In this document: in pieces, positions 1 to 64,000 of the stretch
Position numbering within the stretch: position 1 is the first letter of the stretch
Layout of the letters: every line of letters begins with the position of its first letter
Source: Podarcis cretensis
Taxonomy: Eukaryota
Reading direction: 5' to 3'
Assembly (NCBI GenBank): GCA_951804945.1
Contig: OX638154.1
Coordinates: forward strand, 51,832,001 to 51,896,000
Length of the DNA stretch: 64,000 bases
The notes under the pieces: generated by a model
The model's database searches: none
Seen by the model: only the letters and a program-made list of their open reading frames with translations
Told to the model about the DNA's origin: nothing
Program-made: the position numbers and the translations under genes

Positions 1-1287
1 GGAATATTTGTATTATAGATAGGACACTATCCAGGGCAAAATCTAAAATAAAAATTTAATTTCAGTTCTATTCACTGCCTATATATGCCGTTCAGTATTG
101 TCTAAAACAATGAAAATGTCTGTCATGTATAGATTCTGCTAAGACTTCCTCAAAGAATGACCTCTCTCTTGAATAGTGCTGCTTCCTGCACATGCAGTCA
201 GGCTTTTCACTGCATTTGGGGGAAAGTTATGCTGTGATACCTTAGCTGGCCTTCAGCTTTATTAAAGATGGTGGTTTAAATATTTATACAGGTTGAGATG
301 GAGCCCATATAATCAGAAGTGCAGTTGCTGTGGTAACTGTGATCCTGAGAGATTGCTTTGCTTTCTTACTACTTTAAATCGTAAGAAAGAAAGAAACCTA
401 TGATTTGTTAATTTGTGTTGGTGTTGATAACTCAGGATGAGGTTTAAATTCAAACCTTTAAAGGTATAGAGTGGCTCCAACTGCTTCGCTGAAAGAACAA
501 CCATTTTACAAAAGGCATATAAGTAACAGGTTACAATTATTATGTGGCCAATATTCTTTTTGTATTTGTCAATAAAACCTTGAAAGGAGAGGAATTAAGG
601 CAGAAATTAATGCCCCCAATAGCTACAATTATAAAGGTTGTGATATGTAGCCCCTATGGTAACTTGGGAGTTTTTGGTGATAAAATGGCAGACAGAAAAT
701 CCAGTTTGTTTGACTCACATAGCAAATGGCTGTTTAAAAGTACTTCATTCTCCTCAGGCCTAGCAGAAACATTAGCTGCTCAACCACAATGCTTTTTCTT
801 AGAATGTAAAGACATATCCATTGATTGTGAGAGAGGACGAGTAATTAGAAAATGAACTTGGGAAACAATGTTGCGCCTGTGATAGAGAAATGTCAACTGT
901 CTCCATTCCCACACTGGCTGGTAGAAATTTGTGGTAATTTGGTTAGACTTGCTCTGCAAATAGTAACTTCACAAGGCATGTAGATCTGTCATGCAACAGA
1001 AAAATAGTCTGACAAGAGATTCTTTGTTGCTACTTACCTCCATCCTTTTTGGAAAGTTCAAGTTTAAAATAGCATATGAGATCCCCTTCTTTACCTTTCT
1101 TGGTGTCTAAAGTCCTATAATGGCAGGGAACATATTAGGTGCTCAATGCTATCACATTCTTATTTGTTTTACTCCCCCCCCCCCCCCGTTGCTGCTCTTA
1201 ACTATTTGAGGAAAAACAATTGATAAAAGGTGACACAACTGACATTTCTTATACAGGATTAGCTTGATTCTTTTTCTTTCTCCACAG

Positions 1288-1380
1288 GCCTCCAGAACTA
1301 GCATCAAAGTATGCTAACATCTCAGAGGGGGTTTGCAAGCCTGGATATGCATCTGCACTCATGACTGCCATCTTCCCAAA
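1288..1380 (+). CDS. ST3GAL3: ST3GAL3 internal coding exon (93 nt, stem region)
   Basis: Pyrimidine tract tttttctttctccacag, then g-cct-cca-gaa... reading PPELASKYANISEGVCKPGYASALMTAIFP(K), then gtaagt at 1381. Matches recalled human ST3GAL3 PAELATKYANFSEGACKPGYASALMTAIFPR. Phase 2-2. Confidence 0.97.
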
Positions 1381-2632
1381 GTAAGTTACCTGTGCCCTCA
1401 GGTTTGTGCATTACAGACCTTTACTCCTGCCATAATATTTTCCCCTGTTTGTGGTACAATGATGATGAAGACGGTGATTAAGGTAGCATCGTAATTTAGA
1501 GATTTGGGGGACTATATTCTTAGTGATTTATAAATTATCAGGGACGTATGTTACAGTAACATAAAATAAGCTAGTTTCGTGAAGCCATAATCAAAGCCAC
1601 TTAACACATTTTGAAAGATTTAAAACATCATATCCCTGTGTCATTAAAAGTTACTACCTAATTTATGGACAAAATCAACATATTTCATAATCTAAAACTG
1701 TACCTTGAAACAGGAGGACAAACAGTACCGATTAATTCCAAAATATAAATTTCACTGGTCATACATGCATAATTTCCTATCATATTTGCCATCCTTTACA
1801 GCATTTAATAATATGCAACTGTGTTTGAATATTCATGTATTGTTTCTCTTCCTTTCCCATTTCCCTTTTTTATGCATTCCATCTTTTTAGATTGCGTAGA
1901 ATTGCACTGATAAAGATAGGTTGATTTGTGCCCACAAGACTGACCCTCCCAGCAGGCAGAGTGAGGGAACTGCCCCAAGTACCTAATTTGTAGGTGTTAT
2001 GAAAGGCTGGTTACTTAATCTTTTTTGTATGCTAACTGCTAGTGAAGGGGAGATGTGCTTGTGGGTGCCAAATGACTTTGAGTTGAAGAGGAGCTGCCTT
2101 GTCCACCATCCAGTTCATTTTAGGTTCTTAGAATTATATATGATTCTTCACTTGATTTTGCAGTCATCAAGTAGTTTGTATATGCGTGTGTGTGTCTGCC
2201 TTGCTTATAAAGAAAGTTGTTTCTTGGATAAAAATAGAACCATATTATAGTATGATGACGCTGGTGTTTCTCAAATATATGTGTATATCTGACAGCATAC
2301 AAGAGAATTCAGGAGCTGGAAGGCAGAAACCAGTATTCACTGTTTGGCTTTAAATGGCGTGTTGCTGTGTCCTTGTTCATTGAAAAGATCATTCTAAATT
2401 GGAGGCCTTTGCTCATCTGAGAGTTGGATTGCTGAATAGCTTTTGACCTTTCTTTGGGAAGAGGGGTCTGGCTTTCCACATTTAATACAAGGGCCTCCAG
2501 TCCTACGGAATATGCCTGTGGTATACAGTACACAATGCGACAAAGCCCTTCGCGACAATGCGAAAAATCCTAACCCTGAGGATTTTCTGCTCACAAACAA
2601 GCTGCAGTTATGTACCAGTGTACAAACCCTGC

Positions 2633-2635
2633 TTG

Positions 2636-2675
<40 letters not shown>

Positions 2676-2676
2676 C
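2633..2676. repeat. (CCTG)n microsatellite, ~10 units
   Basis: Direct reading of the sequence. Confidence 0.95.
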
Positions 2677-5649
2677 CATTTTGTAGTTCACAGTTGTGTG
2701 GAAATAACAAAGAGCATTCGCATCATAAGTCAAGAGCTTCTGGTCTGCTGTTTTAAAAGGAGATAAAACATGTATAACTCATTATGAAGTTGTTCCGGTA
2801 GCATTTCTCAGTGTATGTGTGGATTTATTGAGAGATGAATTCAACAAAGTATGGGTAATGTTGGGTTTTATAATGTGACTTCAGGACTATATTCACTGTG
2901 TATCAGCAGTGAATAATGTACAGATGTGTAGGGTCAAAAGATGGTGGTCACTTTTATATCCAGTTTTGAGTATAATTCAGTAAAATGTAATCTGGTTGCT
3001 ATGAAAAGGAGCTCTGGAGTTATATTAGGGTACACTAGACAGACTTTGAAGATGTGTGTCCAGTTGCCTGATGTGCATGGGAGATTGCAGAGTGAAATCC
3101 TGCTGGCAGTATGTGTCTGCTTTGCTGCAGTGTTAGAAACTGAGATATGAAAACTAGGAGCTAAACCTAAGTTATGGGCGCAACAATGGAATGTCTAGAC
3201 ACACTTCTTTTATAACAAGAATACAAAGGTGAAAATGAATGAACTGCAGCTAAAATATTTTGTTCGTTTTTCACATGGTCTTGTCCCTGCAGGGTATTAT
3301 GATATTTTCCCTTAAAGGATGAGCAGCGTCTATTAGCATTTGGGTTTGAGCTTTCAGGAAGTCAATAGAGTAGCCACTTAGGGGTGAGTTCATATTTTCA
3401 TGAGGCACTATAAGATACTTGCTTGATTGCAGGTGCCACTTCTGAAAGGTGGATGCTGCTGAATATTCTGGGAGACTGAATTTTTGAGGGCATCTTTAAC
3501 ACAAGATGAAACTTACCTTATACGTTCCATGGACACTAAGGAGAGACGTAGTTTTGCCTTATCCGTATATTGCTTGTTCCTCTTGATGGATATGGGACAG
3601 TCTGGCACAATGGTCATTGGAGCCTCTCTGTTGTCTTACTTAGGAGTGAGAGTAGGCAGGGACACCAGGAGTCGCCCTGTCATGTCCCCTCATTATTCTC
3701 CCTCTGTTCTTAGTTACCTGTTCAGTTTTCAGGTTTGCTAAGGTACTGTTAGGTTGACAGATGCTTGGCGACTGACATTGCTCAGGCACAGGTGTGCCAG
3801 CTTGGCCCCGTGACTGTGGGTGCCCAGGATTGTGGATGCCATGCAGCGTGCATGGCCCTGCCATGGACCTTGTGGATGCCCGGGCCCTTCATGGGGAATT
3901 TTGTGGGTGCTCAGGCACCCAGGGCCCCAGGGAGTTGGTACCTATGTTCAGGCATACTTTGCAAGGAGCCCATCTTTCCAGAAGACCAAAATGGAGAAAG
4001 GCCTTTTCTGTCTGCACATTGCCTCACATCCATATATGGCCAAGTTCCTGTTTCTCAACTATAGATGCTGTAAGGCTGCTGCAATCTGGCTGTGACGTTT
4101 GTTCTTGATGATAGTTCAGTATGTGTTGGAAAAGACAAATGATGCTGAAATTTGTCATGGTGGAGCCTTAGTTCTGGGGGAGCTAATTTATGGTGAGCAA
4201 TTATTTTAATTATTGCATTTTGGAAACTTCCATATGTATTAGGTATCACATTTAAATTAAAACCTGGAACATTTCAAAATGATATATATGAAATGTTTCT
4301 GTTTTTCTTCACACTTTGGTTTTCATTATGTGCCCATGGCAGCTTCACAAAATGTGATCTCTTTTCCTTCAGTTCAGTTTCAGCAAGTATCTCCTTTTTT
4401 TAAAGCGTGAGGTGACAGGCTTGTTGCTTTAAAGCCCCAGTTAAGTTCAAAGGCTCCAGTTGTCCTTGCAAATTAACTCAACTCTTCTCCACTGAGATAG
4501 CAGTATCTGCTGTAGATATTAATTCTTTCAGTTAATATAAAATGTTCAGCTTAATACTATCGCCTGTTTTACCGAAGCCTTAGTAATTTTAAAAGGGAGA
4601 GAGGGTGTGTCCATGAATTAGTCTGTTTTGACAGTTTTATACTAATTATGTTGCATAGTAATCTTCCTTGCATGACCCTTGCTCCCTCCCTCCCTCCCTC
4701 CCTCCCCCCTCTTGTGATTCTAGGACTCATTTTCTGCTTTTTCTGCTTTTCTACCTTCTACAGTATAGAAGGGTTTAATTAACAGTGATGCCCCCTCTAG
4801 TAATTAGTGCACGGTATCCTTATTTGATGACTATACTAGTGAGAGAGCCAAGGAATATGAAATACTGTACTCTCTTTTCCAGGTTGATGAATTAGTGGAG
4901 ATTTACAGTTTTACTGGCTGAGAATTCCTGGTTCTCAAAAAAGGGAAAACAGACACAGTACCTGTTTATATTAGCCAACTAATGCTTAAAATGCTAGAAA
5001 AATACTTTTGAGTTGCATAATGCTCTTCATTAGGATGATAAACAACCACTGATATTAATGATCATGGTGTTGTTGTTTTATCTAGTTTTTACTCAGCAGT
5101 GCTGGCAGACTATTTAATACCAAGCTAGAGAAAATAATTGAAGCATACATTTAACTAGAAGACAAATAGTCCATGTTGTTAAGGGTTCACGTTTGCAGAA
5201 GTCAAACCCTGACTTAGCCATGAGGTTTACTGGGAAGTATGACCCAGTCACACTGACACACTCACAGCACCCAAATGACATATTCCTGCATTTGTATGAC
5301 TATTACATGAGAATGCACCCAACAACTACCATCTAGATCTTATCTATCTCCCTAGACTGAAACATAAAAATCATGGGAAGCAAAAATCTGAGACTTTTAT
5401 TATTCAGACCATGGAGACAGATGTGTTCTGTGATTTGATGGCAGTTAGGGGCTGATCCTGTGTTTAAAAAAAGAAAGTTATGCACATTCAATCTAGTCAA
5501 TCGGAGTAGCACAGACCACTGCTGAAGAATGACTTAAATATAGCCAGGAAGAGGATAAAGGAAATTCGGGGGTGGGGTAAAAACAACAGCAGCTATTGCA
5601 GGTACCGAGTGGATCATGGATTCATTATTTTTTCCTTCTGTAATAAGAG

Positions 5650-5870
5650 GATAAGAAAAATGATATTGGGTCCAGCCAAAGGCCTATCTAGTCCTGTTCT
5701 CACAATGGCCAACCAGATGCCTATGGGAAGACTGAAAACAAGATTTGAGTACAATAGTGCTCTCCTCACTTATGATTCCCAGCAATTGTTATTCAGAGGT
5801 ACACTTCCTCTAACACTTCTTCTAACATATTAATAGCCATGAATTTGTCTAATACACTTTAATAGCCATG
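5650..5870 (-). mobile_element. Decayed CR1-family 3' UTR fragment
   Basis: gggtccagccaaaggcctatctagtcctgttctcacaatggccaaccagatgcctatgggaa is the reverse-complement counterpart of the old CR1 3' UTR at 62395-62480. Confidence 0.65.
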
Positions 5871-7675
5871 TAATCATCAGAACCATCATCACGTCTTCAG
5901 CTTCTGGTTTATTGAACATCACCACCATGAGTCCTAAATATTGATGCAGTCGAAAAGACATGAATCGCTTTTGCTATTGAGAGAGACTCCCTGCAGCTTT
6001 GTATTATTATCTGCTGCACACTTGCAATAGTTCCTCAATCATTTTCTCTCCCCCTCTCCAAATAATAAGTTAATTATTTGGGCTGGAATTAATCATTGCT
6101 CTAATACGATTTTCCCATCAGTACATGCATTTCTGCTTGCCTGGTGGAATGATCTCCCCTCTCTTCCCCCTGTGCTTTCTTCTGGAGGTTCTCTTGACCC
6201 CCAGAGCCAGTGTGGAGGAGGGAACCTCTATTGCTCTAACTCCTACAGGTGCAACTATTGAATTGAATCAAATCTGGCCCTAAATAAAACAAACCATCTT
6301 TCAAGTTGATTAGGCCAGCCTAGATTAATGAGTGACAGATCGTTTTACTCCTCATAACTTTTTATCATGCTGAAGTGTTGAGGCTGCTGTTGCCACAAAA
6401 CAATGTGGGTGGGCAAATGAGGAATAATCCTCCCTGTTCCATCCTCCCCACTCTGTGCCGAAGAGGCCTGGTGAGCCCAGTTCTGCCGCTGCCTACAAGC
6501 AAAAGTAAGTGGGTGGACAGGCTAGGAAGAGGAAGCCCAGACAAATGCAGAATGTCTTCCATTTTCCATCCACTGCCACTTCCTCACAGAATACTCCCTC
6601 CGCCTTATCCGATTAAGATCCAAAATAGAAGGTAGGACATCCAGTCAGAAGTAATGGCAGAAGCAAGTGTGCTCGCATTAAAAGAGGTGAGCAAGTCCAA
6701 ACAAAGTAATGAGGGACTGTTTGCAGTGGAAGGGAGAAAAGAAGTCCCTTCTCTCTTGTTTGAAATTAAGGGACTTTCCATGGGTGCCAGAGGGGAGACT
6801 ATGGACACACTTGTGCATGTGGTTGCCACAATGGCACTCCCTCTCCAGCCAATTAGACCTCCTTCCAAGCATCTTACTTTCCATTTTGACTTGCCTTTTT
6901 ACTCAGCACTCAGAATCTATTAAGCAGTTGGAAAGCTATGACACACTGGAAAATGTTTATAATGCAAATTAATGGAATCTATTATTTTGGGATGTAAATG
7001 AAGGGTTTTTTTAGTATAAATATTACAAACTCTATGAATAGGTGCAGGACATCTAATATCTGGAGAAAGTTGTTTACAGGTTGCAGTTAGGAGGCTTCTT
7101 ATGCTAAGCTCTGTGGAGATTGAACAATGCTTTTTCTCTGAAAATGTTACAGCGTTTGGATATGGATGTTCTCAGAAGTGCCTACTATGGGCTTTGTTTA
7201 GTCTGGAGAGCATATACCACAGCAGAAACCATTAAGGGAGTCTCCAGTTTTATTGGGCTTTCCACTGACACTTGTGGTCATAACTGAGAAATTTGCAAAT
7301 AACAGTGACAGAAGGCTGATGGCTACCTTAGACTGAAGTCATAACTTGGAATGGAATTTTCTCGGCTCCTGAGCCATTGTCTCCTTGTACTGAAGTTTAA
7401 TACAGGCACATTTCCTCCCTTTTCTGTGCTTAATGCTACTTAATCTCTGTGTTCAGTCAAACTAATCACATTAAATCCCCAGATGAAAGATGCAATTATA
7501 GCTGGACATGTTCAAAATATGTTCTGTTCTGTTGTGTTATGGTAAATGGAAATTCAGAGCACCACAAGATTCCATGCTGCTGTTCTAAAGTATTGTGAAC
7601 TGCTTACCAACATTTCATCACACCCAGTTTATTCCTTGTTCCTAGGTTTTCCATAATTATTTTGTGATTTCAAAC

Positions 7676-7825
7676 CAGGCCTGCAAAGAGTTTGCCTGAG
7701 GCTTGAGGCGGGAGTCTTGTGCACGACAGCGTAAGACCAGCAGGCCCCTGGCAGTACCCCCACCCCACCCTGGTCAGCTTAGCCCTCTAAGGCCTGGGGC
7801 TGCCCCCACCCTCTGCTTGGGCCTG
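7676..7825. mobile_element. Possible hAT-like MITE (150 bp)
   Basis: GC-rich island bounded by caggcctgcaaagag / ctctgcttgggcctg. The flanks tttcaaac and tgtaaaac match at 6 of 8 positions, a possible decayed 8-bp TSD. Confidence 0.45.
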
Positions 7826-9085
7826 TGTAAAACTGTTCCTGAAAAGACCAGGAAACTTGACAAAGAAAAGACAGCAGTTCTATGAACATTTACTTGAGAG
7901 CTAGTCCCATTGAATACAGTGGGACTTCCTTCCGAGTAAATATTCACATGGTGCAAGCAGGTATTGACTGATTAATAGAACAGATAGCACCGTATTACAC
8001 AAACCAGGTCATTTTTTTTACAATCTGTTTTGTCAATCTTGTGTTAGGAGTAAGATTCATACACATAATCTCAGTAATCGTGTTCATGCCCATATTACAG
8101 AAAGAGGGCTGAGCCTGAGCGTAATGGCTTGCTTAAGGGCTCAGTGAATTCAAGACTCAGGTGAGATTTAAATTTCCTGGGTATTAAGCCATTATTTTGA
8201 ACAGCAATGTCTACTCAACATCTAAAGACATGGTTATACTCACGTGAAGAGTGATCATGCCCTGTAGTTTACATCACTTGTGGTATACCATGCTTTGTTT
8301 GTGAGAGTGATGAACATAACTGGAGACAAGGCCAGGATCAGAGGAACTGATAAAAATAGCACAAAATATGCTCAGAGGGGAATCTGCCTGTTTATTTCTA
8401 GAGCTTGGACTTTTGCCTAGTGGTGAGAGTATCTAGACAATAAAACTGCTAGGTTTGTTCAGCACATTTCTATGTTAGTTCCAGAGAAAGAGAGAGAAAA
8501 TTAGGCAAAGTGTTCAGCTCTTTTTGTGGAATACAGAGGGGGTCTTGGATTCGTGGCTTATTGTGACACTGATCAATTTTAATTAGAATGGAGGGGAAAG
8601 ATAGCTATTATCTGTAAGAAAAGACTATAAAAATTTACATTCATATCAGAAAATGTTGCTTTGCATATAGCTGAAATGTTTAGCTGCTCTTCTAAGAAAG
8701 AGATGTGCTTAGAATCCCAGACTTGGAAGTCTATACCTGTAATTTGACTTTCTATTGCAGAGACTTGAAATGTTGCATTTACCGTAGTTATTTAAAATAT
8801 TTATATTCTGCCTTTTGTGGTTTGCTTGTTTCTTTTTTACTTTTACATAAGTATCAGTTAATAGAAATAAATTAAAATAACAACCGAAAATTCTAAATTC
8901 AAACAAACAATTCTAAATTATAAAAGGAGATACCTATCCGTAAAATAGTAGTGCCAGTAAAAACAGCACAATAGACACTCAAATCTTAGGAGAAATTCTC
9001 TTAGCATGGCACCTCAAGATCAACAAAGTAAGCACCAAGCATGTATCTGTGGGGGGGACCATTCCACAAGTAGTACACCACTACA

Positions 9086-9367
9086 TTTCTGCCAACCTAG
9101 CAGTTTGAAAGCACACCAGTGCAAGTAGATAAATAGGTACCGCTGCGACGGGAAGGTAAACAGCATTTCCATGCGCTCTGGTTTCCATCAAAGTGTTCTG
9201 TGTTCTGTTGCGCCAGAAGTGGTTTAGTAATGCTGGCCACCTGACCCTGAAAGCTGTCTCTGAACAAACGCTGGCACCCTCAACCTGAAGCAAGATGAGC
9301 ACTGCACCCCAAAGTCACCTTTGACTGTACTTAAGCATCCAGGGGTCCTTTACTTTTTCCTTTACCT
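9086..9367 (+). mobile_element. 5'-truncated Sauria SINE
   Basis: Core ctgccaacctagcagtttgaaagcac...gcaagtagataaataggtaccgc and a cctttacct-type tail. 12-bp TSD tacaccactaca at 9074-9085 and 9368-9379. Confidence 0.88.
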
Positions 9368-9444
9368 TACACCACTACAAAAAGGCCCATTATTTTGTCA
9401 CCCTCCCCCTTTAACCTCTGAATGCAAAGGTACCTGAAATACCT

Positions 9445-9745
9445 AGTTGGCGTTTTTTGTCTTGGGAGACAGTGGGGGAGTGTGACTTTGGAGGTGAAGT
9501 CAGACTGATGGAAGGTTACAGCGCCTGCTGTGGCTGTAGAGACTGATACGGGATGGACATGTTTTGTTGCAGCTGGGGCAGATGAAGGTGTCTGGTGCTT
9601 CTGCTGCAGCAGATGCACCATGGCATGATTCCTCTTCTATGCTATGGATGTACAACCTGACTGTCTCTAGGGACTGCAGTTGTTTGTCAGCCTTTGTGTC
9701 ACATTTGCATGCATCTTTGTAATGCAAGGTTGGTCTGCCAATTGG
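9445..9745 (-). mobile_element. RTE-clade LINE 3' fragment
   Basis: The minus strand encodes GRPTLHYKDACKCDTKA and the C-terminal Zn-finger-like FICPSCNKTCPSRISLYSHSRRC, typical of RTE ORF ends (ORF 9500..9727). Confidence 0.8.
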
Positions 9746-12700
9746 CCTGGTGCCTTAAGCCACATCCTCAGGACCTCTGAATATCATCTGGAAAAGTGGG
9801 CAGGCTCATATGGGAACAAAGGGTGGTATTCACCTAACCAGCCCTGTCAGTGGAAGCCTTTGCAATGACTTCTGCTTGCACTAAGGAGCTTCCTCCATCT
9901 CTGAACGCCATGCCCCCAGAATTGACTTGGGAGGGTTCTGGAAAACCTCCATAACAGAGTGTTTTGGGGGAGGCAAGGGGGAATTGTTGCATCTTGCAAT
10001 GCTTGCACAGATGGAAGCATTAGTAGAGCATAATGTTGAATTCCACCTAGTCCTTTTTACAGTGAATATGAATTCATTGCCTACTGTAACTATCCAAAAC
10101 GTTGTGATTCTAATGATCTCATATCTACTTCAGTAATTATGACTTGATTTTGAAATCCAGTTTCTTGTTGTATATAATGGTTTTTCCTGTGACGCAGGTG
10201 ATGGAATATTTCACAGTGATGGAATATTAAGTAATGAAAGCTTTCTAGGATGAAGAATATCATGTAAATGAGAAGAAATGCTTCTAGAGATCTCCAGAGG
10301 GCAAATGAGATATAAGAGTTCCTGTTTTTTATGAGTTGTAAAACTACAAGGGGAGAAATCCCAGGTAACACAGACAGATAATACAAATTGCTGGTGATAG
10401 CAAAGACAAAAGCCTAGAGGTTTGGGTCATCTTCGGGTTTGTGATAATGAAAAAAAAATAGTACCGGGTGAATTATCTACTTACAGTGTACAAATGAATA
10501 ACAGCGAATGATGTTGGGATATTGTTTTCACAATGTGGTGTACATGCCTTTAGAGAGTATGTAGTATAAAGTGCCGACAGGGTTGTTTTGTTCCTTAGTC
10601 TGAAGTGTAAGATAATGCCTTAGAACCTAGTGTAAGGCAAGAGTTGGCTTGAGTCATGGTTTGTTTTGTTGGATCTGTACCCTGCTGTCCCCAAGAACTT
10701 TTTTGAATTTATCTGGGGAAAGTCTACATAGATTAATATGCTCTGATGAAGAGAGATATTCTAAGGAGAATAGCAGCTGGTTGAATGTTATATTTTCAGA
10801 ACAATTGATTTGATTGAATTGATTTATTATACTTTTATGCTGCTTTTCATTCAAATGAATCCTAAAGCAGCTTACAAACAATAAATAAGAATAGCATGAT
10901 AGAACATAATAGAACATCACAAATACAGCATAAATCATATAGAATAATTAACAAATTATCTGTGAAATCAATACAGCATTATTAACAACATTAACAAAAT
11001 AGCCAAAAAATAAACTAAGCACTGTTAAATTCATATGCACACTCCCCACACCCCTATGACTCATAATTGTTCGCTGTTCAGCTCATTAAAATACACATCC
11101 ACATAATGCCCGTGGCAGCAACTCCCTTCTGAAGGTTTTTCAGGCTGGAGGTGGGGCAGCACAGGTGAAACCAGCCACCCCCTAATGACAAACAGTCTCT
11201 CTTCCCTCACAGTTCTTACTCTGGAAACAGCTCCCTTATGAGAGCTCCTAGGGCTGTAGGGTGGGGCAAGGCAGGTGGAAAAAGCCATTACCTGCTGGCC
11301 ATTGGCCAACAGAAAGCAGTCCGTGGAAAAATCAATTTGTTCTGATACAGCACTAAACTGGGTTTTCCTAGGGGAAGGTGGTGGGGCAAATGGACGTGTG
11401 GATGAGCCCTCAGATGTGTTTATAGCTCCCTGACCAAAGGAGCTCTTCATTATCTCACTAATGCCTCTGATCCCAAACTTCTTCAGAAGATATGAAGGAA
11501 ACATGTGGTGATCATCCCAGCAACACCTCAGTGACCTGGTAGCAGTTCATGTAATTTTTTTAAATTAAGACTGTTCATTATATTATTGCATTCTTATGGC
11601 TAGTGAATACTCAATGTGTACTCCATAAAGCAGAGCTGACCACTGCAGATTTGAGCAGAGGGAAAACATAATTTCACTCTTTTTCCTTTCTTGCATTCAG
11701 CTCTCCTTGCAGACTTGTGTTTACCCATTAATCTCCACCCAAAGACTTTTATTCCATTGTGCTTACTGATCCTGTAATTTCATATGATGTAAGGCTGATA
11801 TACATTTCAAAATAATTGTATTTGCAGGATGGGCTTAAGCTTTAAAGTAACACATCCCCCCCCTTTGATATTTGCTTTCTCCTTCTAGTTTAGGTTCAGC
11901 AACAGTATAAAAAGTATGGGGAAAGCTTATAAGTAAAGAATAACAGAAGCAGGATACTTCCCTGGTTAGAGAAGCTGGCTTACCTGTTCATTGAGTTTTA
12001 TTGTTCCAAAATCCCTGCCTGTGAAGATTTTTAATCTAGGAGAATTGGGAAAAGTTCTGACTGGTCCGACTGCTGTTGCATTCCAGCTTAAATGACTACA
12101 TGTGTCTAATTTTGATTTCCTTCTAAATCATTAGGGACATCACTCCTTTGAACCTCTACTTGATGCAGTTGAAATTGGATGCCTTGCCTGTCAACAGAAA
12201 TGTAGTCCGTTAATAGTGTTGAATTTATTTGTTTTAATTAAATGACTATTAAAATCATGAAAGAGGCCTTGTGTTTGGGAGAGAGTGTTTCACATCCTAT
12301 AAACACATTGCAAACTCTTCCCAGAAGTGGTAGAGAGCTGATATGTATGCAAGGCCATGAGAGACTTCAGAGCTGCCTTCTGTGCGTGTGTGCTCTGAGC
12401 TTTGTCCCACTGCTTGCTGCAGAAAAGCAACCTATTCTTTTCTGTTCTTACATTGCAGCCCAAGTACTTTGGACAGCGACCTTTATGTTTCTCTTAACCT
12501 TTGTTTGAAGGGTGTGTGTGTGAAATTTGTCCTTTAGATTTCGGGTGGGTTTAGGTTTAGGTTTAGTGCTGACAAATACCCTGAGAAGAGTACTGAAAGC
12601 TGGTGCAGCTGTTTTCTCTTGCAGTGTAGTTTAGTCTCCCTGGCCGCCCATTCAGCTTCTCTTCAAATGTTATGAAGAATTTTTTCTGTGTTTCTTGTAC

Positions 12701-12842
12701 AGAGGGTGGATAGATTCTTTTCTACATCCTTAAAGTGACCTAGCAATCTGGCACATCAGAACAGGTGCTGGCAGATTATTTGCTCTTGATTTATGTCCAA
12801 CAGTCTATGTGTGGATTAGGCTACTATAGTGAAGTGCTAGAC

Positions 12843-12915
12843 TATTTTTATTTTATTTTATTTTATTTTATTTTATTTTATTTTATTTTATTTTATTTTA
12901 TTTTATTTTATTTTA
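12843..12915. repeat. (TATTT)n pentanucleotide microsatellite, ~14 units
   Basis: Direct reading of the sequence. Confidence 0.97.
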
Positions 12916-15805
12916 ATTGTCTGAAGAAGTCAAGGACTGAATATGTTCTAGTTGACAGAAAAGGTGTCTAACTTCTAGGAAACTTACAGGTGCTGGAGAA
13001 GAGTGGTAGAACTTTTCAGCCAGCTTTTGTTTTGAAAGAATCTACATCTTCACAAGAGATGAAATACTGTTTGTAAAATTGGGCTCTTGCTCCCTCTGGG
13101 CTATTTTTGCTCCCCAGGGAAGCTTGGGCTGTGACTGGAACTACACATTACCACATACCAGATCAAATAGTCTGATTTCCACACATTTTCAGGAAAGAAA
13201 AGCTTGTTTATATGAGCACAAGGTTTAAGCACAGAATTCAGTGTACACTGGAATAAATCTGTAACTCACTTCCGATGATCTGCTCTTGATTATTCTCATG
13301 GATCTATGTGTTTGCAGCTATGAAATCCTTCATAACCTCCTTGGTAAAACATTGACTTGATGAGATAGATTCGGGACTTATTAGTGAATACACAAGGTAT
13401 GGACTACTTATGTCCAGATCAGTCTGTAATTGTAATGTGTTCTTTGTACCCTGGTGTGTGTTGTGTGTGTATTCATAGGTGTATAGAAAAGACCAGTAAA
13501 ATGCTATCAATGCTGTATTCTTAATTCAGCTGTATGGTTCCTTTCCAAATAAGTCATTAACTTCTGTTAAGCCATTGCCTTTATGAAGCAAAGTTATTCC
13601 TTGTCTTGGTAACCTGCTTGCCCCACTGAATTGAATTAGCCAGTTTTTCCCATCAAAATTAATTGCTCTCGGTTTATTATAGAGATTGTTTGCCCTCTTC
13701 CAAGGACTGTTTGTTCCCAACAGTGTGTTTTAGGATCTGTTTGTATATGCTGGAAGCTTTTTCAGCTTATTTTTTTGAAGGTCACCTTGGGTTCAGAAAA
13801 GTTTAGAGTGGTAGCAGCTAAAATAGACTCAAGTAAATTCAATAAGATACAGAAAGTGGTTGATCTGTAGATTCTTTCCTCTCTCCAGATTTCATTGCCA
13901 AAATATGTTTAAATTGACAAATGATGCAGCCAATCTCATAGGAGATGCATTTTCAATTCCCCCCCCCTAGTTCTGTTGCTTTACTGATGCATGCTGCCAT
14001 GTTCAATGGTTTTACAGAGCTTAATGAGTGACATGCGTGGTGCTGTTAGCTTTCCAGCACCCCTGTAAAAAAAAAATGTAGCATATTTTATAGAGTTGGT
14101 TACTAGAAAGAGGTGACATCCTTCGTAATGTTTTGTTTTGAAATCTTTAAGATAATATTTAATTTCCTATTAATAATGTTCCTTTGAATGTATACTTTAT
14201 ATTTGACTTTCTTCAGTAAAGTTTTATTCCAGATTGTTTTATTTTATGTTTTAATGTAGGTTGTAAACCACTTTGATATTTTCCCCTTAAAATTAGAAAG
14301 AAGTATAGAAATGAAAATAATAATAATAATAATTTTGATCACTACCCAAATCTGTATTCTCTGCTGACAAAAATAAATAGTTGGTTCATAAGTATAGATA
14401 ATTTGAGGCAGTTAGTTCTGATGTAGTGTCTAGAGCAGATGGATAATCACTGTAACAATTGGAAGAAGTTTGTGGAGCAAAAGCACAAGCGGAGGACTCA
14501 TGGGGAGGAATTTAGTGTTGTGCTATCATGATCATTAGCTCGCTCAAGAATTTCTGCTTGACAGATGGAACGATCTCCTCTCTCCTTTTCCCCCACACTG
14601 TTCAGGGAGTTCTCCTGACTCCCCAGAGCCAATTTGGGAGAGGGAAAGCCCCATTGTGCTAGTGGGACTCATTGTGCTGGCTCCCTCTAACACAACCATT
14701 TAGTTGAATCCAGTGCTTGATTTTTATTAAAAAATAATAGTTCATTTCCTGCATTTCTTGACCTTATCTCACCATTCTGCTACACCATTTCTCTCACCAC
14801 AATGTGGCACACATTAGGAAGGCTCATGAAACTCTGAGCCCCTTGCTTTTCTTCCCCTACCTCGAGGTACTTGCTTCAGAGCATAGGCAGGATAACAGCT
14901 GAGTGTAGATGGAGGAGGAAAGCAAAGTAAAAACATGTTGGTGGGGTTAATCTGGTATATTTACAAATGGTGTAGTGCAAACTGTCCAGATTCCCGTGAA
15001 TCTACGTAAGTACTGTGTGTTTCATTCCATGATGACTCAGATCTTTCAGGGACAGGTCTGTTTTGATGCTTGGGGTAATTCCCAATCCTCAAGAGTGCTC
15101 AGCTTGGGTTAATGGGATGCTGATCAATTTGACATACTAGTCTTCCAAGTTACACCAGGACCAGATAATAAATGCAGCACTGCAAATGAAGTCAAATTAC
15201 ATAGACAGTCACAGGACTTGATCAGACATATAAACAAGAGCCAGTTGGTGCCTCCCAAAAGTAAACTTCTTACAACTTCATATCTGAATGCCAAATTCTG
15301 AGGATGGGCAAGCTGAGGGGTTCTGTTACTCACATTTCCTCCTTTTAAGCTTTCAGAAGTATTTGGCTGGCAGCTTTTGGAAACAGTACTGGACTGGCTG
15401 GGGACAGTGACTTGACCAACACCAAGCCACGCCTTTGACATTCCTTTGCAGCTACAACACAGCATCCATTTTATAGAAGGCAAAACAGTGAGGCTCAGAA
15501 GCAAATAAATTGCATAATACCACAGATCGAGCATAAGGCATAGGTAGAGTCTCTGTGACAAATGACAGCACTCCAAAAATAATGTCCTTTTCTAAAAATT
15601 ACCACTCCTAATTCAACATTTGCTGCAGTGCCATGATCTGAAGTGCACCACCCCATCCTCAACTTTCTTTGTAGAATCAAATGAAAAAAACAAAAAAAAG
15701 TTAGAATAATGAATGGCTGTCAACTCTTATCAACAGCTATTTGTAATGATAGCTAACTTGAACTTCTGTGTTCCTGTATGTTTTACTGGATAGTCACATC
15801 AAAGT

Positions 15806-16052
15806 GAACCAGGCAGAGGGCCTTCTCGGTGGTGGCGCCCTCCCTGTGGAACGCCCTCCCACCAGATGTCAAAGAGAACAACAACTACCAGACTTTTAGA
15901 AGACATCTGAAGGCAGCCCTGTTTAGGGAAGCTTTTAATGTTTGATGCATTACAGTATTTTAATATTTTTTTTGGAAGCCACCCAGAGTGGCTGGGGAAG
16001 CCCAGCCAGATGGGCGGGGTATAAATAATAAATTTTATTTTTATTTATTATT

Positions 16053-16088
<36 letters not shown>

Positions 16089-16107
16089 ATTGTTATTGTT
16101 ATTATTG
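15806..16107 (+). mobile_element. L2-clade LINE 3' end with (TAT/TGT)n tail
   Basis: Encodes RQRAFSVVAPSLWNALPPDVKENNNYQTFRRHLKAALFREAF*, followed by ...gatgggcggggtataaataataaa and a trinucleotide tail. Confidence 0.85.
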
Positions 16108-19100
16108 GCTGTAGCCAATATTATTATTAGTTGTACTCTATGTAGATCTGTTAAAATGAATGGACATGACTAACTTAGGCCCATTAATTCTAGTGGGTGT
16201 GTTGAGTAGAACTTAGATAGATACAAACCTGTATCTCAAAAATGAAGGACATAGCATCTTTGCCACAATATAAGATAAACTTTTATTTTGTAATCTTTCA
16301 TATTATGTGTACACTATATATTAAAAGCATATTGTTTCCCCCAAACAATCACAGGAACAATAGTTTGCTAAGAATGCTGGGAATTGCACTACATTTCCCA
16401 GAATTCTTTGGGGGAAGCAATGTGCTTTAGATGTATGGTATGTACACACCCTCTTTTTTATTTTTGTTGTTAGATGTACAGTATGGATTCCCTCACCCTT
16501 CCTATGTTTCTGTGGCTTGATCATGTAGCTGTGTCTACAACTTTGCTATGTTGCATTGTTTACTCTGGATGCGTAAACATAATACAGCAGTGAGCTTGAT
16601 AATTATCTCAGAACTATAGTTTGATGTCCTTCCATCTTAAACAATTCTGGAATGTACCTTGGAAATGCCAGAAATAGGCTTTGGCTTCACTAAGTCTCCA
16701 TAATGCAATCAAACAGGCAATAAAAAGCAAGTACTTGGCAAGGAAATCTAACCCTTATGCATTCTGCACTGTCTTGTACAGTTTTCAAAAGAATTCAGTA
16801 AGGAAAAAATCTGATTGGTCAGATTTGCTTTGCAGGGGATATTTTGGAACAGTCTTCGTTTGGGACAGGTATTTTAGGACTGATTCTGTATAACTTTTTT
16901 CATTCATGGAGAAATACATGTGAAGAATATTATGCTGGAATGCAAAATACTCATACTTATTGCATTCAGATTTAACATTTTTCACATGTGTTCCTCTGTG
17001 GAAGAAAATTGTGTGTTTCACCTTATGTACCTAAGATGTGCCTCAAGAGGGAAATAAACTGATGTTTTAAAATAAAAGATATAACCATAGAAAAATGAAC
17101 AATCGTAGGAAATCTGAATGTTGGAAACAAGAAGTAACTGATGCAATAAAATATTAGAAGTAAATTATGCAACAGGATTGAGTAAACTGAAACAGTCTAT
17201 ACCTATGTTAATTCACAATATTGTTTATTGATGAGGACTTTTCCATATACACAGTTGAGGCTTGTGTACATGTTTATACAAGTATTCTGTAAACCTATGT
17301 ATACTGTAAAGATTCTATTTAGCTTGGCGGTTACTTTTTCATATAGATGCAAAGTGTCTTTTTTTAAAAGAGAGAGAGAGAGAGAGCATGAGAAGTCAGG
17401 CAGCAAGGGAAGTGGCAGTTGGCATGCTGAGCATAGAGGAAGGCTTCCAGACCAGTAATGTGCGATGGCACCTGCAGGATTCGGCTCCATTCCTGAAGAA
17501 AAGCTAAAGGTAAAATCCTCTCACATAGAGTAGTATGGAGTGAGAACTATCCCTAGTCTTACACTGGGCTCTCAGAGCTCCTTGAGGAAACATTGACCAG
17601 AAGGGGTAGTAGCAAGGAACATAGAACACTGGTAAGAGACTTGTTCCTATTGGCTGTTTGGGTCCAGTGAAGATGACTTGCCTGATTCATATACACCTGG
17701 ATTTCAGATCTTCTGCTCAGCCTTAGACTCACTTACGGCTGGCACTCAGCAGACACCCCTGAGGCAGCATCTCTGTGGGCACCCCAACCATCTTGCCATC
17801 TCCACCACTGGTGGGGAAAGGACACTGGCATTGGCACCAGCTTCCAACAAGATCTCTCATGATCTTGCCAGAAGTCTCCGCTGCCACCACACAACCTAGG
17901 TAAGTGATGTTTTCACAGGGGCAGCGTGTCCCATTTCACCTCAGACTCAACCCTGCCTTCAACCCCTATCCAGGACACCATCATACACAATTAGCCAAAA
18001 ACATTAAGCTGTTATGCAGATCAGTGGTGTGACTGCATTTGGGCTAGATGGGCCATTGGCCTGATCCAGCAGGCTGTTTTTATATTCCTATGATGATAAA
18101 CTTTTGAAAGAGAAATTTCTTTTCAATATTAATTATGGAATGTTGTGATGTCACTTTTCTTGTATTTGTTTCTTTATAAGAACATAAGCAGTCTGCCATG
18201 ACTCACTTTATTCGGCAATGGGAATATTGTCATGGGGAAGAGAAAGAGCTTTTACCCCATAATCACTCATTTTAATTCTTTATATTTTCCTTGTGCACTG
18301 AACTACAAGTGAAACTCCATTAAGCTAGGATTTTAATGGGTATTTGCAGGAACTAAAAATATTTGTGGAGCATTCAAACTGTTGTTACTCTAAGGTTATA
18401 GTGTCCTATCTTGGTTGCCATCTCAATGTGTCAGTGAGAAGATTATCTCTCCCTGAAGAAACACACTATGTATCTTTGTGTGTGCTGAAAAAGAATGAGA
18501 GAGAATAATAATTGTTTTTGTAAAGGTCAGAGCTGTGTCTTCTGAGTATTCCTGGGTTCCACATCAAAAGAAAGGACATCCTTTTCATGTTTCTCTCAAG
18601 ATGAAAAATGAATACTGCACAGAAAACCTCCATGTTGAGATAAATGTTTTATGATTGTAACACAGAAACTTCCATTTTGAAGTAATTCACAATAATAATC
18701 TTGGTCAGGAGCATATAATATAATAACATGGCTACATGAGTATCCTGTCAGATGTCCAGTAGAATAAAATCCCCATATATGTTGTCTATTAGAAGGTGCT
18801 GGTGGCTGGTGGGGTAGGAAGAATGTTTGGGGGTCTCACCTGGTTATGTTTCAACAAACACCATCTCTTTAATATCCTTGAAAATTGCTTACTGCATGTG
18901 TCTTGTCATTTCTGTGGAGGATAATTTCCTCTTTGAAAGAGCTTCTTCATTTGTTGCAACCCTAGGCATCTTAGCTTTACTTCAGCTGTAGGGCCTAATT
19001 AAGCTTGCCGCATCTAGGCTTAAACCACCCACACCTAACCATCACGTGATGTCATATGGCATCAGGCTCAGGAGAGATAAACCTGCAGGACCTGTGTACC

Positions 19101-21199
19101 AGCAACTTGCTTGTTGAATCTTAGTCTGATGTCTGAACTGGGCCAAAGAGAGGATTTTGGAACTGCTGACGATTCTCAGGCGAGTTGGAATGAAATCTAG
19201 TAGGATCTTTGCAGAGCATCTTGAGCTAAGCCTGATACTCAGATATAGTACTGGCAGTAACAGTAAAGGTTCATCACTGCTGCTTTTGTTCACCTGTTCC
19301 TCATCAAAACTCGGGTTCTGTTCTCAGGCAATATTTTAATATGCACTTTACTGCCTGTCAAATGTGTTAGCTTTGTACTCTATTCTTATAAGTTTGCCAA
19401 TGCATCTGAATCACAAATGCCCACCTTTGCTATTCTAGTGTTCCTTCTTCCAACTCCCAAGGTCTTCTATTCCTTCTGCCATCCTAGTGCTGTTCTGCTA
19501 CATACCTCAGCCTTGGCGTGCAGCACCCTGGGCTATTTTAAACTGATGTCCTCTTTAGAAGAAACAGTTCCTCCTTATGAGATGGAATTCTGGTGTAAGC
19601 TTGTTTATGTGTCTCAGAAGTTGCTTCTGTTAGAATTGGAAGATGCTGAGCTATATAAAGGTAGATCCCGGGTGCTTTGCAGCTGTTGTGAAGCAGAAAA
19701 GTGACTCATAAAGTAAATAGATTAAAAAACTTTTAGTTCTTTTTCCCACCTCAACTCTGGTAGAACTGAAGGGCTCAACTGAAAGCAATAGCTTTCTACA
19801 ATATTAGAAGTCAGTGAAGCAACTGTGCCAAATTGTTCAGAACTTTTTGTACAGAATAAAGTATTTTGTGGACAGATTAAAGAAACCAATATTGTTTCTG
19901 TTATGTGGATACCAGATGGAGGTGTGTGCAGATGCACATATCTCTTGTGCAAGGATAAACAATCTCAGGGCTGGAGGCCACATCTGTTCTGCTAAGGCTT
20001 CTCTACCATCCTGTGTAGACCTGCATTGCTGCGTCGTGACTCACCCATGAGTAGGTCATTTCAGGGAGAAGGAGGTGGGGGAAGCTTTTCTAGAAGAAAA
20101 GCCTCAGTGGACCAGATATCGTTTATTGCCCACTGCAGATGTAGTGCATTCATTCACAAGCTCTTTCACCTAGTATCAATTTATCACTTGGAATTAATCA
20201 GGGAGAATTTGGGCACATAATAATAATATTAATAACAGGTTTTACTAGGAAATGAAGGTTAAGCCTCTCTTACTTCCCAAACTTTCTATGTATCATATTT
20301 TTGTACTAGAAAATACAAGCAGGAGATGGATAAATGAAGTGCCTGAACAAGGCCCTTCAGCATACACCATTGAACTAAGTCACTGCTCAGTTAACAGATG
20401 CTGCTTTGGCACCCTGGAGCCTTAGACTGGCTCCACAGCTGCCAACCCCCTCCCCTTCTATGTTCAGGACTTGCTTGCGTGCCAGCCTGTTGACAGCTGC
20501 TGGACATTATCTGCTGCAGTTTCCTTACCAACACTGGTTCCCACGCTGACTGCAGATGGAGAGGATTCAGCCATGTGATCAACTGTCATTTGTAATTGCC
20601 TGAATTCCTTATTTTTCTGTAAAATGTATGCTCTTTTAAAAGCTGCAGATTAAGAGTACATCTATTTTACATTTGGAAAACCTTGGCCTGTTCTTACAGG
20701 TTTAGAGTGGTGGGAGATGTCTTTACAGAGTGACTGAGAGAGAAGATACTACTATTTGTCAAGTACAACATTGTGGATACTGACAGTTCTGTTGTGGAAA
20801 ACAAGCACTTCCTTGAATTTCCATCCCCGGGTACTTTGGTAGAATTCTACTTTAGGATGACACAAAACACACAGCTTGTCATTTCCCAGCCCCTTCAGAA
20901 AGAGAAAATTACTAATATTTGGGTTGTGGCTGGACTAGAAGAAGTTTATTGGCCAGTTTTTATTATTGTTGGTGGTGTTCTGAATTACTCTAGCTTTATT
21001 TTTAAATAGTCTAGTCCTAGTAAAACTGAGTAAATATTAGTAACTTTGTCACCCTGTATGATGACGTCTGTCAGCAAAGAGACGAGGGAAGTGTGTTCTT
21101 TTTAATTCTCTGTGGTCTGTCAGCTGCTTTCTGCACCATAGGCTACAATATTCTTCTGCAATGTGTTATATGTGAGGCTGTCTTTAAAGACAGTGATTT

Positions 21200-21925
21200 G
21201 TATTCAGAGGCATTCTGATTCTGTAGGTAGCATATAGCCATCATGATTAATAGCCACTGATAAGTAGCTTCATCTTCTGTAAATTTATTGAGTCTTCTTT
21301 AAAGCCACTTAAGGCTACAATTGTAATCTAAATTAAATTCAGTGGGACTTGCTTTTGAATAAACATAGCTAGGATCACATTTTGTGGTGAATTCCATAGT
21401 TTAACTATGTTCTGTATGAAGAAATACTTCTTTTTGTCTGCCCTGAATCTCCCACCATTCAGGTTCAATAGATGATCCCAAGTTCCAGTAACTACAACAG
21501 AAGTAGAAAAACCTACATTTCTCCACACCATGCATCATTATAAACCTCTGTTGTATCTCCCACACTCATCTTTCCTCATAGAGGAGTTGCTTAGTCCCCT
21601 GATCATTTAGGTTGCCTTTCCTTCTGACCGGAACTGCATACAGTATTCCAAGTGGTGTCCCACCATAGATATCTAGAAAAGCATTACAGTTTTGGCAATT
21701 CCTCCCGCCGCCCCCCCCCCCCCCATCCTCAGCACCTGCTGCACACGGGGTCTGTGGTTCATTGAGCAATCTACCAAGACCCCAGGAATCCTTTCCTAGA
21801 CAATCACTACAAGCTCAGACCCCATCAGTTTATATGTGGTTAGGATTTCTTGCCCCAGTTTGCATCACTTTACACATACATTGAACTGTGTTTTCCATTC
21901 ATCCATTTTGGAGAGATCTTTGAGC
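21200..21925 (-). mobile_element. Decayed CR1-family LINE 3' fragment
   Basis: aattccatagtttaactatgttctgtatgaagaaatacttctttttgtctgccctgaatct is the reverse-complement counterpart of 61260-61320. The translation LNGGRFRADKKKYFFIQNIVKLWNS is a CR1 ORF2 C-terminus. Confidence 0.8.
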
Positions 21926-22090
21926 TTCTTCATTATGGTCCACATTATTTTAAACCATAGTTAAATGATCAAACATAGTTTAAAGGTGATCATACAGTAT
22001 GCTGTTTCACACTACTGAAATCACAGGTGCTTTGCTGCTCTCCCACTCATACTTCTGTTGAACAGCAGCACATTGGGGCTCCGCCCTGTT

Positions 22091-22445
22091 CAGAGCTGGA
22101 TTCAGGTTTGATGAAGCCCTAAGCTATTGAAGGTAATGGGGCCCTTTATATGTCCAGCTGTCCTTTGCTACATTTTGCCATGCAACCAGTTCATGCAGAA
22201 TGTAGGCACCCTATATATAGAAATGAGCAAACCAGTGATATTTTAGGGAGCAGGCTAGCAGACGGACATCATAGGAGCCTAAACAACACAAAACACTTGC
22301 TGTATGTAGGTTTTATTTTATTTTATTTATCTTATCTTTTGGAAATGTACATACAGGTTTTTTTCCTTTAATTTTTTTTTTGGGGGGGCAAGAGAGTGGG
22401 ACCCTAAGCTATAGCTTGTTTAGCTTATACGTAAATCCAGCACTG
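22091..22445. mobile_element. Probable hAT-like non-autonomous DNA transposon
   Basis: Ends cagagctggattca ... taaatccagcactg are imperfect inverted repeats, with subterminal ccctaagcta at both ends. TSD not evident. Confidence 0.55.
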
Positions 22446-23297
22446 AGGTCCTTGTGTTAGACCTGAACATCCAGACTCAAGAGAGGAGGGCAGTGGGAAG
22501 AGGAGTTGCATGCCTTCAGCTGTGTCTTTGATAATGTGCTTTCCCCTTTCTCACAGTGAACCTGGCAGTAAGTTCAAACATTGTTAGTTCATGGAGAGCT
22601 GTCTCTTTCACTTGTAGTTCTGGAATATGTTCTTTTCTGGGGAAAGTTAGTTCTGAATGGGAATCATCTTAGAATCACTGAGTGGAACAGAGGACCATAG
22701 CACAGAGAGGGCTTTCTTAGTTCTAGAAGAGATTTAAGAGGCCCTTTAAGGGTCAGTCATCAAGCTGTGGGGCCAGGCAATGGGTAGAAGAAGAAGGTCT
22801 GCAGAAGAGTGGCAAGACCCCATAAGGGTGGCACCAGCATTTTAATATTCCTCCTGGGTGACAAAACTGCCTAAGGCTGACTCTGGGTGCTTGAAATAGA
22901 ATTTTAAAGCTGTCACAGTGGGAAATATGATTTAAGCAATTCCCACTATTTAGCTTACTTTAAACTGCTGGAATGCAACAAGGTCAGGAGATGGAACTGC
23001 TGGCACACCACTCCTGTCTGTTACATTTATTTGGAATGTTGGTGTTAATGATGGTGCTGAAAGCATTCATGGCACTGAAGAATTGAGAGGGGGGGGAGTC
23101 TGGAACATGACTAGAAGCTGAAGAGTTTAAAATAAATTGTCTTGGAATAGGGAGGTGTGTTTCCAGTAGAAACTCTAGGAGAATTGCTTGGGGGAGCAGA
23201 TATGTATGACACACACACACACACACAAACATACATACACACAATGAGCATAAGCAAACTCTGTTGTGTTCTTAAAGTCACTTGGAAATATCTAAAG

Positions 23298-23418
23298 CAG
23301 GGATAGCCCATGTGGCACCCTCCAGATGTTAGACTACACTTCAAGCATGCCTGATGATCAGGGATGTTGGGAGTTGTAGTCCAACAGCATCTGGAGGACA
23401 GCACATTGGCTATCCCTG
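23298..23418. mobile_element. Short palindromic hAT-like MITE (121 bp)
   Basis: cagggatagcccatgtg...ctccagatgtt.gactaca // tgtagtccaacagcatctggag...cacattggctatccctg. The two halves are reverse complements. Confidence 0.75.
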
Positions 23419-25973
23419 TGAAACGGGATGAAGTTGCTGGGCAGACTTCTGAAACTTCAGGGATGAGAATGAAGCCCAGAGGTGTGAGTTACACACACTG
23501 CGTCATACTTCTGAATAACCACAACTTAATTGATTTAATAGTAGTTGGGAAAGAGAACTTAGATCTACAGGGGTCATTTGTCCAAGACTGTTTTGGTTAG
23601 GTGTTTCATGACTAGGTCTAAAAGCTGAAGGCTTTCTAGAGTGTGAAGAAAAATTTAACTAGCCTTTAAGATGAAACTTAGCTGTGTCCTCAAACATGAT
23701 AATACCCTTAATAACCTTATATTGAAACTGTCTTGGATCCCAGAAGAAATGTGAAATAGATTCTCCAAATTAACACACAAAACCTGAATGGTTCCAGGTC
23801 TTTATTGTTGCATTTCCACTCCCATTTCTGTGTTTTCTGGTATCTGTGCATGGATTTAGAGAAAGTCTTTGTGGGTTAGGTAATCTTTTATGTACATGAT
23901 CACAAGTTTTTCAGTTGCTGAGAAGTAATGTGAAGTGAACCATAGCAGATGAAACTTCCCAGTACTAATAACAGATTTGGCCAGAGAGGTTTTTGTTACT
24001 TCTATCTCAGGATAAAATCACATGAGTGTGTATCTTTATGTCATTTGTTATCAAGTCTAAACCTTAATATATAGAGGCAAATGTCATCAATGATGCAGTT
24101 CCTGCGACAGCAATTATATGGGGTTTAGAACTGTTTCTACTACTGTTCCATGCCGTTTGGACTTTAGGTTCCAAACATCTTTCAGCTTCTATTCCTGCTG
24201 CATCAAAGCATTAGCAAACAGAGGTTCCTTTAAAACAAACACTATGGCAGTGGTTACCTAGCCTTCTCCTTTTGCTAGCTGCTACCTTATGTGGTTCCCT
24301 CCACCCCCAAAGAGGAATACTCAGTAGCAACCACTGAATTCTACTGAAACCAGAACAATTATTATGGTTTCCTTACATCCTTATTGTCCTTTCACTTTGT
24401 TTCTTTCTCATGAGAGAAATGGAACAACAAACAAAGCAGTAGCAGCAACCATAGTGCACCACTGTCTGTCTGGCGTGCTCTGACGGCTGCAACTACGATG
24501 TGAGCTCTCATGCTTTAGTGGAGAGGTGCACTTGACATCTTGGAAGCATTTTTTTATTTGTTGCAAATGAATTTTGTGTTTGATGTTGTAAACCACCCTT
24601 TGGTCTCTTGATGAGGAACAGTGTATCAATTTAAAAAAATAACAATGGTGATGATGATGATGATAAATAAAAATATGGCATTTAATTGAATTTATAAGCT
24701 CATTTGTGATCTTGTGTGCATATTAAGAATCTAAAATATTTGAGGTTTCCTGCTTTTTTGTTGTAATTTTGACATTTATTACCAGAAATATGAAATACAC
24801 TAATGCTTCCTCAGTTTTCTACAAAACTGCTAATGTCACCTTTCTGGATGCTTACTACTGAATAATTTTATAGTAATTGTTGCTTAAATTTAAATATTCA
24901 CTGGAAATTACTGAGAAGTTCTAGATCATTAATGTGAGCTGATGCTAAATGCCACTTGGATTCATTAAAAATGCTTTAAGGGGAAATTTAAGCTGAAGTA
25001 GGGCGTTATAAAGATCTATAAACAAACCCAGATGCTTCCTGGTGTGCTAGGTGAATGCTTGTTTTTAGCCAACAAGCACTAAGAAAACCTGCTGGAAGTA
25101 CTTTGCATTGCTAGTGACCAATCTCTCTTTCAAAGCCTCATGGGAACAATGTCTTTCAGTTCCAATAAGAAAGATGGCCAGTGTTATCAGATGTTTTATT
25201 ACTCTCTCTCTTCCCCCTCTTTTAACCCCCCCCCCTTTGCTTTGATACTATGGAAAATGTCTGCTGGACAGGCATTTTTGGAAAAGATTTCCAATGACTC
25301 CCTTAAAATGTTCCATGGGATTAATTATATAAGGCATTTGGAATCTTTTAAAGCTATCAATTGCAATTGAATCATTACAACTTCTGATACATTTCTTTTT
25401 AATATGAGCTTTACGTTCAGATCAGCTGACATCTTTTTGGTTATTTCAGCTGCACAATAAAGAATCTTTTAAAGCTTCCCACGAGGGGCTAGCAGTAGCT
25501 CAATGTTCCCTAAGTATTTCCATTGTACTCTCCTTATTTTTGCTGCAAAGCTTCTGGAAGTGTCAACTTTTGGCCTGCAATGTTGTAGGACTGGTTTTTG
25601 CTTGAAGAGTGATTTAAATTATGAAGAGGCCAGTTGAAACATTTTTAGAAAAGAAAAGTAATATCAATGCACTTTCCACATCCATACAAAAGCGTGAGGG
25701 AGTGAGAATCAGCTTGGGTTTCCAATAGCTGACTGGTTAAAGCAACTAGGTTTATAGGATGACCACTTTAACGTATGGGATGGGAGGTGAACCAGTCCCA
25801 CCACCTGCGGTCCTATAAAACAAAACTGAGAAAATGATGATGTAGGTTTTCTTTAACTGATTAGGAAACGGCGGGGCAAGGATAGTGATAATATATTGTG
25901 GAGGGAAGAGCTATAGCAGAAACATAAGCTGAAGAGGGCAATGCAAAAAACTGATGGCAAAAAGTGGGATATA

Positions 25974-25980
25974 ATAATGT

Positions 25981-26017
<37 letters not shown>

Positions 26018-26277
26018 ATTATTTATACCTGCCCATCTGGCTGAGGTATAAGCCATCTGAGTGGCTTACAGCAGAATATTAAAATACAATGATTCATTAC
26101 CCTAAACAGGGCTGCCTTCAGATGTCTTCTAAAAGTTTGATACTGTAGTTGTTTGACATCTGATGGGAGGACATTCCACAGGGCAGGCGCCACTACCGAG
26201 AAGGCCCTCTGCCTGGTTTCCTGTAACTTCGCTTCTCGCAGTGAGTGAACGGCCAGAAGGCCCTCGGCACTGGACTT
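25974..26277 (-). mobile_element. L2-clade LINE 3' end, same family as 15806-16107, opposite strand
   Basis: ORF 26023..26304 contains REAKLQETRQRAFSVVAPALWNVLPSDVKQLQYQTFRRHLKAALFR. The tail appears as (gat)n at 25982-26012. Confidence 0.85.
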
Positions 26278-28986
26278 ATTAAATAAGTAGTGGTCTGCCT
26301 GCAAGTACCATTGTTACAGCTGCACATGCATACATTGTTAATGACCCATTTAGAGTCTGAGTGCTTTATAAGCAGCTTGCAGCACCATTAATAAGGGACA
26401 CTCATATTGAAATATAAGTGTGATACTGTACCTAAAAACATGTGTCAGAAATACTGTCACTATTCACTGGTGATCTGTTTATTGTCAAATTTAGTTTTCA
26501 AACTAGCTGCTTGCATATAGCAAGATTATTATTATTTTTTTAAAAAGGGGTACTTTATAGTGAGCTATGGGAAATTTTTTTGGGGGGGTGTGGATCTGAA
26601 ACTAAAAGCATTACTGTATTATTTTGCTCCAGTTGCCAAGTGGCTATAATACATTTCTAAAAAACCATACCTTCTGCTTAAGAGGCTTGCATGTGTACAA
26701 CTTTCTAAGTTGCCAGAAGGTATTATAATCTCACTGCTTTACAGCTGACTGGAGGCAAAAGCCTTTAATTTTGCAAGAACCGCATTTTAAATCTGGCACT
26801 TAAAGGTATTATTTCCATACTGCCTTCTTTGTGGCTTCCAGGATTTTAGTAAGTTGACTAAGCATTTTGATATATTTTCTGTCAAATCTCAGTTAAGAAT
26901 TGAAATTTTAATTTAATTCAATTTAAAGTCAAGCCCAACTGAATTTTTACTACAGCCCTAGTGGTAGCTTTCTGTAGGAACTGGGATGTAGTACAGTTAT
27001 GTCCAAGAAGGCAAGAAAATCCTGAGAGAGAGAAGTTCTTTGTAAGTCTCATACAGATAACATATTCCATACATGGTTTTTCATTCTTCTCTTTCCTTCT
27101 GCTTTTCTGTACAAGCCACAGAGGTGGCAAAATTATGTATTTCCATGTAAAAATACCACAAAGTGATGGATTCTTGAGAGTAATTACTGACCCAGCAAAG
27201 CAGAGTGGATGTTTTTGGCTTGGTGAGCACAAGTGAAAACTATGATGCTTTCTTACAAAGTGAGGGCCATGTGTTTTACTGCAAACAGCAACTGAGAAAC
27301 AAAACTGATGTGGAATATTTGGTATTTGTTGGCTACAATCCTTTAGGTTGCTTAGAATCAGATGGTGCCTGCTGCATATTTGAGTCATGCTAGTGTTGTG
27401 GAAGATTGGTTTCATCAATCCTTCTAAGCAATGTATTTCAACCATTTCATTTGCTGTAGGCGTCATGCAGATTTACCTGCAAGCAGAAAGTCTTCCTGCT
27501 GTGATGAGGGTTTTCCTAGAGTCTGTGCCTACCACAATTCCCTGCCTTCGGTCCTTAAGCAATACATGTACAGCCTCCAGATTGAATGCAGATTGTCTCT
27601 TTTTACCTCTTTCTCCCATGCTTCAGGTCAGGTGGGATGCTTGCTTGTTTTTTCTCTTACTCTCAAGTACTTTTGCATCTTCATGTGAACAAGTACGTGG
27701 CACTCCTTAAAGAAGTAGTCTTAACATTTTTAAACTCTTGGAAAGCAATTCTGAAAAGAGGGGTGGTAGTTTCATGATCGACTCAAGGGCCAACCAATCA
27801 AATCTAGCTTCTTGTACATATATGCCACAGATATAGTAAGTGCACTTCTGCAAGAGCCTCATAGAAAAAATATCAAATCAAATCAATCTTTATTACGGTC
27901 CAGAGACCCCACTAATCGTTACAAAGCAATGCACAATTCATATAGCCTACCTCCAGGTTAAACAAGCATTTTGTTCAAAAGATAGGGATAATTGGCTTTG
28001 GCAACCACCGATAAAAACTTTGCCACCACTCATGTTCTAGCGTTTGTCCGGTCTTCCAATAGGAACCTGACATAGTGAGCCTCTGATTTTCCCGGGAAAG
28101 GTACCAGCAAGGGTAATAGAAAAAATATGTATATTTGTATGCACTTCTAATTGAAGCCATTTCTCCCTCTCCCCCAACCAGTATATGTTAGTACCTAATC
28201 AAGTGAGCATCCCCAAAATAAATATGGGCATAAGATTTTTGGCTCTTGCTTCTGAAGCACAAAATAATGGAGCGAGCTGTAATTTTTTATTGGATCAGTT
28301 CTTTCTGACTGTTAAGTGTGTGCTAGACTTAAGCTTTATAAAGTAGTTGTTCAGGTTCAAGGAGAAGAGCTGAGCTTTATACAAATAAGAATGATTAGGA
28401 TTAAGCTGTGTTCCAGCCATTCTGAGAAGGTACAGTTTCATTTGCAAAATGTTGAATCAATACATTTGCTTTCTTGAGAACAAATACTGGGGAAAACTTG
28501 CCAAGAGAACAGGGCTTTTCTTCTTCCTGCAACATGCTATTGAGATTCTTTTCTCCACCATCTGCTGAGAAAGCTATGTACTGAATGGGTTGATCTTAAT
28601 CCCCTTTCCACAAGCTCTGGATGAGATAACCAATAGAAAATCACTAGGGTGGCAGTGAGAAATAGTTGAATTACATGAGCCAAGACTTGCCCTTCACCAG
28701 CCTCTGCAACATTGAATGGAATCCTGGAACACTCTTCTCAAGATGCATGCTGCAGCTACTTCTTTTGGCTGGCTTGAATTGGAAACAGTGCAGGAAGCTG
28801 TGTGTGAGCCAAGAGGTATATCCTGGGAATTGCCTGCAGCATTGCGAAAGTTGTTGAACTGCAGCTTTAGTATGCACATTGCAGCCACATTGTACAACAA
28901 CCCATTTCCCTTAGCCACCTTGTCTTTCACAGGCTGTGCTTAATGAAGGAGAAGGTATCCTGCAGGAGGCTGTGGATGTGCCCATA

Positions 28987-29204
28987 CAGTGGTACCTCGG
29001 GTTACATACGCTTTAGGTTACAGACTCCGCTAACCCAGAAATAGTACCTTGGGTTAAGAACTTTGCTTCAGGATGAGAACAGAAATCATGTGGCGGCAGC
29101 AGTGGGAGGCCTCATTAGCTAAAGTGATACTTCAGGTTAAGAACAGTTTCAGGTTAAGAACGGACCTCCGGAACGAATTCAGTACGTAACCAGAGGTACC
29201 ATTG
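28987..29204. mobile_element. Tigger/pogo-like MITE (218 bp)
   Basis: ta|cagtggtacctcgggttacatac ... gtacgtaaccagaggtaccattg|ta. ~23-bp TIRs, TA TSD, and internal repeated ggttaagaac motifs. Confidence 0.88.
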
Positions 29205-30890
29205 TATTTTGTTTACAAACAATACATGGTGAAAGCCTGCACTAGATTCTCCATTATTCAGAAAGCCTCCTTTCTCCTACCAATGTCTATGCAGAAGGCT
29301 AAATTTATGCTTCCCTATATTTAATGCTCAGAGAGTGCAGCTACACTTTTTTAAAGCTGTTATTTCTTTTTAATTTTGCATATTTGCAAAAGCATTTGGC
29401 ATACTCCTCACAGCTAGCTTTCTAAATCCCCAGCCTATCTCTGATCCATTTAGGGGAAACCGAAACTGTGCTTAAGGGTTTGTTTCAGAGCCTTTTGCCT
29501 CTCTTCCAACATGGCAGTTTCTCGTGTATCCATCTCACATGTATTATTTCTAAAAGCTGTTCTTATAAAGAGGTTTTACAAGCTTACTCTTGATTTGGTA
29601 AAATATCTGTTTATATAATGTTTCTTTTAAAAATTTGTCCCCTCAGGATCTCAGGAGGGGTGTTTATATTAAACAGCATTTATGTAAATCAGTATGATTA
29701 TAGAACATGTTGGTTTGCTGATAATTTCAGAGTCAGAAAGCAGTGGAACAGGCAGAAAAATACATGGGCAGCCCTGTGTCTCACAAGTCCTGTGCGTGGC
29801 GTAGGTTGAGAAGACTGTTTAGAAAAGAGTAGTTATTTTTGGCATTTTCTTCATGTTGTGGACAGTCGGGAACTGTTGTTTCTAGGAAATTCTGACATTA
29901 GGTTTAAAGATGGAAAGGCCTGTTGTGAAACAACACTGGACTTTGTTTAATGCATTGCAAGTGGAATTCCTGTTAAGTGTAATAGAAGAGTGCTATCTGG
30001 AATAGTTTCCTGCCTAGATTGCCATAGAAGTAATTAATATAGGCTTTGCACTTCCCAAGTAATGGCTTTTTGGGGAGGAGCTCTAGTACATAGTGTACAA
30101 AATGCACTTAAAACGGGTGACAGGACTGCCTTTGAAGTACTTGAACTGAGGCACATGCTCCCCTTCCCCAGCGACATTAAATTGAGTTTACAGAGAAACA
30201 AACCAAATGAACCAAATGAATTATTCTGCTTTGATTCCCAAAACAGTTTAGATGTGTATGGTTTGTGACAGGACTTGGTGGTGATAAGATGGCAGTACCA
30301 TCTGAACAGAGGCAGGGCTAGTTTTTCAAGTGCTTGTCACTTAAAAGATTAGATTAATAGTGCCTATGTCTTGGAGTGGTACAATGAATGGCTCAAGATA
30401 TGGGGGTGCAGCAGGTATATTGTACCCCTGCCTGTGGTCAAAGCGGGGTCTGGGACCTCAGAAAACATTTGCATATATTGTATGAAGACTAGCATTTACA
30501 TTTTGTGTAAGCCTACATAAAACACCATGATATTTCTTCTCCCAGAGCATAGGTTAACTTCAGCTTTGTGTTTGGACTTAACTATTAATACCAGAGTAGG
30601 AGGGAACACATGACCCCTCGACTTGCATATGTCATTCTATGCAAGTCTAGTATTATATCTGAACCAAGGCCTTTGACTGCTTTCCAGTTCTCTGCTAGTG
30701 AGACTTAAGTTTGGCTTGTATTAATAAATTGTAATCTACAAACTGTAAAGTACCGTATTTTTCGCTCTATAACACGCACCTGACCATAACACGCACATCG
30801 TTTTTAGAGGAGGAAAACAAGGGAAAAAACATTCTGAATGAAACAGTGGATGTATCATTTTTGTGCTTCATGCTGTGGCCACAGACATGT

Positions 30891-32504
30891 GATCTGATGG
30901 TGAATTTGGGGTGACCCAATGCAAAAATCCTGAGAATCCCTGTGGATCCATGCTTTGTAACCACGTTTTTGCACCATTGCAGCCCCAGGCAACAGTGGGT
31001 GCGTGATTTTTGGGGGGCAGGCTGTAGCCATGGACATGCTATGTGCTCTGATGGTGAATTTGGGCTGACCCAATGCAAAGATCCATAGGATCCATGTGGA
31101 TCCATGTTTTGTAACCACGTTTTTGCACCATTGCAGCCCCAGGCAACAGTGGGTGCGTGATTTTGGGGGGGCAGGCTGTAGCCATGGACATGCTATTTGC
31201 TCTGATGGTGAATTTGGGCTGACCCAATGCAAAGATCCTGAGGATCCATGTGGATCCATGTTTTGTAACCATGTTTTTGCACCATTGCAGCCCCAGGCAA
31301 CAGTGGGTGCGTGATTTTGGGGGGGCAGGCTGTAACCATGGACATGCTATGTGATCTGATGGTGAATTTGGGGTGACTGAATGCAAAGATCCTGAGGATC
31401 CATGTAGATCCATGCTTTTTAACCACGTTTTTGCACCATTGCAGCCCCAGGCAACAGTGGGTGTGTGGTTTTTGAGGGGCAGGCTGTAGCCATGGACATG
31501 TTATGTGATCTGATGGTGAATTTGGGCTGACCCAATGCAAAGATCCTGAGGATCCATGTAGATCCATGCTTTTTAACCACGTTTTTGCACCATTGCAGCC
31601 CCAGGCAACAGTGGGTGCGTGATTTTGGGGGGGCAGGCTGTAGCCATGGACATGTTATGTGATCTGATGGTGAATTTGGGCTGACCCAATGCAAAGATCC
31701 TGAGGATCCATGTAGATCCATGCTTTTTAACCACGTTTTTGCACCATTGCAGCCCCAGGCAACAGTGGGTGCGTGATTTTGGGGGGGCAGGCTGTAGCCA
31801 TGGACATGCTATTTGCTCTGATGGTGAATTTGGGCTGACCCAATGCAAAGATCCTGAGGATCCATGTGGATCCATGTTTTGTAACCATGTTTTTGCACCA
31901 TTGCAGCCCCAGGCAACAGTGGGTGCGTGATTTTGGGGGGGCAGGCTGTAACCATGGACATGCTATGTGATCTGATGGTGAATTTGGGGTGACTGAATGC
32001 AAAGATCCTGAGGATCCATGTAGATCCATGCTTTTTAACCACGTTTTTGCACCATTGCAGCCCCAGGCAACAGTGGGTGTGTGGTTTTTGAGGGGCAGGC
32101 TGTAGCCATGGACATGTTATGTGATCTGATGGTGAATTTGGGCTGACCCAATGCAAAGATCCTGAGGATCCATGTAGATCCATGCTTTTTAACCACGTTT
32201 TTGCACCATTGCAGCCCCAGGCAACAGTGGGTGCGTGATTTTGGGGGGGCAGGCTGTAGCCATGGACATGTTATGTGATCTGATGGTGAATTTGGGCTGA
32301 CCCAATGCAAAGATCCTGAGGATCCATGTAGATCCATGCTTTTTAACCACGTTTTTGCACCATTGCAGCCCCAGGCAACAGTGGGTGCGTGATTTTGGGG
32401 GGGCAGGCTGTAGCCATGGACATGCTATGTGCTCTGATGGTGAATTTGGGCTGACCCAATGCAAAGATCCTGAGGATCCATGTGGATCCATGCTTTTTAA
32501 CCAC
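30891..32504. repeat. 154-bp tandem repeat, ~10.5 units, with 616-bp higher-order duplication
   Basis: Unit starts (g[a/c]tctgatggtgaatttggg) at 30891, 31045, 31199, 31353, 31507, 31661, 31815, 31969, 32123, 32277 and 32431. ORF-track translations recur identically at a 616-bp offset. Confidence 0.97.
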
Positions 32505-32654
32505 ATTTTAAGTGGGGAGGGAAGGAAAAACACAGAAGGGACAAGGAGGCAGGAGAGGGGTGTGCAGAGAAGCAGCTGGCTAAGAATGCAGGAGAGGGGT
32601 ATAGGGAGGAAAGGAAGGCAAAAGTTTTCCCTCACCTACCCACCCAAGCCAGCC

Positions 32655-32656
<2 letters not shown>

Positions 32657-32690
<34 letters not shown>
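32657..32690. repeat. (CT)n microsatellite inside the MITE right arm
   Basis: Direct reading of the sequence. Confidence 0.95.
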
Positions 32691-32693
<3 letters not shown>

Positions 32694-35600
32694 GCATGTT
32701 TTCAGCTTTCCCCTCTGCTTGCCTGGAGGGGAGGGGCTTTCCCTGCTCTTTGTTCCGTTTGAGCAAACACAGCAAGGAAACAGAGATGGGTGGGCAGTAA
32801 GACCCTGAGGCAGAATGCCGGAAAGCAGCCGCTTCCTCTTTTCAAGTTTCCCTTCTAGGAGACGCGCGGTTTGATTTTTGCCTGCTTTTTTTTGCCTCCC
32901 CTTGCACTATTTGGCTCCAGGGACCACACATTCGCTCAATAACACGCACAGACATTTCTCCTTCCTTTTTAGGAGAAAAAAATCTGCGTGTTATAGAAGG
33001 AAAAATACGGTACCTTACCCAGTTTTGGATGTAATGATGAAATCTGGTTAGTACTTTATTAACAAGCAGATGCTTCTGATCTCCTCCTTGCAGCTGTTCC
33101 ATAGAAAGATGTGGGAGCATGTAAACCTAGGTTTGCTTCTATTCACATAGCACTATGGTTTAACTACAATATGCAAAGTAGACCTGGTATCAACCTTATT
33201 AGATCCTTAAGCACTTTTTAGAATTTTGTGGACCTGATAATACTCTTCTACAAAAATCAGAATTTATTTTAGCCTTAGTGGCAATGATTATAACTTATTT
33301 TTAGAGCAGTTTTGAAAAACCGCACATGGTTACTGCAGCAGGGAGAGAACAGGAAAAGGTTTGCATAGTGAAGAATACAGCCACATGAAGTAGTGGTTTA
33401 TTTTTATTTTTATTTTCACAGTAAGAGCTAAACTAGGAAATTATTTAAATTTGATGGCCATCACCGATCCGTGTCTCTTTCCCTTGTCTCGTGGTGACAT
33501 CTAGCTGAAGCAGATGTGTGATGTAATGCCATCGTGACCAGCATTTCTCAGTCCCTGTTCCATTTCATTTACCACTTCATTGACTGCTAAATGTAAGTGG
33601 TGAGTGAAATACTAAATGTGATGCCTCTTCAAGCATCTCCTTCAGCTAGAGGTTAACAAGAGACAAAGAATCATGGATTAGCATGGCCATGTGTTTCAGA
33701 TAATGTCTACCTCTGGCCCTGAATAAAGCTAGTAATATATTGGCTCTGATTCAGGCTCTGTCAGCGTTTAAGTTGCAAAGAATTATATCACTGGCACTTA
33801 CTATTTGATTGTTGTTTATTCCTTGTATCTGTGGACAGTGATGCTGAAAACTGCATTCTTCTTTCTGCCGGACATAATTCCCCATCCAATATGCAACCAT
33901 CAGCCTTCTGTTTTCTTAGTATAATCACTGCAGTTAAGACTGCTACCTGCGGAACCTGTTTGATGCCAGCTAATATTGTAAACAGTGTCCAGCAATGGAC
34001 TTTCCTCCCTCCTCTTCCTTTCATGCTTGCTTGTACTAAGGAAATTTGATCAACATGAAGCTTTGGCTGTCTGGCTGCTGTTACTATGTGTGAGACGGGT
34101 GGGAGAGAAAGGAAGACATACCAGCATACCTATGACAAAAGAGCATGTGCATATTTACACAGACTGAGAATTCACTCACTACTTTATGCTTCCTTTTTGC
34201 AAATTGTAAGCAGTAAATTCCCTCAGATTTTGCTTACCTTCTTTGTGTTTCAGAATACCCCGAAACTGCATCCCCTTGGCTCACTCATACTAGAAGCCTT
34301 GAGTGCTCCAGTAGGTTTATGGATCAGCTCTACTACACTCCAAAAATAGTAATTCAGCCCAGCTGCTTTCAGAGTAATATGTTAAATACAAAAAATGACA
34401 CTAACGTAGTGGTAATGATTAGACTTTATACCAATTTCTTTCAAACTGTTCCTAATATTCTGCTTCTCATTCGTAGGCAGACCTACGATAATGTGATTGC
34501 ATTGAAAATGTCACGTGAAAGGCGGTTTCTGTCTAAATTAAGTTCCAAAATACATAATAAGAAATGTCTTAAAATGTGACTACTTGTCTGTAATCATTGT
34601 GAAAAATGGCAAAAGGACTTAATTTTGCAGCCAGCTGTGTCCTAGAAAGATTTGATTATATTATACTTGTATTGCATGGCAGCAACTTGTCATGCTCTCT
34701 TGTTTGTTACCAAGACATTCACAATACTTAGCCAGGCTGTAACGGCAAGCTAATGTGTGTCTGTGTCCAATACTCTGAATGGTCAAGAGCTGTTCTTGTC
34801 CCTGGTCCTGGGTGCTGTACTTGGCAGAGAGAAGTGACTCTCATATGAAAGTCAAAATAGAAATATATTTTGGGTCAAACTGGGCTCTGAAAGACATTTC
34901 TCTCTAGTAGTCATTAATCTCCAAAAAAACAAGCTTTGGAACTAAGCCAGCTCATATTATCCAAAGCTCATATTATGCCTCATATGGCAAAATGCACAAT
35001 ACATTACTTGGACTTGATCAGACCAATTCCCTGTTCCCCATTTTTCTCCACTACTGGTTTAAAAACATGTGAGCAATATAAATTTAAATTCAGTCAGAGT
35101 TGTTGTTTCTCTTTATAAATATCCTAAAATTGTCACTTCCAACAGCTTTCTAGAGCATCCATAAATGAAGACCTCTGTAAATAGAGACATGTTTCCATAG
35201 CAAAAAAAAACAAGTGCTGCTCTGGTTTTGTTTTCAGTTTAAAACTTCAGTGTGTTTTTTTGGCCCTTGAATCCAGGCATCTGTGTGACAGCTGGCTTTC
35301 ATGGGCATCTTCTTCCCTTTAATATTCAGAAGACTAAAAAGGATGAAGGGTGAGCAGATAACAAGATCTAGTTCTTACGGTGGTGTGAACAGCCAGTTGA
35401 TGGTATGACTACAGTTGTGATAATGGTGAAGGTCTGATGTGGCACCCTCCAGGATTAGGGCAAGCTACCAAAATATACTTGGAGAAACAGGCAGTGTAAG
35501 ATGACAAATGAAACCTAGAAAAGGATGACTAAAGTGACTATCTGGCTCTCAAACAAACAAACAAATCATCACTAACAACCACGAGAGTGTATCTGAAAGG

Positions 35601-37346
35601 ATTTTTATGATGAGGGATATAAATTATTAATTAAACAAATAAATGTCACAAAAATTTAAGTACTCTTTTATACCGTATACCAGCTCTTCTTAAAATTAGC
35701 ACTTCATATAAGTAACATCTGTTTAAGAGAAAGTGAGTGTGCTCTTGATTATTCTTGTTATGTTTTGTCAAATTCTTACTGCCCATTTTATTTCTAAGTC
35801 TTGTCCTCTTGTGCCGGATTTAGTAGATGTGGATGAGCCTGAACTAGGTGGAGCTCATTGTGTTGCCAAAGAAAATAAGTTGTCTCTCTGCGTGCTTTAG
35901 AAAACTGATTTTGGAGATTATACACATTGTTTGTAAGCTTTATAGGCCTGTCTGCACATATTTTGCTTCTATTAGTCTGGTATGCTACATTTTTATACAG
36001 TATTATGAATTTTGTGTCTGCTTTATTTGAATTAAACTGTGTATCTGAAACAATATATTGATTTTGAAAACTTATATTAAATATACTAATTAATTTTCAG
36101 AAGAAAAATAAATCTTGTCAGTGGCATCTCAGGAGGTTTTTCCAGAGTCTAATAGTTTATTAGCTTGTACACAGATATTGAATTTGCTGCTGTTGTTTAC
36201 TTTCGAAAGAGCACAAGAAGCAATTTCCCTCCCCTGCAGTTTTTCCATGACCTTCTAGACCAGTGGTTCCCAATCTTTACAAGTAAATGGACTCCCTTTT
36301 AACCATGAAGATGTTGCAGATTTGCACATACTAATTGTTGAAATTGAAACAGGTGCATATTTTATACCGCTGCAGCACTTAAGATGGAGAAACAGAAACA
36401 CTTCTGAAATACTGTCTTCTTCACTATTTTCAAACCTGCGTGTCTTTTCATCATAGCATGGCCATCTCCTTGTCCTCTGACTGCACTCCTATGCACTTAT
36501 TTTGAGCATCCCAAATCAAACGTTATGCAGGGGATTTGCTCAGAAATTGGAAAAGGACAAAAGATGAAAAAGATTTTAAAAGCTGGTGTTTCCGGGCTCT
36601 TCCTCTACCATGTTCTTGCCATTGCTTTGCTGGGGAAGCCATGTGTATTAAATATCCTTTAAATATATAGTGTAGCATTGGCCTGATACAATTAGAGACT
36701 GTGTAAGGAGAAGTTTAATTGTGCACAGATGACTGATTCCTGAAGGAAACACAGTATCTTGTTGAATAAAATGAACCCCAAAATATGAAAGTAAGTAAGT
36801 ATTTATTCCATCTAAATTAGAGTAAATAGATTTTACACCCACCCAAAAGCCCCTCTGAATATTTTCTATCTCCTGTATGCTATACACATACATTACTCAA
36901 ACCAAACCATTTAGGGGTGGGGGTGGGGGACAGATTATGTGTCTGATTGTTCTCTCCATGCCTATAAATGCATGAGAGGGAAGAAAATTGAGAGAAAGAC
37001 CAAAATACATTGTGTATGTAAGTAAGTGTCACTTTGAGACAGAAATTTTAAATCCTGTGAATTGACATGTTTATGAGATTGAGGGGAGGGGAGATTAAAC
37101 ACTTATATGGTATTGCTGCTTGGTGAAAATGAGAGTAAATGTAAGCATAGAGAAGAAAGAGAAAATGGCAGGAGGAATGGAAAGGTCAGGACTGAGTTCA
37201 CTGTTTCTTTTTCTTTGCAAAAATTCACTGCTGCAGCATAACCCATTATCATTCTCCTCCCTCTGAGACAGACACACGCATACAGATACACACACACACA
37301 CACACATACCAGTTGCCACTTCTGGGGCAAAGTAAGTTGGCCCCAG

Positions 37347-37790
37347 TGACCATGCATTGGTAACCACAAGCTTGGACTACTTTAATGTGCTTTATTTGGG
37401 GTTGCCTTTATGGCTGGCAGTGCGGCTAATTGTTAATTGAGACAGTTTACTATGAGCATGTAACACTATTTATAAAAGTATGCACCTGGGCCAGGTTTAA
37501 GGTTTAAGCTATAAAGCCCTAAACAGCATGGGGCAGGGTTATCTGAGGGAATGCCTTCTCTCATATAATCCTGCCTGATCACTAAAATATTCCAACAATG
37601 CCCTCCTGGTGGTTCCTCAGCCTGCAGAGGTCCATCTCCTAAGAAATGCTTGGCAGGGGGTTGGAATCGATGGCCCTTGTGGTCTCTTCCAACTCTATGA
37701 TTCTATGAAATGGTGTTGTGGTGCCCAGTCAATAGAACAAGCTTTCCACTGAGATAAGGCAAGTGCCTACTGTTAATGGTTTTCAGGACT
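37347..37790 (+). mobile_element. Old L2-like LINE ORF2 fragment
   Basis: catgcattggtaaccacaagcttggactactttaatgtgctttatttggggttgcct translates to HALVTTSLDYFNVLYLGLP, resembling L2 HALVTSRLDYCNALYxGLP. Followed by tataaagccctaaacagcatggggcagggttatctg (YKALNSMGQGYL). Confidence 0.65.
37649..37706 (+). mobile_element. Ultra-short (~58 bp) CR1 3' tip inserted into the L2 fragment
   Basis: cttggcagggggttggaatcgatggcccttgtggtctcttccaactctatgattctat differs by one base from 62165-62222. Flanked by gaaatg at 37643-37648 and 37707-37712. Confidence 0.85.
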
Positions 37791-38243
37791 TGGTAATTCC
37801 CCCAGTCCTTTTATCTTCCAGCCACACTGTGTGAAGTATGTCTCCTACCAGCCTCTTCTGTTTTGAATGAGATTAGTATACTGCTACTCATGCATTATCT
37901 TGTTGTAATCCTTACAACAACTCTAAAGTTTAATATCCACATGATGTACTTACGAGGCTGAGAAGGGTGACTTGCTGAAGACTACGTAGTGAGTTCATGA
38001 CAGAAGTGACATTTGAATGGAGGATTTGTGGCTCAGCTGTTTTAGCCTCTGCGCTACACCAGTTCTGAGTATTAGATTTAGAAGCAGTAATTTTCTTTTG
38101 ATTTAGTTTTCAAGTCAACTGAATGGCATGTTGTATATTCAGTTTTTGTATCCAAATTAGGCTTGAAGGATTGTTATGCGGTGCTTTGCTAGAACTTGTG
38201 GTATAGTGTATAGGAATACTGTATGTTCTGAACTGTATGATTA

Positions 38244-38493
38244 CTGTTGTATCTTGGTTCCCGAACGCCTTGCGAGTCAGGCGTTTTGGCTCCTGAATGC
38301 CACAAACCCAGAAGTGAGTGTTCTGGTTTGCAAACTTTCTTTGGAACCTGAATGTCCAACGTGGCTTCCACAGCTTCCAGTTGGCTGCAGGAGCTTCCTG
38401 CAGCCAATCAGAAGCTGCACCTTGGTTTCCAAACGTTTTGGAAGTCGAACGGATTTCTGGAATGGATTCCGTTTGACTTCCAAGGTACGACTG
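38244..38493. mobile_element. Tigger/pogo-like MITE (250 bp), 300 bp upstream of an exon
   Basis: ta|ctgttgtatcttgg ... ccaaggtacgactg|ta. Degenerate TIRs with TA on both sides, plus the internal inverted repeat ttggctgcaggagcttcctgcagccaa. Confidence 0.75.
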
Positions 38494-38793
38494 TATTGGT
38501 TTTCTTTGTGTAGCTTCTGGTTGGGTATGTGGATGTTATCATCATGAACTCCGAATTGCATATTTGGAATAGCTTATACTGGAAAGCTTTTTTGCATCCT
38601 TTGCAGGGGCATTCCTAAGATTAAAAGAGCCACAGGTTCCCTGACTCCTTTTTCTCTGTTTGATTTGCCCCCTATCATTGCTGGCTGCTGAGCCACATAG
38701 TTTTACAATTTGCACTTAGGTAATAAAACCTTTTCTCTTCATTGAGTTCCTCCCCACTTTTAAAATAAGATTCTGCTTCATTATATTTTTCAG

Positions 38794-38888
38794 GTTCTCA
38801 AAGCCAGCACCAATGTTTTTGGATGATTCCTTCAGAAAGTGGGCACGAATCCGGGACTTTGTACCTCCTTTTGGAATTAAAGGACAAG
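38794..38888 (+). CDS. ST3GAL3: ST3GAL3 internal coding exon (95 nt)
   Basis: Acceptor ttatatttttcag, reading FSKPAPMFLDDSFRKWARIRDFVPPFGIKGQ, donor gtagga. In frame with the previous exon across a 37.4-kb intron. Confidence 0.97.
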
Positions 38889-41800
38889 GTAGGATAGCAA
38901 CAGTTCATTTACCATAGCTCAAATGCCCTGCTGAAGTAAAAAAATAGAAGGTGCCTATAGTTAAACATACTCTGCGTGTCTATGGTATCTGCATCTTGTG
39001 GACTTCAACTGCTAACGAGCCTCATCAGCAATAAACCTATGGAAAGACTTCCACTTGAGCAACAGGGCTCCCCCTATTTCCCTCCACATAACCCTGTGGC
39101 CCCTGAAATTGGCTCTGAAATATCACGTGGCAAGTTGAAATGCTTGTGCAGACAAAACGTTTGTAATTGTGTGATGTTGAATTCTACATTCTTGAGTGGG
39201 AACTAGGACACCACCAGGTGGATATTGTTACCCTCTACTCAATTGAGAGGCAGAGCTTTGACTAGATGTCAGATCCTCCCCTTCCCTGAGGAGCAGTTCG
39301 TTTTTCTGCCTCACTTGCGAGTTCACCTATTTTCACTGTGCATTTCTGGCCTCATTTGAAATTCACTGTCTGATTAGAAGAACGTGTGGATGTTGTACTG
39401 TTATTCTGAGTTCCTATCAACACTATTTTTAGTTCTGTCTGATTACCAGTTGGCTTGCTTCTTTGCAAACTTAGCTTTCCCACCTCAAAAATTCCTTCCT
39501 CCTTCCTCCTTCAAGCATATCAAGACATTTAACAGCCCTCCACAAGCTCTGCTGCTATACTTGAAGAATTAATTGTACAGCTGATTACCCTAAGAATTAA
39601 TTGGAAAATTAATTATCCTTTTAAAAATAGAACTGATTACCAGTTAAAGGAAGTTGATCCTGACTGTGGTTACCCACACCTATTGACTCTGGCCCTGTGA
39701 ATTAATTACCTAAAGTGGCATAGTTTGTACTTTGATCCTTTTGTAGCCACTCTAGAAAGATCAATGAGTAGGATGCAGACCATGGCAAACTTGAAATTAA
39801 TTCTGCATCTCAGAAATTACATTACTTGCCTGCATTATTTGTGAATATTGGGATTATTTGGCCCATATTGTAAGACTTCAGTTCAAGATACTGGGTATAC
39901 CATAAAGTGATCCTAGAATTGGGCTCCATGAGGTCTTGTGTATTGTTAGATATGATTTAATTAACACTGTGCATGGGGAACTGGTAACAGTCTCACTGTA
40001 GCATCTGTCTTCACACTGCAGTAGGAGCGGGACTGAGTGTAAATAAATCTGCTCTATATGAGGCAATATATATGATTATTCATATAATGACATTAGTTTC
40101 CCTAATAAGGGGAGGGTCTTGGAAGCATGAGCTTGCCATTCTTATAGTCCTTGTACCTAGTATAAGGAGGAATTTGTTCACCCTTTCCCTATCATTGTAC
40201 CAGACCCAGTCAGTGTAGATGTAATAAGCTGTATACATTGTTCTTCTCTTATGCTTCCCTCTTAGCAAAGCGGATGATTAAATACAGCTGTGCAAATTGT
40301 CCAGAAATAGAAACTCTTCATTCACTGCAAGAGATTTGCACCATTCTTTATCTGCTGGCTTTCAAGGTGTGCAGATACAGAGAGGAATACAGGTCTTTGT
40401 ACTAGGTGGTTTTAGGTCTCGGAAGCAGCTGATCAAGTCTTTTGCCAAGTAGAATCAAAATGGAGAACCTCGGCACAGGATGACTGAATATATTTGGCAG
40501 TCTTTGCTTTGCATTTCCAGGTTGCTGCCAGCTTGTGTCACCACTACAGTGTTATGTAAATCCAGGATTTTATATTAGATTTTCTTCAGTTAAAAACAGA
40601 AACTGCCATTACTTAAATGGCTGGGAGCTGAAGCAATGGGAGCAAAACAACTGAATGGATTGTTTAATGCCCTCATGGGACAGAACTTTGTGCCAGGATT
40701 CAGTCCAAGGCAGTTTGTATATGTGGGAGGGAAGAATTATTACTCTCTGTAAACTGGTGAGCCTAATGGCTGTGCTGACAGGCTAGGAGCGTGAGAGAGG
40801 CAAATGGCAACCTTCTCGCATCACACGTCACTGGGATTCTTACATCAGCTTTTTCTGCTTATCCCAGGGGATGCATTGGGGATGAATAATAGTGACCTGA
40901 TGATGGGATCAGCACCTCATTAAGGTCTTCAGTCAGGGCTAGTCTGGTGCCAGTTGAAAGGAGACTGCAAGAAGAAGTTTCTGGTGCTTGCCAGAACTAC
41001 AGCAACTGGAGAAATTGGGCGATGCTTGAGAAGAGGATGTGCCAGTTTAGCATCAGAGGGCAGCTAATCCTTCATAAAGACCCTACCTTTGTCAAGGAAG
41101 TGTACCATGAGAAGTGCTTTGTGCAAATGTTCAGGAGCTTCAGTCTGCTTCTCAGCTGTTTGATTTGAAATGGCAAGGGGGATTAACTTGCTTTGTTCTG
41201 TGAACTTGGGATCACCCTGGCTGTGATGTACATAGTCTGCACAGTAACATTTTAAAGTTTCAAGCTGTTGTACCAGACTGTTTTAGTCTGTGAGTTGTTT
41301 GTCAAACTGATTCCGAGAGATCTTCTTCTATGCCTTTTCTGGGTTGGCTTCACCAAGAAGCAAGCTAACCCAAACTTTAGTGTTGAGATTGGACTAGGTT
41401 TCATACTAGAAGACTACAGTATATTTTATAATTATTAATAAGCATGGTTGGTTTCAACATAGCAATTTGTTACAAATGCCACACGTGCCATAACTTCTTA
41501 AGTTATTTACTCAAATGCAAAAACAAATAATAGCAATAGAAAAAAACTTATTCATTTATTTATATAACAAAGTCAATATGCTGCTTAATCAACAAAAACT
41601 ATGCTATAAAACTATGTAGAATAATGTCTGAGAAGGCACACATTAGGAAAATGTCATGTCAGAATTCTTCACCTGTGTGAATTTTCTGGAACAGCTCCTG
41701 CTGGCTCCTGATCATGGGATTGTCCTAGAAAAATCTGTGTGGATGACCAATTTTAACTTCACATTTTCCACATATATGCCTACATTCCTGTGGAGGCAAG

Positions 41801-44009
41801 TGTTACGTCAAAGTGTTTGCTTTTATGAGCTCTGCAGGGTAGAAAGCTATGAATGCACAGTTGGAAGTATTGACCTCCAGGGCATACTGGAACAAGCACA
41901 TCTGAGCACTACCAAACACAATCTATGCCATTCCCTTCCCTAAACATTCTTTTAGCTGCATAGCAGTCTCTTTTCACATCTGGCATGCTGATATAAATAA
42001 TACTTTATCTCTGTTGATAAAAAACAGATGCATGCTGACATCAAAATTCAAATTTGCACTGAACCAAACTATCTGTCTTTACACCTCCTTCTTGGCTTCT
42101 TGCCCAGATCTGTGTCTGGAGGAGCTGAAGTTCAGAGAGCAGGAGTTCTTTCCCATTTTCACTCCCTCATCAACCTCCTGTGTTCATTGAGAACCTTTTT
42201 TCAGTCTGCTGTGTTATGGTAACTATTCTGCATTAACAGGATGAGGTTCAGCAGTCTGTTTCTTTCATGAATGGATCTCTTGCTATCTACAGAGGTTTTA
42301 GGGTACAACTTCCTCCATCTTATAATGAAAACAATTGTCAAAGAGTATAAATAAAACACTACATCCTTTCCAGTTAACCTGCCCATGCATAAGATTTACA
42401 TGAGAAACCCTTCTGTAGGTGCCTTCCGCCTTCAGAAATTTAGGCAAGTGGCAAATAGGTAAAGAATAACAATTGGAGCACCAACACTGACAATCCCCTT
42501 CGCCTGTTTCCCACTTGCCTAAATCTCTGTGGTGGGTGGGTGGGGGGCAAACAAACAAACAGTTTAACCATATTGAATGGTTGGGGGCTAAGGAAGGGGT
42601 GAGGTTCTTTTTGTTTATCTGCTAATTAGTGGTTGTGAGTGTTGCTTTGTTTGTTGTTTGTTTATTGCTAATGTTGTTTATTACTGCTAAGGTGTGTTGA
42701 TTTTGTTTTCCTAATACGTTTTATGGAATACTAACATATTCTATGATTCCCCCCTCCTTTTTTCTAAGGTATAATGTACTTGCATATATTTTTCTGTGAC
42801 ATAAGTCACTAGGAGGCTCTTGAGTAACAAGTGACTAATAAGTTTAAATAATAATAATATTAGTAATAATAATAATAATATATTACACCTTTCCTCCAAG
42901 AAGCTGGTGGTTCATGTCCCCCACTTTATCCTCACAAGAACCCTATGAAGTAGATTTGATTAAGAAGGCTTGCCTTGCATGTAGCCACCCAATGAGCTTC
43001 ATGGCCAAGTGAATATTTGATCCTGGTTTTTTATGTCATAGTATGATGTAGCCAAAGTGTTTTGTTCCACTTTGGTTGGCCTTTTACTCTGTGGGATACG
43101 AATCCCATGAATATTGATTGGCACTTCCCAAGAGAACAGAGAGCATTCTAAAATTACTCAAAGATAGGAGGAAAAATAGATGCAGCGCCCTTATCTAAGA
43201 GTTACCCTTTTCTTAGTTATGATGAACCTAAAAGTATGCATTTCCGATGAGATGAGGCCTTAGCCGGAACCCACATATCTTCATTGGCCTTTTTTTCCAC
43301 CAAACTTCTATTGAAACTCCTTTGAAGTTTTTCCTAATACCCAAGACTCTGGAAATAGCTTGCATGCCCCTGGCAAAAATCCTAGAAGCTTGAGGATCAA
43401 GAATAATACCCCCTAAGGAATCAGAAAAGCAAAAGTATGTTCCATGTACAGCTGGATGTTGCTAAACATCCAATTTTGATGTCTTTCCACATGTGTTACA
43501 GCTCATCTACATAGTTTTCTGTGGTCCTGATTTATTGCTATTATGCTAATCTAGGAATTTAAGAAGTTAAAACTCTCAGAGCAGGTACATCATAAACTGG
43601 GTGTGCCCTGCATTGGTATCATGTATCTGGTTATGAAAACTACATATAGCACTCCAGAGCAAAGCATCCTACATCTGATTGCATTCATTTGAAGAGCAAC
43701 TATGTGGCACTGGATATCTTTGTGCCATGACTGCTTTGTTTTCTCACAATATGAACTCTGACTTCAGTTGTACTCATCAGCTGTGTGCTCCTTTTGCAGA
43801 GTTGTGAGTCACAAAGTGCTGAACATGACCTAGCGAAGGCTGATCTATACCAGAATCCTGCAGCAGGTACCTTGGTTTTAAGTTGCTAAGGCAGGGTCAA
43901 GCAGGGTCAGGTAGGTCAGGACCTGGGACAGCTCACAGTGCAAATTCCCAGGAATAGTTGAGATTGTTCTGCCAAAAGATCTGGTATTTGTAGTGCAGAT
44001 TTAGATATC

Positions 44010-44165
44010 ATACACACCATGCATTTCTCCCAACCCCAATAATCCTGGGAACTGTAGTTTCTCCCTTACAGAGCTACAATCCCCAGCACCCTTAGCAAGC
44101 TATAGTTCCCAGGATTCTTGAAGGGTATGTGTGTTTTAAATGCACTTGAAATGTATGGTGGTTAT
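44010..44165. repeat. Dispersed palindromic squamate repeat (MITE-like)
   Basis: Inverted arms aatcctgggaactgtagttt ... agctatagttcccaggatt. Related copies at ~16325-16445 and ~55840-55885. Confidence 0.6.
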
Positions 44166-46209
44166 GCAGACTTAGTTACATATCAGAAAAAGAATTGTTA
44201 CAGGGTTGAGAGATCTGTGTCTGCATTTCGTATCTTCACCCATCCTCTCTTTACTTGCTGCAACATACTCTTGCATTTCTTAGGCTGTAAGAATCCCATA
44301 ATTTCTTGCTGCTTTCTTACATCTCCAGCATTCCAACAAAATGACTCTTGGCTAAATTTGTAGCATATTAAAGCAGCAATGCTAACCTTGTGGTCTAGAT
44401 TTTCTAGCACAAATATTACCAGCTTTCCTAGCACCTGACAACATTGTTACACCTTGACTTGTGTCTCACAAACCTGTTCCATGTGAAGTCAAATTAATGG
44501 CATGTGTGCAGGTGCCAGATGCTCATTGCCAGAGTTCTGCTCAGGTGAATTTTTCAAATAGAGACCAATGGGAGATAAAATACTAAAATTCACATTTTCT
44601 CATTGCTTACTGTTTTGGAACATTTTTTAATGAAAGACACTATATAAACTTAGATGGAGCTGACTCATGTGGCAAGCTGACCAAACTTGCTTGAAACACT
44701 GCATCCCATCACTGCTTGTTGATCCCTGAAGTGGATGCTGAGTCATTAAACCCAGTGGCTGTTTATTTAGCCTTAATGTAGAAGAGGAGTAAGAACAGCA
44801 CGTTGTAGACAGGAAGCGGAGTATTCTCTGGAGGGGAATTTGTATGGTTTGGACCTCTGGCAGAATCTCTGCTTTGTTTGGTGTAGGTTGGCTTTAAATG
44901 AGTGCAACAGGATGCACCCAATAATTTTACTAGGATCATTTTGTGATCTAACTCTATTACAAACCTGCATAGTTAGAAAGCTGGAAAAAGACCTTGTTAC
45001 TTGGGAATAACTCATACTAAATAAGCTGGGGCTAACCTGGGTTGTAAAAAAATATTAACTGTGTTATTATCTGTTCAGTCAGCTCCCTGAGCACTAAGGA
45101 ATCAGTATTCTTATGTGCATGCCAGCATTTCATAACAGTTTATTTTGCTATGGTGCTATCCTCCATTGCAATACATTAACTTATAGAAGTTGGCATATAT
45201 GAAAACATAAAAACAAAAATGTAAAAATCCATTAGATAGCCACTATAATTTCCTTAGGAGAGTTCCCCCCCACCCCTGAATTTTATTCCACTAATACAAG
45301 ATGTACACCAATTTTTGGTGGCTTCTTCTGCGCTAGAGCCTTGAGATTTACTAGCCTGAACCAGTCATAAAAAGTGGAGCAGGGCTAGTTGAAATTATCT
45401 GCTGTCTCCTACAATGAGTCATACATTGGGATACACAGTTTACATAAGTTACTGCTTCACAGGATGTTCAACTGAAAATAGTGCTCAGAACACTTTCCCT
45501 TCTCCCCCTCCATTTCAAAAAAAAAACAACAAAAAAAACCTACTTAAGGAAGAGCACGCCTCAATGGAACTTTATTCTGAGTGAAATGCATAGGATTACT
45601 CTCATTGTCTTCTTTCCCATCCATTATCCATCTTTAAATGAAAGGTCTGGCCTCTACCATTTTAGTAGGGAGCTCCAGCTAAGGTGGGAGTTGTAAAAGG
45701 TTTGCAGCATTAGGAGGAAATAGTCTTATGCCAAGTCAGACTTTTTCTCTTCTTCCTCCCCTCTCCCATTTACCATGCTGCTTGATAAAAGCTGCCTCCA
45801 CTCAGGATATACACTCTTCACAGCCCTTCAAGCAGCCACACTTCTTTACTTTACTGTCTAATGATAGATAGATCTTGTAATCTTTGCATATTATATATTA
45901 TCTGCCTTTTCCATTAACTTGCATAATTCTGCTTTCATAGTGTAAGTCTTCCCCTTGTTTAAATGTGGTTTGCAAAGCCAAACTCCTAACTCTTCTGCAC
46001 CTTTTAACTTGTTGAAAAGCTCAGTGCCTGATAGTCTTGCCTCCTTATAGTCATAATTTTCGCAGTAGCTATTTGCAGTTGTCCCAGTTCTGAATTATAA
46101 GTAACCAAAACATACAATATTTTTTTAACAACGTTTATATGCCAATTTTCTGCCCACACACCCAAGGCAGTTTGCAGATTCCACCTTTTTGGCACAATAT
46201 AGAAATCCA

Positions 46210-46480
46210 GTCTTTAGTATTGTGGCACATACCTTTTGGAACTCCTTCTTGTTAAATATATGTCACATACTGAAGACAGGCACCGTCACCATTGTCTTTT
46301 TGGCACATACTGAAGACCTTTCTTTCCGAACAAGTCTTTTGAGTAAAGATCTTTCCCAGACTGCATCTGTATTGGAATTGTTTTTAGATGCTTTAATTGT
46401 TTTATTGCTTATGTGATCACTGCCCTGGACTCCCTTGGGAGGAAGAGTGGAATATACATTAAAATACTACAACTACTAAT
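46210..46480 (+). mobile_element. Old L2-like LINE 3' end
   Basis: FSIVAHTFWNSF-like segment, then ctgaagacctttcttt, and a 3' end ...gccctggactcccttgggaggaagagtggaatatacattaaaa(tac)n. Confidence 0.55.
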
Positions 46481-46928
46481 GCTTTGTAGACCTACCTGCT
46501 ACCTAAATGTGAAGTGAAAGAAAATTAAGAAGAGAATCATCCACTCAGATATATTCACTTGTTATGAAAAGCACCAATTTTGAGTTGAAACAATTTATTT
46601 TTATTTATAAAAATTTTACAATAGTATCCAAACCTACTTTTTAAAATTAAGGAGGTAGCATTATTTTGAGAATGCACAAAAGAAAAAAAAAAACCCTCCA
46701 GTGAGAACAGGATCCAGTACACGATACTCCTGATTTAGTGCTATGTCATGCATCACTTCTGGTTCTTGGTTAAAATGAGCTCTTTATTGTTTACTATAGT
46801 ATCATGTTCCAAAAGCAGGTTCAGTGCTGAAAAGTCATGCGTACATCTTTAATAGCCAATCTAAACTAAGCATTGTAGCAGTCGTCACAACTTTGTAAGG
46901 TTTGGCAGTTAGGCACTGGTTGAACTTG

Positions 46929-47311
46929 TGTTGGGGGAGGTGAGGTGTGGCCATCACCTGCCCCTCCAATATTAAGGGTATTCCGTTAAAGGAATCCGGG
47001 GGTGTGGATCTTGTCCGAAGCCCAGGGAGGGGCTAAGGCCATGCCATGACCCCATCAGGAACCCAGGGGGAGCTCGAGTTGATTTTCATCAATAGGGCTC
47101 CCCCTATTGGTGGTTGACCCTTACAAGACTCCCTGCATGGCAGGCAGGAGTCAGATATAGTCGGGTCATTTCCAATGCCTAAGCCAATACCAGTCACATT
47201 CTGTAACCAATAAAGTTGTGGCCAAAATTTGCCCAATAACCATTAAACTAATATCTGTGTCCTTGTGTCTTATTCATCATTGGGGGGGCGGGTGACCTCG
47301 GGGTCTTGACA
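46929..47311 (+). mobile_element. Probable solo LTR (~380 bp)
   Basis: GC-richer block bounded by tgttggggg...cttgaca (TG...CA), with an internal aataaagttgtggcc polyA-signal motif near 47209. No clear 4-6 bp TSD. Confidence 0.6.
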
Positions 47312-47992
47312 TGCAAACAGATTCAGTGCTGAAAAGTCATGTGTACATCTTGAATAACCAATCTAAACTTGAGTTTGTAGTACATCTGTACAAGAGTTGG
47401 AGCCCAATGCTCTGGTTATGGCATAGAGGTGGGTGTCTACAAATCTGCCTGTCTCTAGATTGCCACATTGCTGTTTGCTCCCTGGCTCAGTAGATAGAAA
47501 CCACATTAATCTACCAGGGGCTGCCTGTAACTGCACTACATAGGGTGGCATCTAATGTTGTGGAGTTGTCTTATGGCATACTTGCCAAAATGGTTTCCCA
47601 GCCTTGATTGCACCGAATAGACCTGTTGCACATATGAGTAATGCAAGTAGCTCCCTCCTTACATGTAGAAAGTGCTGCAGGTCTTTAGTGAAAGCAATGT
47701 GGTTTATTGTTCAGGATATCCACTTGGTACACATCAGAAAGAGAAGCAAAGACGGAAGACACTGTATGTAACAAAGAAACAATGGAGAAATAGATTCTCA
47801 AAGGTGCCTGTGTTTATTGAAACTCAGTCATTTTGGAAATAGAATTTTATTTTTCAGAGTCAATCTGAATTTTTAGCTCTAGGATATTCCTGAATCAAAA
47901 TAATGTGCTATAACATACAACCTAAAGAATGTATTTATGTAAGGTTTGTTGCCCTTTGTCTAATTTCTAATTGTTATGCTGTAACTTAAATA

Positions 47993-48349
47993 AGGGGACG
48001 CAGGTGGCGCTGTGGGTTAAAGCCTCAGCGCCTAGGACTTGCCGATCGAAAGGTCGGCGGTTCGAATCCCTGCGGCGGGGTGCGCTCCCGCTGCTCGGTC
48101 CCAGCGCCTGCCAACCTAGCAGTTCGAAAGCACCTCCGGGTGCAAGTAGATAAATAGGGACCGCTTACCAGCGGGAAGGTAAACGGCGTTTCCGTGTGCG
48201 ACTCTGGCTCGCCAGAGCAGCGATGTCACGCTGGCCACGTGACCCGGAAGTGTCTCCGGACAGCGCTGGCCCCTGGCCTCTTAAGTGAGATGGGCGCACA
48301 ACCCCAGAGTCTGTCAAGACTGGCCCGTATGGGCAGGGGTACCTTTACC
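47993..48349 (+). mobile_element. Full-length young Sauria SINE (tRNA-derived)
   Basis: Start ggggacgcaggtggcgctgtgg (A box), ggttcgaatcc B box at 48059-48069, core gccaacctagcagttcgaaagcac...gcaagtagataaatagg, tail acctttacct. TSD taacttaaata at 47982-47992 and 48350-48360. CpGs are retained. Confidence 0.93.
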
Positions 48350-48473
48350 TAACTTAAATATACCAGTGCAAATTCATTCAATAATCATCTTGGTCCCTGA
48401 AGTCTTTGTACATCAATAGTATGGGAAAAAAATGAAGCAAGCTAACCCTTCCAATGTATTTTTTTCTTAACAG

Positions 48474-48537
48474 ATAATCTGATCAAAGCCATCTTGTCAG
48501 CAACCAAAGATTATCGTCTTACTCCAGCCCTTGACAG
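48474..48537 (+). CDS. ST3GAL3: ST3GAL3 internal coding exon (64 nt)
   Basis: Acceptor tttttttcttaacag, reading (D)NLIKAILSATKDYRLTPALD(S), donor gtgagt. Frame is continuous with both neighbours. Confidence 0.97.
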
Positions 48538-50288
48538 GTGAGTAGATTCTTTTGGGAGCCTGAAGGAGCCCCTGGGAGTTGGTGGCCATTAATAAACTGC
48601 TTCCCTATGGGCTCTTGGCTTTGGAATAAAACGAGGAGCTGGGAATGATGCTCCTGTTCCAATCCATGGGGTCTATAAAATAGTTTTTTTGACAGCTTCA
48701 CAAATTTTATTCTCTAGTGTTACCGCAATCTGCTTGATTCCCTACATTCCAAAATAAATAACTGACAATCTTTCAACAAATGCATTAACTTGTCACAACC
48801 TCCCCCAAGGTATCATTGTAAGGCAGCAGAATTGCACAGTGTTTATTCAGACAAATATAAGGTTCAGCTTGTTCTCACTAACAGCTCCTCTTCTAAACCC
48901 TATGTTTATAGCTGTGGGGCAGTGGAGCTGATAGCAAGATTGATTATGGAAATTTTTACCTGGCTTTCGGAGGCGTGAGCTGTTAATGCACATATTCATG
49001 GGAGCAGCAAACTTGGATGTAGTGGCAGACATGTTCATTTGTCGTCGTCCTCCTCCAGTATTTTGCTTTTAATATAGAACATTCTTCACTAATCTATTGG
49101 CACATGGTGGAACCTCATACCTATTGTTGTTGTCTAATACTAGCTTAGCACCAAATTCTTGCTGTTTTCCTTTGCCTCAATTTCTTCTACTGAGCTTTGT
49201 ACCTCACTAAACATATTTTACATTCTGAATTGGCAAGAAAAATTGAGATAACTCTGTTCTGGGTCACCTGTCATAACCCATAGTTTAAAACAAACAGTGG
49301 TTTAGTGTGAACAGGCCGCATGTCCCATTTCTACTGCTGCAGTTCCATGGATGAACCAAACCAGAATCTGGCATGTTGTGTTGCTCACACCCAGGAAAAC
49401 CACAAGTGGTAAGCAAGGTTTGTTCTTGGCTTACCACTTGTGATTTCTTTGGAAGAAACAAGCCACAATCCTTGGTAGAGATTAAACTGATAGAAGGGAA
49501 AGAGATAAGAGAGACTTGAGGAAGTATGCAAGGAATTAAGGCTACACAGACAGAGATTAAAGGTTAAATATGGAGTTCTACAGAATAGAGTTAACCCATC
49601 CTAAAATCAGAGAATTTTAAATAAATACTTTTTCAAGCTTCTAGACAAGTCATTTTCATTCTCCTTTCCATTGAGTTACCTTAAAATAGTAAAATAGAAG
49701 AATAATAGTCCATTTTTATACAGACTGGATATGAGAATGAGTTAAATCAAGATTGCAGATCACTGTATATACTTGAAATATTACTGAAGTGAGGTGATAG
49801 TATTGCAGTTTTCAGTTGAAGCAAGAAGTGTTACCCTTGTTCTTGAACCAAAAATTCGATCAGCATCTCATCTTGTCTAGGAGCACTTCCAAGTGTCTGT
49901 CTTACTTCTGATGTGACAACTTTATGGAAATGTGGTCTGGTTTACAGACAGTCTACTATTGTGCTGTACTTTCTGCTTCAGTTGTGGTACTCCTTTGAGG
50001 CAGTTTTTAGTGTTTTTCTACACATCTTTGTATTTATGGTATCCCAGAGCATTCCTACTCTCCTGTTTCACATTGTTGGAGCCACTAAATGTAACCACAA
50101 ATCACATGCTATTTGGGACCTAGTTTCCAAAGTTATACTCAACAATACACAATATTTTTAATGTATATAAGACTTTACAGAGCAATAAATGGGAGGAAGA
50201 AGGAGAAAGAGTGAAATTAAGGAAGTGGCTTGTGTAGTACATAGACAGTTTTTCCTCATCCTTCAGTCTCCAATTCCTGTTGGCAATT

Positions 50289-50615
50289 ATGTACTTTTCT
50301 GTGTACAAGACAAGGGTTTTTTACTTCAAAGTAATGTAAAAAAATCAGGGGTCATCTTATACATGAGTAGTGCAGAGGAGGGATGTGTGCAGCTGCAAGC
50401 AGGAGCTTGTGTGCGGCGATTGGGTGGGTGAGTTGTTGCTGCGGCAAGGGCTGCCATGGATTGGCTGCTGCTGTGATTGTCAGGGTTTTTCAATCGTTTG
50501 ATTTATTTTCGGCATCCCCCCCCCCAAAAAAGCTCAACACTTCTGGGCCATTTCCCCCCATTTTCTCCCCCCATAGTCTTATACATGGGGGCGTGTTATT
50601 CACGGAAAAATAAGG
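50289..50615. mobile_element. Decayed Tc2/Kanga-like MITE
   Basis: The right end cgtgttattcacggaaaaataagg|ta resembles the right TIR of the 30753-33010 element. The left end atgtacttttctgtgtacaagac is a degenerate inverted copy. Internal tcttatacatg motifs are present. Confidence 0.6.
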
Positions 50616-50804
50616 TAATTCTTAAAATTACAATGCTCTTATTATGTCTTTGAAAGAGGATGTAAAAAGGAGCCTTTGAATGTAGTCGCTTTGACTTCTC
50701 CTGAACTACAGGAAGCACTGATGAGGAAATGTTGAAGGATCTGGATTGGGAATTTTATCTTGTATAAAAGGAGGAGACAACATGGGACAATAATGCTTTT
50801 ATAT

Positions 50805-50930
50805 TATTTATTTCATTTATGTCCCACTTTTCCTCCAATGATCTCAAAGTGGCATACAACCCCCATTCCACTGTATCCTCACAACAACCTAGTGAGGCAG
50901 GCTAGGTGAAGGGAAATTGACTGGCCCATT
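50805..50930 (-). mobile_element. CORE/MIR-like SINE 3' half
   Basis: atcctcacaacaacctagtgaggcaggctagg is the reverse-complement counterpart of the core at 53640-53675. Further copies at ~37885-38060 and ~42880-43030. Confidence 0.6.
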
Positions 50931-51515
50931 GTATGTAACAGGGAGTGAAGCAAAGTGTACCATCCAGTCCATTGAGCAGAGGACAAGAGGAAATTGGATT
51001 AAACACAGATCCAGGTCTAATGTCAAAGTGAATAGTAAAATAAAGGGAAGAGAATTGCAGTAGGAATTCTAACATGATTTTAACTAACAATCTACAACTG
51101 TCATTTTCCTCTTAAGGATTGTTTATTTGGGACCTTTCTCTGCATATTTTCCTATGCATAGATAAATGGTATTTAATTAAGCAGTTACTATTCTTCTGTG
51201 CAAACAAAATCTGCACTTAGTTTCCCTTACAGTTGTTTCATTATGAAAAGAAACATTTTGTTAGCTATTTAAATGCAGTGATTTCATCTTGAGCCAATAA
51301 GCCTAAGTAGATATGGTGAGAACATTTCCTCGTTTTGCTACCTGTGTTGCTATGCTCCCTGTATTATAAATTGACAGAGTTTGTTACTGCAAATTAATAG
51401 AGTACAGCCTCCTGATTATACTTACAGTGCCTGAATTGGATCTTGACCAGGAGGAGCTCTGTGCTTGTGGATTTTACTGTTTACCCAACTGCCCTTATCT
51501 CTGCTTCCTTCCCAG

Positions 51516-51611
51516 TCTCAGTTGCCGGAGATGTGTTATTGTGGGAAATGGTGGCATTCTAGCAAACAAGTCACTGGGTTTGAAAATCGATGACTACGAC
51601 ATTGTTATCAG
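51516..51611 (+). CDS. ST3GAL3: ST3GAL3 internal coding exon (96 nt, first half of sialylmotif L)
   Basis: Acceptor ctctgcttccttcccag, reading LSCRRCVIVGNGGILANKSLGLKIDDYDIVI(R), donor gtgagt. This is the GT29 sialylmotif L signature and it also appears inside ORF 51427..51615. Confidence 0.98.
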
Positions 51612-52758
51612 GTGAGTTGTCCACACAGGGGAGAGGAATAGGTGTTCTATAATTCTTTTCCTACTATGTGCAGTAGAGGTTTGCAGCACCTCTGGCCCTG
51701 TCAGATTCCAGTGTCCTTGGCACAATATGCCTCACATAAAAGACTAAGGCTGGAATTAGAAAGTATGGCAGATGTGGGGCCGCTGCTAAAAACAGCAGCT
51801 TCTTGTTTCATTCTTTCCCCTTCCGCAGTAGCAACTAATAATACAATGTGTGACATAAAATCATCTCATTCTGAGTTGCAAACAGCTAATGAAATGTAGT
51901 GGGAAAACCTGGGGCACACTGGCAAGACGTTAAATGTTTTTCCTTATCGGGGAGGCATAGGAGGATGTGGGACTACTGCTTTTCAGAACAGCCATTCTGA
52001 TATTGTCTAGTCCTGAACTGTAAGAGATAGAGACCCAGTTGCCAGTTTCTTGGTTTCCTGTTGGAAGGAAATTGTGGTGCAACGGTGACATCGCTTCATA
52101 TGTCGAGTACCCAAGGGCATTCAAGGAGCTCCTTTTCCAGAGTTGGATACCAAAAATTTTCATCTTCAAGCGCTTAGGGATGCTCTGGTTTGTGGACAAT
52201 TAGTTTCAGTTTATAAGGCAGTCTTGCTAGCACTACCTCATGAGCATGATTATACCACAAACTAAATTGTAGGTGAAAAGTTCTATGCACTTATGCTTTG
52301 TGATAAGCTTTGATGATAAATATCGGCCCACACCATAGTCCTAGTAGAAAATAACTACTTACCAGCAGTTCAATATGTTCTAGGAAAAATCAAGATAGTG
52401 TAGATGGATAAGAATGGGCACTAATAACTTCCTTTATATTTGTATTGAGAATAGTGGCTGGCTCTTTATTTGAGTGCTTAGCTTCTCACTTTGGCCTGTG
52501 GAAGAATCAGGAAACACTAAATTCTGAAATTCTTGGTTGCTCAGTCAGGTCTAATTGATCATCTCTTTATACACATTAACTCCAGAAGTTGGATGCAAGC
52601 AGTTTTAACTGTTTCACTGGCAGTTACGAGCTCTCAGCATATTTGCTCATGTCTGACTTTTGTTTAATTTTATAGTTTCTATCCTGTGTTTTTGCTACCA
52701 TTTCAAACTGAACTCTGGTGTAAATGCAACTGGCAGCTCTTCTCTGAACTCTCTGTAG

Positions 52759-52945
52759 GCTGAACTCTGCTCCAGTGAAAGGCTTTGAAAAGGATGTTGG
52801 TGGCAAGACAACAATGCGAATAACATACCCAGAAGGGGCCATCCAGAAACCAGAGCAATATGAAAAGGATTCCCTCTTTGTGCTGGCAGGGTTCAAGTGG
52901 CAGGATTTCAAGTGGCTGAAGTACATTGTTTACAAGGAAAAAGTG
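52759..52945 (+). CDS. ST3GAL3: ST3GAL3 internal coding exon (187 nt, end of sialylmotif L)
   Basis: Acceptor ctctctgtag, reading LNSAPVKGFEKDVGGKTTMRITYPEGAIQKPEQYEKDSLFVLAGFKWQDFKWLKYIVYKEKV, donor gtaagt. Overlaps ORF 52775..53113. Confidence 0.98.
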
Positions 52946-53547
52946 GTAAGTTACTCTGGAGAAGAACTCCTGGTATTTCCTGACTTTTTGCTTGTAGCTC
53001 TCAGTGCTGTGCTTACATTTCTTGCACAGCTCTGTTTCTGTGGAATGCATCCTATCCATTTGCCTTTCAAAGTAATAAAATGGGCTTCAGAATGCCTTTC
53101 TAATCTCAAATGACCCTGAGTTTGAACACCGACAAAATGAAGCAGAAATGTGGGGTTTGAGGCATGTAATAAATAAATAATTTAAAATGGCAGCGTAAGA
53201 ACAACATATCTTTGTAGGCTGCTTGTTATTGATAAAAACAAGGCTGATAAATTAATCTAATATTCAAGGCAAATAAATTCAAACAAAATAGGAAAATGAT
53301 TTGGGAGATAAGCTAGGCTATCTAGAAGCACCTCATATCCCAGCAGAATACAGTCTGCTCAGCCCATTGATAAACAGATTCAATGGAGGACTTTAACGAG
53401 TGTTTGAGGTAAGAACACTCCAGTCAGGCTGCTATTCCTTTTCAGGTTATTTTTGGTCTCACATACCTGTTTCATTCTGGCCTTTTTTAGCTGCTTGAGA
53501 CATAAGCTGTACTGTAAGCATAGAACACATTTTTTCATAGGTTGAGA

Positions 53548-53750
53548 ATCCAGTGTGGGGTAGTGGAACCCTGGGAGTCTAGGGTTCAAATCCCCACTCA
53601 GCCATGCTCACTGGGTGATCATGAAACAGTTACTGCCTCTCAGCCTAACCTACCTCTTAGAGTTGTTGTGGGGCTTAAATGTTGAGGGGGAGAACCATGT
53701 CCACCATCCACAGCTACTTAGAGAAAAAAATGAATATAAATGCAATAAGT
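53548..53750 (+). mobile_element. Old tRNA-derived CORE/MIR-like SINE
   Basis: gtgtggggtagtgg A-box-like motif, ggttcaaatcc B box, core ctctcagcctaacctacctc...gttgttgtgggg, A-rich tail. Confidence 0.7.
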
Positions 53751-56432
53751 TAACAAACATTAGGGATAACCATGTTTCTAGTTTGGAAGTGTCAGCATTG
53801 TCTCATCTTTTCTATTGGAAAAGGCGGGAGCAGAAAGATACTTAAAAATGCAGACTGCCAAACTTAGCTCAGACACTTTTTAAATAACTGGGCAGCCCTG
53901 ATTCATACATGCAATGCTATTTAGTGGGTTGGATTCAAATATACTTCCTTACCTCAATAAAATGATTTCATCTGTAGGAAACTCTCCTTGAACATCTGGT
54001 TCATGTTGGTAAAGGAGCCAAATGAGGGCAAAGGTTTCCTTGGAAATAAGTAGCCTCTAGGTTTTCCCCGCTCTAAAAAATAACCCTATACCTACTTTCA
54101 CCAGTAGGCTGCCAAAATGAACAGCTTATGGAGCAAGTGCCTGCGGCATCAGGAAGATGTCTTTAGTAGTGTAAGTCTGCTGTTGAGTGAGCACCTGCCT
54201 GCAAGTGCAGCCACGCTCAACAGCCTGCTCATTGCAGAGGTGTGTCTGATGCACACTGTGCAGGGATGACGTTGGAGGTCGAATAGGGTGCAGCTGAATC
54301 TGGGCAAGGGGAAATGCTTCTGTTTTTATTCCATGTGCACATCAGTTGTCTTCTATAAGATCTGAACAATCTTCAATCTACATATCTTAGGAAGGAAAGA
54401 CAAAATTTACTATGAAGCGAAAAGTTCTCTCCTAGCAAATCTTAGTATATGGGCTCCAGAGGCACCAGTGGAGCAAGGAACAAAAGAAACCATCTCCTGT
54501 ACAGTACCCACTTCAATGATTATTTCATTAGAAATAATGGGAAAATGTCTTACTACAGTGTATTTGGAATTTTTTCTCCATATGCTTATACCTGCCTATG
54601 GAACCATTACAGAAGAAGGGCAGTTTTATCAGCTTAGCTCTCTTTAGGCAGTTTTTATCAGCTTAGCTCTCTTCCATAGAAACCACTATTTATTGATGGC
54701 AGCAAGTCTTTTTTTCCTTTTCCCTTTTCTTTACTGGTTTTGAATATTGTGTAAGCATGCAGAGAACAGTGGATAGCTCAAGTGGCAACTAATTCTTCTT
54801 GTGCAACACATTACCACTGTGGGTATTACCTTATTAGCAGATTTATTTAGTCACACATGAACTCTCTGCCACCATCCAGGAAGAGCCAGCACAACAAATG
54901 ATCCAAATAGGTTAAAATTAATCCTCTTTGCCTTGCATCAAAGAGGAAATGGGTGCTTTAAACATTTAAAATGAATCACAGTCACAAGGTAAGCAAAAGG
55001 GGGGAGGGAGGGAGGGGCAATGCTATTAAACTGATTCTCTCTACAAGGTGTTGTACACACAAGGAGTGGAGCAGAAATTCTCTTTCACTCCCCTTCTTTG
55101 ACCTTGTTCTTGCAAGGCAGTTTTCCAGGACAAACTGAGAGGCACGTTCAGGGAGGAGTTAAAATATGTGTCATAGGAGTTTGGGAAGGTCCTTTAATCC
55201 TTTTATAAAGCAATTGCCAAACTGCTGCTGGGACAGGAGTTAGCATTCCTGGGGGACAATGTACAGAACTGTAGTACTCCTGAACTTCTTTCATCCTGCC
55301 TAAATAAGAATAAAAGTTCTCACATTATAAATATGAAAGGAATTGGAAAAGTACTTTCTGCTTTGAAGTTTTAGCTTTAGACCACTTGACAATGCTGCAT
55401 CTGAAACCTTGCCTCTCTCCCCACAAGCTTCAGGGAGATGTACGGTACTTCTCCTTGTTGTTGTTTTGGCATTGTTTCCCAGACTTGTAATCTGCTGGTA
55501 TTTGCAAATACTATTAGCATAACTTTCCATTGATATGCTCATTTTTTAATGTTCTATTCATTTTTTTAGTGCTCTCTGGAGGTGAGGTAGTGACAGTGCT
55601 CAGTAGCTTGCACAGGATGTCTAGTTCCCCATGCATTTATTCATTACCAAGGAAGGAGTTTATCTCATGCTGTTGCCTATTTTCAGAGTTCTCAGTCACC
55701 AAGATGAATTATCACTAAACATGCTGTGTTTCTTTGCCTCTCCAGCTTTACTGTCATTTCAGTTCAGTGATTTGTTTGTTTTTGAATTTATTTATGTTGT
55801 AGTTCGGGGGGGGGGGATAGGGGCTTCTTCACTACTCTCAGCACTCTTAACAAACTACAGTTCACAGGATTTTTTGGGGAAAGCCATAACAGTGCCCCGA
55901 CTTATAGGCATGTGAAGACTTTATTAGAGCTAATGGGGAAATAGTTGACACTTAACAGCACTTCCTGTAGGATGGCACGCTTAAGTACCAATTTACAGTT
56001 GGAGGGGGAAGTCTACCAGTGGAATGGCACAGCACTGTCAGAGGCCTCTCAGTAGTGCCATAGAAAGAGTTCAGAGATGTGCATGTCCTGCTGGCTGTGT
56101 TATTGCAATGACACCAAAATTGTAGTCAATGGGAGGAAAACAAGAAGTAAAAAGGGAAGAAATAAGAAAATACCCCTTCCTGTCCTATAGAGAAGACTGT
56201 GCTGAAGCTGCTGGAATCAGCTTTAGTTTTGTTATGCCAACTAAGATTAGCAGTTAGGTTTATGGCCTTTTTGGCTTGTCTGTTCATGGCTGTTTTAATA
56301 AGGAGACACATAAGTTGTCCCAACAGCTTCATGCAGAATGGTAGTTGCTGTAAATTCTTCAGTTTAGCACAGCAAAAGATCATACAAATCCATGCAGGTT
56401 AAAACATTTTGAAAAGTAGGAGCTTGTGTAGG

Positions 56433-56434
<2 letters not shown>

Positions 56435-56464
<30 letters not shown>
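56435..56464. repeat. (CA)n microsatellite
   Basis: Direct reading of the sequence. Confidence 0.95.
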
Positions 56465-56466
<2 letters not shown>

Positions 56467-58794
56467 GTGTATTTATGTAAACATAAGGCAGACATTTCCC
56501 TGCTGAACTCCCAGTTTGTCTTAGTGTTTGCCATATATAAATCATAATTTAGTTTATATGTGGGAGAAGCAGAAAATCTGGCAGCGTTGCCTGCCCACAC
56601 AACAGTGGACAAGCATAAGTCTACAAGACTATACAGGTTTGCACAGGATATCTTTGGCAGTGCTGAAACTGTTCTTTTCACTGTGGTGCTCTCCATCAGG
56701 TGGATGGCTATAAGTGAAAGGGGAAAGTGCTTAATATTAAGGTCAGCATCACAGAAATGACATAAAATGAGTGCCTTTTTGAGAACAGGTGACCCATCAA
56801 ATCCTTAGAAAGTGTTGAATGGAGTATTACAATTGAGAATACGCATGAGTTCATTTCTGCAGCCTACAAATACAAAACCCATTGGGAGCTCTTGAAGTTA
56901 GAAGGCATTGTGGATGGTTATGAAAATCATGTACTTGAAGTATGTGCTATACACAAAGGGATTTTACATTTCTTCCTCTTTCTTCTTAACGTTTGCGTTT
57001 CCTCTGATAGCCAAATATCTAAGTATTTACTTACGCCAGTTACCCACTTGTAAACACTGTGGAGAAAAGCATCTATGCACTGAAGGTTTCAAAGAGAATA
57101 TTTGTGTACCATGAGCATGGTGATCTGAGTATTTGTGATTCAGTTTCTTTAAAAATGTGTGTTTTTGAGTGCTCAGAACTACATTCTACAGTACAGTCTT
57201 CAGACCTTACTTCAGTCTTTTGATTTGCTTGGAGGGCTTCTGCTTAGGTAAAGGCAAACATTTAGCATCTAACTTGCAGCCTGGAACAAGAAACATTTTA
57301 GAGCACTATATTCAAAACCATCTGCAAGAACCATGCAAGCTTACCAGCTACTGACTAAAACGCCCTGTTTAGTTAGATGCCTTTATTATTTATCACATCA
57401 GAATTCTTCTTCCTTTTCTTCTGTTTGTGATTCTCATGAACAAATGTAAGCAGATGAGTCTTGAGTTGCTAATTGAGAGTGCCTACTTTGGGGCCTAACC
57501 AAAGTTATATGTGGGCAGAAACACTTCCCATTTGTCAGTCTGGTAAACCTACCTTTCACTTGTGCAATGGAGTCAGGGATTGTATAACTACATTCCTGGT
57601 TGGGTGGGGCACACAAAGAGGCACATGGTGAATTGGAGCATTGTTTGGTCTACATCTGCCCTTTTCCGTTTCCTCTCTCAATTGTTGCCAATTGTACCAA
57701 AGGCCAACTGCATTCACCTAGATACTTTGAGGCAAGCCTCCATTCTCATTCATTATTCTGTGTAATTTTCACAAACTTGTTCCTGAAGTATAAAGCACAA
57801 AAATATCCCCTTACAGAAGCCCTTATTTCCAAATGATTTGTCTTTCCTGCTGATCTACAGCCATTCTCATACAACTGATGTGCAACTAATTAGGGATCAA
57901 TGAGCAGTTTTACAGGACTAAAGTTTTGTTTGCAGGACGTGGAGTACTATATTGTGATGTAACCTGCAGAATCTGTGAGATGCACAGCTACGAATCAACA
58001 CACCTCCTGAGTTACGGCTCTTTAAACGAAACTGGGTTGAAGAAACTTCATTTCTTTGCTGCCCTAGGGGCATCATGCATCAACAGGCTAACAGAGTCCT
58101 GGTATCATTCATTTCAGGAGGGACAAATTTGGAGTGGAGAAGTAGCAAGAGTACTTAACACTTTCCCCACCTACCACTCTGCTGCATATCACCCCCATCT
58201 GCAGCGTTCCAAATTCATGTTTGTCCTTGCAATGACTAGGAGATGCATGGGAAGTAATTTTGACCACAGAAATAATTACCTGGGGAAGGGTAATGCATCT
58301 ACCTTTCAGTTCTTTATATGAAATTGAGGCAGCATAATGACTATAGACTCAACTACAGAGGAACAAAATGTGCACAAATAACTCATCTTTGCACTATTTC
58401 TTCTATTTTTTGCCTGTCTCTGATCCCTCACCCCACCCATTTTTTGGTTAATTGGTCAGTTACATTATATTTTTGCACTTTTTTCAGCAGTACAACTGAA
58501 AGTTCAACCAGGGCACGGGGAACCTTTACTAGGAAGGTAGCTAATAACCCAATCGTATCCATGCAACCTAAATGATAGCTCATTTATCCCTTGGGCAGAT
58601 GCAAGGAAAAAGAAATGCAATTCAAATAAAAAGTGTGAGAAGGAATGTATGACACCAGACTGTTGCACAGTGAGCAACATGAACACAAAATATATCTAGG
58701 AGATCTACTACCACCTCTACCCCATGAGCACACCGTTATGTGAGCTCTCTTTGGACCTTTTTCTTTGCCCCTTTGTGTGAGAAACTGGGAAAAG

Positions 58795-59058
58795 TAGGGT
58801 TGTCATACGTCCAGAATTTCCCAGACATAAACAGAATACTGCAGTTGGAATCAGGGTCTGGGCGGAAATCGGCAAAATGTCTAGGAAAATTTGGATGTAT
58901 GGCAACCCATGTTGGCAGTGTAGTTTTTGCCGATTTCCCTTTAAAAATAGCTCAGAACCATTTTTGGGGTTTTTTTTTGCAATTTTGCAAAAAAATAAAA
59001 TAAAAAGCTCAACAACCTTTGTGTCTGGGTTTTCACTTTTTGAAATATGGCAACCCTA
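58795..59058. mobile_element. hAT-type (Blackjack/MER53-like TIR) MITE
   Basis: TIRs tagggttgtcata ... tatggcaacccta. The direct repeat ggaaaag flanks both sides. An extra internal TIR-like tatggcaaccc lies near 58898. Confidence 0.82.
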
Positions 59059-59247
59059 GGAAAAGGCAGGTACTATATGTCCAGTGGAGATGTGTGAAGT
59101 CCACTCTGCTAAATCCGCAGGCTGAACTAATCCTGCAGCTATCCCAGTCTAATTGTTGGTGGCTGAACAAAGGGACAGAGGAGCTGTTAGGTCTTCAAGG
59201 TCACTGGTGGCTTGGAGATTTGCTGGAGAATCATACTTTCCTTTCTC

Positions 59248-59324
59248 GTTTGGAGGTTCTAGCAGGGGAGCGCAGCTATCGTATACCCTTGACCGAAGAA
59301 CGGTACACTCCTTCTATCTGGGAT
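59248..59324 (-). pseudogene. RN7SK: 7SK snRNA-derived pseudogene fragment, 3'-truncated, 5' part hidden in N gap
   Basis: The reverse complement reads atcccagatagaaggagtgtaccgttcttcggtcaagggtatacgatagctgcgctcccctgctagaacctccaaac. This closely matches recalled vertebrate 7SK nt ~155-229 (…TCTTCGGTCAAGGGTATACGAGTAGCTGCGCTCCCCTGCTAGAACCTCCAAAC). Similarity stops abruptly after CCAAAC. Confidence 0.9.
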
Positions 59325-59492
59325 NNNNNNNNNNNNNNNNNNNNNNNNNNNNNNNNNNNNNNNNNNNNNNNNNNNNNNNNNNNNNNNNNNNNNNNNNNNN
59401 NNNNNNNNNNNNNNNNNNNNNNNNNNNNNNNNNNNNNNNNNNNNNNNNNNNNNNNNNNNNNNNNNNNNNNNNNNNNNNNNNNNNNNNNNNNN
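59325..59492. other. Assembly gap or masked segment (168 N)
   Basis: Run of n characters in the sequence. Confidence 0.99.
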
Positions 59493-61119
59493 TCTGTGGA
59501 GATGCTGGGTTCAAGGTCTGGGCTGGACTGAATCCTGGCACTTGGATACATTTAAGGACATTAAAAATACATCCCATTAACTGGTTTTAGTCCTTTGCAC
59601 AACATGCAACATTTATTACATGCCTCCAGCTTGGAAGCTTTTCAGAATGCATTCTTCATTAGTGTCTTTGCACTCCACTAAAATATGATGGCTAGAAAAG
59701 TGCCATACTTCAGGAAAGAGCTTGAATACGAGCTATATTCTAGGTGGACCTATCAGGGGTTGGCTGTTCCTTCATGGCTTGTGGATGTCAGGCATTTTGA
59801 GCCAGTGTGTTTAATGCTTTTTTAAAAAAGTCAAATAACCTTTTAATGATAGTATATAATAAAGCCCATTTGAAAACATATCTGAGGTTCGTAGTTGGGT
59901 TAGAAGAGTGGTGATTATGTCGGGGAGAGCAGGCGCAAACCAAACTAGACTTCACCAACTGCCCACAAATCAGAGATGGTGGCCGTGACCAAGCTACAGA
60001 GCTACAGAGCAAACTCTGTATTTTAAGGGCTGTTGCTTCAATGAGAGCAGGGGTGTCCAGGGAATTTCCATTGGGTTTGCTTTGCCCAGTTTCTGCTTTC
60101 ATAATACAACACTCCTTATTTGATGACAAATGCACTTCATTGTGAGACTTTATTGCTTGCTGAAGGAAATAATTACTTCCTGCAACTAATTATATAAAAA
60201 TGAAGTCACAAGAACAGGCCAATTGCCTGGGAAGTGACTCAGTGCAATGACTGTAAGAAAAGCGCTGGAAAAGATCTCAGTAGCAGTACTTCACTAGACC
60301 TCACTTTGGTGTTCCATAATGAAGAATAGATAAGCATCTTTTTTTCTGAGCCTACCCAACACATGACTGCAAAGGAGTGGAGAAATTGGCAGTGTTGATA
60401 CCATCCTCCACACATTCTTGAGATAGCTTGGTGTTTTTAACACCCTCTCTGGTGTCATTACTCGGTTCAAGCATTCAGATAACAGAAGGCCAAGGATACC
60501 CTGACATCCCCCAAGTTGCTCTCCTCGGTTCAACCAGTATTGGCAAATGTAAGTAATGACAGGCACCGGAAAACTCTCAGCTCTTCAGGATGCAAACTCC
60601 CACTTTGATGGTGGAAACAACCTCAGTGCCTTGCAAAGAGGGGGGATGGATATCGTTTGACTGAGAAAGAAGAATGAATTTAGTCACAAATCTCAAGAAG
60701 GAATGTAATGTAACAGCATAATCCTCTACATGCCTTCTCAGAAATAAGCCCCATTGAGTTCAATGTGTTCACTTATGCAATTGAAAATCTGCCACTCCCC
60801 CTGTTATTCAGGTGGAGGCAATAATAGATTCTGGAAGAGGTAAAGGCAAACTCAGCTCATATGTGCCTTGCTTTCACCTGTGCTCTCATAGATGAAACAA
60901 TTATATCCTCCCAAATCTACCTTACAAACCACATTCCATATATAGAATGTCCTTAGCTGTGCTCTTCCTGTTCGCTGAGCATTTCATGTGACATCCCACA
61001 TGATGTGGATTCAATTGATTCAAGTGTAAAGTTAAAGAAATTGGAAGGAGGGTGTAATTTAGCCCTCCACTCAACGCTCAAGAAGAACAAAATAGGAGTC
61101 CTCCCTAATTACTGATCAC

Positions 61120-62485
61120 TGGAGTAAAGGCAAGTAAGAAGTGATATGATATATGTGTATAAAATTATGCATGGCATGGAGAAATTGGAGATAAAAAAAG
61201 TTTTTATCCATTTCTCATAACAATAGAGCTCATGGGCTCCAGTGAAGCTGAATGTTGGAAGATTCAGGACAGATGAAAGGAAATACTTCTTCACACAGTG
61301 CATAGTTAAACTATGGAATTTGTTCCACAAGAGACAGTGATGGCCACTAACTTGGGTGGCTTGAACAGAGGTGGCTTCAAGGAAGATCCAGAGGACAGGA
61401 TCACACTTCAAAATGACCTTGACAGATTAGAGAACTGGGCCAAAACAAACAAGATGAATTTTAACAGGGAGAAATGTAAAGTATTGCACTTGGGCAAAAA
61501 AAATGAGAGGCACAAATACAAGATGGGTGACACCTGGCTTGAGAGCAGTACATGTGAAAAGGATCTAGGAGTCTTGGTTGACCACAAACTTGACATGAGC
61601 CAACAGTGTGACGCAGCAGCTAAAAAAGCCAATGCAATTCTGGGCTGCATCAACAGGAGTATAGCATCTAGATCAAGGGAAGTAATAGTGCCACTGTATT
61701 CTGCTCTGGTCAGACCTCACCTGGAGTACTGTGTCCAGTTCTGGGCACCACAGTTCAAGAAGGACACTGACAAACTGGAACGTGTCCAGAGGAGGGCAAC
61801 CAAAATGGTCAAAGGCCTGGAAACGATGCCTTACGAGGAACGGCTAAGGGAGCTGGGCATGTTTAGCCTGGAGAAGAGGAGGTTAAGGGGTGATATGATA
61901 GCCATGTTCAAATATATAAAAGGATGTCACATAGAGGAGGGAGAAAGGTTGTTTTCTGCTGTTCCAGAGAAGCGGACACGGAGTAATGGTTCCAAGCTAC
62001 AAGAAAGAAGATTCCACCTAAACATTAGGAAGAACTTCCTGACAGTAAGAGCTGTTCGACAGTGGAATTTGCTGCCAAGGAGTGTGGTGGAGTCTCCTTC
62101 TTTGGAGGTCTTTAAGCAGAGGCTTGTCAACCATAAGTCAGGAGTGCTCTGATGGTGTTTCCTGCTTGGCAGGGGGTTGGACTCGATGGCCCTTGTGGTC
62201 TCTTCCAACTCTATGATTCTATGATTCTAAGATAAGGTTATCTGTAGCTACTAGCTACAGTAACTGGCAGAAGTTTATTCCAGATGCTTCTAGAAGTGAA
62301 GCCCTTGATGGTGCCGAAGCAGTGTCATGCTTCTCAATACCAGTTTCTGGCAACCATAGGAAGGGAGAGGGCTGTTGCATTCAGATCTCACTTGTGGGTT
62401 TCCCATGGGCGTGTGGCTGGCCATTGTAAAAGCAGGAAGCTAGTTGGACTACTGTCCTGATCCAGCAGGGCTATTCCTATGTTAC
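61120..62485 (+). mobile_element. Older, decayed CR1-family 3' end split by the young CR1
   Basis: Left part 61120-61387: aaaattatgcatggcatggagaaa...agattcaggacagatgaaaggaaatacttcttcacacagtgcatagttaaactatggaat. Right part 62229-62485: aagataaggttatc...gatccagcagggctattcctatgtt. Same family as the minus-strand copy at 21.2-21.9 kb. Confidence 0.75.
61388..62228 (+). mobile_element. Young 5'-truncated CR1 LINE (RT C-terminal region plus 3' UTR)
   Basis: Uninterrupted frame LQNDLDRLENWAKTNKMNFNREKCKVLHLG...LYSALVRPHLEYCVQFWAP...LEKRRLRGDMI... with stop at 62152. Ends in ccaactctatgattctatgattct, the CR1 (TTCTATGA)n tail. 5-bp aagat duplication at 61383-61387 and 62229-62233. Confidence 0.95.
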
Positions 62486-64000
62486 TACTGCTAAGATACT
62501 GTAAAATCTGCTGCTTGTCTGCTTGAATTTCTGCCTCTTGGGCTACAGGGTACTCACTGTATTGAATCACCTCCCATCAACTCATCTCTAGCCCCTATCC
62601 TAAAAAGATTTCTCTTATCCCAGATCTGAGGAATATACTTTTTGATAAGGTCTATACAAACATTCAGAATATATCCCTTAGCTCTCTTCCCATGACTGAG
62701 CTGAATGAGCTCCAAGAAATGTGTGGTTTTAGTAGTGCCTGGCATTTGTTAACTGCCCTGTCTGTCTGCTCCTCTGAGTCTAAAGAAGGGCAGGTATCCC
62801 CAATAGGAATTAACAGCTTTAGACATTTCCCCAAGCATCTGTCTCTAATCAGACTATTAGACATAATAGTGGCTGCCCCAGTAGAACACAGCAGCTGAGA
62901 GGATACCTTAATACCAGCTGCTAAAGCCTACAGGGGTTAGTGGCTATGGAGCCAGCTGCCTGTGGTTTGTATAGTGGTGGATATGAGCTTTATAGCTGAG
63001 AAACAAGGAGCTGTAGAACAAAACCACAAAGCCTCTGTTTTGGAACCCAAACACAAGGAACAGGATGCTTTTATTCTGAATGCATTCAGCATGGTAGCAC
63101 ATTTCAGTAATGTTGATAATCCTAGAATAATACAAATGAAATTGACCAGAATATCACCCATATCCTATTACTCAAAGTAGAATATATTTTCAAACTCCAG
63201 TGTGCCCAAAATAGGTTTAAGCAAAGTGTACCATGGTAAAAAGACTGCACAGCTAATATCTCTGCAAGTGAGCCCTGCCACCCTTAAAGGGAAAGCAATC
63301 CAGTCCAACAATCTGGTTCCCCCTCCCCCTAGAAGTCAAGTCCTTGATGGTCTAGAAGCAATAGGTCATATTACCGTAATTATAGCATTAAGAAAAAAAT
63401 TGAAATACATACACACATTTTTGATGCATTAAGTTTGCCTGCCCATCACTAGCTCCTGGAGTTTACACACAGATGTTGCTGGCAACAAGACAAGGTAGTT
63501 CAAATAAACCTAGAAAATTTCATGTTTAGAAAACTCCTTGTAACATTTTCTTTGATGCCATCCGCGAAATGAAAATATTGCTGACTTTGGGGTTTTGTTT
63601 TCATTTGTAGATGTTTCAGGATCACAGCATTGGCTTCTGGGCATAAAGACAAGCTATAGGAAGCTTTCCTAGTTGATAATGTTTTGTTGACGATTGTTTA
63701 AACCCCAGAGCTTGCATAAAACACAGAAATATATTTAATCCAATTTGTAAATATTTTATTTAAACAAGCAGTCCATCTGCTTCAGTTCACAGTTGCATTC
63801 AAAGCACTGCCCCACATGTTTCTGAGTCATGGGCCACCCCTTCTTATTGCATTGTGAAATTGGCCAAGATCCTTCCATTATCCTGGAGTTGCAAACATGG
63901 TGCTCATGACTGATTACTTCCACTGGTACCTTTGAAACTCCCCCCCCCCCATCATGAGGTATCAAGTATATAGAGCTGAAGAAGAACTTAGAGTTACATT

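Follow-up and report, generated by a model that had tools for sequence, protein, structure and literature searches.

A young Passer-type MITE in a lizard genome with an ordered 154-bp tandem array that probably loses units more often than it gains them

Introduction

Tandem arrays carried inside MITEs have been described before. According to the available part of its description (PMC3879986), DTC84 of the clam Donax trunculus holds a central array of ~156-bp core repeats in up to five copies and, like the lizard family reported here, keeps the order of its repeat variants fixed at any copy number, has a microsatellite at one side and forms short arrays only. Unlike the lizard family, it is pearl-like and its putative duplication is AA; the same part of the text names no partner. 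Among vertebrates, miDNA4, which is of the Tc1/mariner type, and Xmix/Xstir of Xenopus are likewise MITEs with a monomer or a variable array within the terminal inverted repeats (TIRs), but the models proposed for them, as reviewed in PMC12628747 and PMC9659126, end in free satellite arrays, whereas none was found for the lizard family, in which the net change appears to be loss. In lizards, the hobo_AC hAT of Anolis captures a nested transposon and amplifies it (accessible text of PMC3014272), the difference being that the cargo described below is a tandem array still varying (1-6 units) in its new vehicle. Squamate SINE-derived satellites are also transposon-derived lizard tandem repeats below satellite scale, although of retroposon origin (accessible text of PMC10702118), while the present array lies within a DNA transposon.

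Passer (PS) elements of the pogo superfamily (PMC7386202, PMC9976928) have CCGTA-starting TIRs shorter than 30 bp, a TA duplication and a AAGTACTT-like target, for which the available part of PMC9976928 gives the consensus AAGTACTT. The lizard family shares these traits, and its likely resident partner of 425 aa also combines BrkDBD, HTH_Tnp_Tc5 and DD35D; the element studied here differs in being non-coding, with ~90 bp at each end in common with the partner. The printed ends of the lacertid PS elements in Table S1 of PMC9976928 closely match the partner ends when compared by eye, the 154-bp unit was not found in the supplement of that paper, and the word 'MITE' is absent from its main text.

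Results

The window, that is, the whole stretch of 64,000 nucleotides of Podarcis cretensis DNA that was analysed, contains at positions 30753-33010 an element bounded by 26-bp TIRs with 2 mismatches (30753-30778 on the forward strand and 32985-33010 on the reverse strand) and flanked on each side by a TA target-site duplication (30751-30752 and 33011-33012; all features are given on the forward strand except the right TIR). Its first 91 bp (30753-30843) correspond to the 3' end of transposase-encoding Passer-type elements and are followed by a degenerate edge copy of the last third of the 154-bp unit (30840-30890), which, in sister copies that match the window element at 98-100% identity over the left arm, is 75-79% identical to unit positions 97-144. 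The tandem array proper (30887-32509) was delimited by TRF with a period of 154 bp, 10.5 copies and 95% matches; it is composed of ordered unit variants found family-wide, and its ten full units are each exactly 154 bp long, with 0-15 mutual differences. The right arm (32505-33010) contains a (CT)n microsatellite at 32657-32691 and an internal repetition of the TIR motif at 32931-32949, and its terminal 82 bp are 70-82% like the 5' end of the partner element. Within the array, units 3-5 equal units 7-9, marking a recent four-unit (616-bp) block duplication at 31112-32428 in which 701 bases (31112-31812) are identical at period 616. The original prediction did not mention this equality.

The exact left junction occurs 567 times genome-wide, against 0 for the reversed control, and in contigs of two related organisms (runs X1 and X19) the site is unoccupied and has one TA, so the window element is not a chance arrangement. 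One contig in each of these runs, of 1929 bp in X1 and 2264 bp in X19, spans both flanks with a 5-base overlap, which is the orthologous empty TA site that the original prediction had proposed to look for; contigs of X15 and X18 reach into the TIR from both ends of the insertion. Only one private substitution was found in 1540 bp of the units of the window copy, which is very young and represents a recent insertion.

The family comprises about 700 young copies, and about 180 genomic copies were examined. All 40 of the best left-arm matches were at 100% identity, mean divergence is 1.6%, and copies range from a zero-repeat form of 722-750 bp up to 2286 bp in steps of 154 bp. Of 79 parsed copies, 76 have TA on both sides; position -3 is A in 64/79 and position +3 is T in 65/79, a palindromic AAGTACTT-like preference that agrees with the Passer consensus. 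The family is non-coding, TIR-bounded, associated with a target duplication and high in copy number, and the window element is a young non-autonomous MITE of the Passer (pogo/Tc2-type) group, for which the older label is Tc2/Kanga-type. The TIRs, TA duplications and 154-bp array that had been predicted here, as well as the assignment to a Tc2-type TA-targeting family in a lizard, were thus borne out. A coding element was considered and rejected, no Pfam match being found in 3 element frames among the 60 window ORFs scanned (of 184 listed). A structured RNA was rejected too: Rfam matched nothing in the array and gave only sub-threshold matches in the right arm, which is GA/CT-rich, and the fold of the unit had z = 0.21.

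The search for an autonomous partner with matching TIRs, which the original prediction had called for, yielded likely candidates. Among 119 DDE_1 matches, 20 loci were fetched and 11 elements delimited, and two of them (L144 and L145) hold intact transposase ORFs of 425 aa that are 98.8% identical to each other, a value comparable with the mean divergence of the MITE copies. These ORFs carry BrkDBD (Pfam run on L145), HTH_Tnp_Tc5 and DDE_1 domains; BrkDBD and HTH_Tnp_Tc5 passed the Pfam cut-offs in the three partner proteins scanned, and the D-35-D spacing, a feature of the partner and not of the non-coding MITE, was found in the ORFs of all 11 delimited elements. The left 91 bp of the window element show 91-94.5% identity to six of the 11 partner copies and the right TIRs of partner and MITE differ at 4 of 26 sites, the likeness being confined to the ends. 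On this sequence evidence, elements of the L144/L145 type are likely the autonomous partners of the MITE. An origin of the 154-bp unit from the transposase elements was rejected, because no BLAST match of the unit was obtained in 50 DDE_1 loci.

As the original prediction had anticipated, unit number varies from element to element, ranging from 0 to 8 (mean 2.9) in 69 copies unselected for length (of the 72 C1 copies with an exact junction) and reaching 10 and 28 in selected copies, which puts the window copy in the long tail of the family distribution. Six unit variants follow one another in a fixed order throughout the family. In the main subfamily, 46 of 54 copies not chosen by length are explained by in-register deletions alone and eight require a duplication, while none retains the unchanged six-unit series; the array thus mostly erodes. 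Among copies with at least three units, no backward jump was needed in 29 of 37, compared with 2.3 after shuffling, and when the middle units alone were shuffled the figures were 19 of 27 and 7.5, although the six-variant order was derived from the same copies on which it was tested, a circularity that the shuffles reduce and do not eliminate. One- and two-unit copies contain hybrid units with several distinct breakpoints. Block duplications of 2-4 units like that of the window copy occur in L100, L106, L186, L187 and L188 and bring several copies to 8-10 units, and an older copy at G000:C19:22.594 Mb, with both ends present, holds 28 units (4.3 kb). Duplicated units share private variants in two of 16 long arrays (L106 and L187), which suggests some growth in place. 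Unit number was not significantly correlated with divergence (rho -0.18, n=38; -0.02, n=59, with low power), and nearest neighbours in the arm phylogeny had equal unit numbers in 10/59 cases against 9.1 after shuffling, a weak test because the tree is star-like. Other duplication lengths in the family and its partners are 60, 79, 118, 168-219 and 197 bp.

The array was also found in a second vehicle, an element whose short TIRs and 8-bp target duplication mark it as hAT-like and which accounts for 27 junctions in the genome. Complete copies numbered 17 of the 22 fetched, all 17 with perfect 8-bp duplications, and they are 95-99.6% alike with 1-6 units each. Arrays that seemed to lack ends were rechecked in eight incomplete copies and ends were located in most; L075 and L217 lie inside the hAT-like carrier, and L212 has no right end within the 4 kb fetched.

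Discussion

The reading that we favour, with a probability of about 85%, is that the window holds a young Passer-type MITE with an inherited, ordered 154-bp array that loses units through misalignment more than it gains them. The unit may have arisen long ago by internal duplication in an ancestral MITE, and the founders of the current burst would have carried about 6-7 units. A resident Passer-type DD35D transposase with matching ends probably cuts and pastes the MITE, as shared ends and similar age suggest, and array length would change by in-register misalignment between units, losses being far commoner than gains. In most copies the array has probably become shorter, with occasional lengthening; this direction, loss from a long founder as opposed to stepwise growth, rests on parsimony. 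The window copy is one of the rare gains, via its four-unit block duplication. Whether misalignment accompanies movement is finely balanced: template misalignment in repair or copying tied to cut-and-paste is slightly favoured, with slow slippage after insertion, not tied to cut-and-paste, following close behind. The hAT-like element took up one left-truncated MITE copy and spread the array further, and this second vehicle offers a natural replicate for asking if arrays change length in connection with transposition.

The original prediction also saw the element as a satellite incubator, and of this only the dispersal of the array as cargo held up, given that 46 of the 54 copies need deletions only and that no array of more than 28 units, or outside transposon ends, was encountered. 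It seems improbable that arrays grow in the MITE, shed its ends and become satellites, with the free arrays unassembled or in sister species, even though block duplications do lengthen several copies, the array has already been transferred to a hAT-like vehicle and PMC12628747 describes such a path as the one proposed for miDNA4. A free satellite of the unit was not found in the assembly, where the longest array, of 28 units, lies inside TIRs. On C1 (0-76 Mb), the first 100 exact cores of the unit fell into 39 loci, 38 of them between both Passer ends and the other one inside the hAT-like carrier; the 1562 cores genome-wide fit the 1160-2010 expected from 567 dispersed junctions; a motif common to old and young units gave 2389 matches, fewer than the C1 density predicts; two long-array queries returned nothing above 28 units among the best 40 candidates each; and loss is the net change. 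We hold equally doubtful the fuller relay in which the unit is a satellite precursor passing from the Passer MITE through the 28-unit stage and the hAT-like element to an escaped satellite, unassembled or in sister lizards. If true, it would offer ~700 dated copies in two superfamilies from which per-copy rates of gain and loss could be drawn, from transposon to satellite.

The ten-unit length of the window copy might instead be an assembly error, in which four units of a six-unit allele were duplicated in silico, and the perfect identity of the block over 701 bases would fit this. This is also an unlikely account, because such identity is expected in a copy so young and comparable block duplications occur in five other copies; the family-level result would be unaffected. 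Still less probable is that selection keeps the unit for a function in nucleosome positioning, as a structured RNA or as a transposition enhancer. At least its edge parts are retained in every young subfamily sampled and, as the original prediction remarked, its length is close to that of a nucleosome core, but this hint loses its support given the other duplication lengths that coexist within the same family. Moreover, the zero-repeat copies L033, L164 and L177 transposed with TA duplications intact, the array lacks Rfam matches and a folding signal, and no Pfam match was found in the single array-spanning frame tested.

The suggestion of an undescribed system does not stand, since MITEs whose tandem arrays are variable and ordered have already been published (PMC3879986, PMC12628747). 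With its variable unit number and its DTC84-like ordered, shared variants, the lizard family is a further example of this known type and not a new kind of system. No paper describing it was found in searches of the literature on lizard and lacertid repeats, satellites, MITEs, squamate non-autonomous DNA transposons and nested hAT elements, and a Dfam or Repbase entry is possible. In comparison with DTC84, the lizard family adds a TIR family, a likely partner, an empty site and a large sample of copies in which loss can be counted against gain. It provides a clean, young and countable reptile case for the MITE-to-satellite model, in which position-marked units record each deletion or duplication. 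Unit counts oppose the incubator idea, with loss in most copies, while presence or absence of insertions and unit number are usable as markers among close relatives.

Structure and insertion age of the window element

The predicted TIR- and TA-bounded element with a 154-bp array was recovered as a 2258-bp insertion at 30753-33010, with 26-bp TIRs mismatched at two sites, TA at each flank and 10.5 tandem copies of the unit at 30887-32509. Within this array, 701 bases recur without a mismatch at period 616, the mark of a recent four-unit duplication. No further copy of the MITE was found within the 64-kb window. The orthologous empty TA site was present in two related organisms, A (sequencing run X1) and F (run X19), whose flanks diverge from the window by ~1%. 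A single contig in each spans 30501/30499-30754 and 33010-33700, and a five-base overlap between the flank matches corresponds to flanks joined over a single TA. Both samples of organism E, X15 and X18 from one study, have contigs that enter the TIR from either side. Therefore, in this comparison of four of the 19 matching runs, based on the contigs listed and with the single contig of X1 and of X19 recognised on both flanks by equal length and depth in separate flank comparisons, the window insertion is recent and lineage-restricted.

Directly downstream, an inverted repeat at 33484-33666 (38-nt arms, 82%, 107 nt between) is possibly an old small MITE. Sialyltransferase (GT29) exons lie ~20 kb downstream of the element on the plus strand (51.5 kb and 52748-52945); their best PDB match is an alpha-2,3-sialyltransferase, and we take them to be ST3GAL3-like. 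A run of 168 N occupies 59325-59492.

A dispersed family and its likely transposase partners

The 138-bp left arm had 1690 first-look candidates in the genome assembly (G000), and the best 40 of these, which were scored, all reached 100% identity. The exact left-arm/array junction occurred 567 times and was exact in 32 of the 38 copies located via the unit, which leads to an estimate of ~700 young copies. Main-subfamily arms diverged on average by 1.6% from the majority sequence (n=71). Among 79 parsed copies, 76 had TA at both ends, 64 an A three bases before the element and 65 a T three bases after it, a context that agrees with the Passer target consensus AAGTACTT in the accessible text of PMC9976928.

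In older subfamilies the left ends were 83-93% identical, the right arms differed and most copies held one to two units; thus, the unit is older than the current burst. An edge copy of the unit in the left arm (75-79% identical) suggests an old internal duplication. Moreover, the right arms of L071, L076, L083, L102 and L175 hold separate 168-219-bp tandem duplications, so internal duplication in this family is not confined to one length. Two copies (L096, L109) occupy the same TA of a repeated, presumably SINE-like target in opposite orientations. Local hopping is possible behind three copies within 26 kb (L100-L102, G000:C1:70.728-70.754 Mb) and two related elements ~200 bp apart (L088).

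A DDE_1 search of the genome returned 119 matches, and 11 TIR-bounded elements were delimited among 20 further DDE_1 loci chosen by match length. The first 91 bp of the MITE were common to six of these 11 at 91-94.5% identity and its other end to ten at 69-82%. Intact 425-aa ORFs with D-35-D spacing were found in L144 and L145, and BrkDBD, HTH_Tnp_Tc5 and DDE_1 in 3/3 partner proteins scanned, features ascribed to Passer in the accessible parts of PMC7386202 and PMC9976928. The ends printed for lacertid PS elements in Supplementary Table S1 of PMC9976928 are nearly the same as those described here; the unit motifs were not found in its supplementary file. L145 shares 97.9-98.8% identity with the youngest of the partners, whose age is similar to that of the MITE. 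The end-sharing elements with intact ORFs are likely autonomous partners of the MITE, and we infer that their transposases mobilised it.

Two of the partners, L143 and L146, have tandem arrays themselves close to the 5' end (79/118/197 bp and 60 bp, respectively), and the Passer supplement shows repeats at this position in its lacertid PS entry as well (PMC9976928). Some nine DDE_1 open frames (533-753 aa) cluster at G000:C2:117.9-118.8 Mb and possibly represent tandem Tigger-derived genes.

Array dynamics and the satellite hypothesis

On contig C1, 69 of 72 exact-junction copies could be parsed and held 0 (2 copies), 1 (18), 2 (10), 3 (11), 4 (14), 5 (10), 6 (3) or 8 (1) units, with a mean of 2.9, confirming a family dispersed with varying unit number rather than one whose other copies are all single-unit. 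Across 378 aligned units, diagnostic sites were position-dependent and formed an ordered series of six variants. Forward jumps (deletions) alone fit 46 of 54 main-subfamily copies not chosen by length, and eight required a backward jump; the series was unchanged in 0/54, and 50 had fewer than six units. The variant order, derived from the same copies later tested against it, departs strongly from randomness: among copies with at least three units, 29/37 fit without a backward jump versus 2.3 in shuffles, and 19/27 versus 7.5 in middle-only shuffles. Short copies consist of hybrid units with differing breakpoints.

These patterns are consistent with founders of ~6-7 units that would have eroded through in-register misalignment, with block duplications now and then (window copy, L100, L106, L186-188). 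Repair can misalign arrays, and we slightly favour length-change events tied to cut-and-paste repair, since young copies are almost all changed and unit number is uncorrelated with divergence. Some growth in place after insertion is also favoured, as duplicated units share private variants in two of 16 long arrays.

The original prediction regarded the array as an incubator of satellite DNA. The first 100 exact unit cores fell into 39 loci, 38 of them between both Passer ends and one in a hAT-like carrier, so that in these loci no core lay outside such elements. Genome-wide, the count of 1562 exact cores lies inside the range of 1160-2010 predicted for dispersed copies, so no more than a few hundred units could be hidden, and a motif shared by old and young units had 2389 matches, fewer than predicted from C1 density. 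Long-array queries, with the best 40 candidates scored each in the assembly, where satellites can be absent, ranked first an array of 28 units (86% identical) at C19:22.594 Mb that retains both ends; the window was among the next. Together with the deletion-only fit of most copies, these results leave the incubator claim unsupported. The C19 array belongs to an older-subfamily copy (L183:3480-8822) with a SINE-like insertion within its left arm; C19 is numbered right after the smallest chromosome-sized contig and may, as a guess, be a sex chromosome.

Likely capture by a second element and relation to known MITEs

In the 39th locus (L075, G000:C1:13.475 Mb) and in L217 (C6:5.125 Mb), the array lies inside another kind of element, one bounded by short TIRs and flanked by 8-bp duplications. 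The carrier/array junction occurred 27 times, indicating a family of ~27 copies. Carriers were complete in 17 of 22 examined (L075, L217, L233-L252), with perfect, mutually different 8-bp duplications in 17/17, left parts 95-99.6% alike, and one to six ordered units together with the right-hand portion of an older Passer MITE. A single capture of a left-truncated Passer MITE including its array, followed by hAT-type transposition, is likely; the L217 carrier itself sits within a third MITE. Anolis hAT elements offer a parallel, capturing nested elements according to the accessible text of PMC3014272.

No description of this lizard family was found in searches of the openly accessible literature. 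The system had been proposed as undescribed; its kind is already published. The clam MITE DTC84 has an internal array of ordered 156-bp cores (PMC3879986), and according to reviews Xenopus miDNA4 and Xstir likewise hold arrays inside a MITE (PMC12628747, PMC9659126). Overall, array-bearing MITEs are already known as a kind, and this family is a further, well-documented case.
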